A stretch of 61,853 bases of DNA, the filler included, from Porpidia crustulata (Eukaryota), in NCBI GenBank assembly GCA_964255105.1. It is 9 parts of 9 records of this genome, joined end to end, with 100 filler letters (N's around TTAATTAATTAA, not from the genome) between each part and the next. Parts side by side here need not be neighbours in the genome. Positions count along the whole stretch, not along the records: positions 1 to 6,806 come from CAXUWE010001455.1; 8 more parts are not named here. One strand, written 5' to 3'. Made by a program: the position numbers and the translations under genes. The number at the start of each line of letters is the position of its first letter. Positions within the stretch are counted from its first letter, which is position 1. Below are positions 1 to 61,853 of the stretch, piece by piece. The notes beneath the pieces were generated by a model, which was not told the DNA's origin, made no database searches, and was given only the letters and a program-made list of their open reading frames with translations.

Positions 1-978
1 AAAGGGAGGAGGAGAGTGGTGGGCATGACGGAAAGCTCGGTGGCGTGATCGATATGAGGGAGTGGATAAGGAAATAATGTGATAGTTCAAGGTAAGGAGA
101 AATGGGATTTGGATGCGAATATTGAGATATATACTAAGAGATGGTGAGGGATCTAAGGAGGTTCGCAGAGGGAAAGGTAAAGTTCTGCAAAGCCGTAAGT
201 TCTGCTTTACATGTATCGTGGGAGGATGTATGATATTTGATAGCATTTTTCTGAGCAATCGGGTATGTCAAAAAGTTAGATGATGAATGATGGGACGAGA
301 CAGGAAAATCAGAAGGTGTTTTTGTGTGCAGCGGCTGATGTGTTGGTGGTTGAGCTTCGCCAAACGTACGTTTGTTGCCAAAAAGGGAGCAAATGGTTGG
401 CAAAAAAGGAATGTTTCTGGACGTGCTGCCGATGGATTCAAAACAATTCGAGATGAATAATGGTAGTGGGTTATTGTACAACATCCATTCTCATAGATTC
501 GAAACATTGCCCCATGGAACTGCCCGATCTGGTAGTTAGATTCTCTCTCACATTGCGGTATTCAGTCGCTATCAGCTTCGATCGTCCCGCAAATTTTGGA
601 CAAACCACTCAGAAGCACATATTCGAGAAAGATCAAACGTGATTGACCGAGTAGACCAAATGAATATGAGTTAAATAAGTAAAAAAGTAGACTCGTGAGA
701 CAGTTGGGTTGCGCAATAGCAGTACAAAAAGGCAATGATATAGATACCAAGTTTAAAAGTGCCAATAATGGACCACATCTTTACTCATGTTTTTATTGGT
801 AGAAAAGGACTGGTGCGAAGAGTACTGCTTTGCATTCTTGTCGAATCCATTTGCAATTTTGGAGTCCTATGCTAAAATAGTAAAGGATGCGTATGTGCGG
901 TCACAGTCCATTATTCGTTATTTTCAGACATACATGAAGTAGGCTACCAAACCCAAGGACACCTGCTTGGGGTGAAAA

Positions 979-1859
979 CTACTGGTTTCCTCTCTTCGCA
1001 TCCTCCTCGTCATTCTTGGGTATACCAACCAACTTGGGTACCGTGACGGAATTAAGTTGGCGGAAAATCTATCGAGCACATTAGCACGACACAAAACCTT
1101 GGCTGCGGTCTCAGCCCCAGCAGATGGTGGCAGGCAAGCGGTGGAAATCCACTCACTTGCCACCACCACATGTCCCAAGTAAAACTCCACATCCACCAGG
1201 CCCATCCCTCGCCATAGTGCACCCACCACCAAGGGCTAAATAATTGCTCAACACTCACATTTGTGAAGCTACTATCCGGTAGCTGGCCATCCCATTTGTC
1301 TTCAACTTTTGTGATCTTTCCGGAAGCCTTGTCGTAGAAGATGTTAATCTTGCTACTGACGATCTGTTCCTTGCCGATGCCCTTGACTACATAGCGAGTT
1401 TTGAGATCCATTCCGATAGGATTGCCAGCACTAGTTACTTCATGGTGCAGGCGCTCGATCTCCTTGAAAGCACTTTGGAGTCCGTACTAAAATAGATGTT
1501 AGTAATTGATTGAGGGAGAGGGCTAGGTAGGCTTACCCATTGAGGCTCGTATTGCTTTCGACCTTCCGCCTTAGTTATAGGGTCCTCGAAGACGCCATCA
1601 TCAGCCCATAGTTGGAGTTTCTTCAACGACGGGCGTCCGGCAAACAGCTAATTACTGCGTTAGTCTCCATAAACCAAGTCGAGCGGATCTGGAAAAGGCT
1701 TACATCTAGAACACTTCCTACAAGAGTGTTCTGGTGCTCGTCAAGGGAGACGCCAGAGGCAGTCCTTATGTTTGTGTTCTCAATGTTTGCATCGACTTTG
1801 GGAAACGTCAATTCATTCTACTAGGTCTGATGAACAGTAAGAGACATACCGTTGGACAT
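979..1859 (-). CDS. Conserved fungal NTF2/SnoaL-like fold protein, 5 exons (1859-1850, 1795-1704, 1647-1537, 1486-1259 or 1486-1157, 1068-979)
   Basis: GT..AG introns join the ORF fragments into MSNVDANIENT...VGSVLDLFAGRPSLKKLQLWADDGVFEDPITKAEGRKQYEPQWYGLQ...GKITKVEDKWDGQLPDSSFTN-IFRQLNSVTVPKLVGIPKNDEEDAKRGNQ*. The 'W.DD.VFEDP...EGR' and 'GKI..VEDKW' segments are typical of the NTF2/SnoaL fold. Confidence 0.8.
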
Positions 1860-3237
1860 TTTGCGTAACTGATAAATTGGAAGAGTGGAACTTGGCCTTG
1901 GTACTCGTAATTGACTCAAATTTTTTGGTTGCTTGAACGATCTTTGGAGAGTTGTTGGAATAGCAGGATAACGCATAAGGTATTATGGAAGAATTAAAGA
2001 GAGACTTATTTTGCGATGGCTGTCATTATGAAGATCTTCGAAGGCGTTGTAGGACCCTTGAGCGCGTCATAATCCCAATACTCACTAACATTGCATCATG
2101 ACACTTCGGACCGGCTTATCTAAATCCGGGGATCGTATTTTTAACTTTACGTGCAGGTGAGAACGAGTCTAAGGTATTTCAAGATGTTTTGTGTGCAGAT
2201 ATTCCATGTCGCCACGTCGGTATCCAGTGATGTTCTGCTTCAAGCGTTGTCTTGCCCCCAATCAAATATACCCCTTAATCGAACATCGCACCTAGGGTTA
2301 GGGCTCAATAAACATATATTCTACATCATGGCTTTTCAAATGTAGAGTTGTCCTTACAATGACTTCTGCGAGGATGAAAATGCGCGTTATTAAGCGGAAG
2401 ACTTTTGGCGAACGGTGCTTTTAATTCCTATGGCTAAGGGACCGCATCACAGTGATCTATACAGAACGAGACCTTGTGAATCACGTTCAAATACTTCTTC
2501 CTGCTACCCAAAAGTCGGGGCTTAGGGTTTAAGAGGGTTAAGGAAGAATTGCATTGCCTGGTCAAGTGATAGCTGACGGACACGGGAATTTCGTATGTCG
2601 TGACCTTAGAATTCAGAATGAAATACAATCCCAAAATTGACGCGGTGACGCCTAAGAACACAGAACTTTACTACTACTGCGGAGGTATTTGCTGAGGCAT
2701 ATTTGATTGATTTTTGCAAGCACGAGTGCAGAGATACAAGATGGTGGAGGAAGTATCGCTAGGGCTTGTGCTCACGGGGTCTACATAGAGAGACTGGTGC
2801 CTTTAGAGGATGAGGGGATGAGCAAGCGTTGTCGCTTGCCAAGACAGGTGGCCTGCAATTGGCATGCATATCGCTATATCGCCGTGTGCAAAGTGGTAGA
2901 TCTGAAAAGGAAATGGCGGGAAAGCCCCAAAAGGCCGATAACACTGCTTTTGATACTGCAGCCATCACTTTATTTGTTCAATTAGCTGTAACATGCTCAA
3001 TACCGTAGATTGAAGCCATACACGCTATTTACCTTCAAATAGATTATTTGATTCCGCTGCCATTTTAAGTCTTTCTTCAAGTCTGTTTTTAAGACTTTCA
3101 CAAGTTCTTCATCATGTTTTCAATCTAGTCTTTTACTAAACTTTCTATTGTGTTCTTTATATGAACAAAGTTACAGAATAAAGGCACTTGGACCCTTGGC
3201 TTCAAGTACCATGAGATAAGCCTTTGGGAAATGCTTA

Positions 3238-3759
3238 TTAATGATGATGACCTGCCGTGGCAACCTTCAAGATCTCATCCTCAAACCCGGGCACGTGTAT
3301 GAATGTGATACCAGCTTGCTCAAGTCTTGCCCTTCCCTTGTTTTCTCCAATAAATGTTTCTGGCTCTGCTACTCCAACATAGATTATCTTGATCCCACCG
3401 CTACCAGGTGAGTGTGTTTTCAAGATCATCTCAGTGCAGGGTAGATTTCCAATTGATCTCTTATTGCAAGGTTCCATTGTCGTATAGAGGGCCGTGTTCT
3501 CAGGCAGGACACTTCCAACCTCGTCGGCTAAAACTCCTTTCAACTCACTGAACTTCTCGAGACAGCATTGCTCAGCATGTGTATTTCCTGGTAGCTCTAA
3601 GGTGTAACCAGTCGATAGAATATGATTCGAAGTCTTGTCAAGAAGCACGGCTCCAACACAGAAGTTCGTCGGCTTTGGAGTGGACTTTTGCGCTAGAGTC
3701 AATGCGAGTCGCATATATGCTTCATGATCTTCAGGACTGATTGGCAGGGGTTCAGCCAT
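3238..3759 (-). CDS. Cytidine-deaminase-fold zinc enzyme, probable DRAP deaminase of riboflavin synthesis (Rib2 deaminase domain, stand-alone)
   Basis: Single exon from MAEPLP (ATG at 3759). Motifs FCVGAVL, GYTLELPGNTHAEQC and LYTTMEPCNKR...PC provide the HAE / PCxx..C zinc ligands. Confidence 0.8.
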   Translation of the reverse strand: MAEPLPISPEDHEAYMRLALTLAQKSTPKPTNFCVGAVLLDKTSNHILSTGYTLELPGNTHAEQCCLEKFSELKGVLADEVGSVLPENTALYTTMEPCNKRSIGNLPCTEMILKTHSPGSGGIKIIYVGVAEPETFIGENKGRARLEQAGITFIHVPGFEDEILKVATAGHHH

Positions 3760-4604
3760 GAACAAGGCCAGCTGTATTGAGAATTTGTTGGTGAGAATCC
3801 ATCGTGACTTCAAAAAGAAATATAAGAATGCGGAAGGATTCCGCAATGTCAGATCCTTACTTTGCACGCTTCGTACTCTTGACAACAACCGGATCAACAA
3901 CGACACGATTTACCAGCACTTCTGGGAATTTATCGATAGAATATGTCATTCAGGCACAGGAGATGATAATAGAATCTCTTCCAGGTTTCACCCGCGCCCT
4001 GCGGATAAAGCATATAGCCGCCGTTTCACCCTCGATCCAGGACCACGGAGAGATATGCGGCCAAAACAGAGCTGTGCAATTTACCAAAGCCTAGCTATTT
4101 TTTCCTACTATGTGTTGATCAAACAGCTCCAAACACTTTTAGCTTCGATTGTAGATGTGTTTGATTCTAATGTTCTATGTTTCCGGGCGGGTTGAGAAAT
4201 ATATGGAGAGGCGGCTCTGATTTCCCTCATAGCCTAGGAAAGCATTCAATTCCTTTCATCTACCGGATGGTCTCATTCAAACGGCCATGAAACAGCGCGT
4301 CAGCCACGTTCCTGTGGAAAAATTTCCCGAGGATGATGCTAGACTCAGTCTAAGGATAGACTTATAACAGCAAATCTTCATCCACTATCATTGGCTGTAA
4401 CGAATTCCGAGATCCTAAAACTGCAAGCTTCAACGTCAGCTCAAGATTCCCATCTGCAGATGCCCCTCCTTTCCCTTCGATCGAATGAGGGTATAAGTGA
4501 CGCTTTCGTTATTCGATATCATCGGAAGATCTCCTTTCTCGACAGAGAACCATACTGCGAAATTTGTTTTCATACCAAGATCACCTGAGCCTTGCATTAC
4601 TGTG

Positions 4605-6234
4605 ATGCATTACTTTACTATATTCCTATTCACTTCGTGGTTGCTGCAGGACCTAGCTCTAGGTGTTCCAATGAGGTAAAATCCTACAACTTCTTCCAGA
4701 CGATGGTCTTGACTACTATTAAGATGCCTCCAGCAATACACAATTCTTGGGAAGAGACGAATCCATAAGACTGCAAAAACGGATCGGCAAGGACCGCCTA
4801 TATGCCAATATTTACTGCACAGAAGAACAGAAGGCATTCGAGGCTCAGGCCTGGGAAGATGCTTTGATTATTGGAGACGCTTTAGGGCAATGGAGCCCGC
4901 GAGGACATGGACAGCAAGCGGTTGACTTGTACCTTGGTACAGATTCAAGTCAAATGTCTATTTGGGATCAATCTTGGTTTGATATCCTGCGAAGTATGTC
5001 ACCATTCGATGAATAGACTTGTTGCATTCACGATTGGCTTCGGTCTCGAGTATCCTGTGATTTTCATGCATGGTTTCATATCGCTACGAAGCTTCATTGC
5101 CTCTTTTTCAATGGCTTCTATCTTTACTATCGAAAGTGGAATTGATTTGATTCGCACTTGAGCGGCTATTATTTACTGAGGACTTGACTTATAACTGCGT
5201 AGGAAACATCCAGGGAGCGCTTAGTGTTCACGACAACATTCCACCAACCCGCAATGTGTTTGTATTTTGCTCTGAACCACCGTATATCGGTTATTTCTGC
5301 AACGGCACCGGTTCCCCTACGGCCTACACGTAAGCCGTACCTGACATAACACAATTTTTCTTGACAGCCATTTGAGCCCCACGAGTAACAACTGTTTCAC
5401 AGCTATACCGACAGAGGTACCTTTTATGTATGTGCTCGGCGCCTCTTGTTTCTTCTACTAGCAGGTAAGATTAACAAACGCAAAGGACAATCACTACATG
5501 GTTTTTTGTCCAAAATTTTACAATGCCGATACTTTGCATGCTGCGTTAGAAAAGGCCAATAATGGCACTTACGATGTAACGAAGGTCCAGCCTTTCAGCA
5601 GGACTTCTGGAGCTACCTACTACCATGAGTCTCTACACTGGGTAGGGCTCACATCCACCTATGCTTATCCCGGTAAGTTCTCCCAACCGCAATCCCTATC
5701 AAACGCACGTATGAGTTACACTAACCCAAATCCCAGTCTGGGACAGTCCAGACGGCACCCTCAGAGGCAAACCGAAACTCTACAATTCCGTCGCCGTAGC
5801 GGCCGGCGCCAAGACATACAACACCGCAGGCATGGTGCACGTTTGTACGAACCCTCTCCCTTCATCCCAATCAAGCGCCAACACAGCTAACCTCCATCGA
5901 CAAAGCCGACGCCTACGCCCTAGCAGGCCTGGCAATACTCGTCCAAGACTTCTTCAAGCTCCCAGAACCTCCGGGACCCGACGAACTGGCCACGCGGGAC
6001 ATTGCATCGGACCAGCTGTACGCGGCAGACGACGGACCTCCGCCTTACGATAACGAGACCCGTCCCGCGGAACTGCCGGATCCAAATACCCCAGATAACA
6101 AGGCGATTCGACCGTTCCTGACTCTCCCGGCCGCGCTTGCTGGTCCACCGTCTGCGGACCTGCCTCCTGCTGGCCAAGCTGCGGCGAGCACTCAACTTAC
6201 GACGAATCCGAAGGTGGTAGCTGGGACATCATGA
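4605..6234 (+). CDS. Secreted zinc metallopeptidase-like protein (zincin, M35/deuterolysin-like), multi-exon
   Basis: Signal-peptide-like start MHYFTIFLFTSWLLQDLALG; MVFCPKFY followed by YYHESLHW (HExxH at 5624-5638); downstream 'DAYALAGLA' resembles the NADSYA motif; Pro-rich tail ends at TGA 6232-6234. Internal exon limits are approximate. Confidence 0.6.
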
Positions 6235-6806
6235 GGCGCCGTACTTGGATCTGTGTACCTGCAGCATATAGCGTGGTTCGGATACGATGAGAAAGATCTT
6301 GGTGATTTATCATCTTATCCCCCAGATTCATCTTGGCACGGATATAGCAACAGTCTCCCTTTCCAAGAACGCTTCGCGACGTCTTTCACTCCCGGCAAGC
6401 CTGACCATATATTCTCGTGCTTCGCGATTGATACCAACACGGTGACCTCCATCCAGTCCACGAAATCAAAGCAATCTCCATTACTATGCTTGTATTGTAA
6501 AATTAAGCACAAAGACGTATCCCCATCTTACCAAACATTCCCCCCTCACACAAAAGAAAGGCCCCAAAGCTCCATACAAATCCTAGAAGAAAAAGCTTGA
6601 ATTGTTTTTTAAACAAAGATCCCCGTGCTCCAGTTTCATGGACCAGATCTACCCATCCACCAGCCGCGTCCTAGAATCTCGAAAAAAACCACAGCTTCCA
6701 CGATCTTCATCAACCGCCTACCCAACCCAACCAACTAAAAAATCCTTGAACCCCCCCAAAATCCCCATCCCACACCTCCAAATCCAAAACCTTTATATCC
6801 CCAAGC

Positions 6807-6906
6807 NNNNNNNNNNNNNNNNNNNNNNNNNNNNNNNNNNNNNNNNNNNNTTAATTAATTAANNNNNNNNNNNNNNNNNNNNNNNNNNNNNNNNNNNNNN
6901 NNNNNN
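6807..6906. other. Artificial contig spacer
   Basis: N44-TTAATTAATTAA-N44 (stops in all six frames). Confidence 0.99.
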
Positions 6907-7050
6907 GGTGATGTTATATCATTTTGCCTGACGCGTATAGACAAGAGAGAAAAATCAATATTGTAGGATTATGAAAATCATCGGATGCAAACCCAACTTT
7001 CCACAATTTGGACAAAGTTCCATTCCATAGTCAAACTCATCCATCCTAAG

Positions 7051-8754
7051 CTATTGCACTCGAAAATGAGTTGCCGCACTCCGCCCACACAGCCACAACA
7101 ACGCCTCCTCGTCACCTCCAATCGGGTGATGTACTTCGCATAATGGGAATATGTCATCGTCTGTTTCCATGAGAGAGTGTAAACGAAGGCTCTGAAGCTG
7201 GAAAAGACCCTTCAGCTTATAGAACGTCGCTTCCCAAGTCCCCCATCGTTGGACAACGCGGGAGATCCCGGTTGATTTGTCAAACGCCGACGTGCGGCCT
7301 TTCGCCAGTAGAATATCATCGAGCACCAGGGTCTTCAACGTGCTCGTGAAGGCTTTGAGGAAACGGACGAACTGGTTCGAGCTCACCATGAAATACGCTA
7401 GGTCCAATTTGCTGAGCGGACGACATGGATTGGATCCTAGATATCCATACAGGGGAAGTATTAGCAGCCCGTGTGTGCTTCCGGCTTTGCGCAATCCAGT
7501 GCAATGGATTGTGAGCTCTTCGAGGGAGGCGGCCGGCTCGATGATGCACTGGATTACTAGGTCTGAGAGAGAGTCAACCACCTTTGCTTTCTCCACCCCT
7601 TCTTGGCGTGACCATTTCTGCTCATATGTACACATGTCCCGCAGTTCTAGTATTCTCAAATTTTTGAATATCCTCAAGCCAATAAAACCTAGCAGACCAA
7701 GAAAGAGGAATTCGGGATAGAGCCCCAAGGGCACTTCACCACCGTCACTCCACGCGCTGTCTCCATTGCCCGTTATCCGAAAGCTACTGAGCTTCAGACG
7801 TGAGTACCACATCGCTGAAATCAAAGACGATAGGGGCTCTGGAGCAAACATAACTTCAGGCCAGTTCGAGTGCAGGCGTTTGTCAAGGTTGAAGAAGTAT
7901 CGATGTCCAAGATCTCGCCGTGCTTCTTCGCTCCGATAAAGATTATCGATGGTAATAATGCTCAAGTGTTCTAAGCGTCTCAAGGCAGCGGCGATGTCTT
8001 TTTTATTACGCTTCAGCCCCTGAAAAGACCTGAGAAATTGGCGATGCTCAGTCCACCTCTGTGATAGCGAAGGCCACCCGGCGCAATGCTGGCAATCTTT
8101 TCCTGGAATTCTTGCCAAGGTATGAAAATTTTCCAAGCTCAGGTCCTCCGGTGCCATAGATACGATGCCGTGTTTCTCGTGCCAATGGCTCTCAAGAAAG
8201 ATCTCCAAGTCGATGTCTTGAGGCACTTCAATAGCCAGAACAAGCTCCTCCACAAATTCTTGGATGATTGGATGACGAGAAAATCTGACAAGTTTCTGAA
8301 CACTCTTTTCTTCAGCCCAAACATGATGTTGACCGAAGCGGCACCGGCCTTCTTTTTCAAGCAAGCCCTTGGCGCACAGCCAGTGCGGAAGGTTGAGTAT
8401 GTCATCGTCTGACAGATATTCGAAGACCTGCCCAAGTATCTCGGCTGGTAAGTGATCTATGGTTCCGCGCGGCGACGATGGCGATATGAAACCTGTTATG
8501 GCGAAAAAGATTTGGAGAGCATTGGTGATGTCGTCGACATCTATGGGCGTCTGAAGTGAGATTTGCTTCGTCATTCTCGTGGATTTCTGGAAGATGACCA
8601 GCTTCGTAGCTAGCGTGAGTGTTTGGAAAGCATAGACGAGTACTTCCATCGTTCGTGCTGATATTTCCGATATCTGAGCGTTCATCATGCTGAGTACTCG
8701 AGGAACAAAGACGTCGTGGGATCCAAAGATGAACTTGATGGAAAGAAGGTTCAT
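7051..8754 (-). CDS. F-box-like protein with a divergent LRR/RNI-like C-terminal region
   Basis: 567-aa uninterrupted ORF. IDHLPAEILGQVFEYL is F-box-like; repeated LxxLxL units occur (LRILELRD, LEELTIH, LSKLDLAY, LKTLVLDD, LQSLRLHS). The true start is uncertain. Confidence 0.7.
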   Translation of the reverse strand: MNLLSIKFIFGSHDVFVPRVLSMMNAQISEISARTMEVLVYAFQTLTLATKLVIFQKSTRMTKQISLQTPIDVDDITNALQIFFAITGFISPSSPRGTIDHLPAEILGQVFEYLSDDDILNLPHWLCAKGLLEKEGRCRFGQHHVWAEEKSVQKLVRFSRHPIIQEFVEELVLAIEVPQDIDLEIFLESHWHEKHGIVSMAPEDLSLENFHTLARIPGKDCQHCAGWPSLSQRWTEHRQFLRSFQGLKRNKKDIAAALRRLEHLSIITIDNLYRSEEARRDLGHRYFFNLDKRLHSNWPEVMFAPEPLSSLISAMWYSRLKLSSFRITGNGDSAWSDGGEVPLGLYPEFLFLGLLGFIGLRIFKNLRILELRDMCTYEQKWSRQEGVEKAKVVDSLSDLVIQCIIEPAASLEELTIHCTGLRKAGSTHGLLILPLYGYLGSNPCRPLSKLDLAYFMVSSNQFVRFLKAFTSTLKTLVLDDILLAKGRTSAFDKSTGISRVVQRWGTWEATFYKLKGLFQLQSLRLHSLMETDDDIFPLCEVHHPIGGDEEALLWLCGRSAATHFRVQ

Positions 8755-10043
8755 ACTTGTATATAGTCCTCCAGGATCGATGAAGTTTTTGATGAATCAG
8801 CCGGAGATCCACATGACTGCAAGAACGATACCTAAATGAACAACGCTAAAGAGTCATTGAAATCAATCAGACAAGACTGTCCGCATATTTTCAAGGCACT
8901 ATAAGATAATATATGCTGATACGAGACATGGCTTTTCTTCTGACCATCGACATAATATCGTTGCGATGTGGCAAATAAACCTAGGTTACAGTCGTGAAGT
9001 TTCAGGTTGCGTCATGGTCTTTCGACCAGTCAGAAAGATGAGTGAATAAAGGTGTTCTCAACACGAGCTGACTTATTTTGAAGTGAATCTAAAGTACTGA
9101 AGTCTGTAGAACACATCATTGTCATGCTCTACCTTGGAGCCTTCTCATGAAATTTGGCTGAGTAATTGTTAAAGAGGAATTGTTAAAATGATAATGTGAT
9201 TTTGCTGTTGGGCGTGGGAAAGGGAGGCTCAAGTGAGTAAGATACCGTTTTCTAGAAACACTCTGATTATGCTCAGACCAGCCCCAGAGAGGCTTGCAGA
9301 GGCTGGCTTATGTCGTCGATGGCTTTCCAGTAGACATACCTTCTCCAGGAGAACATCGGGTGTTTCGTGGGAAGGTGGAGTGAATGAATGCAAAGAGTTA
9401 CATCGCACGATTGCGGACCTGCCAGCCTAGTAGCCGAGCAGCTTCATAGCCAGTCGCTTGGAGTTCTATGTGCTACAGGTGAGTCCTAGAATGGTGAACG
9501 AAAAGATGGAAAAGCTACTGGCATAGGTATTCATCAATCATTTACTTTGGCTTGGCAATTGGAAGCTGTAATTTTTAGGATTCAGCTGAAGGGTGAGGGT
9601 TCGCAGACTAGAGCATGCCTCAATTCACATTTCTCTAGAGTAATCGGGCCGCAAGTAATTGTCGATTCTGCGAAGGCTCCTTCCATATATCGTAAAATAG
9701 GTACTAACTATCATACATGCTACTGTAATGTAATCCGTTTAGTACATCACATGTTTCGTATCGTAGCCTAAGCTGATCGAGCCAGTCTAGCCAATCAAAG
9801 GGGCTTCAAGATCCGGCCCGAACCTTAACTTAACCGCTTTTGCTTGACCAAATCGTTGAATCATGAAAATAAGGTCAACGGGGTCTTCACATTCTCCTAG
9901 CTTTCCTCACTTCAACTGCTGTTAAGAATTAGGTCACCTCAACACTGGAGATCAAATTTGTCCGATCACTGAGGCCTTTTCGCCCTCTCAATGCGCAACA
10001 TCTCTGCCAGACAGCGCTGCGTAGATCCTTTACGAAAAGTAAA

Positions 10044-11757
10044 ATGATCGAACAGGCACAGACCAGTGCCAGGCTCGAAAAATCGACATTGCAGGATGGT
10101 CAATCAACGAGAAAGCCAAAGTTGACAGGTCGGGCCTTCTATGAAAGCATTGGTAGCCCGAAGATGATTCTAGCTCCCATGGTTGATCAGTCTGAGTTCG
10201 TACGCTTCTATTCTCTACCTCCATTTCAAGACTCGAGCTGAATTCTTTTTCCAGGCATGGCGTATGCTCACGAGGTCGTACATCCCTCCGGAGTCCTCGA
10301 AAAACCTTTTGGCATACACTCCAATGATTCATGCACGCTTGTTCAAAGAGGGTTCGAAGTTTCGCAATCATAATTTCCAGCCCGTTAGATCTAGCCTTGA
10401 GTCAATACCAGACCCCACCACTCTTTCGTCTTCCGATATCTACCTCGATGGCAACCCCTTGATTGATCGCCCGTTGTTCGTACAATTCTGCGCCAACGAT
10501 CCCGATGAATTGCTCGAGGCAGCCAAATACGTTCAGCCTTTCTGCGACGCGGTAGACTTAAATCTAGGATGTCCGCAAGGGATTGCCCGAAAAGGGCATT
10601 ACGGAGCTTTTCTGCAGGATGATTGGGACCTGATTTTTAGAATCGTAAACAACCTTCATGAGAACCTTGACGTGCCAATAACGGCGAAGATCCGAATACA
10701 AGAGACAAGAGAAAAGACCCTAGCATATGCAAAAGTCATACTCTCTGCTGGTGCTAGCGTCCTCACTGTTCATGGACGGCAAAGAGACCAGAAAGGGCAT
10801 AATACAGGTCTGGCTGATTGGTCTGTTTTACGATACCTCAGGGAGAATCTACCATCGGATACAGTCATCTTTGCGAATGGAAATATATTGCAACATGAAG
10901 ATATTCAGCGATGTTTGGAAGAGACGGGAGCGGATGGTGTCATGAGTGCAGAAGGCAACTTGTGCGACCCAACTATATTCTCTAGGCCTCCAGAGATTGG
11001 TCGTGAAGGCCGTAACTATTGGAGAGGCAGGGACCGTAAAGGAGGACACAGGATAGATTCAGTCTTCAGACGATACATGGATATTATTTATCAACATGTT
11101 CTGGAGGAGCCTGCCCCAGTACGCGCGCCGCTTTACTCACCATCTGATCCTGTGAACTTGAATGTTGTTCGAGATGTTCCTGCGACCGAGAGCATTGATA
11201 CCGATCAGCCGCCTACGAAGAAGCAGAAGCGTGAGAAATACATCAAGCCGACCTCGCCGAATATTCTAGCTATGCGGGCTCACCTTTTCCGCCTTCTGCG
11301 TCCTTTATTATCAATTCATACAAACATCCGGGATTCACTGGCGCGTTGTCGTGCTGGTGATATTTCTGCCTTCGAGAATGTGTTGCGCATGACCGAGCAA
11401 GCAGTGAAACAAGGTCTCATAGACTACGAATCAGACCCGAGCAGGCACGAAACCTCAAATATATTGGGGAATGGACTTGAGGAACAACAAGGAAAAGACG
11501 AGAGCTCTATAGCAACTGTTGATGCTTGTAAGCGACCTTGGTGGGTCTGTCAGCCCTATGTCCGGCCGTTACCACAAGAAGCGATCGAGAAAGGGAGTAT
11601 GAAGCTGGGGAAAAAGGCAGCCAAGAGATTGGAAGAAGAGGAAGCTTTGAAAGATCGCACATCGCAAGGTAAAGGACCTACGGAAAGAGAAATATTAGAG
11701 GAGACCATGGGAATGCCTGGTGCTGAAATGCCGAAAGAAAATATGGTATGTGGCTGA
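10044..11757 (+). CDS. DUS1: tRNA-dihydrouridine(16/17) synthase; exons 10044-10199 and 10255-11757
   Basis: Motifs ILAPMVDQSEFAWR, DRPLFVQFCAND, AVDLNLGCPQGIARKGHYGAFL, LTVHGR, IFANGNI and GVMSAEG; one GTACGC..CAG intron. Confidence 0.93.
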
Positions 11758-13306
11758 GTAGTGACCATCTTGGCGATGATATCAGTCTCTACTGATTGAG
11801 TTGACTTGAACACATTACGAATACTACGAGCGGTATCCTACATCATCACCAGTCTGGTCTACCCATGCATACCTGTTCCTCCCAAAAGTATACCGATTCA
11901 AACTCGATCTAACCCAAGATCAATACGGTTAGCCACGACTCGGTGATAAAAGGACAAGATTTTGAGAATCGGATACCTGGAAAGCTCTGCAATTTGACGT
12001 TAGTTATCTACGACATGCAGCAGCGTCGAAAAGCCTTACTGGGATGGTCGTCCATATCTTCAAATCGAGCCCTTGTGACATGAAAGAGCTTCGTCGACCC
12101 GGACAAGAGCGGCATTATAGTCTTTACCTATATGATCGTATACATTGCTCAGCCATATAGACAGACCAATGGCACACTTACCGTGGGAACTTCAGATCGG
12201 TCGCGTCGGTCTGTCTTGATGTATCAACGTTCATCATAGTACAAAGTACGAAGTACTTGTTTAGAAAAGCGACCAGAAAGTACCGAGGTCTTACATGATG
12301 GCCATTGATATTAATAATGGTCAGCGGTCCCAGGAAACTCAAGACAACATGGGCTGTCGGGGAAAAGGTACAAAATGGAAGAGCGAGACGGTAGCTTCAG
12401 ATTTAAGTGGACCACGATTCTTTCAATGGACGTCTAAATGCTTTGACAAACTGAATGTACAATGACAATCGACATTTCTCCCTCATTCTCGCCCCACTCA
12501 GAAATTTATGATGTTGCGTTCGTAATGCCTTGGTTTATATATTGTGTGGATTCAACCTTTCTCAAACACTCCCATTGCGCTTTCCTGCTGAATCCAGCAA
12601 AACTTCTTTTCGCTACGACGCTAATCCCACAAAAGAAGAACCTCTAGCACTATCCGCTACATTCCTACTCTTCTTCGTCCACTGTAGTACCAAGACTCAG
12701 TGCCGCTGCTATAATTCAAAACCAGCCCAACCACCTAGGTAATACGTCCCCGCATCGTCAATTCCAAAGACATAGAGACAGTCTTCCTGGGGTCGTGGTA
12801 GGTTAAACTTCCCACATGGTATTGCGAGACGTTGTGGTTGAGGGTCTCTTTTCAGCATCGGGATGGCATGATACTTTCCAAGGGGTGTCAAGTGTCAAGT
12901 GCCTCGCTCTACGGTTGTCCTTGCGAAGTGTTTGTGGGTTGCTGGATAGATAAGTCGGTAGTGGTATAACGTCTGACAGCTTCAATCCTCAGCTTGATGT
13001 CCATGCTTTTCTTAGTTTGTTGTGGCCTTCGATTTTTGAGAGTCAGCGGATTTGCAGGACCATTGGATAGTCCGTATCCTGTTCTTCACTTAAGAAAAAT
13101 AACGGTCTCAACAGATGTATTGTGGAAATACATTAGGCTTGAGGAAGGCAGGCCTAGGAAAGATTGTTTTCTTTTAGTTAGCGAGGCAAGGGTTATCTGC
13201 AATAGTCGAAGCATGGATCACATTCTATTCATAAATATAGCTGACTTTATGGGTATCTAAAAACGATGGCAGGTCTACAAAAACAAATATATCCCAATAC
13301 GCCCCA

Positions 13307-13707
13307 TTACTCATTCTCATCCTCATCCTCCTCCCCATCCTCATCCGCATCATCCCCCTCATCCTCATCACTACCAACCTCCCTGGGCGTCCTCGGACTC
13401 TTCTTCTGGTCCCTAGGCGCAAACCCAGAAAGATCCGTGATCGCCTTGATCCGGTTTCGTTCCGTCCGCAACGAGTGCTCGCTTCGCCGGGGCTGACGAT
13501 GGCTATTCCCCGGCAGGACCTTCCCCTCGAACTTGGCATTGAAATCCTTGGCGATCTGGCCCCACGGCATCTTGGAAAAGTCCAGCAGCATGCCCTGCTG
13601 CTGTTTCCGTCTCACGTGCTGCTTGTGGACGTCGATGAGGAAGTCCTTTTCGGCGGCGGAGAACTTGTAGCGCGGGGCGCGGATGGGACCGAGGTTGCGG
13701 CTGGGGG
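13307..13707 (-). CDS. 3' part of a gene (cut by contig end) encoding a Myb/SANT-like helical domain and an acidic tail
   Basis: Open frame from the contig end: ...RYKFSAAEKDFLIDVHKQ...MPWGQIAKDFNAKFEG...RRSEHSLRTERNRIK...DEDEGDDADEDGEEDEDENE*. Confidence 0.55.
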
Positions 13708-13807
13708 NNNNNNNNNNNNNNNNNNNNNNNNNNNNNNNNNNNNNNNNNNNNTTAATTAATTAANNNNNNNNNNNNNNNNNNNNNNNNNNNNNNNNNNNNN
13801 NNNNNNN
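13708..13807. other. Artificial contig spacer
   Basis: N44-TTAATTAATTAA-N44. Confidence 0.99.
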
Positions 13808-14178
13808 ATACCGTCGGTGGGACGTGACTGCATTGACTGCCCTTCGCATCCGCCGCCGGCTTTCACTGTGGGTGGAGCCCGGGTTCTCGGCTGTCAGTTG
13901 CGGCCCTCTGGCATGTGTTGGAGGGGAGATTGTGGGGGGCGGGGGAGGTTGTGCGCGCAGGAAGCTGACGTTGTCATCGTGGGCTTCTTGCTCAGCTGAT
14001 GTTAAGAGGGTTGCAGCGAAGTCTGGGACAGGAGTGGTAAGCTGCTCAAGCTGCTCGAGGTAAAGACTTGAGGTGGTGGTCTCGGCTGATGTTTCCTACC
14101 AAAAATCAGTACACCATGTCATTTTGGCGGAGAAGGCGGACGAGAGGAACGGACTGCTGGTATATTGGCGGGCGGCAT
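13808..14178 (-). CDS. 5' part of a hypothetical gene running off the contig
   Basis: ATG at 14178 (MPPANIPA), a GTCCGT..CTGAT..TAG intron, then an open frame ETSAETTTSSLYLEQLEQL...RRRMRRAVNAVTSHRRY to the contig edge. Confidence 0.45.
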
Positions 14179-15801
14179 CTCTGCGTCGCGACGATAGTCT
14201 CGCCAACAGGGTGATCTAGCCTACACGATTTTTAGATTTTCAATCAAACCTTCAATCATGGACATCATGTGGGTGGTCCTTGTGATAGATAGGACTGCGG
14301 TTCCGAGTGTTGAACAAACAAGCGGTCCCACATCACATGTCTGGTTGGACCCTTGACTCAATGCGGCGGGATTTCCAACAGGATAGATAGACAAAGCAGT
14401 GATGCACAACGGCTCTCAATTCTCACCATGCGTTCTTACATCAACCAAATTCATCAGCTGATTTGTGCCCAGAGGTGCAGTCTGACTGGTGCCAAGTATG
14501 AAGTAACCCACGATCGCGGAAAGCGCTCAACGGTCATGTCCTGACTTGAAAACTTAAATTAAACAAATATACTTTTAGCAATGCATTGCCATCATTGCCA
14601 GCTTGAAGTGCCGCTTTGTTTCTATCAACTCGAACTCGAAGATTCTTATGGTGAAATTTCCGACCGAGACATGTTATCCCCAGGATAAGTAACATTGTCT
14701 GACGTACCTCATCAATTATAGGTCTTTTCTAGTTGGGCTTTTCAAAGTAATCCTTTCCTTCGTCAATCATAGCGCCGGTTTGATTCCTCTCCTGGAATTT
14801 CATCCACCAGATCGTTATTGAATTAAAAACCACCCATGTTTCTCTTAGTGATACCTCATATGCTCAACTACCAAGACCTCTCCCTTAAAGATGATAGTTT
14901 CCGATACTCAGGCTGGTTCTTATTGTCTGGACACAAAGATTTGATTTGAGGGCGAAAATTCTCACTTCTGTGCCCGGACACTGAGTAGCTTTACACAGAA
15001 GGACCACAGATTCCTGAAGCTTGAGATGCGAGAGATGACTACCAATGTCAATTATCGTGTGTGCCGTGTGAAGAAGAGATTAATCAAGGACGGGGAGGTG
15101 AAGGATACGGTCCCCTTTGGTCTATGAGGATTTGGCCAAGGTTCGAGAGGTGGTATGGTTGAGAAGGGATTTAGATGGAAATGATTCCTGACGAATGCCT
15201 GGAAAGAGCCCAGTCCTTCGTTAAACCTGGGTTCTTGTTTCCCTCTAAAGCTCAATTTAAATGTGATGTATATATAAAATGGTAATATTGGTGTACGGCT
15301 CTTGTGACCGGCCCGACAACATGAAAATCATGATTGTATCGATTTGGAAGGTAGGGGTTTCCCCCTATTCGGAGGCCTGCATTGCCACATCGCCACTCAG
15401 TAGTAGAAATGTTTCTTATTTGTCTCGAAAGCGGATCGGAGGGCATTCAAGTGCCTGGTCTAAATACGATCTAATAAATGACGAACGTCTGTCTTGACAG
15501 CCGCCCTGCGACAACTCCTGCTAGTTTTCTCAATGCACTGCACGTTCCTGTTTTGTGTTTGTCTCATTCTCTTCCTTTGGTTTCTCTTATGATCTTCTGT
15601 CGTCTCGCTTTCCTTCCCCTCGATCTTGGTTCTCGACTCTGATTTTCGGAGCCAATCATCTATAACTTTGTTAGCCAGCAAAGTTCCACTTATTGATGCA
15701 AGCATGGAGTCATATACCAGCGTTAGCGTATACTCGCAGATATGTACCAAAATATGCTACGACGAGAAGTCTGATTGCATTATGCTCAACACATACTCGA
15801 A

Positions 15802-18619
15802 TCAAGAACTTTTTTCTTTCAGTGTACTACGCTCAGCGTAGAGCTCACCAGGGACTACCTCATCAACTTTAGTGCTAGAAAAGCCAGCATGGCGAAACTT
15901 GTCCCTCATGCCCACTAATCATGTGTCAGTTATTACTTATGGATACTGAGCAGTATTCAATGATAACATACAATCACCCCATTGAACTCCCGCTGGTGGA
16001 AAGCATTTGAGTTCCGTTGTCGCAGCGCAACATGCTCGGATAGAGCCATACATTTGTGGCATAAATCCTTCGCGTCTATAAGTAAATGCCCACCAGCAAG
16101 TTGCAGTCATTGCCATCATGAGGACTGTAGCCAGCCAAATGGAATAGGTAGCAAAGCAGACCTATAAGCCAATGTCTGTCAAAAATAAAATCTGTAGTAT
16201 ACTAACACGAGAAGCATACCGTATAGATAGATACCTCCCAGAGATTGGACGGGTCTTTGTTATTTGAGATGATGATTTGACGAGTAGAGATTGCCTGGCC
16301 TAGTAACCAGTGCATAGCGGCACTGAATGCCATTATGGGAAAGAGAATTTTCTTTGGTAGTTGTAAAACATACGACTGTTCAAAAGCAACACCTCGTGCA
16401 ATCGTGCACCGAAGCCGTTGACGATTCTTCTCGAACTTTCCCCAATCGTATTCAATACTGACGAGGGTAATGTTGTAGATCAGCAAAAGATACAAAGTAG
16501 AAAATAGGAGTTGGGTACCATTCGAGATCGCAAAGGCTGCCACCTCACTCCCAAACTTATTATCCAATAAGGTCGCAAGAGTAGCACTCGTATTAAAGCC
16601 TCCAAATGACCCAAAATTAGTCGTCAGATAATTCTGAAGCCCATCAGAGCATGCCGCATGACCAGAGATACGATCATCTGGTGCGAGGGAGCACGACTTT
16701 TTAAATACTCGTATCGCTGAGCCGAAAAGGACTGCTAGAAACACGGAACACACAAACATACTTAGAGAGCATACCGCAAGTATGATCATCTGCGTCAATG
16801 CAGTAGAGCCAAGATTAGATAGTGACGACTTCTTGTACTGAACTGCAATGCATGGATGGAGTAAATTGGCCGCTCTATCGATTGAGTTGAATTTGGCGCA
16901 TTGTTGACAGTGGCTTTTGCTATCTCCTGTGACGGATGGGTTTGAACTTGTACAATGTTTGTGACAGACGTGGCTAACGAGGTGTCTGTTACCTTCGCCG
17001 GCATTTAGTAAACACTCATTCTGAATTTGAAGGTCAGTGTTCAAGGCCGAGGCAAAGACAACGTCTCCAAACGTGAGGCATTTAGTTTTGACTCTTCCAC
17101 GGGCTCTAATAATGATCGTGACCATGTATACCGCCTTGATGATTAGACATCCGGCGAGAGTGATGGCGGCAAACATGCGCACATTGAGGCGGCAAGTTGT
17201 CGAAGTAGAATCGTTGAGCTCGCATATTACATCCCGGCCCAGTACACAATCACCAACACTGTAGGACTCGAAATCGCCGCTATCATCTTTGATGTAGTCA
17301 TGGTATAATGTCGTATCTCTTGTAGCGTTCGCATAAAGAGCGCACCGTAGTGGGTAGTAGGTAATATTAACCCCATTTGAATCTAAACCTACATCGTGCA
17401 TACTATCGTAGTAGATTAAATATTCTGGGATGTCTTGATGTTGTGCAAGTGAATAGACGCCAGATCTGAAAGCGGTCCAGCATCCCCTTGTATATGTTCC
17501 GCGATAATTGGTCTTAAAATCTGTGAAATAATCTTCCATGATATTATATTGGATATCCTTTGGAGGTACGAAATACAAAGATGGCCCGATGATCGAGTTA
17601 GCCAGAAAGTGTATGGGCTAGACACGATTTTAGTTCACGAAGGCTCGGAGAGATAGATTAAAGGCGGGAGGAGTCACCACTGAGGTTGATACAAGGAGTA
17701 ACCAGGCACACCATGCTCTCACTTTCCCTGTTCTCTTATCGTTTATAGCCATGGGCGAATTCGTTCCGACCCGAGCATCCCCGCGTTTCGAAAGGACCCA
17801 TCGAATCTCGTCTGTCTTTAAAGAAGTCACCAATTGTTGATATGTATTCGACATTCCTAAGATCATCGTTGCGGCGATATTGACAACGAGATTGATAAAC
17901 TGTATTTCAATTCCGAAGTTAGTCTTCTAGAGAAGAGATCCTCAACATGAGTTGGTCATATATTAAATGAAGCTCCAATATGAAAGTTTCATTCTAATTA
18001 TGAGTAAATCAATCATGTGCAACAAACTTCGATAGACATGAACGCCGGATCTATTGAGTAGATGAGATATGGCGCATGAAAAAATAGTACCAATCCCGGC
18101 CAAAGGCCAGAAGAAAGACCACTGGAATGCATTCAAGGCATCTGAAGCATTGCAGCTTACCAAGTTCAATTTTTCTGTCGTTCTACAGTCTTTAGGCTTT
18201 TCAAATCCCACGGAGGTCGAATGTAGATTCTTGCGATGCGTAAAATCATGCATGAAAGTGCAACATACGGATATCATGATGATGGCGAATATCGTTGTCA
18301 AAGCTGCCATCGACCGAAGGCTTCTATCCACGAGCATCTGTCGGTCCCACCAGCCCTTTTCACCAACCGCGAATGGTTCCTCAGGGGTCGGATTCTCCCG
18401 GGTAGTACTTGAGTATTGAGCCCAGGCTCCTAGGCTTTTGCGTCGCTGGCGAGGCAGTGCATAGTTCTCCTCAGATATGCCGCAAGATTCTTCTAACAAC
18501 GATGATCGTCGATTTGAGCCCAACGAGGCAAAGCTCCAGGGGCGTAGGAGCCTCTGTGAGAAGCCATCATCGTCGAAAATACATCTCTGACTTGACATTG
18601 CTCTTCGAATGGAATCCAT
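15802..18619 (-). CDS. Multi-pass membrane protein, DUF6536-like, about 5 exons
   Basis: Spliced product contains VNIAATMILGMSNTYQQLVTS, GDARVGTNSP, LLLVSTSVPIHFLANS, CLTFGDVV, QSYVLQLPKK...MHWLLGQAI and GVQWGDLG...RHAGFS; stop at 15802-15804. Confidence 0.7.
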
Positions 18620-19246
18620 AATATGTAAAGACCAAGATTCAACACTCAAAGTCTTCCCATCCCTTGAGAGCTTGTGATTGTAATGGATGAACAAGATCAA
18701 ATCTGAGCAGAGTATTCAAGATAGTAATACCGTAGGACTAAGGCTAAAGAATTTGTATGGCATCGATACATGATATTGCTCCCTACCGTAATGGGGCCGA
18801 CCAAAAGCGTTTATAGCCAAATTCATGATGCAAAACCACAAGTGGATCGGCGTCAGCTGCGCAGACGCCACTCCGTGGATGAGCCAGTTTGAGGTACATA
18901 TTGTTTCTTGTACGACTGCAGACGGTATACATGCATGAGTGCAGAACTTTGGATGGACCGAATAAATAATCAGGCTACAAGGCAAATGGACGGATAACCC
19001 TCTATTAAAATATCACGCATACGAACGAGACGTTTTGATCGTTATTCCAAAGACGACAGCCGGCGGCACAATGAGAGATTGGTTTGACTGCTCTAAACAA
19101 TTTAAATAAGAAAGCCTAGAGCAGCCGAGCGATCTCTACGGCGCGCATTCTTACTTTATCGTACGATAGATACCTATCCGCAACTTCGCCCTGAGGTTGA
19201 AGTTACATTTTGTACATCATTCTTTACAGATCCAACGACCTACGAT

Positions 19247-20607
19247 ATGGCCCACAAGTCGCATAGTGTTGGCGACAAGACACCCATGTGGCTGGACTGT
19301 GACCCAGGTATAGTTTGAAAGCAGCATAGTACACCAACCACTGCTTGATCCCTGACAGAGCTTACAGACCTGACACCATTCAGGCCACGATGCACGAGGA
19401 CCCCCAGCTCGTCTTAGCATGATCATCGCTGATTGCACATTCAGGACGCATTTGCCATCCTCCTCGCCGCCCATCATCCCGCCCTGAGCCTGCTCGGCAT
19501 TAGCACCGTCCACGGCAATGCGTCGCTTGAACAAATAACCGCCAATGCGGGCAGTGTACTGACAGCATTTGGGAGACAAGACGTTCCTGTGTATCCTGGA
19601 GCTGCGAAACCTCTTGTGCGAGAAGCTGTGCACGCGCCAAATATCCATGGTCTGCCATCGCTCGCAAATCAGGAGCAAGCCATTGCTTATTGTTCGTAGG
19701 CGAGAGTGGTATAGATGGCACGGAATTACTGCCAAAGCCGGCCTTTTCACCACTCCGTGATCCTGGTGTCCCTCAGGCCATCAATACTGCGCTTTTGGAG
19801 CAGCCCAAGGGAACTGCATGGCTCGTGGCCACCGGTGCATTGACTAATATCGCGCTTCTCTTCACTCACTTTCCTGAACTTGCTGGTCATATAAAAGGCT
19901 TGAGCATCATGGGGGGAGCAATTGGGAACGGATTCTCCGAAGATCCCATGGGCCATACGAAAGGAGAAGGTCTGAGATTTGGCAACACGACGAGATGGGC
20001 TGAGTTTAATATCTATGTATGAATATTCGATTGAAAGTCCGACCTCTGGGAGGCTAACCGGTCCAGTGTGATCCTGAAGCAGCTCAGTCCATCTTCTCGA
20101 ACACTGTCCTAGCCGCAAAGACCACGCTGATACCGCTTGATCTCACCCACCAGGTGCTTGCAACGAAAGAAATCCAACATCGATTGCTGCATGGCAATGG
20201 ATCCTCCCCGAGCGTTGAACGCCCTCTTTTGACACTACGTAGATTGTTGCACGACCTCCTCACTTTCTTCGCGCACACCTACTCCGGCGTTTTCGGACTC
20301 ACATCCGGACCACCGCTGCATGACCCAATAGCTGTAGCAATACTGCTCTTTGACGAAGGTATAGAAGATCTGAGGTTCGATGACTATGGGGGGGAAAGAT
20401 GGAAAGTCGAAGTCGTCACTGAAGGCCTCCACAGCGATCTAGAGGAAGAACAAGGACAAGTGGGACGGACCATTGCTACAATGATCACAGGTGGCGGGCA
20501 AGGAGTGCGCATACCTAGAGCTTTAGATGTACATCGCTTCTGGAGCTTGGTCGAGCAATGCATCCAGCGAGCAGAGACTCTCATCACGGCTCAAACCCGT
20601 ATAGAAT
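19247..20607 (+). CDS. URH1: Inosine/uridine-preferring nucleoside hydrolase (URH1-like), 5 exons; stop codon cut by the contig end
   Basis: WLDCDPGHDDAFAIL (after splicing), ISTVHGNA, IHGESGIDG, LVATGALTNIA, IMGGA, AEFNIYCDPEAA, IPLDLTH and PPLHDPIAVA. Confidence 0.9.
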
Positions 20608-20707
20608 NNNNNNNNNNNNNNNNNNNNNNNNNNNNNNNNNNNNNNNNNNNNTTAATTAATTAANNNNNNNNNNNNNNNNNNNNNNNNNNNNNNNNNNNNN
20701 NNNNNNN
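20608..20707. other. Artificial contig spacer
   Basis: N44-TTAATTAATTAA-N44. Confidence 0.99.
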
Positions 20708-20813
20708 GGGGTGCACGGGGTGGAAGGGGAGGTACAGATTGAAAAGTCATTTGCGCGAACAGCATAACAGTACTAAGTGTTTCTTATTTTTCGCATTCAC
20801 GACATATATTGAG

Positions 20814-23139
20814 CTATCCGGCGTTGCCCTTGGAAGCTGTTGAAACGTCCTTCGCCAGCTTAATCTTCGCTCCAGTTGCCTCATCCCTGTTCTCCGTTGT
20901 TGCTCTCTTCTCCTCCAGCATACTCTTATCAAAGCTCTTTGGATCAATACCCAATATGCCACCAACACTATCTCCAGCCACACTAAACTCTCTGAAGGCA
21001 TACTTCCACTCCGTCAAGAATCCCCGAACGGCCTTTCCCACCTTGTCCTTGCCGTTCTTACTGTGATGCCCAGTTCCAGTAATCGCATATACCGAACGGC
21101 TAGAGCTTTGTTGCTCAACCAATGCCCGCTCAAGGTATTCAACGGCTTCTTCTGGATGTAAACCATGTAGATCAACGTATAACTCCGAAGACGCGGAACT
21201 GTCTTTGTTCCGATCCTCATAAAGAAGTCTCGCCGCTTCGCGATGCGCTTTCCGCATCAAGTCGTTTTCTGATTGGCCTCGTAAGCTGAGAGCCTTTGCT
21301 GCTCGAGCATCATTCCGATTCCAAGCTTGGGCAGCACTGGGTGGAGGGTTAGCCTGCCTCAAGATAGGCCAGTGTCAGGGCTCACCTCTGCAGGAACTTA
21401 TTTCGTAGACCACCATGTTTGAAGGCTTCTTGCCGGGCCTTCATATATGCTTGATTTGCTTTGGCACCTGTCTCCAGCCATGGAACATGCTGCGGCGCTT
21501 GAATTACATTAGCCGCTACACTATTCTCGCGGCTTCCAGTGTAGCTCTTGCGGGTTATGAGACCCTTTCGGAGCAAGCCTGGAGCTGGAGAAGGAGACAT
21601 TCGAACAACATCGGCGAGGGAGCTAGGTAAGTTCTCCTTATTACTGTGGCCGTGTCCATGACCTCCACGCTTGCCATGGTGTTTCTTAGTACTTTTCACA
21701 CCTGCCGCGCCTAAAGTCGGGAAAGCCTCATTGTCATCGACCGGAGGGATGGAAGGGGTAGGTTCACGAGACTGATGACGACTAGTAGGTCGTGAATTGT
21801 ACGAGCCTGGCGACGATGGGGGCCCGTTCATAGATGTTGCTCTAGGAACGAAGGTGCGCCTTGGGCTTCCGATAAAACCATTTGCGCCTTGGGGGCCATG
21901 ATAGTTGTACAGGTCTGGTTGACTTGGAGAGGACGATATTTGTGTGAATTGGTTTGTCGCCGAAGCCTGGAGAGCCGGAAAAGTGTCGAAATCCTGAACC
22001 TGAAAGCTAGGGTGGATGTTCTTTGGTGGAGTGCCGATTACAGCGTTGGCATCATCCATGTTAAGGCGGTTCATTAGGAGAGCAGGATCATGGGAGAATA
22101 TGCAAGAATCTCCTGCAAGGCAATTGCCCATGACCCAGTACCTGTATCATCAACAAAGTTGCCGAGGATCGCAGAAAGGCCACACTTACTTGCAGATATG
22201 GCTGCTGAGATCGTGACTAAATCGACAATCTGCTCTCAAGCAATTCCCATTCGATAACCAATATTTGCATACAACGCTGCTGCGGCCGCGCTCTGACGGA
22301 TCGATCATCATTGGCTGACTTGGCATCATCGACTTTCCAACGAGAACCTGCCGATCTTGATCGGGCATGAAACTTTGGTCCTGATTGTAAGCAGCCTGAG
22401 AGCCCATCAGGTTCATGATGGTTGAGCTTAAGTCATATCCATTGGCTTCTAAGGCACTCTCAATCTCTTCGTCCGATCGCCCGTCGCCTAGAACAGATCT
22501 CAGCATATCGTACGGTGACATGTCATTTTGCTGTGGTTGAATCCATGCGGTAGCAGCTCCACTTAGGCCGCTCTCATAAGCACTGCCGGCACCTGACGAC
22601 GAAGGTCTACTATGAGAATCTTCATTCACGAGCCAATCAACGGTATCGCTACCATAGTCTCCATAGTCATTGGAGACCGCAGTCGGCTCACTGAATTCGT
22701 AGGAGTTGAGGTTGGGGCTATGTGGTATAGGACTAGCAAAGGCAAGCCGAGGTGAGGATCGAGGAGAAGTGAACGGGCTCGCATTGAACGATTTAGCTCT
22801 GTTGAATGCAGGCGACGCAATGCCGAACCCTGGAGGAGGCGCCGGACTTGCACGACTGAGCGGAGGTGAGGCTAAAGGCGTTGAAGCGCGAGCCATCTGC
22901 CACGGCGCAGGTGAAGCGCGGCGAATGACGGTATGGCGAATCGGTGGTGAGGCTGTCGATGGAGATTTTGATCCTCGGAATCGCCATAGGACATTCAATA
23001 CCGCATCTTCAAGTGATTGACCGGTCAGTGACGCTTCTTTCCTAATAAGCTGCTCAAGCTGCTCAGTCTTGTCCTCCTCCTCAATGCTAGAGTCTTCCAA
23101 CGTGGGCAAGCACAGGTCATAAACAGTATCGGACACCAT
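20814..23139 (-). CDS. CCCH zinc-finger + DUF1771 + Smr domain protein, 3 exons
   Basis: Two CCCH fingers (CKYWLSNGNCLRADCRFSH; CKYWVMGNCLAGDSCIFSH), a CUE/UBA-like segment (EEIESALEANGYDLSSTIMNL) and an Smr domain (VDLHGLHPEEAVEYL...YAITGTGHHS). Confidence 0.88.
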
Positions 23140-23947
23140 GATGAAAGAATCTGTGCCGGAGAAGTGAACGATTAGACCAAGAATAGCTGCCACAAGTCAG
23201 GGTATGTTCCAAACCCAATAAACCAGTCGGAGTGAGGATGAGGTAAAGTGGGTGTGGGATGGGAAGGAGTGATGAAGCGTTGCGACTTTGGTCCGGTGTG
23301 GAGGTTAAAATAGTTACATTGCGTGCTGGAAGTGAATTCAAGCGCCCCAACTCGCATCAAATAGCTGGATACGTTGGCTCTCTGTATTAATCAGGCGACC
23401 TGATGGTTGAATAGAATGAAGAGTAGGAGGTCCAGAATGGGTGGAGCGGAGATAGCTTTCGCTAATCGATCCGATAAGGCGGATGAGGCTGAAGCGGGAG
23501 TGAGGCGGACGGACGTGAATAAGGGACGATGACCTCACTTCAAGTGATATCCCGATTTAAAGTGGTGATGACTTCCAGTTGATAGTCTCGTTGATGGCAG
23601 AGACACGAGTGGCAGGCCTATCGATAAGGCTGAGCGCATTGTGATCCATTTCACTTCTCGCCCAACTTTGCCATACTACGACCATGCCATACTACTGCCA
23701 TGCCATGTACTCTAGTCCATCTTCCAGTCCCTGCATAACGTGGATCGCCAGCCCGATATTAAGGCACAATCGTAATTCGATTACACTAGTTCTCACTTCT
23801 CTATCATTCAAGGGGCATGGGTTGTAAGCCTTGCCAACGCAAAGCGCACGCCCGCGCAATGCTGTCAATACCGGAAAGCCCCAAATTGGCACTCCATCCA
23901 ATGTCTAGTAAACAGAGCATGACAGCTCAATACAAAAAGAGGAAAGA

Positions 23948-25682
23948 TCAATCCCGCTTTTGCTCTTCTTTCTTCTCCTCCTTCTCGGCATTCAACGTTT
24001 CACGTTCGGCCTCGCCCGCTTCACCCTCCTGCTCGCCTTCCTTTCCATCCGCCTTCGCGTCTGCTTTCCTCTGATCCTCCTCATCGATGTTTGCATCATC
24101 TTTGGGCGACGACGTTCTAGATTCGCCCCTTTCCTCATTTTGTTCATTCTCTTCCTCAATCAGGTCTTGCTGCTCCTTGAGTACCTCCAGTCTCTGTTTG
24201 TTCGTTGCCGCTCCTTCAGCGTTGTGAACTTCGAGTTCGATCTCGTGGAAGAGTTCCTCAGGAATGGATGACAGGACTGCTTGTAATGCGCCGATTTGAT
24301 TTTCCACCTCCGAATCCTTTCCTTGGGTATACACAAAAGCATTGCTGAGAACGAGCAGTGTTGATGGAACACCGTTTTTGAGTCGTAGGTCAAGCCACAT
24401 TTGAAGGTCGTCTCGCAGACGACCGGGGCTCATTCCCTGCGTGCGGATACCGCGCGAGGCGCACGCCATCTGAAGCTCAGGGACAGACAGGCTGTCGACA
24501 CCTTCATCGTAGATCGCCCGATCGTCGCGCTTAATCTGGCGCATGCGATGACGAATCTGGTATCGAAGCATAGCGTCTGTGCCAAAAGCATTCAAGTTCA
24601 TGTATTTCGTCATGGCCACCAATTGAGGGCGTGAAAGGTTATCAAGGGTCAGATCATCCTTGAAGATCTTGCATACTTTGATGACATCTGCATGCGTCGG
24701 AGATTCTCCAGTTGCGCGCACCTTGCGGAAGAATGTAGCAAACTCTTCTTTTTGGGCGTTGACGGCACTGACAGGAAGACCGGTTTCCTTCAAAGTGTCA
24801 CGGAGGAAATTGCTGACCTCTTTCCGAGTTGCTCGAAGGTTGCTGGCTTTGGAGTCTTTCGATTTCTGGCCTTCGTAGGTACTTGGTAGGAGATTAGGGA
24901 ATACCCTTAGCGCTATAGGTAGCAAAAGCTCCGCGAAAGGAACGATAACGAAGACCGAGAAAGGCACCAATCGGCCCAAATCTTGCACTGTACGCTGAAG
25001 CTGTCTATTTTCTCTCCGGCTAAGCTCGTAACCTGCAGCCATTTTCAAGGCCAGTTTTGTGCTTATCCTGACCTCCGTCGCTAGGAGCTTCGTACCGTCC
25101 CAGTAATGCATCACTTCGCGCTTGACTTTTTGCATCAGCGTCAACTTTTTTGGCTCTTTCTTTGCATCTCCCAGTTTCTTTTCGTCAGCAGCAGCTTTGT
25201 CGGCCGCCAGCTCTGCCAAGCTTCTAATTTCCACAGCTTTAGTTTTAGCAACCCCCGTAACGTCCCCATTTGAAATCGCCCCAGTTGTATGCGCGTTTAC
25301 TGATGCGGCTATCTCTTCTGTGACCTTAGCAGAGGATGCAACTTTGGTAGCATCCTTTGGGAGAGGCTTTTTTGCCTCCTCGGCGTTGAAGCCAGGGGGC
25401 GGGAACGCTGGTCCGGCACCACCCGTTGTAGACGTGTCGGTAGAATATCCTCGATGCGGAAGTAATATGGCTAGTATTTGTTGCTGAGGCGGTAAGTGTC
25501 TTGCGCTACGACGAAGGAAAGCTGTGTGAGCAGATGAAGGGGTGAAGGCGGCCCTCAACGGCAAGGCACCTTTTCCATTTGTGAGCGCGGTCGATAGGTT
25601 AGTATTTTGTAGGAAACATACCAGCATTTCTTAATGCCCTTTGCGCAGATGCACCTCGGACTAATCTCGCTGAAGAACTCAT
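23948..25682 (-). CDS. MDM38: Mitochondrial inner-membrane LETM1-family protein; one intron near the 5' end
   Basis: HYWDGTKLLATEVRIS, RLVPFSVFVIVPFAELLLPIALRVFPNLLPSTY and FKDDLTLDNLSRPQL; Arg-rich presequence MSSSARLVRGASAQRALRN. Confidence 0.93.
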
Positions 25683-26189
25683 TGCAGGAGAGGTGTGCTG
25701 GCTGGCAAAGGTCAATATCTAGCACAACATGGAGCGAACGCAGAACTTCAGAGGTGTATAGATGTCCGACTTTGTTATGATGGATAAATAAGTAGTAATT
25801 CGATCAGTAAGAGAATGGCTTGATGAGAAAAGGAGCGTTGAGACGCTGTTGACTTGTTGGACATTTTCCTTACGCGTCCCTACAAGGCTAGATTACAAAG
25901 CGTGACTACCCGGCAGACGGATGCCTCCGCTCCCCATGCCCACCATGAACCCCGAACAAAGTACTTCAACGCTATCCGGCTGGCCATCTTGCAGCCATTT
26001 CTGTACCCCTGTACATATCACCCTTCACCGACCGAGATGGACTTATAATCTTCAGTCTCCGGAGCTTTAAGCTTCAAATTGGGCCAGAGCAGAAGGCTCA
26101 GCCCGGATTGTTCCCCCGCACGCAATCGCCGAGCACGGAGACCTGCCTGCCAATCCCTCTCTTCGCAATTCTAGCACAAATTCGCTCCA

Positions 26190-26998
26190 ATGGCAACCAA
26201 AGAGTTCAAGAGAGCAGCGCGTTTGATCTTAGTCGGAGCCCCGGGTGTGGGCAAAGGCACGCAAGCGGAGCGTCTCATGCAGCGGTACCCCCAGATCTCC
26301 GCCGTCAGCTCGGGGGATCTGCTTCGGGAAAGCGTTCGCAACAGGACACCTTTGGGTATGCGTTTCACATAATTTCAAAACATGACCGACGAACCGTGGG
26401 TCATGCGTGAAGAGGTCATACCGTCTCTGACAGCCCTTCAGGTCTCCAAGCCGAAGGCGCCATGAAAGCAGGCAACCTCGTCCCAGACGACATGATCCTC
26501 AAGCTCATCCTCAACGAACTCAAAGCGAAGCGGTGGGTGTCGCCAAAGTCCTCCGTCAGCGACGCTCTGCCCGCCGAGCCTTCCGACAGCCCCGCTGCCT
26601 CGTTCATCTTGGACGGATTTCCCCGGACTTCGGCGCAGGCTTCTCGTCTCGATGCCCTGATTCCCATCAACCTCGTTATTTCTCTCATCACCCCCGTCGA
26701 GATCATCCTCAAGCGTATCGCCTCGCGTTGGGTTCATGCGCCCAGTGGTAGGGTGTACAATACCGACTTCAACGCGCCCAAAGTGCCCGGGAAAGATGAC
26801 ATCACCGGCGAATTGTTGACGAAGAGGGCGGACGATGACGAAGAGACTTGGAAGCAGCGGCTGAAGAAGTTCGACGAGACGAGCCAACCGTTGCTGGAGT
26901 ATTACGATAGCAAAGGGATACTATGGACGATACAGGGAAACAGCAGCGACGAGATAAGTCCCAAGCTCTTCCAGGAATTTGAACGACGTTTTGCCTGA
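26190..26998 (+). CDS. ADK2: Mitochondrial GTP:AMP phosphotransferase (adenylate kinase 3 type); one intron
   Basis: P-loop [25 protein letters not shown] and LID domain [29 protein letters not shown]. Confidence 0.92.
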
Positions 26999-27418
26999 GC
27001 TTTCTTTTAATGGTACATGTACATTGTTTTGTCCATTAAGCGTTCAGCGAGTTTCGTCTCGGAGGATTTCTGTTTTGAGAGCGCGTCAGAACTGAGGGGC
27101 TATACTACTCAGATATAATGGCTGTACAAACTTCAACATATATAATTTCGGATGCTGCATCTCAATGCCAATAGCAAAACGAGTTGATCAAGGATAACTC
27201 GGCTCCGTCTATCCTGCTTAGCCACACCTCGATTCCAGATCAGAATATCCGCTGAACACGGTTGGGCATGAGCGATGATGCGTTCCACATCGATATCAAA
27301 CAAAGTATCCGAGCTCCTAGCGTGCGCTTGCCTGGCACCGGAGCCAGCCCCAATCTCCAGAACAACGCCGCCCGCTTCCTGTTATTACATTACAGATACA
27401 CCGTGCGCCCCCTCTTCA

Positions 27419-27504
27419 TCATCCTCCACCCTCCTCTTCATCATCGTCCGGCAAACCCGCCACCAGCGCCTCCACCTCCTCAATTAACTCATCAATCCCC
27501 AGCC
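27419..27504 (-). CDS. Probable last codons of a gene entering from the contig end
   Basis: Minus frame reads LGIDELIEEVEALVAGLPDDDEEEGGG* (TGA at 27419-27421), convergent with ADK2. Confidence 0.35.
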
Positions 27505-27604
27505 NNNNNNNNNNNNNNNNNNNNNNNNNNNNNNNNNNNNNNNNNNNNTTAATTAATTAANNNNNNNNNNNNNNNNNNNNNNNNNNNNNNNNNNNNNNNN
27601 NNNN
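27505..27604. other. Artificial contig spacer
   Basis: N44-TTAATTAATTAA-N44. Confidence 0.99.
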
Positions 27605-30600
27605 GCATGGCGCTGACGAGGTCTTTGGCTTCCCACTGGTAGTCGCCGAGGTTGGCGAGCTCGTCGATGTTGTAGGCGCCTTTGACGATGTTGGCTTCGC
27701 GCATGTATTTGCCGTCCTTGTCGAACGGATGGTTGCCGGATGTGAGGACGTAGTAGAACACGCAGCCGAGGGAGAAGATGTCGATGGCACGGGTGGCGCG
27801 ACGGTTGGTTTGCGGGTCCAGGACGAGGGGTTCGGAGCCGCGGTCGGAGGAGGTCGAGGGGAGTGGCGGAGAGGTGGCGAGGTCTTCGTCGACGAGGAGT
27901 TCGGGAGCACGCCAGCCAGAGGTACCCGCGGCGTGGGCGGTGGTCGCGCGAAAGGAGTTTTGATCGCCTTCGAGTTTTTTGCACAAGCCAAAGTCGGATA
28001 TGAGAATCCGAGGTGGCTGTACCGTAGAGGTTATGAGGGGTAGAAGTTTGGGAGCCGAAACGAGAATGTTTTGGGGTTTGATGTCTCGATGAACGATTTT
28101 GAGAGAATGCAAGTACTGGACGCCAGCAGTAATTTGTTTGAGCACGTCAGGCAGGTCGAGATTGGGCCCGATGAGATTCGGGTAGGTGTGGGGTTTTTCA
28201 ACGACGTCTTGAAGCGAGGCCGGGCAGAGTTCGAGGGCGATATAAAGGAACTCGCCAGCAGATTCCTTGTCGAAGTAACGTATTACGTTCGGATGATCGT
28301 CACTCTCTGTAAGTAGGCCCACTTCATGCGATGCAATTTCATAAAACTCCTGCAGCATGCGTTTCACTGCCACGTCCCTGTTACCGAAAGACCCTCTAAA
28401 TACCATCGTCCCATGGCTTCCATGTCCGAGAACGGTATCTGTATAGACTTTCAAGTGCCCAATCTGTATGACGGGTCCGTTCACGTCTGTCATCTCTGTA
28501 GGGCTGATAGTCTTGACAAGGGGTTCTATTTGCGGCTCTTTCGGAAGCTGCATGATCTCCTGTACTTTCTCATCAATTTCATCTCTCTGCTCTTGGTTGC
28601 TCTTCTTGCGATGCTTGGCGCCACCTCTCATACCCCGACGAGCCTTCTTTTTTCCTACCTTCGCGGAGTTTGGCCCTTCCTCCTCGTTGGGGGCCGGAGA
28701 GCGCTCCTCAAATCGGACTGCTTTCTCGATTACATTCTCATCCCGTCCACGGGCGTCTTCCAAGGTATTGGCGCGACTGCGTGCTGCTGGAGGTGGCTCC
28801 AGCAAGGTAGAGCGTCTTGATATCGTTGGGGTCATGTCGCCATCCTCCCGTTCGAGCGCTTCTCCGATTTTATCCATGGCAGCTGGTAATTGCTCTTCAG
28901 TCCACGGCGGCTGAGCAACAATCGGAGATGAAGGCATGGATGCCAGAGACTTTTCCACTGGGACAAGAATTTCTTTCAGCTCTAGATTTTGCTTTACAAA
29001 TCTTAGAATGGTTCTCCTGTTAACTCCGACAAAGGCAGCGAAGACAATGACAATCAGCGACACGATTATGTCCGCAAAGTTCTCAGCAGCACTTCCGATG
29101 ATCTTGCTCTTTCTCAATACCGGAAGTGAAGTCAAAGGGGAAATTGCAGTATAAATGCTCACGGGCCCATCTTCCTTGACCTCGGGTACTGATGCTGAAC
29201 CGGAAATAGTTAATCCACTTCCTCTCCACTGATCAATTTCTGCAACAGCATGGACACCTACGAGACCTTCTTGACGTTGAGCGAGACCAAAGGATGGCGT
29301 CGAAGTAGTCATCTGAATCCAATCTTTGTCATAACATTGTGCGGGCTTGGCTCTCCCTGTTACAAGGGGGTAGGTATTCTCAGACATTGCAAACCAACCC
29401 CCTGCTTCGGTATGGTTCACAAAGATGCGGTTTCGACCACCGAATGAATTATAAAGATCTGCATTGTCGACAGGTCCAACCGGCTGCGGTAAGACAATTA
29501 GTTGAGTGTCACCACCATCCATGTCCAGAGGCCGGGCCACGTCAAAGACTCTGACCACAGGCGAAGGAAGTTTCTGCGTGTAGGATCTTTGTCGGTCGGT
29601 CAGCTGTGCGTAGTCCCACCCGAAGATGCTTCCATCGTGGAGCGAATAGACATATTTGTTATCCATAGTCGACGAGTACTGACTGGACAAGTCTTCGTCT
29701 CGTGTGTTCGGTCCCCACTCGGAGTACATCAAAGTGCAGATAGGCTCGGTCGTGTCTCGATTTTGGATTGTGATGGTGTATTCAGTGCGTCCGAGCACAA
29801 AGGAATCAATTGGACCGCATTCTTCTTCATCAAGACCTTCAAGACCACTTACCTTTGGGCAGCTTTGGTGGTATCGACCAAGGGATCGTCCAGCGCCAGA
29901 ACCAAAGATCTTGGTGATACTGCCCGTGCTAGCATCTACAGTGTACAGCCTCGTCTTCTTTTCTGCATTATAGACCACAGCAGGATCTATACTCTCATAT
30001 GGCGACATATCTTCGACTAGTTGCTTGACCGTCAGGTGCAGTCTTTGTAATCCACCATTGTGACCTTGATTGTAGATGTAAATGTCTCCGTCTCTGCTCG
30101 GCTCGACGATCCACAAAAAATCGTACTCTGTACTCGATCCATCGAGATTCGACTTGTTCTGCGGATGATAAATCGTCTCGACCATCGGTCTGTCCACTTC
30201 CAGCTCCCATCTTGGAGATCCCGTTTTCCGATCTCTTGCATGTACTGACCCATCCACGGTCGCCAGGAGTATGAAGTCCTCAACTTCCCAATCCTGCAGA
30301 GACCGCGCATTATGCGGCGAGGATATTCCAGCACTCTTGCCGGAGCCTCTGACAGGTTGGAGAGCTCGTACGGCACGGTTGTCGGCTGCCGGAGCTACGG
30401 TTGTTGCGATAGCGCTCGCTCTTTCGTGGTTCAATGAAGTATCTTTGAGATGTTTGTAATTGGTCGTATCATAGCGATTCTGATCCCGAGGCGCTCCGGG
30501 TGACCCGGAAGGTACACGACGGTCAGTACCAGGACCTTCCTCGTGAGGTGATTTGCGATAATATTGCTGCTCCGATTGCTGCGATGCCACAAGCAGTGGA

Positions 30601-30665
30601 AAGACCAACAATGAGGCAGTAAACGCTGAAATTACGGCCTTGCCTGCGCCGGTTTTGTAACGCAT
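27605..30665 (-). CDS. IRE1: ER stress sensor kinase/endoribonuclease; 3'-truncated (KEN RNase domain lies off the contig)
   Basis: Signal peptide, luminal domain (LLATVDGSVHARDRKTG), TM helix, and kinase with GHGSHGT, VAVKRM, ESDDHPNVIRY, HRDIKPQNILV, ISDFGLCKKL and GTSGWRAPE. Confidence 0.96.
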
Positions 30666-32388
30666 ATTTGTGGGTGAGCTGACCGTCAGCCTCTGCCTAG
30701 GCAGCAACTGTAGTCAGTCAATGAAATAAAAGATTCAACGTTAATCTGCTGGCGACAGCAATAGATCACACATCCTCATGGATATGCCCATAAGGACATC
30801 AAAGATAGGCGTCGAAGTAATGAGTTATATAGGAAGAGATGGAAAGGGTGGAGGGAAGGAATGAGAAATGGGCACAGCAAGGACTTTTATCGCATACGAA
30901 TCTCACAGAGGATGCTGTACCCAATTATGTTACACGCTAGAGCCGGAGCTGAACCGTAGTATCTGAAGCCCACCAATCAGACGTGGTACTGGGGAAGTGA
31001 CTAAGCCAATAGGGCTCATCTAAGGCACGCTGTCCCGCTTAGGCTAGCTGGATAGTCCCGCACGTTCGAACAAGCGCCTAGTGCAGTCCCGCGGGTGTTT
31101 CGAACAGTAAGGCAAGGGAGTTTCCAAGACCAACGACGACCAAGATATCTCAAATTTTCAGAATCCATGTCTCTCGCTCCAAAGTGATTATGATAGCATG
31201 TAAACGGTGTGTAGGTCGACAACCGTACCTGCTATCATGAAGGAGGGTGCGATGTGCTACGTCGGAAGCAGGAAGAAGGATTCGAGGCAAGCGGCGTGCG
31301 CAGGAGCGCAGAACGCCGCGAGGATGATCCTTTGGTTCTCCAGCAGCGCCACGTACGACCAGGAAGTCCACCAAATCGTTGACGTAGTACAGACTTCGCC
31401 TGGTTGGATCATTCGTTCTGTGCTTCAATTGTCGCCTGACATTTGTGTGACAAGAATGAATATCAAGATGATTCTCTCTTGTTTCAAGAGCCTTACATGC
31501 TTGTTAACTGGAGGTACAATCCAACGTAGTTAATCCACATCACAGTCTCAAAAATGCCGTGTTCAAACGCAGAATCTGATATATTGTCTTTCGTTGCACG
31601 GACTGCGCCACATTTTCCATACTTGTACACTCATCAGGAATCATCTCGACCACGCAAACTATTTCTCGTGCCCTGTAGAACGAGCAGAATCAAACACTCT
31701 CTACGGAAGTCACCAACACTTGCCTGCCCACGCTTGTAAACTATTCTCCATACTTTTTATTACGTTTCTTATCACCATACATACAAATTTTCTCTCAAAT
31801 ATTCTACTCTAAATACAAGCGATCTTGTATATCGTCTGCAAAACCTAACAAGCACATCTTCAAATCTCACGAATTACTTGGGCGGGCGCGGCATCTCGAT
31901 CCAAAAAAAAAAACGCAGGAGAGGGTAGGGACGAGGCACGGTGTATCACTTCGACGGGATGGGTTTGGCTTTGCGTTTGTGTTCACGTCGGAGGTCACGG
32001 GACTGCTGGGATGAGATTTCGCAGTTGGGACCAGCGGCGATGAAGCCGAGGGTTCTTTCATCAGGGTTGTTGGCGTTTGGGATAGTTGTTTGTGGTGGAT
32101 TGGTATATATATGACGTGGTGGATATAGATTAAGAGGTCTGCGGATAGTTTCTAGGGGGATGAATAGATGGGGAGTTGGAGGCGGCGGGGAGAGGTTTGA
32201 CTATGAGTAGGGAGGCGCATGGGCGATGATCATGAATGCGCGCTTGCGGCTTTTTTGAGTCGTGGAAGTGAGGCGAGGTGTGGAGTGAGAAACTGGCAAG
32301 TCATGCGCATCCACGCTAGATGCTCTAAAACGCCATTCAAATGCTTTCATCGTAGGGGGAATCACATGTCTAAAGTATACAGAATGCT

Positions 32389-34145
32389 TTACATCCGTTC
32401 CCGCTTCCGCGGCGCCGACCGTATGATGTTGTCCACCCTTAGCAGCAACTAAAGGCGGGTCAGCAACAGTTCCACAACAAGTATCAATGATATGTCATGG
32501 GAATTTTACCTCCGCGGCCTCCGACGCCGATGACACGACCGCGCGTTTCAGCTTGTAGCTCTCGATGACCCCCAACTCGCGCATGTCCGCGATACCACCA
32601 CCCGGTGTCAGCAGATCCAAGCCAGAGCCCGTCATGCCCTTGTAGATTTCCTTCTTCAGCCGGGCCACGAGATCGCTCGAGTCGAACCCGGCGTTGTCGG
32701 CGAGGATGGTGGGAAGCTGCCGGAGTGCGGTGGCGAAGGCGTCGACGGCGATGGCCTTTTTGCCGGTGACGTTAGGGGCCGCCTGCTCAACAGCTTTGGC
32801 CATGACCATTTCGGCGCAGCCGCCGCCGAGGGTGGTTTTGGGCTCGAGCACGGTTTGCGAGAGCACGGCGAGGGCGTCGTGGAGGGATCGTTCGGCTTCG
32901 TCGAGGAGCTGCTCGGTGGCGCCGCGGAGGACAATGGTGCAGGCTTGGCCGGCTGCGACGCCGGAGAATTTGATGAGGGTGTCTTCACCGATGATGACTT
33001 CCTCAATCAGGTCGCAGCGCCCCAGCTTGACGCTTTCGGGGTGGTCGAATGTTGAAGCGATTTCGCCCCCAGTGACCAACGCTAATCGCTCGATCCCATC
33101 AAAGTCTGCGTGTTCTATCGATATGATGCCCGCATCCGAAAAGAGCTGTTCCGGCCAGTTATAGATGAGTTGCCGGTTCACAAAACAATTAATCCCATGC
33201 GCCTTGATCTTCTCTACTTTCGCCTTCATCTTTTCTCGTTCGGCCTTCTCCAGCTCCGCCAGTTTCCCGGTTGACTCAACCTTTACTCGCGCGCCAAATA
33301 TTTTGATCTTGTCTGTGTCCATAGCAGTATTAGCTACCAGTATTTTTGCATTCTCTAATCTCTTCGATTGATTCACGCCTATTCGCTTGTCCAAAATAAA
33401 ACCCTCATCAAGGTATGAATCGCTGAGTTTGCCGCCTGCTTTCTTGATAATCTGGATATGACTTAAGTCTGATGACCCCCGCATCCTCAGTACTGCATTG
33501 CATGCCAGCTCTGCAAAATGTTTTCGGTCTTGGCTTAGCACTTTCGAGCTTAGTGTAGTCCGAGCAATTGCCAATAAATCTTTCCGGAACGCTTCCTTGT
33601 CTTTACTGTGATCGACAGCAGTCTCTGCCAACGCGGACAGCGCCACATGACTTGCTATTCGGTAGCCTTCAATAATGGTTTGGGGATGTATCTTCTTATC
33701 TACAAGCTTCTCTGCCTCTCGCAATAATTCTGCCGCTAGCACCGTGACTGAGGTTGTACCATCCCCCACCTCATCGTCTTGAACTTTTGAAATATTTACA
33801 AGAACCTTTGCTGCAGCGTTGTCGAGAGCGATTGCCTTGAGGATAGTTGCCCCGTCATTTGTGACCATTATTTCACCTGTCGAACTACACCACAGGTAAG
33901 ATGGAGCATGTTGAGAGTGATCCGCATTCGACATACGCTGACTGCAATATCTTGTCCATGCCTTTGGGGCCCAACGTGCTCTTTACCAGATCCCCAACGG
34001 CAATTGCACCAACAAAAGCTGAGAGACGCGCATTCTCGCCTTTCTCCTCTGTAACCTCGTCTCCAAATATCTGAGTGGGATTAAACGCTGCCTGGTATCT
34101 GTTAGATCATTGATTACAATCGTTTTTGATGCGATCAAGTACCAT
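32389..34145 (-). CDS. CCT2: Chaperonin CCT/TRiC subunit beta, 4 exons (first exon is ATG only)
   Basis: [53 protein letters not shown] and ERSLHDAL; C-terminus [18 protein letters not shown]. Confidence 0.96.
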
Positions 34146-34343
34146 ATTGGATTCCCTGATGCAATGTTAATTACACCTGCCTCGGAGATTTCAGTAGACG
34201 CGGACAGATAAGGACGCGCCTGATTCGTGATGGTCTCGACGCCGTCTTTCGAGGCCTTCTCACTGTTAATTTTTAGCACTTGGAAGCGAAACGAATTTAA
34301 CGGTATTGATCGGTAATTTTGCGCAAGTCAGCGCGTCGGGTAT

Positions 34344-34388
34344 TACTCGTTCCCACCCCCAAACGGTCCGCACCCCCAAACGGTCCGC
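34344..34388. mobile_element. Probable DNA-transposon/MITE terminus (Tc1/mariner-pogo-like TIR) at the contig end
   Basis: TA, then CTCGTTCC, then a perfect tandem 17-mer CACCCCCAAACGGTCCG x2 (34354-34387). The first 25 nt match 41196-41220 at 22/25 positions. Confidence 0.55.
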
Positions 34389-34397
34389 GCTAATTAA

Positions 34398-34497
34398 NNN
34401 NNNNNNNNNNNNNNNNNNNNNNNNNNNNNNNNNNNNNNNNNTTAATTAATTAANNNNNNNNNNNNNNNNNNNNNNNNNNNNNNNNNNNNNNNNNNNN
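34398..34497. other. Artificial contig spacer
   Basis: N44-TTAATTAATTAA-N44. Confidence 0.99.
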
Positions 34498-34902
34498 GGT
34501 GGGGGCGGTGGTGGTTGGAAACCGTCAGCGGCTTTGGAGACTGGTGATTGAATCGGAGCTGTAGTAGGTGTCGACACTGATACGCTTGCTGGAGAGCTTG
34601 ATGGAGCCGCAGTAGATGCAGAATTGGTGTACTCGGTCGAGGTAGAGACTGGTTTGCCGTTCTGGTCCACATAGACGACAATATCCTCAGCGTCCATGGT
34701 AGCATAAGCCACCGCCGTGTTAGTATCTGTGACAACGTTCGTGACCGTCACATCCTGGCGTTTTGCATGTTTATGTTGCTGTTGGCCTAACACTCGTTAA
34801 CATGGGTTTCGTTGCCGGGAGATGGACAGTCTCACGATGAGGCTGCGGTACAGCAAGCTGTACCAATGACAGCGTAGCGAAACAGAAGAAACCAGTCTTC
34901 AT
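34498..34902 (-). CDS. 5' part of a secreted Ser/Thr-rich cell-wall protein (N-terminus resembles GH17 Scw4/Scw11-type glucanases)
   Basis: MKTGFFCFATLSLVQLAVPQPH signal peptide, one intron, His-rich pro-region with a KR Kex2 site, VVYVDQNGKPVST, then an S/T/P linker. Any catalytic domain is off the contig, so the family is only inferred. Confidence 0.6.
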
Positions 34903-36389
34903 TCTGCAGTTCTCACGATGGTTGTCGAAAAGGTCGCGGACTCGGTACGTTGGATACTCGAATTATCACCGCTCAACGGTAGGTAAAGGGTCGAAGTTTG
35001 AAGATTCGCAGTGGGATGCCACAGGCAAGGGATTCGGGTTCAGAAATGTAAACAATGAACACGCAGCTGTCTTTGTCTAACAATGAAACCGCGCTCAAAT
35101 GTCTTCGTTGCTAGCGCGACACGACTGGTATGTAACCAATGCGATATCAATGCCTGCGTAGTGGTGGATCTTTACCAGTGCCGGTACTTGCAAAAGGATT
35201 GTCGGTGAGAACAGTCAATATTCTCGTGATGCGTTTTCCAAAGGAGTGTGTTGGGCGATCAAATGCGTCCCTGACGCCGGCAACAATTTATTCTTGACAA
35301 GAGCGCTGAGAGTGAATTGAAACTCGAAGGAAAGAAAGGTAGAAGTTAGAAGAGAGGAATGTTAATGAGCGTGGAGTGGGGGCGTGTTGATTGTTTCACC
35401 GAGGTCGAAGGGCGGCAAGAGCAGTGGAGGGGCCTATCTAATCATTCCTGATGAGGGAAAGGTAAGGTACAGCGCGGTATGGTACCTGGAGTTTCATACA
35501 GGATGCAGGAACAAAGGAAGATCTCCCGTCCATTCACCGTTCCAGACATGTCACTGGTGAGCTGTCCTTTTGATCCTTCCGGAAGAAAGCCACAAAGAAA
35601 GGAAAGCGCATGTGATCTCGTGGCAGACTTGGGATTGGGTTTGGGGGCTCGCATGTTCGATACCGCTCATGCGATGTTAGAAGCTACGTACCTATTAGCC
35701 CCCGACGATAACATTGACGGCGTCGTAGCGAAGATGATGGCCATGGAGCCTCTGCAGTTGGCGGCAGACTGTATGTACATCTACACTATTAAGTTTATTA
35801 TTTACTATATCTATAAATCTTTATGCGGGCGCTTGTCGTCAAACTGGTCGCACCCTTCACCGATGATTGGTTGGGATAACTTCCCCCTTTTCCCGCACGG
35901 CACAGTCAGTCCCCCCTTGTCAATCTGCCAGTACTCGCTACCTGTCACGCCTGTGTAGACAGTGTGGTTTTACCCGTGCGTCGGCCCTTTAACCGTAGGG
36001 CTTGGTCACGTCTACTGCTTGGCCGGGATTGCTCCCAGAGAACACTGCATCTGTCACGCGCTACCCTTCCGCCAGTCGGGACCATTTTGGTGGGGAGGAC
36101 TGTGACATGACAGGTGCTGTGCACTTGGTTGTTGGTACCTTCACAAAGCTTTGCCACACGGTATCCAGGTACCCATTGGTACGAGGAAACCTCCGCTGAG
36201 GTTCATGGCCGTTATGAAATATCCTTGAACACTGCTTCTTTCTGGAGGTAATTCTACGCTTTCTTTCAGAGCAGTATGGAATATGGTGGACTAAACAAAA
36301 CAAGCATGGGTACTCAAGCCCCGGCCTAGAATTTCGGGTCTGGGTATGCATTAGGTATTGTTATATTTTGTAGACGAATCAGCCTGCCT

Positions 36390-38131
36390 TTATCTCCTCT
36401 TATTGACTATTTTGGTAATCGCATGCCTGATGATGATCCCCGCTTTCTCGATCTCCTTCTTGCTCAGTCCAGTGGTGATGCAGACTTTGAGCGCCGGCTG
36501 CAGCTCCCAGCCGATATCTTTTGCCGTTGCGTTAATGGCGCGAGGCATGCTCTTGAGCCGGGTGATCAATACTCCGTTTGTCAATGTCTGAAAAGCCTAG
36601 GTAAGCAAGCGGTCTCGGCGAGAGCGGTAGACCGTACGAATCTTACCTCGTCGACAACGTCCTGCAATAACTGTTCTTGATCGCTTGTGCTCAGCTTCTT
36701 GTTTGCAATCACGTCTGGTTTCAGTGCAAGGAGCATGATGGGATTCTCAATCGAGCTAGTACAGTGTACCCAATCGCTTCGAGGGTCGAGCTGTGCCCAC
36801 ATGCTTTTAATGTTCTCCCGCGCTGTTGCCAGTATGTCTGGGTTGTTCTGTAACATGAGTAGCACCTCGCTCGCGGTAGTGGCTAGCATTGCAGGTAAAG
36901 CGGCGGAAAAGGTATATGAAGCAGCCGATATACGCTGGTGCTCGCAAATTTCTTCCGAGCCAGCACAAAAACCGCCACCGGCACACAAAGGGCCCGCCAG
37001 TGACCCGATGATCATATCGACCTCCATAGCGTCGACATTCTGCTGCTCCGTAACTCCTCTGCCAGTCCGGCCTAGCACGCCATAAGACCAGGTCTCGTCA
37101 AGGATGAGTCGGAACTTATACCGGGATTTGAGATCGATCTGTTACTTCTCATAAGCTTGATACGGTCTCTGCCCGACCTCATGTACGTACGAGTTTTGGT
37201 AAATCCACCATGTCTCCCACGTTCTCAAACAATCCCTCAGTTACTATGAATCTTCTCGTCAACGGTTTCTTCGCCTGCTCCCGCGTGACCCGCTCCAGTA
37301 CTTTTTGCATGTCCTCCATATCATTATGTTTATACCATCGTACTGTACTCCGGGATATTTGGATGCCTTTTCGAATAGCGTAGTTGACGGCCTCATCGGC
37401 AACAATGATATCCCCTCTTTTGGAAAACGCAGGTATGACACTAGGTATCGTGGAGAAGGCTTGCGCATATACGATACAAGCCGGTGCCCCAATGTGCGCT
37501 GCTATGTCCGCCTCCGTTTTCATATGTACGTCCTGTGTCCCGTAGAAACCTGGCGGACCGCAAGGACCCACGCCATATGTCCTCAAGGTTTGTATCGCTT
37601 TCTCCTTAAGAGTCTCGCTCGCAACGAGGTTGTAGAAGTTGTAGGATGCAAGATTTGTTACCGTTCGCCCATTTGATAGCTTGGATTTGGGTCCAGTAGG
37701 CCTGAGATACCGTCAGTCAATAACGTATGGCGCCAGCACGCATGACTAACCCAACAACCACCGGTCGTTTTTCATTCTCAGCTTCCTCAAATGCGGATTG
37801 AGGTGCTACTAAAGGATCAGGGGTCCAGTCGTCCACCAGCTCGTCAATCTCCTATTCCGAGAGTCAGAGATCGCGACAGCAATAGAATCCGGCTGCAAAC
37901 CTCGTCGGACAAAGTCACGTAGCTCTTCTTCTGTGTCGAGTACTTAGGTGCGAGAAGGTACCTGACGGCAAATAAGAAGAGAAAGAGCTCAACGGCTGAC
38001 CGCACCGGATCGTTCTGGTAGCTCGATTTGATGTATCTCAGGAGGATTGCTGAGCCGGGAACTTTCTGGAATTGGATAGACACTTCATTCAAGACATCGG
38101 CGAGCCAGCTTTGAGCGTCTAGCAAGTCCAT
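36390..38131 (-). CDS. LCB1: Serine palmitoyltransferase subunit 1, 5 exons
   Basis: SSYQNDPVRSAVELFL, YGVGPCGPPGFYGTQDVH, IPAFSKRGD, RRFIVTEGLFEN, GRTGRGVTE and HQRISAASYTFSAALP. Confidence 0.95.
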
Positions 38132-38831
38132 TGTCCCAGCCAAGGTCTGGGGGTTCTACGGAGTCTCGCGAGGTGATGTTGACTAAGCGGAGATTTGTTC
38201 GAGGGCTTGCTTGTGATTGGCTGAAAGGCATCCCGCAGGTGGTATCCCTCCACCCCTCCCACACATCCATCCAACAGACGGACGCATAAGACTACGCTTT
38301 CGATGCTGAACTCATATTAATAGTCGCAATACAGCAAATCTCATGTCATGGTAACAACATTGATATCAGTGTGTCTGAATGCAAAAGGTCTAAACCATCA
38401 CAGCGCGCGTACGAGAAAGCAACGCTACAGACCAATGGAATATCACCAGTCTGTTGAACAGCTCAACGATACTCATCTGTCTACTAGATTTGGCCTGCAC
38501 TTTTATCTTCCACCATCTTTATCAGCTACGAATCAAGCCTACTGCGTCGTTCTACTTGTCATCCACTTTGTCCGTGCGTGCGCTTCTTTTGCGACGATGT
38601 CCCTGCAGGGTCCAAAGAGATCTTGGATGTATGGTTTACCAGAGTATCGCATCTATCCGTAATTTCAGGGTTCCCTGCCCAGATCTGGTGGTACACGACC
38701 AATTCTGTTCTCAAGCTTAAAAATTGCGCCAATATGAAGACCCTTCAAAGGATAAAGCCATTTGACACACCTTCATTCTCCTTAACGCAAGACACACATG
38801 TATACTGCAGAGTTCGTCTTCATTGTTGCTT

Positions 38832-40146
38832 ATGGCCTTACCTCCGTCCGGACCCTCCTTTTGTGAAGGTCTGCCATCACAAAACCTCTGTGTTTGCGAC
38901 TCTCATTACGGAAACCAGCTCAATGAGTATGAATGTGGTCAGGCAGTGGCCAAGGTCCGAGACTTGCCCTTCTCCAATCGCAGTCCACCCTGGTCTACCC
39001 AGGAAGGTTGGTTGTGGACGATATTAATCCATCACTCTGAATTGGGTCAGTAATATAGATCATGGTAGGAAATTGCTTCGTCACTATAGAACTAGCAGGA
39101 CCAAGTCCGGAGCCCATCGACCTCGCAGGAAGTGAGGAGATTGTACAATTCATGGCATCATCTCTATTGCGTATCTGCATCAAAGACCAAGGCTTGGGTG
39201 GCTTCCTCACAGCTTTTCTGTCAAGGCTGATGGGCTGGGCATTAGACCCTACGGCAGATATGAACGCTGCCATCAGGGTACGCGGTTTAGACTATGGGTT
39301 GTCAGTAGTTCCTCGTAAAAACTCTCGATCCACGCTATACCTCAAACACAATGCGCTGATATAGATGGAACAGCTCCAAACGCTTCATTCGTCACCGTCA
39401 CTATTCATGGACCTAACGAGAAGACTTTTTCACCGGGCAACACCGACCCTAAAATCGCTCAGCTGATATCATCCAAATTGGAAGAGCAATGGAAAATTAC
39501 TACGCCATGGACCTCGAGGTGGTCCTTACTCATGGATGGCTCAAATACATTACTTTCCAGAGCTGCGTCTATGGTGCCTGGGGGCACAGAAACTTGGTTT
39601 CGTCCGGACCCACGGCCTAACAACAAGATGGACTATGATTGCGACCCCAAGCTGGGTAGTCCTCTGGCAATTGACTGCTCTCAACTTGTGCAAACCCCTG
39701 TGCAAGACATGATGGTTCGCCCTGGCGATACAGCTTTTATTGTGTTGAAGACATGTTCCGTTGCAATATCCGTAGCTACGGTAGCGACGGACGCGATCTC
39801 CATCACGTGGCCGCAGATCCGAGCGGCTCTCGATCTCCTTATTAATGGCTGCGTGGGGTTGAGCTCGGGCACTGCCTATGGTGGCAGAGCTCATGGTGGT
39901 CTTTCACTGCACTTTAATAGTGGCCATCTGAAGGACAAGCGCAATAGCAGCGATTCTAGTGCTAAAAGCACGGCAGATAGGCCGATTGGTCAAAGCATAG
40001 ACCTCGGTGCTCTTCCCCCAAATGTCAACGTTACGGTTTTCGAACAAACAGCAGCTTTCACTACGTATGCTGCTGAACGCCGAAGCTGTCCGTGGCGGGC
40101 CATACAGAACGGTGATGACGTAAAGCATTGCTTACAGGAGCTCTGA
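38832..40146 (+). CDS. Hypothetical Cys-patterned, probably secreted protein with two similar small domains; multi-exon, 5' end uncertain
   Basis: Domain 1: CDSHYGNQLNEYECGQAV...GNCFVTIEL...LLRICI..GLGGF. Domain 2: CDPKLGSPLAIDCSQL...TCSVAIS...LLINGCV...YGGRA. GT..AG introns with CTGA branch-like sites separate the ORF pieces. Confidence 0.6.
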
Positions 40147-40369
40147 CGAAGATATGGTACTAGCCACCCTATGTTGGAGTTGAAACCCCTAGGCACATGT
40201 CAATAGAGTATACTATCCGACACGCCGACTTCCACTTTCGTGTTGTCTCCGTACTTCTCTCTGGGAGGTGTACGAGACGTGAAGAGGGTGGATACTTGCT
40301 GAGATCAAGAAGAGACGGCTTCTCGGAATTGAGCTCAAGCACATAAAGTAAGACGCTAAAAGTTCTGTA

Positions 40370-40650
40370 ACGCCAAGCACACAGGATTCAAGCACACCAT
40401 ATCTAGGCACGCAGGAACAACAACACACAGGAACCAAAGCACACAGTACACAGAAACCATCGTACACAGGGACCAAGCCACACCAAAACCGACCACCCAC
40501 CCCAACACGAACTCTCCCCTTTACCAAATAACCAGCACAACTCAAGCCGGATCCTTCATCGTCGGACCCCAGAAGCACATACACGGCCAGATAACAAGCG
40601 CCGAGTATAAAAGCAACCAAGCACAAACCGCAACCAAGTACACAAAAACC
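40370..40650. repeat. Degenerate A/C-rich minisatellite
   Basis: Recurrent ~15-18-nt unit of the form (A)CCAAGCACACAGGA with variants (caagcacacagga, ggcacgcaggaa, caacacacaggaa, cgtacacaggga, caagtacacaaaa). Confidence 0.5.
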
Positions 40651-41193
40651 CTAGATACATATATATATATAGCTACCTTGAACCGAAAGTCCTCTTTAAC
40701 CCCTCACTGACCGAAGTGACGCCAACTGCTTGCACTCTTGCCTTACTGTATTGTGCCCCACTTCACCCATCCGCTCCTCTCTGCTCCCTCACTGCTTGCC
40801 CATCCATACTCACTCCCCCGTCTGACTCGCTCGTGCTCCCTTTCGGTACCCCTGTGCTCTTATAATACTCTCTGCACAGCAGCTATGCCCCCTTACTAGA
40901 ATAAATGCGGCAATTGACAATCCCAAATCGAGGGTGTGCTCTGTAAGTATAGATCCTGGACGCAAGGTTTACTAACTACCGTTGGTACAACTACCGTTGT
41001 CACTCTTGCGAGGCAAGCATCACCGATCAACGCATCCTCACCCTCGGCCAATTTTGTAAGCGCATCCCGACAGCGCTCCACGGCTAATTTGTAGCGAGCC
41101 ACCTCTATTCTAATGTGATTCCCGCCTCAATCGTTACTTGCAGTGGCTTTGCAGCCGGCTGAGATATGTAGGTAGCCAGCGGTTCGCTTGATC

Positions 41194-41276
41194 TATTCGT
41201 CCCCACCCCCCAACGGTCCGCCCCAATCAAAGCTAGTCAGTATAAATCTAAACCTAGGTGTGGTGGACCGTTGGGG
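41194..41276. mobile_element. Probable very short MITE, right end cut by the contig break
   Basis: TA then TTCGTCCCCACCCCCCAACGGTCCG. GGACCGTTGGGG at 41265-41276 is the perfect reverse complement of 41208-41219. Confidence 0.55.
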
Positions 41277-41376
41277 NNNNNNNNNNNNNNNNNNNNNNNN
41301 NNNNNNNNNNNNNNNNNNNNTTAATTAATTAANNNNNNNNNNNNNNNNNNNNNNNNNNNNNNNNNNNNNNNNNNNN
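41277..41376. other. Artificial contig spacer
   Basis: N44-TTAATTAATTAA-N44. Confidence 0.99.
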
Positions 41377-43064
41377 CATCTACACCTCCAACCCCTAGCA
41401 TTCTCATCCCAAATACCTCAAGGCCCTCGTAGACCGCTCTCTCTCTCAAATCATTTAATTCAGTCTTCCCTTTACCATCCATCTCACCCCGCTATTCTCT
41501 TACCAACACCGAAATGGTAGGAAGCGGATTCTTTCGTTCATCATATTGAGGACAGAAATGGGATGGAGGGAAGGAAGTCACAGACGAACAGGCGGTGAAA
41601 TACGTAAAGGTATAGCCACACGAAACAACAAATCTCCACTCCCAACAACCACCCTTACCGCAGCACCATCATCCATTCCATCCATTCCACCTCATCTCAT
41701 CGCCATTCCCTTCACACAACCGCAAGCAAGCAAGCATGCTAACCAACTCCATCCCATCAACCCATATGGCTATTGGATTCGCTTTTCAATTGATGATGAA
41801 CCTAGGTATATCTATGCTAGAGCGAAAAGCAGGAGAACGATGCCGAGTTTATGGTTAGATAGCGATGTATTATTTCTCGTAGCTTGATATGAGACAACTC
41901 AACTCCAACACATAAACTTTCTGGAATAACATCTAAAAGCCTAGTCATATCTCAATAATAGCGCCATGTGCTTTCCTATCTCTCTTGATGCTTTTGCTTG
42001 GTAGAACATTGTCCTTTGTGATCGGGAGTCTTGACAATACATAAGTTCCCTCTGTTTTCTTCCTTCGTTCGGTCAGGGACGTTGTGCTTGCTAGTTCAGC
42101 AGTGCATTTTACCTCATAATCGGCATCTTGGACAATACTTGTTTTTCTTATTTGTACTTTCCCCTTCGTTCAAGATCGTTGTCCTTGCTGCTTCAGTAGT
42201 ACACTCCACGTCACGACCCTCATTATGAACGATAGTCGTGTTTCCCATTTGTTTACTTCCTTCATTCAAGGATATCGTCCAAGGGCATCGTTCTCATTAG
42301 CGCGATCCTGGATCATAAAACCAGTCGTCTTTCGCTCCCTGTCCTTCATACATTCTTCTTCCTCACACATCAGATCAAGAATTCGCACACGACTCAAACT
42401 CAGAAATACCCACCTAAGCAAGCAATCTCCAAAACCATTCGAATACCGAGAGAAAAATATTCACGTCCTCCAAGCCGTGGTGGGACCAGCCCACTACATT
42501 CTATCTCGCTCTGAGGGCCGCCGAGCACAGAGGAACTGAGACCACCGAGGTCCTGATCTTCGAACTTGGAGGTCTCCCCTTACTCATAGTTCTCGTCTTA
42601 GCCCTTCCCCAATTCGCAAGGGGCCTTGGACTAGTACTGCGTATTCTAAGGTTAGTCCCTCGTTTCATCATCTGGATCTCAGATTCCACTGTAGACTGTC
42701 TCGTTGCATTAGCGGCCAAGCATCGGAATACCTTTTATTCATACGGAGCGGCAATCATCCAAAACGCTGGCCATTACCTGCAAGTCGTTTGGCAGGATAG
42801 TCGCCGCTGTCTGAAAAGACGATATAATCACTATCGGGCATCTGCAAATATTGAATCGGACTGCCGACAACCCCCAGTTAAGCTTTCAGCAGATTACGCT
42901 CCGAGGATATCCAAGTTTCAAGGCCAAGCTCCGGTAAGGACTCCCATCGAATTATCATGCGACCCATTAAGCCCAATAAGACTGCCACCAGATAGCTTCC
43001 GACATCCGGATTACATCTATGGGGACAATCCCAGAATCTCCCCGCTCAAGTTTCCATGTGATAG

Positions 43065-43676
43065 CCGGGGCTCGTTCAACTTTCCAGAGGATCCTTAGCA
43101 TACGCAAAAAGTCTGGAGGAGACTTCTCTACCATCCGAGGAGTCCTCAGCAGACGATGCTGACACAAGCTCTCAAGACATTGGAGAAGGAAGCATATCTC
43201 CCATGGACTCCGAATCAAGTACCGCAGAGACCTCCGAAGACGAAGATGAGCCCTCGCTCCCCTCACCGGAGCCATCTAATTTCTTTGAATTTCCGACAAG
43301 CCTCGGGGCTGCCTATCCTGTGACGTGCAGTGCCAAATCCACCGGTGATCGTGACCCATACCAAATTCAAGGGACTATTTACGCGCAGCAAGAAAGCGTG
43401 ATCGTTTTCATCTCCGAGCATGGATCCAAGTACAATATAACCATCAATTCGGGTTGCCATGAAATTCCGGGTTTGGAACCCGGCGTAAAGCCGTACGACA
43501 TTAGGTGCCAGATCATGCCCAAGGATGACAGTACCGTCGTTTTTGAAGGGCGATTCTTCCCAGTGATTGGCCGCTCGATATTTGCGCACCAGGCCAAACT
43601 CAAGACGTGGGATCTGGGGATGATCTCGAGAGTTTCGCAAGGGATGGGATTTGAATTAGGTGAGAGTCGTTTATAA
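43065..43676 (+). CDS. Hypothetical protein exon (acidic S/E/D tract followed by a globular-looking segment); gene limits unresolved
   Basis: The frame of ORF 43203-43676 is open back to a TAG at 43062-43064 (possible acceptor). Another ATG-less open frame spans about 42420-42937 upstream. Confidence 0.35.
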   Translation, partial: PGLVQLSRGSLAYAKSLEETSLPSEESSADDADTSSQDIGEGSISPMDSESSTAETSEDEDEPSLPSPEPSNFFEFPTSLGAAYPVTCSAKSTGDRDPYQIQGTIYAQQESVIVFISEHGSKYNITINSGCHEIPGLEPGVKPYDIRCQIMPKDDSTVVFEGRFFPVIGRSIFAHQAKLKTWDLGMISRVSQGMGFELGESRL

Positions 43677-44880
43677 ATATATGGTATTTCGTGCAATTGG
43701 TATGAAATCTCCATCTTATCCAATGCCCTGGTCTCATCGCAATTTTACTTTTCTGGCGCCTGGACAAGTCGATGCTTTTGATATGTATATAACCTGGACA
43801 TGTGTGGCTTCGTAGGCGACGTAGCGAAAGCAACGAGTGTAGGTTTCCGCTTACGCATGACGGAACTTCTATTTTCAACAATCAGGCTTCCTGCACAACC
43901 TTGTAAGAAATGGAAATGACTAGGAATTCTTGCAAAGTTGAACATAAACCGATTGCCCTGCATTATCAAAATGTAAGCCCGAACTGTGGAATTGAAACCC
44001 CCTCAAATAAACATATTTTAGCCTAATCTTAGGTATGATAGTCTTGCCGTTGCTGTAGATGATATGAAATGCTATGAACGTGGTTTTCAATTGCAGGTCC
44101 TGGGGATTCTGCTACTTGCTCTCTGGGTAAAATGATACACAATCGCTCAGCAATCTCTTAGCAAACTACCATTGCACGTTGAAAAAGAATGACAGATCTG
44201 TAGCTCTTTTTTTAAAAGGACATCATACCGTGTGACAAGCTGAGAAATAGAGTAGGAAAAGCACTGATTGGAACTTTGGCCAATAAACATTCGAGGTTCC
44301 TAGAGAAGTGTAGTAGCGGCCTCGCAATGCAAAAGGCCGGGCATTTGTCAATCCTGACCAATTTCCTGCAGAGTGAATACCCTGCTTCGCTACCAGCTCC
44401 TTTTGTCGTTGGAACAAAGATTTCTGGGGCTCGCCTCCGCACATTCTAGGAAGCTTGCCTAAAATGCGTTTCAGAGGGATTGAAATGGGACCATTGGATG
44501 TGCTTCGAAGTCGCCTCCTCTCAAATCCCGCACTGCATGAGCCCTCTTGGTTGTAAGCCCTTTTTCAAAAAGTCTTAATTGCCACTTCCGTGATACAACG
44601 CGTAGGAGTAATGAACGATGTAGGGACACACTTAGAATGGCAAAGTTGAGCTAAGAGGAAAGTAGTGCTATCCCAACGCGGAATGAAAGAAATGCCATAT
44701 AGGTGGAAGTAAGGGAGAATGCATATTGGAGATATGGGAGCTGATGAGGTATAATCTATTGAGCTGAAGGAGGCAGATTATCGATCGTGATATCTTCGCA
44801 TATCTGGAAGATCCTGCGTGCCGTGTCCCAGGGAGTATGTACAATAACGGACCCCGGAGGCACTGACACAATCTAAGTGC

Positions 44881-46102
44881 CTAGATACCTCTATTAAATT
44901 CAATCTTATTATCTTTACCTCCTCTATTCCAGAAGACTTCCTCTAATCTTCTTGCATCTAACGCTTGCCGTTGCGGAAATGCAGCCAGCGCGAGGGGTAA
45001 AGCGAAAATGGACGTCGTCAAAATGAGACCTAGATTTATGGGAAGTGTCAACTTAGGCCTCTGCTTAAGCCACTCTGTCCGCTGCAATCGAACCAATATG
45101 AGAGGTGGCAGCACCATGATGGGAGTGGAATTCAAGACCCGACTCAGCGCCGTCTCCGCTACGGCAATGGTTGCTGCCTTCTGGCTCTTTCCTAAGCTTT
45201 GTACTTCCTTGCCGTCCTTCTCCCTTTCAAGCTTTTCTTCCTCGCTCAGTACTGGGTAGACGTCAATTCCTTTCCGTATTTCTTCTCCTCGCATCAGGAA
45301 AACATTGAGTGCTCCCGCCGAAGCCACAGCTGCAAAAGGCACTAGGCGTGTGAGGACTAGCTTCTTTCCAGGTGAGATGTTTTTCAAGCGTGGGACGATT
45401 GCATTGAGGCCCAGTGCTATCGAGCATGAAGCTGACACAGCCAGGAAATAGGACTTGACCAATGTGGATGTGGAAAGAGGGGATGATTTGTTGGCATTCG
45501 CGCTATTGATAGCTACATTGAGTGACTGATTGGTGATTTGCCATGCAAGTGTACCCGTAGTCTACGATATATCAGTCATCGTCAAACTCAGAAACTCTTG
45601 TGAGCTACCTGAAGACCTGGCGTAAGCATGCCCGCCGTAACAACCAGGTTGGATATGACGAAGCACGACATGCGGAAAGGGAGAAATACTGGCTCTCTAG
45701 TGTCTTGCAAGTGTTAACTGGCGACGATTGAATAGCTCAGAGCGAAGCTTGTATACCTGGGTGCAGTGTTGAGTCCACAATCTTCTTGGCCTGCCATAGT
45801 TCTGGGGTCATCGACTGAATATGACCCTCCTTGTACGAGGATAAGAGGTTTTTTGCATTCTCAAGGCCCGCCGTAGACACGAAAAGGGTTCTGTAGCCGA
45901 CCTAATTAGCATTTAAATAAAAAAAGTAATGTGAAGAGGTAGAGCAATTGGTATACCTACCACACCAAAATATGGTGAGGCGGTCTTGTTCTCCTCACCT
46001 GGGATCTGCAATCTCTGCTGACTGCCGTACCCTTCCCAGATAGCTATTCAGATTATACTGAGAAGCGGGTAGCTGGCGATTTCCTGGAAGTGAGGCCGAC
46101 AT
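44881..46102 (-). CDS. FSF1: Sideroflexin (mitochondrial tricarboxylate/serine carrier family), 4 exons
   Basis: MSASLPGNRQLPASQYNLNSYLGRV, VDSTLHPDT, FLPFRMS, WQITNQSLNVAINSANANKS, RLVPFAAVASAGALNVFLMRGEE and FNRGI*. Confidence 0.93.
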
Positions 46103-46333
46103 GGCATTTTCGTCCGTCTTCTTTCAGGAGACGACGCTTCCCGATGTACGGGTGAGAATTGGCATGCTGGAGGGAAAAACTGATTCACTCAAATGAGATC
46201 TTGGTACGTCCAAGTGAATTTCTGCACGGTGAGGAAGCGGTGAAGTTGGCGCGGCGGGGATAAAGAACATTCTTGTCACAACACTTACGAGTATATTCGA
46301 TATAATTATTAGCGGCTCCCAATTTGTGAAATT

Positions 46334-46406
46334 GGCCGTGTGGCCTAATGGTTAAGGCGTTGGTTTTCGGCACCAAAGATTTCGCGTTCGAATCGCGACA
46401 TGGTCG
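46334..46406 (+). tRNA. tRNA-Arg (anticodon TCG), intronless
   Basis: Acceptor stem GGCCGTG/CATGGTC; D arm GCCTAATGGTTAAGGC; anticodon arm TTGGT-TTTCGGC-ACCAA; T arm TCGCG-TTCGAAT-CGCGA; oligo-T Pol III terminator immediately downstream. Confidence 0.95.
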
Positions 46407-46635
46407 GTGTTTTTTAATTTTTACCATCACCCATTTATATGAATCAATTTACGAACTTAAGAGCGAGGCATGCAAAATTTGAATGTTTACCATCAGACCA
46501 TTGCTGAGGCGAAAGGATTGAGTGTGCGGCCTAGCTAATTCTGAACTATTGCAGCGACGAATTCGATTTAGAAGCTCTATCTATTAACGATAAAGCAATG
46601 ACCATGAGCTTCGCCATCCAGATCCATACCAACGA

Positions 46636-47341
46636 TTAATCCTGTGTTGCACAGCCAGCGCCCACAGGACCCGGCTGCAGCACCGTCCTCTGATCGGTAT
46701 AGGTATACTCGGGGGACTCGTTCTCCGTGATCGCCTTGTACACCAATGCGGAATCCAACCAGGCGCGGACCTCGACGATGATGCCGTCGGTGTTCCAACG
46801 GGTGACCCAGTTGAATCTATTGTCGTATTTGAGACCTATTGGGGAAGCGGTCAGCGCTATATTTTTTCGGTTTGAAAGCTTTCGCTTGGTTCGTAAAGGG
46901 GAGGACAGGTCAGATGAGGAGAGATATAGGGAAGGAATTGTCACCATTTTTACAAACACCGAGTCCGTGCAACTCGTTTGAACTCCATTCCTCGTCTCCG
47001 CCGCCAACAATGCTAACAAGATCCAGCGTACCCGTACCGTTGATGATCGTATTGTCTAGCCGCATTACGGCATCTGCGAGAAAGATGGTTAGGTTGTGAT
47101 ATTCGCCGGCGAGAGGGTGGGTGCCCATGAGCGTCCAGTCGACATCGGGCGCTACCTGGGCGAAGAAAGCTTTGGGGTTGCCTTCGCTGAGGTTGTTGAA
47201 GAGTTGGGCAATTTGGCATTTGTTTGGGTATTTGGTGGTGGCTACGGTCTGGTTTCCAGAGCAGTATTTTTCTGGCGCGGAGATTGTGAGAGCTGGGATG
47301 GCTGCGGCAGCGATCAGGAGGATCTTGAAAGAGGAATTCAT
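46636..47341 (-). CDS. Secreted SnoaL/NTF2-like (ketosteroid-isomerase-like) protein; one intron
   Basis: Signal peptide MNSSFKILLIAAAAIPALT; FFAQVAPDVDWTLMGTHPLAGEY and GVCKNGLKYDNRFNWVTRW...IVEVRAWLDSALV. Confidence 0.85.
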
Positions 47342-48149
47342 TATGAGATTTGGGCAGTGGAAGAATGGGGATTGGATGTCGATTCAATCGAGATGGAAGT
47401 TCCTTCACTGAATCGTTCGTATACTGGTGTGGGTAGGTGTATAGAAAGGAGTTCAAGATGCGCTGGTAAATAATCTTCGGGCATTGTAGGACTTTATATA
47501 TTGAAGTATGAAGATAGATCAACTCCTCCACGCTACATCTTGTGAGATGGATCATTTTGACCCTTTGAACCATTTCGGGAAAAATTGTGCGTCGGCAATG
47601 TCATCTTTGAAGGGACATATTCACGGATCTTGATTTCACTTGACATCCTCAGCCGCAAGCATTGAAGGCTGATAACACAGAAAGAGTCCTGATCTGATGA
47701 TGAGGTCGTATTATCGTCCTTTGATTTCGGAGCTATCAGAATCAAAATGACGATGATGACCGTTCTACGAAAGGCATGACATTATTGCGCTAAACCTTTT
47801 CGGGTAACTTCTTGCGCTGTCAATTAAAAAAATACAGAAATAACGGCTGACTGCGCGTAATCAACCGCGTTAATCCCCCTTTTCCTACCCTTTTCCACCC
47901 CTTTCTCCCTTTTCAACGCTGATGAATCAGACCCATCAGCCCCTACAACTAAGTCCCGTAGCCATCCCCTACCCACCCCATACTACACCATACCATTCAT
48001 TCCTGTATCATCATAATTCAAAGCATCCGCCTCTTCCCTCCCCGAGGACCCCTGGTAACCTATCTTACATCTCACATCCCAAGCAAACCCTACCTATCCA
48101 AAACCCCCCCTCGAACTAGTTCGATCGCTACTCTAACGGATATCTATTC

Positions 48150-48249
48150 NNNNNNNNNNNNNNNNNNNNNNNNNNNNNNNNNNNNNNNNNNNNTTAATTA
48201 ATTAANNNNNNNNNNNNNNNNNNNNNNNNNNNNNNNNNNNNNNNNNNNN
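48150..48249. other. Artificial contig spacer
   Basis: N44-TTAATTAATTAA-N44. Confidence 0.99.
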
Positions 48250-48641
48250 GAGGAGGGGTGGGCGGAGCGGTTGTGATAGTCTTTGCATTGCGACGCTTGG
48301 CATTTGAGCGGTTGACTGGTGGAATTATTGTTGGAATTATGTATGTACGGGGCTGAAGATTAGATTACTACACCGCAAACTTTTCCTCGCCCAAGCACCT
48401 TCCAATTCTCCTCCTCAGCGCGCCGTTATTTCGGCACGATGCTTTTATATACGTGTCCAATCCCTCCGTCCCAACTTTCCTACGCCATTGCTTCTTCCAA
48501 ATTTCTCTCCTATTCCCCTCTCTGTTACCCATTTCCTTCCGATTCCGGCGCTTTCCGCTCGTGTATGCTTTTCCCGCGGAAGACAGGCAGGCGGTGGTTC
48601 TCTCGGCGTCCATCGATTAGTATGGGCTCGCGCGCGTCCAA

Positions 48642-49789
48642 TCAATGGAATTGCCCTGCGATACACGTGGACACGAGCAGCGTATCCGTGGTCCCGTCGG
48701 GCACCTCGCTGAGCACGTAGTCGGCGTTGAACGCGCCTACGTCCGATGGTCAGCTTTTTCTTCCTCCGTCACTCGCAGGGTCAAAATTAAAAAGGAAGGA
48801 AGGGAAGGGAAGCGACGCACCGGCAGCCCAACCGACCCAACCCAGATACACGTCGGCGTTGTTGTTCAGGTACGCCAGCTGCGAACACATGTACTGCACG
48901 CAGCTATCCGTGTTGCCGCCACCGGTCTCGGTGATGAAGGCCTGGCGGCCGACCTGCCGCAGCCAGTTGGCCTGGTACCCGAGGTTATCCGTCTGGTCGG
49001 TGACGCACTCCGGGTGGCCGCCCGAGGTATCCTGGTCCAGATACTGGTGCATCTCGAAGACAAGCTTGTCCTGGGAACCGTCCGGGTCGCGGACGTTGAG
49101 CAGGGCCGGGCCGGAGGAGGAATCGAAGCCGCCGACGGCGTCGGAGTTGGTGCCCGAGAGGAGGATGAGCTGGGAGGTGGCGCCGGCGGTGCGGATGGCG
49201 TTGACGGCGGCTTGGAGGGTGTCGGCCCAGATGCTGATGTCGAGGTCGTGGGGCTCGTTCATCAGGCCGAAGATGACGTTGGGCTCGCCGGCGTAGGCTT
49301 GGGCGAGCTGGGACCAGAGGGAGGCGAAGTCGTCGTTGGAGGGGCCGCCTTGGCCGATGATGTTGCCGTCCCAGCGGGCGTAGTTGTGGATGTCGATGAT
49401 GCAGTAGGCGCCGGTGGACAGGCAGGCTCGCACGATGTAGTCGTAGGTGGCGAAGAAGTCGGAGTCGAGCGGACCGCTGAGCACTCTGTTGACGAGGTAC
49501 TGCCAGCCGACGGGGAGGCGGAAGACATTGAGGCCGTCATCTCTGGTGAAATGGTTCATCTGATCCGGTCCCATGCTCGACGGACAGTATGTGCCACCGC
49601 AGGATCCCTATAGCATTATTAGAATTTTGGTCGAGAGAATGGAAATGGTATACTCCGGTTGCTGACATCAGTCTGGCAGCCAAAATCACACCCTGCAATG
49701 TTGACGCCTGCAAATCGAACCTTGGCCGTGGTGGTGGAGATGAAGAAAGCTGATGCTAGAAACGGGATGAGGGCAGTAAAACTCTTCAT
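48642..49789 (-). CDS. Secreted GH5 (subfamily 5-like) endo-beta-1,4-glucanase without CBM1, 3 exons
   Basis: Signal peptide; AGVNIAGCDFG, FRLPVGWQ, IDIHNYARW, FGLMNEPH (acid/base), EMHQYLD, ITETGGG (nucleophile) and GWVGWAAG. Confidence 0.93.
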
Positions 49790-52416
49790 GATGGAAAGCG
49801 TAGATGAACACTTGGCCTGTAGAAAGGTGTGAAGATGGAGTATGTAGAGACTGGACAGAACAAGAGAGTGTTTTGATCTATGAAATAACAGTTTTCTGGG
49901 TGAGTGCACTTATATACATCTCTGATATCTTGTCTATCTTAATTCTTGTGGGGCAGTACTGTCGCGGACGTGTACATTCATACTTTCACACAAGCCGTGT
50001 GACCTATCGCCCTGAATATAGGGTGGTATTCGGCTACACAGTCCAGTCTTCGTCTCTTTTAGGCTCGAATTGCATTGGGTGAGTGGAAAACATCGTGTCC
50101 CCACAGATTTGAGCGAGAGATTAGGTAAGGATGCCATCACAGTGTAGATGTAGTCTAGGAAGATCGATTCTCAAGCACCTTCTTGACGAAGAATTGCAAA
50201 GGGGCAGAGGGGCAAAAAATGATTCAATTCCCGCCGATTCTCTGGGGGTTTCAAGGCCGTCAATACGCCCAATAGGGTACTTTCATCTCAATGGAAACGA
50301 ATCGCCGGTGCACGTAGAGGCAAGCAGTAGGGCCAGATACTGTGGGGGCCTCGATTGAAAGTCCTCTGGAGCCTGCTACGAGGGAACATTGTTCGTTGCG
50401 AGTTATTAGGTCTATTGACTCTTCGGGAATAGCTGCTGTTCAATGGGGCGGCACCAAGGTACCCGTACGAGGATTCGTCAGCTACTCCGACCTCTGTCTT
50501 CGGTCTTCGCTTCTTCAATCCCAATTTTTTCCATGTATTCCGTGTTCTGAGGGGGAATGGTCAGGGACGTAAGGTAGATCTATACGTTTCACGATGTACA
50601 GGCATGCGGGCGGGAAAGAAATCCATACCGCAAAACTCGACCTTCATCAATACAAATCAGATTTGATGATTGTTTCACGAAGATTTTTCGATGAATCTAT
50701 GTAGTCTGACAGCGTGTCGTTTCAATCTTGTTTTTTGCGTTCATCGTCCCTTAATTTCGTAGCGTTCAGGTGATATGTGCTACAGATGCAGTAGTAAATT
50801 TGAAGGTGTGAATGGGGGATCGATATTTGCGATATGGATTTTTTTCTTGCCCGCGTGACAGGATCCTAGCATCTGGATTCCTTGTCTTGAGAATTAAGCG
50901 AACACCATTTTGATAAACAATCTAGCACTCAGGTACACAGTGTGGTTGGTTCATCTTGGATGATTGTTGATCGTTGCGAAGGGGACCTGCAGTAGGACAG
51001 ACCCATTATCCCGGTCTTCAAGGAACGTGGAGACTTCCATGGCCCCAGTGTGAGTGGATCTAGGAGCGCTTAATCCCGCTCCTTATGACAGTGTTTCATC
51101 GCGACCTCAGGACCTTATGCTCTTCCTCCTCTACTCTCCTCGCATGGAAGGATGGGTCGGAATGTGAGGAGTGTTCAGGACACTCTGGAGTCAGTCGTAC
51201 TCTCTATCCTGGGGAAAAGTCTTGTATGATCGAACAGAGGAAGTGAGGTATCCCTCACTTCCAGACTGGTGGACGACGAGATGAGGTACAGTTGCGACCC
51301 AGCGGCAGAGATGGCCCCCAACCAACGCCCCGATACATCCTCGTAGGGCTTCGGAGACTTCCACCTCAAGAGCCTCGGTAGAATACATAGAAAAACCCTA
51401 CTATTAGTTCACCCTTGTCGCTCACAAACCACATTCCTATCCGACGATACCACAAGTGCTTTGTGAGGTCAAATGATAGCGCTGTGACAACTGAGATATC
51501 TGAAATACGTTTGAGCTTGCTCTGTAGAGCTAAGTGTTGAACATGTCTTACGCTTCGAAGCCGTACAATTCGACCCGAGTATGTCATACTTGGTTGTCTC
51601 AAACCGGACGTCCGGATTCCTCTGGGCGAAAGAGATACTACTAATCTCGTAGTGAAAAGCCATACATATGACGACTCGTTCGCTCGCCCGAAAGATGATC
51701 TTGATCACAATGATCAGTAATATCTTCTGCTAGATAGTCCGTTGTAGATAGCACAATCTCATGGAGTGTCTCGTCTATGCCAGAAGTCTCGTTGCATAGC
51801 CGTCGTGCTTTTCTCAGTATTGATAGTCATGATCTGCAAGTTCGAATTCGGCAAAGCAGTCGCCGCTGTCAAGGTAATTCATTGAATCACCCTAGACCTT
51901 TAGCCACCAAGTAATTCCCAAGCAATTCAACATTGTGAGAAACGGACATGAACGAGGACGGTGTTGTAACACTGTAGTCTAGGTACAGATGGGGTTGAAA
52001 CTGAGCGGCTCAGGCAAGGCTTTATTGGTTCTCTAGGGGGCGGCTAAGTAGGCTGCTCTAAGCCACATTCTGCTTGGGTGTGACTGTGCATGACATGAGC
52101 CACGAAGCCCAGGCCTCAGCTCAGCTTCTCTGTATGACAGTCTGCGAACCTGTAGAAACCTCTGCAACATTCTTTTCACAATGTGTCATATCATGTCATG
52201 TCAACACCTTCTTTCACTGTACACATAATCTGCATCTTCATCACGCAATGTGTTTGCTGCGGACCCTCTCAACTTGAAACTCGGCGTTGATACTCCGGTG
52301 CCTCAGTATCTAGGTCTTCCTTACCTGTTCATACCTCAAATCTTTGCTAAAACTTCTGACCAGACAGCGTTCTCGGTGTTCCACTCATTCTCAGTCAATC
52401 AACGTGAAATCCACAC

Positions 52417-54202
52417 ATGATGCTTAGCGCTGTTGATTTGCCCATACCTTCCACCACCCAATGTCCTACGACGGTTCCGAGCTCGGCAAAAGAAACCGTC
52501 CGCAGAATTGCTTCAAAGTCCTACAGACCAAAACGACAACCTGAAGATGACATTTCCTTACGGCCTCTCTTCATACCAGCCTCTCCTGTTATTTCGCCCC
52601 ACATTCCTACCTTGCCTCCAATTCCCCCGTTGGAGACACACGCACATACTATTTCCTTCACCGAACTACCCTCTGAAATATCCGAAGAAATCGTCAGCTT
52701 CCTTGTTGGTGACCTAGGTCCGACAAACACAGGGATATCAGGGGGGAATCATGGAACAAGAAATTGGAGCATTGCGATGCGTCATCCAAGAAGGAAGCAA
52801 CTATCCGACCTAGCCTTGGTATCAAAATCATGGAGGTGCTTAATACAGGAGAGACTGTACCGGCATAGTAAGCTAATGGAGCTGAAGTATGGCCAGGCAT
52901 GCGCTGATCTAAAGCACAGTCAAAGTAAAGGGCACCAAAGCCGAAATGGAACAATGCGGGGAGTGGTTCTTGACTCATGCCCATCTGCAACCGTATGTTC
53001 GCCATATCGAATTTTGGGTATCAGTTTGGGAGATGAAGGCGAGCGCAAAGCAGCCACATTTCCTACCGAACAATTCTCAGCAATCCCTTTACTTCCCAAT
53101 CAGCACAAATTCACCGCTTAGTCCTGTCGTTGCAGACGGTGCCAATAATCTTAGTATGGCTTACCAGCTATCGTCACACAACGCTACCCTAGAGGAGATG
53201 TTTGCGTGTGCGCAGGGATTGTTCCCGGAGGCATGCTGCGTGACCATCGAAGGCGGCCACTGTAAGAAGCCTCCTAGGATCCAGCATTTTCGGAATCCTA
53301 GTCTCACAACAACTATGTCTTCAAGTCAAGCGAATCCTCTACGACTTCTTTCAAAGTCTCGGAACCGCCTACCGATCCTTCCCAACATTACCACGCTTGT
53401 TCTTAAAGGCGCTTGGAACATCATCCGCCAAGATTCCGACTTTGATACCATTGCTCGTGCTGTCCCAAATCTCCGAGAATGGCACTGCGCTTATGCAAAA
53501 CCCAAGACCGAGTCTTATAATGCCATGTGTGCCATCCTTAAGAATTTCCCCCGCCCAATCAACCATATCAACATCTGTCATGAAGGTCTTTATGGCAAAC
53601 AATCCTTCGATCTACCAAAATGGCGTAAAGCCTACCCAGCCAACCATATCTGTCAGAATCTCGGTCGCTTAGCACCACAGTTCGAAAGTCTCAGCTACAC
53701 CGGCCGTATCTGCAGCTGCCTTTTCTCCACAGCCGTCAACGCCTTGAAGAACGAGCGTGATAATTCGCGGCTGAAATCAATAGATTTGATCGTCAAGAAT
53801 TGCTGTCGCGACGGCACGGCCTGGGATGATACCACGGGCATCTACAGCTGGGCCTTTATAAAACTCTTCACCGCCCTTGTCGTCGCCGCCGTCCGCTGTT
53901 TGAAAGTCTATCCCGCACTAATCTCCCTCCGCATCCGCTTCATCGACCTGGACTCCCCGTGTCCGCTCCTGAACCCCTATTTCCACCTCAAAGGCGACAC
54001 CGTCTCCGGCATCTGGAACGACGAGATTCTGTCCTTGCTCAAGGACGCGAGGCCAGGCGCGGCGTACGAAGGATTGGGACTGGTCGATGGTCTCGGTGGC
54101 GCGGAAGGCATAGGCGACGGGAGGGAGCTGAGGAGTAGACCGAAGAGTATTTGCGTGCAGACTTATGCCGCGCTGGCCGAGGGCGGGACCGGGAGTCTTT
54201 GA
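52417..54202 (+). CDS. F-box domain protein; exons 52417-52867 and 52920-54202
   Basis: FTELPSEISEEIVSFL...LSDLALVSKSWRCLIQERLYRHIKVKGT across a GTAAGC..GCTGAT..CAG intron; LRR-like units (ITTLVLKGAWN, LREWHC). Confidence 0.8.
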
Positions 54203-54624
54203 AGAATACGTTCGTCTCGCACGGGACGTTTTGGGGAGTGCATAGGCGCTGAAGTCCAAGGAAACGGTCGGGTTTGTTCGGTCATATTGTTTATTTGTGA
54301 GCAAGGAGGCCGGCATGCGAGGAGTTCTTAATATTGGGCGCAGGAAGGGGAGAAAAAGTTGCACCAGGGGAGGTAATATACCAGGCGTTGTGATTTTTCC
54401 ATCGGATTGCATTGCTGGGGCTCGTGTTGGCTGGGCGCTTGCATGGTTTTGGGGGTTAATTAGGGAGGAGCGTGAATTTAAATCAGCATTGATAAATGCA
54501 AGCGTAATGAAAAAGACGTTGGAGATGTGATTTGTTATTCCGAACGAATTTTGCTGCTTCGTCTCACCTTTCATTAATCGCTCTCTTTCTTATATCTTTC
54601 CATTGATTTAGATTTCCTTTCGAA

Positions 54625-54657
54625 TTCTTCTTCTTCTTCTTCTTCTTCTTCTTCTTC
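54625..54657. repeat. (TTC)11 microsatellite within a pyrimidine-rich tract
   Basis: Eleven perfect TTC units counted. Confidence 0.9.
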
Positions 54658-55008
54658 TTTTTCCTCTTCCTCTCTCCCCCCTCCTCAACCCCATTTAAAA
54701 AAAAACAAAAAAACCAAAAAAACAATCTTCCATCATAGCCCACAATCCTCATATATCACAATCATTTCCATTCTATATTTCATTCCTCCTTTTTCCTTTC
54801 ACTTCACTCCACTTATCCTCTTCCTTTTTCCTCCCCTTCCCCTCATTGGGAACGTTCACCCACATCCACCGCATCCATCGCATCCATCATTCCAGCCCCT
54901 ATATCCCCCACGCACCCTTGCTTCTTGCCTCTTTCCCTTCCTATCTCTCTCTCCGTCCCTTCTCGCGTCACGGGAAAGGAAGTTTCTGGATGCGAAACAG
55001 TATGAATC

Positions 55009-55108
55009 NNNNNNNNNNNNNNNNNNNNNNNNNNNNNNNNNNNNNNNNNNNNTTAATTAATTAANNNNNNNNNNNNNNNNNNNNNNNNNNNNNNNNNNNN
55101 NNNNNNNN
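55009..55108. other. Artificial contig spacer
   Basis: N44-TTAATTAATTAA-N44. Confidence 0.99.
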
Positions 55109-55328
55109 TTACAATGACTTGAGGGCTTGTGCATTCATTGTCAAGTATGGGTCTGGTATCGTTATCGGTCTTTGAGTCTATTTTCGATATTTGACGGTAT
55201 TTGTGAATTGACTATGGTACAAGACCATCTAATCCCTTTTCGCTTTTGCCCAAGGTCCGGAACTCCTGCGCTGTCTTCCCTCGCCGATCCTTAACGTACA
55301 TTTCTACTCATAGCCCACAACCCACCGC

Positions 55329-56842
<1,514 letters not shown>

Positions 56843-58001
56843 AGTGAAAACAGGAGACACAATGTGGTCCTAATTCTTAATTGTCCGAACGCGTTTGGAG
56901 CTCCTCTGACATAAATCACGAAACGGCAAGGATGCATACAAGCGGGGGTTTAGCCTCGATACTTTACCGAAGCGATTCCCGTACGCTTCCTCGGCTTGTG
57001 CGCTTAATCTGTCACTTCATTCGCTTTGTATATCTTGAGCCAGGCTTTGAACCCAAGTATGAAGATGTATTTACCCGACTTTAGATGCATTGAGTCCGTA
57101 TCAAAACATGAGCGCAAAATACATAGCATATCCATCAGAGCTGTGAATATTTAAGGCCAATCAATCACTTGGGTAGCATGTAAGATTAGCTCTTAGTCGA
57201 CTCTCTACTTCGTATCACATCTGCCAAATCGATCTATCGTATCATCCGTGCTTACTGCAGCGTCCTTGACACCCCGTCGGCAGAATACATGCTTGTACCG
57301 GATCATAATTAGAACCACGTCGGCCTCCTGGATCGACTTCGCCGTCGCCTCATGCTGTGGTCGGCGGATGCCTTTTTTATCAATCCGGACCATGCAGTAC
57401 CTCAAGTCGGTCGTGATTACAAGGCTGGAACCACTACATTATTAACTATCCGATGTTAACGTTGGCTGACCCTTACCTAGCCTGAAAACGTCATACTACT
57501 CCCTACCTACCTTTTCTACACAATTATCTTACAAGCATATCCTGATGAAGAAATCCCAGGACTACGAGCATGCGGTATTTGGGGTATCTCTGGGAGAATT
57601 TGATAGTCGACCATATTTCCTCTGATTTTCCCCTGTTTTGATCGTCCAATCAGTCTTGCAGTTCCCGTATGAAGTTGATCTGTTAAGGCTGGGTAAGGGG
57701 CAGCTCCCAGAACGCAGAAGAGTTAAGAATAGGCGAGTAGGTACATGGATACAGGGTTAAGGCGGCTACCCAATTGGTCAGTAGCCGAGGACACGGACCA
57801 TATGCGGCATGCCGATCCCCCGCCGCAAAGTCGGCGGGGATCCTTTCCTGATTGGACGATGGCATGTAAATAATATGCAGAAATATCATTTGGGCTGTCA
57901 CATCGTAACGCGTTCAAGAAATAATAAATCTGATTTAATTCACTCTTTCCTTTCCCCTTCCCCCCTTAATACCCTGCTCTTGGTCGTTCAACCCCTCGAG
58001 A

Positions 58002-61000
58002 ATGTCTAGTAGGAGCCACCGAGACGGAGACGCCGATCACCTACCATCCGAAACGCGCCCTCCATATCGGAATCTCTCATGGCGCAAGAGACCTGCCGCC
58101 GATGATTGTTTTAACAAGCACGACCAGAAGAGGGTCGACCGTCGTCCAGTGCCGTTGAGAACCACTGCAGACACTTACTATCCTTCTTACCCCGATTCCC
58201 CTGCGGATAGTCGACATCCCACTCGATCCCCATCTACTACAGCAACACATGTAAACACTCAGCCAAAGTTTGATACCCACCTCACTCACTGAATCTTCGC
58301 AGAACGGGGTCCAGTACGATCAAAATGACGACTTCGCCGCACGGAGCAAATCTGTGAACATCCACCCAGACCGTCTTCGTACCAATTTTCAAAGCTCAGC
58401 GAGTAATCGGCAGACTGGAGAAACGTCGTTGATCCCAACCAGCATATCACCAACTTTTCCTGACAGCCCCAAGCTGAATGAATATGACACAAGAGGCAAG
58501 TCTTTCTACGCCGATGATGTTCCTACTTAAATGCCACAACCGTTGTGCTCACTCCCATGAAGTTCTCATACGTTCTAATAGTTCGTTGTTGCTGACGGCT
58601 GAAACAGATCCTGGACCTCCACCTCCCTCTACAGGCCTCGCTCGCATCGAGCGCCCGACTCTCGATCGTGTCAACACTGAGCCAAGTTCTAGTGACCGAC
58701 TGATGAGGACGGATGCAAGTCCAGACCAAAATATGGCTCCTCCATCGGAAGATCGGCGCAGCATCACGACGTATTCGACTTCTAGACGGCGTTTGAGCGC
58801 CTCAACGTTCAAGAGCCTGCCTACGCCGACGACTGCTACGCCAAAGAATTCCGTTGCGTCAAGCCGCTCAAAATCTATTGCGGAGGATTTTGCTCGGTAC
58901 ACTCAGCTTGTCGTGAACACCGCAGCACAGACGGTTCACCGAGATGCTGTCAGGACAAGAGTTGAGAAACAGAGCACTGAAAAAGACAGATGGCAGAAAC
59001 ACTATCGTGGTTTTGCTACCATGGCCGAGGAACAGACGAGGCAGCTGAAAAAGTCCGAAGCGTCATCGAAATATTTAGAAGACTCGTTGAAAGAAATCGA
59101 GAAGGCTCAAGCGAGATCGATTGAAAACATAGCTTCAACCATGTCAGTAGCTGATAACTGTAAATCGGCACCTGCACTCGAGGACAGCACCCAGAAAGAC
59201 ATGGCAACTCTATGGGAAGAATTCGTTGCCACTAGAAGAACGGTCTGGACACTCGACAATATGATGCAGGATATGATGCGCACGAACGGCAAGGTGAATG
59301 GTCGATTGGAGGAACTATTGCAGGAAGTCCGTTGCGACTATGTTAGCAAACAGACATTCACCGCCGCTGAGTCCATTCTAGCTGAAGCTGCTGTAAATAT
59401 CCACGAATCGCAAGCCTCTTCGATGGAACATAATGAGCTCAAAAATCAGGTCTCAGATCTGCGAAATCAATTTGTATCTATGACTGCCTTTGAAGGTCAT
59501 GACACGCTTATTGACCGGGTTCTTAAGATTGAAGACAAGCTGAATCGTTTAGACAATGTCGATTTCCACCGAGCGAGAGAGGAAGTCATTAAAGTGTCTG
59601 CGGATGCCGTCGCTAGAGAAGCAAGCAGCCAGCAATTAAAGGAAAAGCTTGAATCACATGTGCAAGAATTTCAAACTTGGAAAGCCGAAGTCACTGAGCA
59701 TATAGAGAAGAGTCAGGAATTGAATGATTTTGTGACTGGCGACAAAAACTCCTTGTACGACATGGTACAAGAAGGTATTAAGAAAAGTAATAAACATGCT
59801 GATGCTTTACAAAACCTCAACAACGAATTGGGTGAATTTGATATTCTCAAAGAAGAAATCAGAAACATTCGCGGGAGCTTGACCAGATTGAACGCTCATC
59901 CACCGAATCAGTCTCCAAACCTGTCTGATCACAAGCCCTCAGGAAGTCCAGAAGCTCATCTACCGGATCAGTCTCCAAACTTATCTAATTTCAAGTCCTT
60001 AGGGAGTCTAGATATCGAAGTAGCAATCCTTAAAGCGGATGTTGCGAGGATTGCAAGAGAGCAACAAGCAAAGGACGATATGATGGCTGAGGAAGTCGAT
60101 CGGCTGGCCAATCTTCTAAGTGCGAAGAACACCGAGATTGAGCGACTGAGCATGCGACTAGATGGACAAGACACTCTAATCAACGATCGTACCAGTCAGA
60201 TCTCAAATCTGCAATCACACGTAAACGGAATTCGACTTCCGGAAGGTTCAGCACTTCGTCCAAAGATGGAAGAGTTGGAAACAAGCTTGAAGCAGTTTAA
60301 AGACTTTTCATTGGAGAAAATGTCCAACACGGAGACCTTTGTGATAAGTCAGGAACAGAGGTTTAACAATCTTACGACTGAGCCAATGGCGAGATCTATT
60401 ATCAATCAGATGCAGAGGCTTTATCCTCCTCATCCGGGAACTCTCATGGCCGACATAAATCAGATCAAAGGACATCAGCAGGCGTTGCATGATCTCTGGG
60501 CCATGCTAGATCGTAGGATGCAAGTCATTAGCGACTACGTGGGCTCAAGTGATGAGCTTTCACCTCAGAAACACACTATCCCAGATCTGCAAGCAGCATT
60601 GAGAACAGTATCTAATAAGATTGACGGGATGTCACAGTTACATCAGAGCTCGTCATCATTCATCAAAGAGACAAACGCCCTCGTTCTTGATCACTCTACT
60701 AAAATCGAGCGGTTCGAGACCGATATCAGTAGCATGAAAAATGAACATCTCTCTGCGATCGAAGCTTCCAAAGCTGATCTCCAAGCCATTAAAGCTAACG
60801 TCAACGAAGTCGAAGCCGCCACGATACAGGAGTGCTCGAACCTCATGAGCGAGATCACCACCCTAAGCGAGCAAGTCCAGCGCATGCCCGGCTCGCAAAC
60901 CCACCGCAACGCCTCCACCACTAAAGATGCGAAGTCCCACCCCTGCGCTGACAATGACTCTGACATTCCCGTCTCCTCCCCCGCCCAATCATCCAACAAG

Positions 61001-61234
61001 CTTCGCCGTTCTAAACACCACCTCCAACTTAACGAATCGGAAGACGATGCATACTCGCCGTCTCGGCACCGCGCCGGTTCCGTCCGTAGCGCAGCGAGCG
61101 CGGCAAAGGTGAAGCTGGCCAGCACGGCCGTGACTGTCAACGGAAACGGTCAGGACGCATCGCCGCCGGCGAAGAAGGCGAGAAAGAAGAGGGATAGGAG
61201 CGAGGGCGAAGAGAGCGAATGGTGCCCTAATTAA
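58002..61234 (+). CDS. Large hypothetical coiled-coil protein with a C-terminal NLS; exons 58002-58250, 58303-58495, 58608-61234
   Basis: Long heptad-rich ORF; PPAKKARKKR near the C-terminus; two phase-compatible introns (GT-AG and GC-AG) join three ORFs. Confidence 0.75.
59894..60013 (+). repeat. In-frame 60-nt tandem duplication
   Basis: AHPPNQSPNLSDHKPSGSPE / AHLPDQSPNLSNFKSLGSLD; units start at 59894 and 59954. Confidence 0.85.
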
Positions 61235-61853
61235 GTCGATCGCGGAGATCAGGAGTTTCTCGTTCGGGAAACCTAGGGGACTAGATTTGAGTCGCTTTGG
61301 TGTGTGGGTGAGTGGGGATTTACCGTCCCAAACGGTCTCCGAGGAATACTTACGATGAAGGTCCTGAGTGCGGATGATGGAGGTGTGAACGTTTAGACAC
61401 TTAGATACCCGCTTTCTAGCAGCAAGTCGTGGTGTAGATATGTTTGCCTCTGTAGCTGACGATGCCAGAACACCACGGTTGGACGGGGCCAAGCTCATAC
61501 AGTTTTAATCTATATTTTTAAGGCACGATTGTTCATGAACTTGAGCGTCTCGAACGTGACTCAAAGCTTCTTTTTTTGATTTCATTTATCCGACTGGTAT
61601 GGGTTGACTGTATAGTTTTACTACTCGAGATTCGTCCGAGTTGAGTTTCCGTTATATCCATGAAACGAGATGGAGTGATAATTTTTCCCCATACGATATC
61701 TGGAGAACCGGATCAAAAGGCCCCCGATGAGCTTTTTCGGAGGAGGTCAGAAGGGCCGGTGGGGTTTTTGTATGGGTAGGTGAGTGAGAGGCGGGAGGAG
61801 GGAAGGAAGGGAGGGAAGAAAGGAAAGAAGTGGGGGAAGGATGGGAGGAAAGG

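Follow-up and report, generated by a model that had tools for sequence, protein, structure and literature searches.

Does the last intron of a fungal gene possess, besides its ordinary 5' splice site, a second one whose use would insert a tryptophan-rich segment into the encoded protein? The question is raised by a gene for a small NTF2-like protein on the minus strand of the stretch of Porpidia crustulata DNA analyzed here (the window; 61,853 nucleotides, filler included). Exon 1, in the revised form discussed below, spans positions 1850 to 1976 and is followed, behind a GTATGT donor at 1849 and an acceptor just before 1795, by exon 2 (1704 to 1795), whose translation agrees with the homologues. 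Exon 3 (LFAGRPSL...EPQW; 1537 to 1647) is identified by homologues and by a weak DUF2358/SnoaL_2 match, and exon 4 (76 codons; 1259 to 1486), which closes the NTF2-like core, by its translation, by homologues and by a structure model. The last exon (IFRQLNSVTVPKLVGIPKNDEEDAKRGNQ and the stop codon; 979 to 1068) is likewise backed by translation and homologues.

It is the intron in front of this last exon that carries two possible donors, both in phase 0: donor 1 (AAT/GTGAGT, the slash marking the exon-intron border; hexamer at 1253 to 1258) and donor 2 (CAA/GTGAGT; 1151 to 1156). They start at 1258 and 1156, respectively, and hence lie 102 nt apart, and they share one branch motif (CTAAT at 1084 to 1080, part of the GCTAAT that begins at 1085) and one TAG acceptor (1071 to 1069). 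Donor 1 corresponds to an intron of 190 nt (1069 to 1258), and donor 2 to one of 88 nt (1069 to 1156), the latter segment being the intron proper, which evolves in an intron-like fashion. Either choice keeps the reading frame and gives a protein of 176 or 210 amino acids, counted from an ATG at 1859. All elements of this arrangement had been proposed in an earlier sequence-only reading of the locus and were confirmed on the minus strand. The same holds for the 102 nt between the donors (the cassette; 1157 to 1258), the translation of which is free of stops and reads VSVEQLFSPWWWVHYGEGWAWWMWSFTWDMWWWQ, with 11 tryptophans among 34 residues (32%). Eleven of its 12 TGG triplets are in frame 0, stops are present in both other frames, and the donor 1 hexamer reads Val-Ser when the cassette is kept.

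That such an enrichment in tryptophan exceeds chance, as had been suggested, was borne out by the relatives of the gene (in-frame conservation, pN/pS ratio, and a length divisible by three) and not by the window alone. Protein searches combined with an exhaustive representative search yielded a set of 328 homologues, 42 of which were not evaluable. Among the remaining 286, the cassette is present in frame in 180, a share that is biased upward because the queries included the cassette; these comprise 41 spliced long forms and 139 read-through ORFs, i.e., unspliced ORF calls running from exon 4 into an intact cassette. The other evaluable homologues are 57 spliced short forms and 49 proteins that are cassette-less or otherwise arranged. 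The named carriers of the cassette belong to four classes of the Pezizomycotina (Lecanoromycetes, Dothideomycetes, Leotiomycetes, Coniocybomycetes). For comparisons at the DNA level, 80 related loci were taken from metagenome contigs; 58 of these (46 distinct) possess the cassette, 13 have a plain intron of 56-84 nt at the same position, seven are without an intron at the position of the last intron, and two are cut off.

The length of the cassette is always a multiple of three (93-108 nt): it amounts to 102, 105 or 108 nt in the 37 aligned sequences (window included) and to 93 nt in two further loci. The intron behind it measures 54-151 nt in the same 37 sequences, with its lengths distributed 11/15/11 modulo 3. 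Nucleotide identity is 0.61-0.94 in the cassette versus 0.49-0.81 in the downstream intron (0.49-0.65 in most pairs), and the identity of the cassette follows that of exon 4, as exemplified by the comparison of the window with its nearest locus L001 (0.81 vs 0.79). A test for selection on the cassette, proposed earlier in the form of a dN/dS analysis, was carried out by Nei-Gojobori counts in 16 phylogenetically separate pairs that cover 32 of the 37 sequences (L003, L010, L016, L023 and L031 were excluded). It gave a pN/pS of 0.23 for the cassette (binomial p 1e-36) and of 0.19 for exon 4, and values of 1.40 and 1.04 for the other two frames of the cassette. The ratios are also given for 15 pairs, without the pair L029-L042, because an indel causes this pair to be misaligned in exon 4; they then amount to 0.22 (cassette) and 0.13 (exon 4). 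Between the window and L001, 14.5 synonymous differences in the cassette are accompanied by 4.5 non-synonymous ones. Across the homologues, the replacements seen in the cassette are conservative (W/F/Y/L). Frameshifts, stops or a loss of tryptophan conservation in the orthologous introns had been named as observations that would speak against the idea; the orthologous "introns" keep the frame, the tryptophans and the 3n spacing. This comparative evidence shows that the cassette encodes protein and that purifying selection acts on it in the reading frame continued from exon 4.

The signals of both donors are conserved in the orthologues as well, and by this token both look functional. The donor 1 hexamer conforms to GTRAGY in 42 of the 46 distinct cassette-bearing loci. 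Its Val is encoded by GTA or GTG in 36 of the 37 aligned sequences, but only 27% of the other Val codons of the same sequences end in a purine; GTA is found at donor 1 in 22 of 37 cases versus 18 of 238 among the other Val codons. Furthermore, the sole donor of cassette-less relatives sits exactly at the donor 1 position. The Ser codon of donor 1 is always AGY, an observation that was dropped as evidence since the conserved Ser of a W-S-F motif is likewise always encoded by AGY. A GCAAGT (Ala-Ser) replaces the hexamer in locus L053 and in proteins P0142, P0148, P0157, P0177 and P0194, two of which (P0148 and P0177) also appear frame-shifted inside the cassette; a GC-AG type of donor is possible in this group.

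For donor 2, 42 of the 46 distinct loci have an in-frame GT (+1/+2) and a G at +5 in the homologous position, with each of the four bases occurring at +4 (examples are GTGCGT, GTGTGT, GTGGGT and GTGAGA/G). What follows the Val codon consequently varies between Arg, Cys, Gly and Ser, and the similarity of the sequences ends there. A fixed GT and +5 G next to a free +4 position are the signature of a 5' splice site and not of an amino-acid constraint. The full GTRAGT consensus at donor 2 is a property of the window alone; none of the 42 other donor-2 loci has it.

In the window, donor 2 is embedded in a predicted hairpin (1110 to 1183, minus strand) in which the 3' end of the cassette and the donor itself pair with the ~45 nt at the beginning of the intron behind them. 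Folding of the segment from 1275 to 1060 gave -86.8 kcal/mol (z -3.6), and in its dominant element donor 2 and the ~20 nt of cassette before it pair with the intron directly behind; the core stem joins ~1169-1149 with 1144-1124 across a loop at 1148-1145. For the 75-nt junction piece of the window, a folding energy of -40.0 kcal/mol was calculated (z -5.8; none of 200 shuffled sequences as stable), with eight of the nine donor positions paired. The same outcome of 0/200 shuffles was obtained for nine of the 37 sequences in all (the window, L001, L003, L010, L019, L021, L023, L047 and L051). Three more show a hairpin at the ≤0.05 level, and nothing of the kind was found in the other 25, which are mostly of Dothideomycete types (z near 0).

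The arms of this structure come in two types. Those of the Lecanoromycete type pair GGTGGCAG/GT with ACCTGCCACC, and those of the Leotiomycete type, although different in sequence, still pair with each other (CCTTGGGAG/GTGGG with CCTACCTCCCAGG); when the 5' arm of one type is combined with the 3' region of the other, 10-20 kcal/mol are lost. CAA/GT stands opposite GCTTGCC in the window, and CAG/GT opposite ACCTGCC in L001. The 5' arm is constrained by coding, and the intron arm must therefore follow it. A stable, conserved stem with co-varying arms is thus predicted across the exon-intron junction in the window and eight further sequences. This hairpin should lower the use of donor 2 and could make it conditional. 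No Rfam family was matched between positions 900 and 2000 of the window.

Are both splice products found among records that resemble transcripts? Seven fully spliced, contiguous ORFs from Logan/JGI (P0080, P0083, P0087, P0091, P0095, P0098, P0291) join exon 4 to the last exon; they derive from lichen-type fungi, reside on contigs of 0.9-3.1 kb, and have lost every intron. Their exon 4 is identical to that of cassette-bearing genomes at 64-73 of 76 residues (84-96%); none of the ORFs could be tied to the species of a cassette-bearing genome, the best match being 73 of 76 residues. Use of the upstream donor in close relatives follows from these ORFs. Outside NCBI gene predictions, the other arrangement, in which the cassette is joined to the last exon, was found neither with a profile of 16 long forms nor among proteins of fewer than 117 amino acids searched with a query of cassette plus tail nor in the 80 metagenome loci. 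All 40 spliced long forms for which a source is shown are NCBI gene predictions. One long form, P0104 from Acephala macrosclerotiorum, is also listed under Logan and may represent an mRNA contig or an intron-less gene. The single sequencing run for P. crustulata covers the locus as one identical contig without joints; it is probably the source of the genomic DNA sequence and carries no information on splicing.

Exon 4 is directly joined to the last exon in seven of the metagenome loci, none of which was accepted as evidence for splicing. Three of them (L048, L049, L067) are genomic intron losses in which the last intron, with any cassette, has disappeared while the intron before exon 4 is kept; L068 is, in comparison with L055, a transcript or a copy from a cassette-less species; and L063, L066 and L070 are likewise uninformative.

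As a consequence, the claim that the gene has two isoforms stands in part. The cassette is constrained, the signals of the two donors are conserved, and donor 1 is the one used in mRNA-type ORFs of relatives, but none of the transcript-type records found contains the donor 2 junction; it is the use of donor 2 that we infer. Taken together, a coding cassette, two conserved donors and short mRNA-type ORFs make two isoforms the best reading of the data: the gene would produce two protein forms, one of them with an extra aromatic segment.

Some lineages depart from this pattern. In the lichen-type clade of L012-L015 (proteins P0003, P0006 and P0122), the cassette ends in CAG/GGAGGT, with GG instead of GT at donor 2 (the cassette end is at ~2330 in L012). 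Nevertheless, the cassettes of L012 and L015 differ by seven synonymous and nine non-synonymous changes (p 0.005) and are thus still constrained, so that the cassette can apparently be maintained without donor 2; in this clade it may be expressed by intron retention or by another route. In L012 the frame stays open throughout the 156-nt intron; in L015 a stop interrupts it. In-frame stops within the cassette occur in three of the 46 distinct loci (L023, L024 and L026/27), and therefore the cassette is dispensable in some lineages. In the decaying loci (L023, L024, L026/L027 and the degenerate L071), there are in-frame stops or the donor is gone. The rest of the gene is intact in all lineages with a decaying cassette except L024, where an additional stop in exon 4 suggests a pseudogene copy.

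We consider it probable that the last intron is a conserved two-donor system in which two functional 5' splice sites compete for one branch point and one acceptor. Splicing from donor 1, with its full consensus, would remove 190 nt and give the short form, probably the major one; splicing from donor 2 would remove 88 nt and leave a 34-residue segment, rich in tryptophan, inserted behind the folded core and ahead of the C-terminal tail. In the lineage of the window, the stable hairpin formed with the adjoining intron would bury donor 2 and thereby hold down or condition its use; the proportion in which donor 2 is used is a part of this proposal that we infer. The cassette itself would act as an aromatic membrane-interface anchor or as another kind of hydrophobic interaction module.

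This proposal has to be weighed against other explanations of the same sequences. The cassette might be translated from transcripts that retain the intron, without any use of donor 2, the product then terminating in the Trp-rich segment and, behind it, a short tail that is not conserved. The clade that lacks a GT at donor 2 and keeps a constrained cassette fits such a route, full retention in the window would add the cassette and 34 more codons before a stop is reached, and a stop within a retained last intron need not trigger decay of the transcript. However, a GT and +5 G that are invariant right at the end of the cassette in 42 of 46 loci, next to a free +4 position, would be unexplained if this site were never spliced, and neither does retention account for hairpin arms that co-vary around donor 2; we regard it as unlikely. 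Conversely, the long form could be constitutive in P. crustulata, with the upstream GTGAGT serving merely as Val-Ser codons and the short mRNAs of relatives stemming from cassette-less species. The window differs from the 42 other donor-2 loci in having a full GTGAGT at donor 2, an 88-nt intron is nearer in size to the other introns of the gene (50-56 nt), the gene prediction in 40 NCBI records is the long form, and the short mRNAs come without a cassette-bearing genome of the same species. Against this stand the retention of GTRAGY at donor 1 with its otherwise rare GTA codon, the burial of donor 2 in a hairpin of -40 kcal/mol, the 84-96% identity in exon 4 that links the short mRNA-type ORFs to cassette-bearing genomes, and the position of the splice site in cassette-less relatives, which is exactly that of donor 1. 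A constitutive long form therefore strikes us as quite unlikely.

Decay of the cassette in other loci (L023, L024, L026/27) and the lack of long transcripts among the transcript-type records also fit the view that the lineage of the window makes the short form only and that its cassette is a relic, silenced too recently to show decay. Yet the excess of synonymous over non-synonymous differences between the window and L001 (14.5 vs 4.5) and a donor 2 that is not only intact but has even been improved to consensus speak against a relic, and we judge it to be improbable. Least tenable, and in our view nearly excluded, is the notion that the TGG-rich stretch is a non-coding, G-rich piece of intron, for example a splicing enhancer or another RNA element, with an incidental tryptophan frame. 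The stretch is indeed rich in G and T (42 G and 31 T of 102 nt), and part of it lies in the conserved RNA hairpin. This notion is effectively refuted by selection that is specific to one frame (0.23 vs 1.0-1.4), and it is further contradicted by the conservative W/F/Y/L replacements, by length changes in steps of three only, and by the lack of an Rfam match.

As for the protein itself, the best Pfam matches, to SnoaL_2 (PF12680) and DUF2358 (PF10184), reach 15-20 bits and thus stay below the gathering cut-offs of 24.3 and 27. A search of the PDB sequences with a profile gave one match with an E value of 0.026, which was taken as chance. For the homologue P0001 (85% identical), AlphaFold2 was run with an alignment of 16 rows and gave a model whose core has pLDDT values of 82-92, and a Foldseek search with this core retrieved 195 PDB chains at E≤0.001, headed by limonene epoxide hydrolase (LEH), the Dcr3/NsrQ isomerases and PhzA/B. 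A confident core and its placement among NTF2-like enzymes uphold the designation "NTF2-like" at the level of the fold (an alpha+beta cone). According to the model, the gene product thus belongs to the NTF2-like fold class without a scoring membership in SnoaL_2 or DUF2358.

The start codon assumed earlier, the ATG at 1859 to 1857, is probably wrong. An ATG at 1976 to 1974 lies 117 nt upstream in the same frame and opens a 42-residue N-terminal extension (MRYPAIPTTLQRSF...) that contains eight K/R, eight S/T and no D/E residues, and upstream of which in-frame stops are found. The extension aligns with the N-termini of six homologous, fully spliced ORFs with the pattern MR[LFY]P...Q.R.M; an N-terminal extension is thus present in six of the seven spliced short-form ORFs described above. 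We suggest that 1976 is probably the true start, although two alternative starts (1976 and 1859) are possibly in use; most MAG annotations also begin at the ATG equivalent to 1859. Since the extension has the composition of a mitochondrial presequence, the protein is probably imported into mitochondria, and the short form, which had been described as a soluble protein, is probably not simply cytosolic.

What could the cassette contribute to such a protein? It contains no K or R, Pfam has no match within it, and the cassette by itself, used as the query of a protein-atlas search, yielded nothing usable. In the P0001 model, a disordered linker (residues 141-152, pLDDT <50) precedes a cassette helix (159-178, pLDDT about 60) that runs into a helix of the last exon (181-197, pLDDT 73-81). 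The Wimley-White interface sum of the cassette is -16.6 kcal/mol, whereas the best 19-mers encoded by the other exons reach +1 to +4 on the same scale, and its Kyte-Doolittle mean is slightly below zero. These calculated properties agree better with an aromatic segment that seeks surfaces than with a classical membrane-spanning one, and an aromatic membrane-interface anchor is plausible; the cassette could just as well serve self-association or dock into the NTF2 cavity. Together with the low-confidence helix, the interface preference is what supports the earlier idea of a switch between a soluble and an anchored form. As to the suggested dependence of long-form translation on the supply of Trp-tRNA, none of the present results speaks for or against it. 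The membrane-proximal external region (MPER) of gp41 is a short helical stretch crowded with tryptophans at the membrane interface; it has no sequence relation to the cassette and serves as a lead for its function only. A bolder version of the two-donor system, which we offer tentatively and hold to be rather doubtful, views the locus as an ancient hairpin-gated switch that predates the split of the four classes and conditionally provides a mitochondrial NTF2-like protein with a Trp-dense segment for tethering to a membrane surface or for self-association, the condition being, for instance, a change in temperature, helicase activity or transcription rate. If true, it would constitute a new type of aromatic anchor installed by regulated splicing, and the cassette would rank among the most tryptophan-dense conserved segments known.

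Functional alternative splicing that alters the C-terminal part of a protein or its destination and persists across wide phylogenetic distances is rare in fungi; peroxisomal targeting is one reported example, and SKI7/HBS1 is another (PMC3597508). Those cases concern other genes and PTS1 tripeptides or whole domains, whereas the segment considered here is an internal, Trp-rich cassette. Closer in kind is PTC7 of Saccharomyces cerevisiae and other budding yeasts, where, as outlined in PMC7491326, retention of an in-frame intron supplies a transmembrane helix, the protein from spliced mRNA is mitochondrial, and the event is conserved among species. As is proposed for the present gene, a single gene thereby yields two proteins, one of which has an additional hydrophobic segment encoded by otherwise intronic sequence. 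PTC7, however, relies on intron retention near the 5' end and on a classical aliphatic helix, in contrast to the proposed competition of 5' splice sites near the 3' end and a segment with 32% tryptophan in the present gene, which is unrelated to PTC7 and for which different destinations of the isoforms are a prediction. Anciently conserved alternative 5' splice sites in one intron that give two proteins are reported in the same source (PMC7491326) for SRC1/HEH2 of the Saccharomycotina. There, too, two nearby 5' splice sites reside in one fungal intron, but their distance is 4 nt and the choice between them alters the frame in which the downstream exon is read; the two of the window, spaced by 102 nt and each in phase 0, would add a cassette instead. 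With respect to the hairpin, a parallel is provided by human tau (MAPT), in which a stem-loop at the junction of exon 10 and intron 10 hides the 5' splice site from recognition by U1 snRNP and thereby determines the ratio of the isoforms (PMC2483273). Self-complementarity across an exon-intron junction over a 5' splice site is common to both; in the mammalian gene it governs inclusion versus skipping of an exon, while here the site under the hairpin would have its competitor in a donor farther upstream in the intron, and the consequence for splicing is a prediction. By analogy, the present case is of the same kind as PTC7 and SRC1, in an unrelated gene, with another cassette chemistry and with a candidate RNA gate.

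Full-text literature searches returned no description of this family, of the cassette or of the splicing event, and the terms "SnoaL" and "NTF2" were absent from 12 of the 39 supplementary files of a Cladosporium fulvum splicing study. Protein-changing splicing that is conserved at the level of classes is rare in fungi, and the reviews consulted name only a handful of examples (PTC7, SRC1, SKI7/HBS1, FES1). The case considered here would add one that can be recognized from genome sequence alone. The cassette is extraordinary in that about one residue in three is a tryptophan, and the hairpin over donor 2 amounts to a built-in candidate regulator. For this uncharacterized family, the two isoforms would provide a handle on localization and function, and tractable carriers of the cassette are available in Aureobasidium, Cladosporium and Elsinoe.

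It should be noted that the public annotations of this gene are in conflict, with 40 NCBI records showing the long form and 57 records over all sources the spliced short form. Most gene models begin at what is probably the wrong ATG, some are fused to a neighbor, and one has the cassette out of frame. The latter is P0106, the record from Umbilicaria vellea; in addition, P0082 shortens the cassette and P0070 reads through the intron. The neighbor upstream of the gene in the window (3238 to 3909, minus strand) is a cytidine/dCMP-deaminase-like ORF with an HAEQCCLEK motif. Several NCBI MAG records (P0007, P0010, P0011, P0017 and P0093; PF00383/PF10451) join a deaminase-like and a Stn1-like neighbor to the gene; these look like annotation fusions, with conserved synteny. 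Even strains of a single species, Aureobasidium pullulans, are annotated differently, P0050, P0051 and P0054 representing the long form, and P0111 and P0311 the short one.
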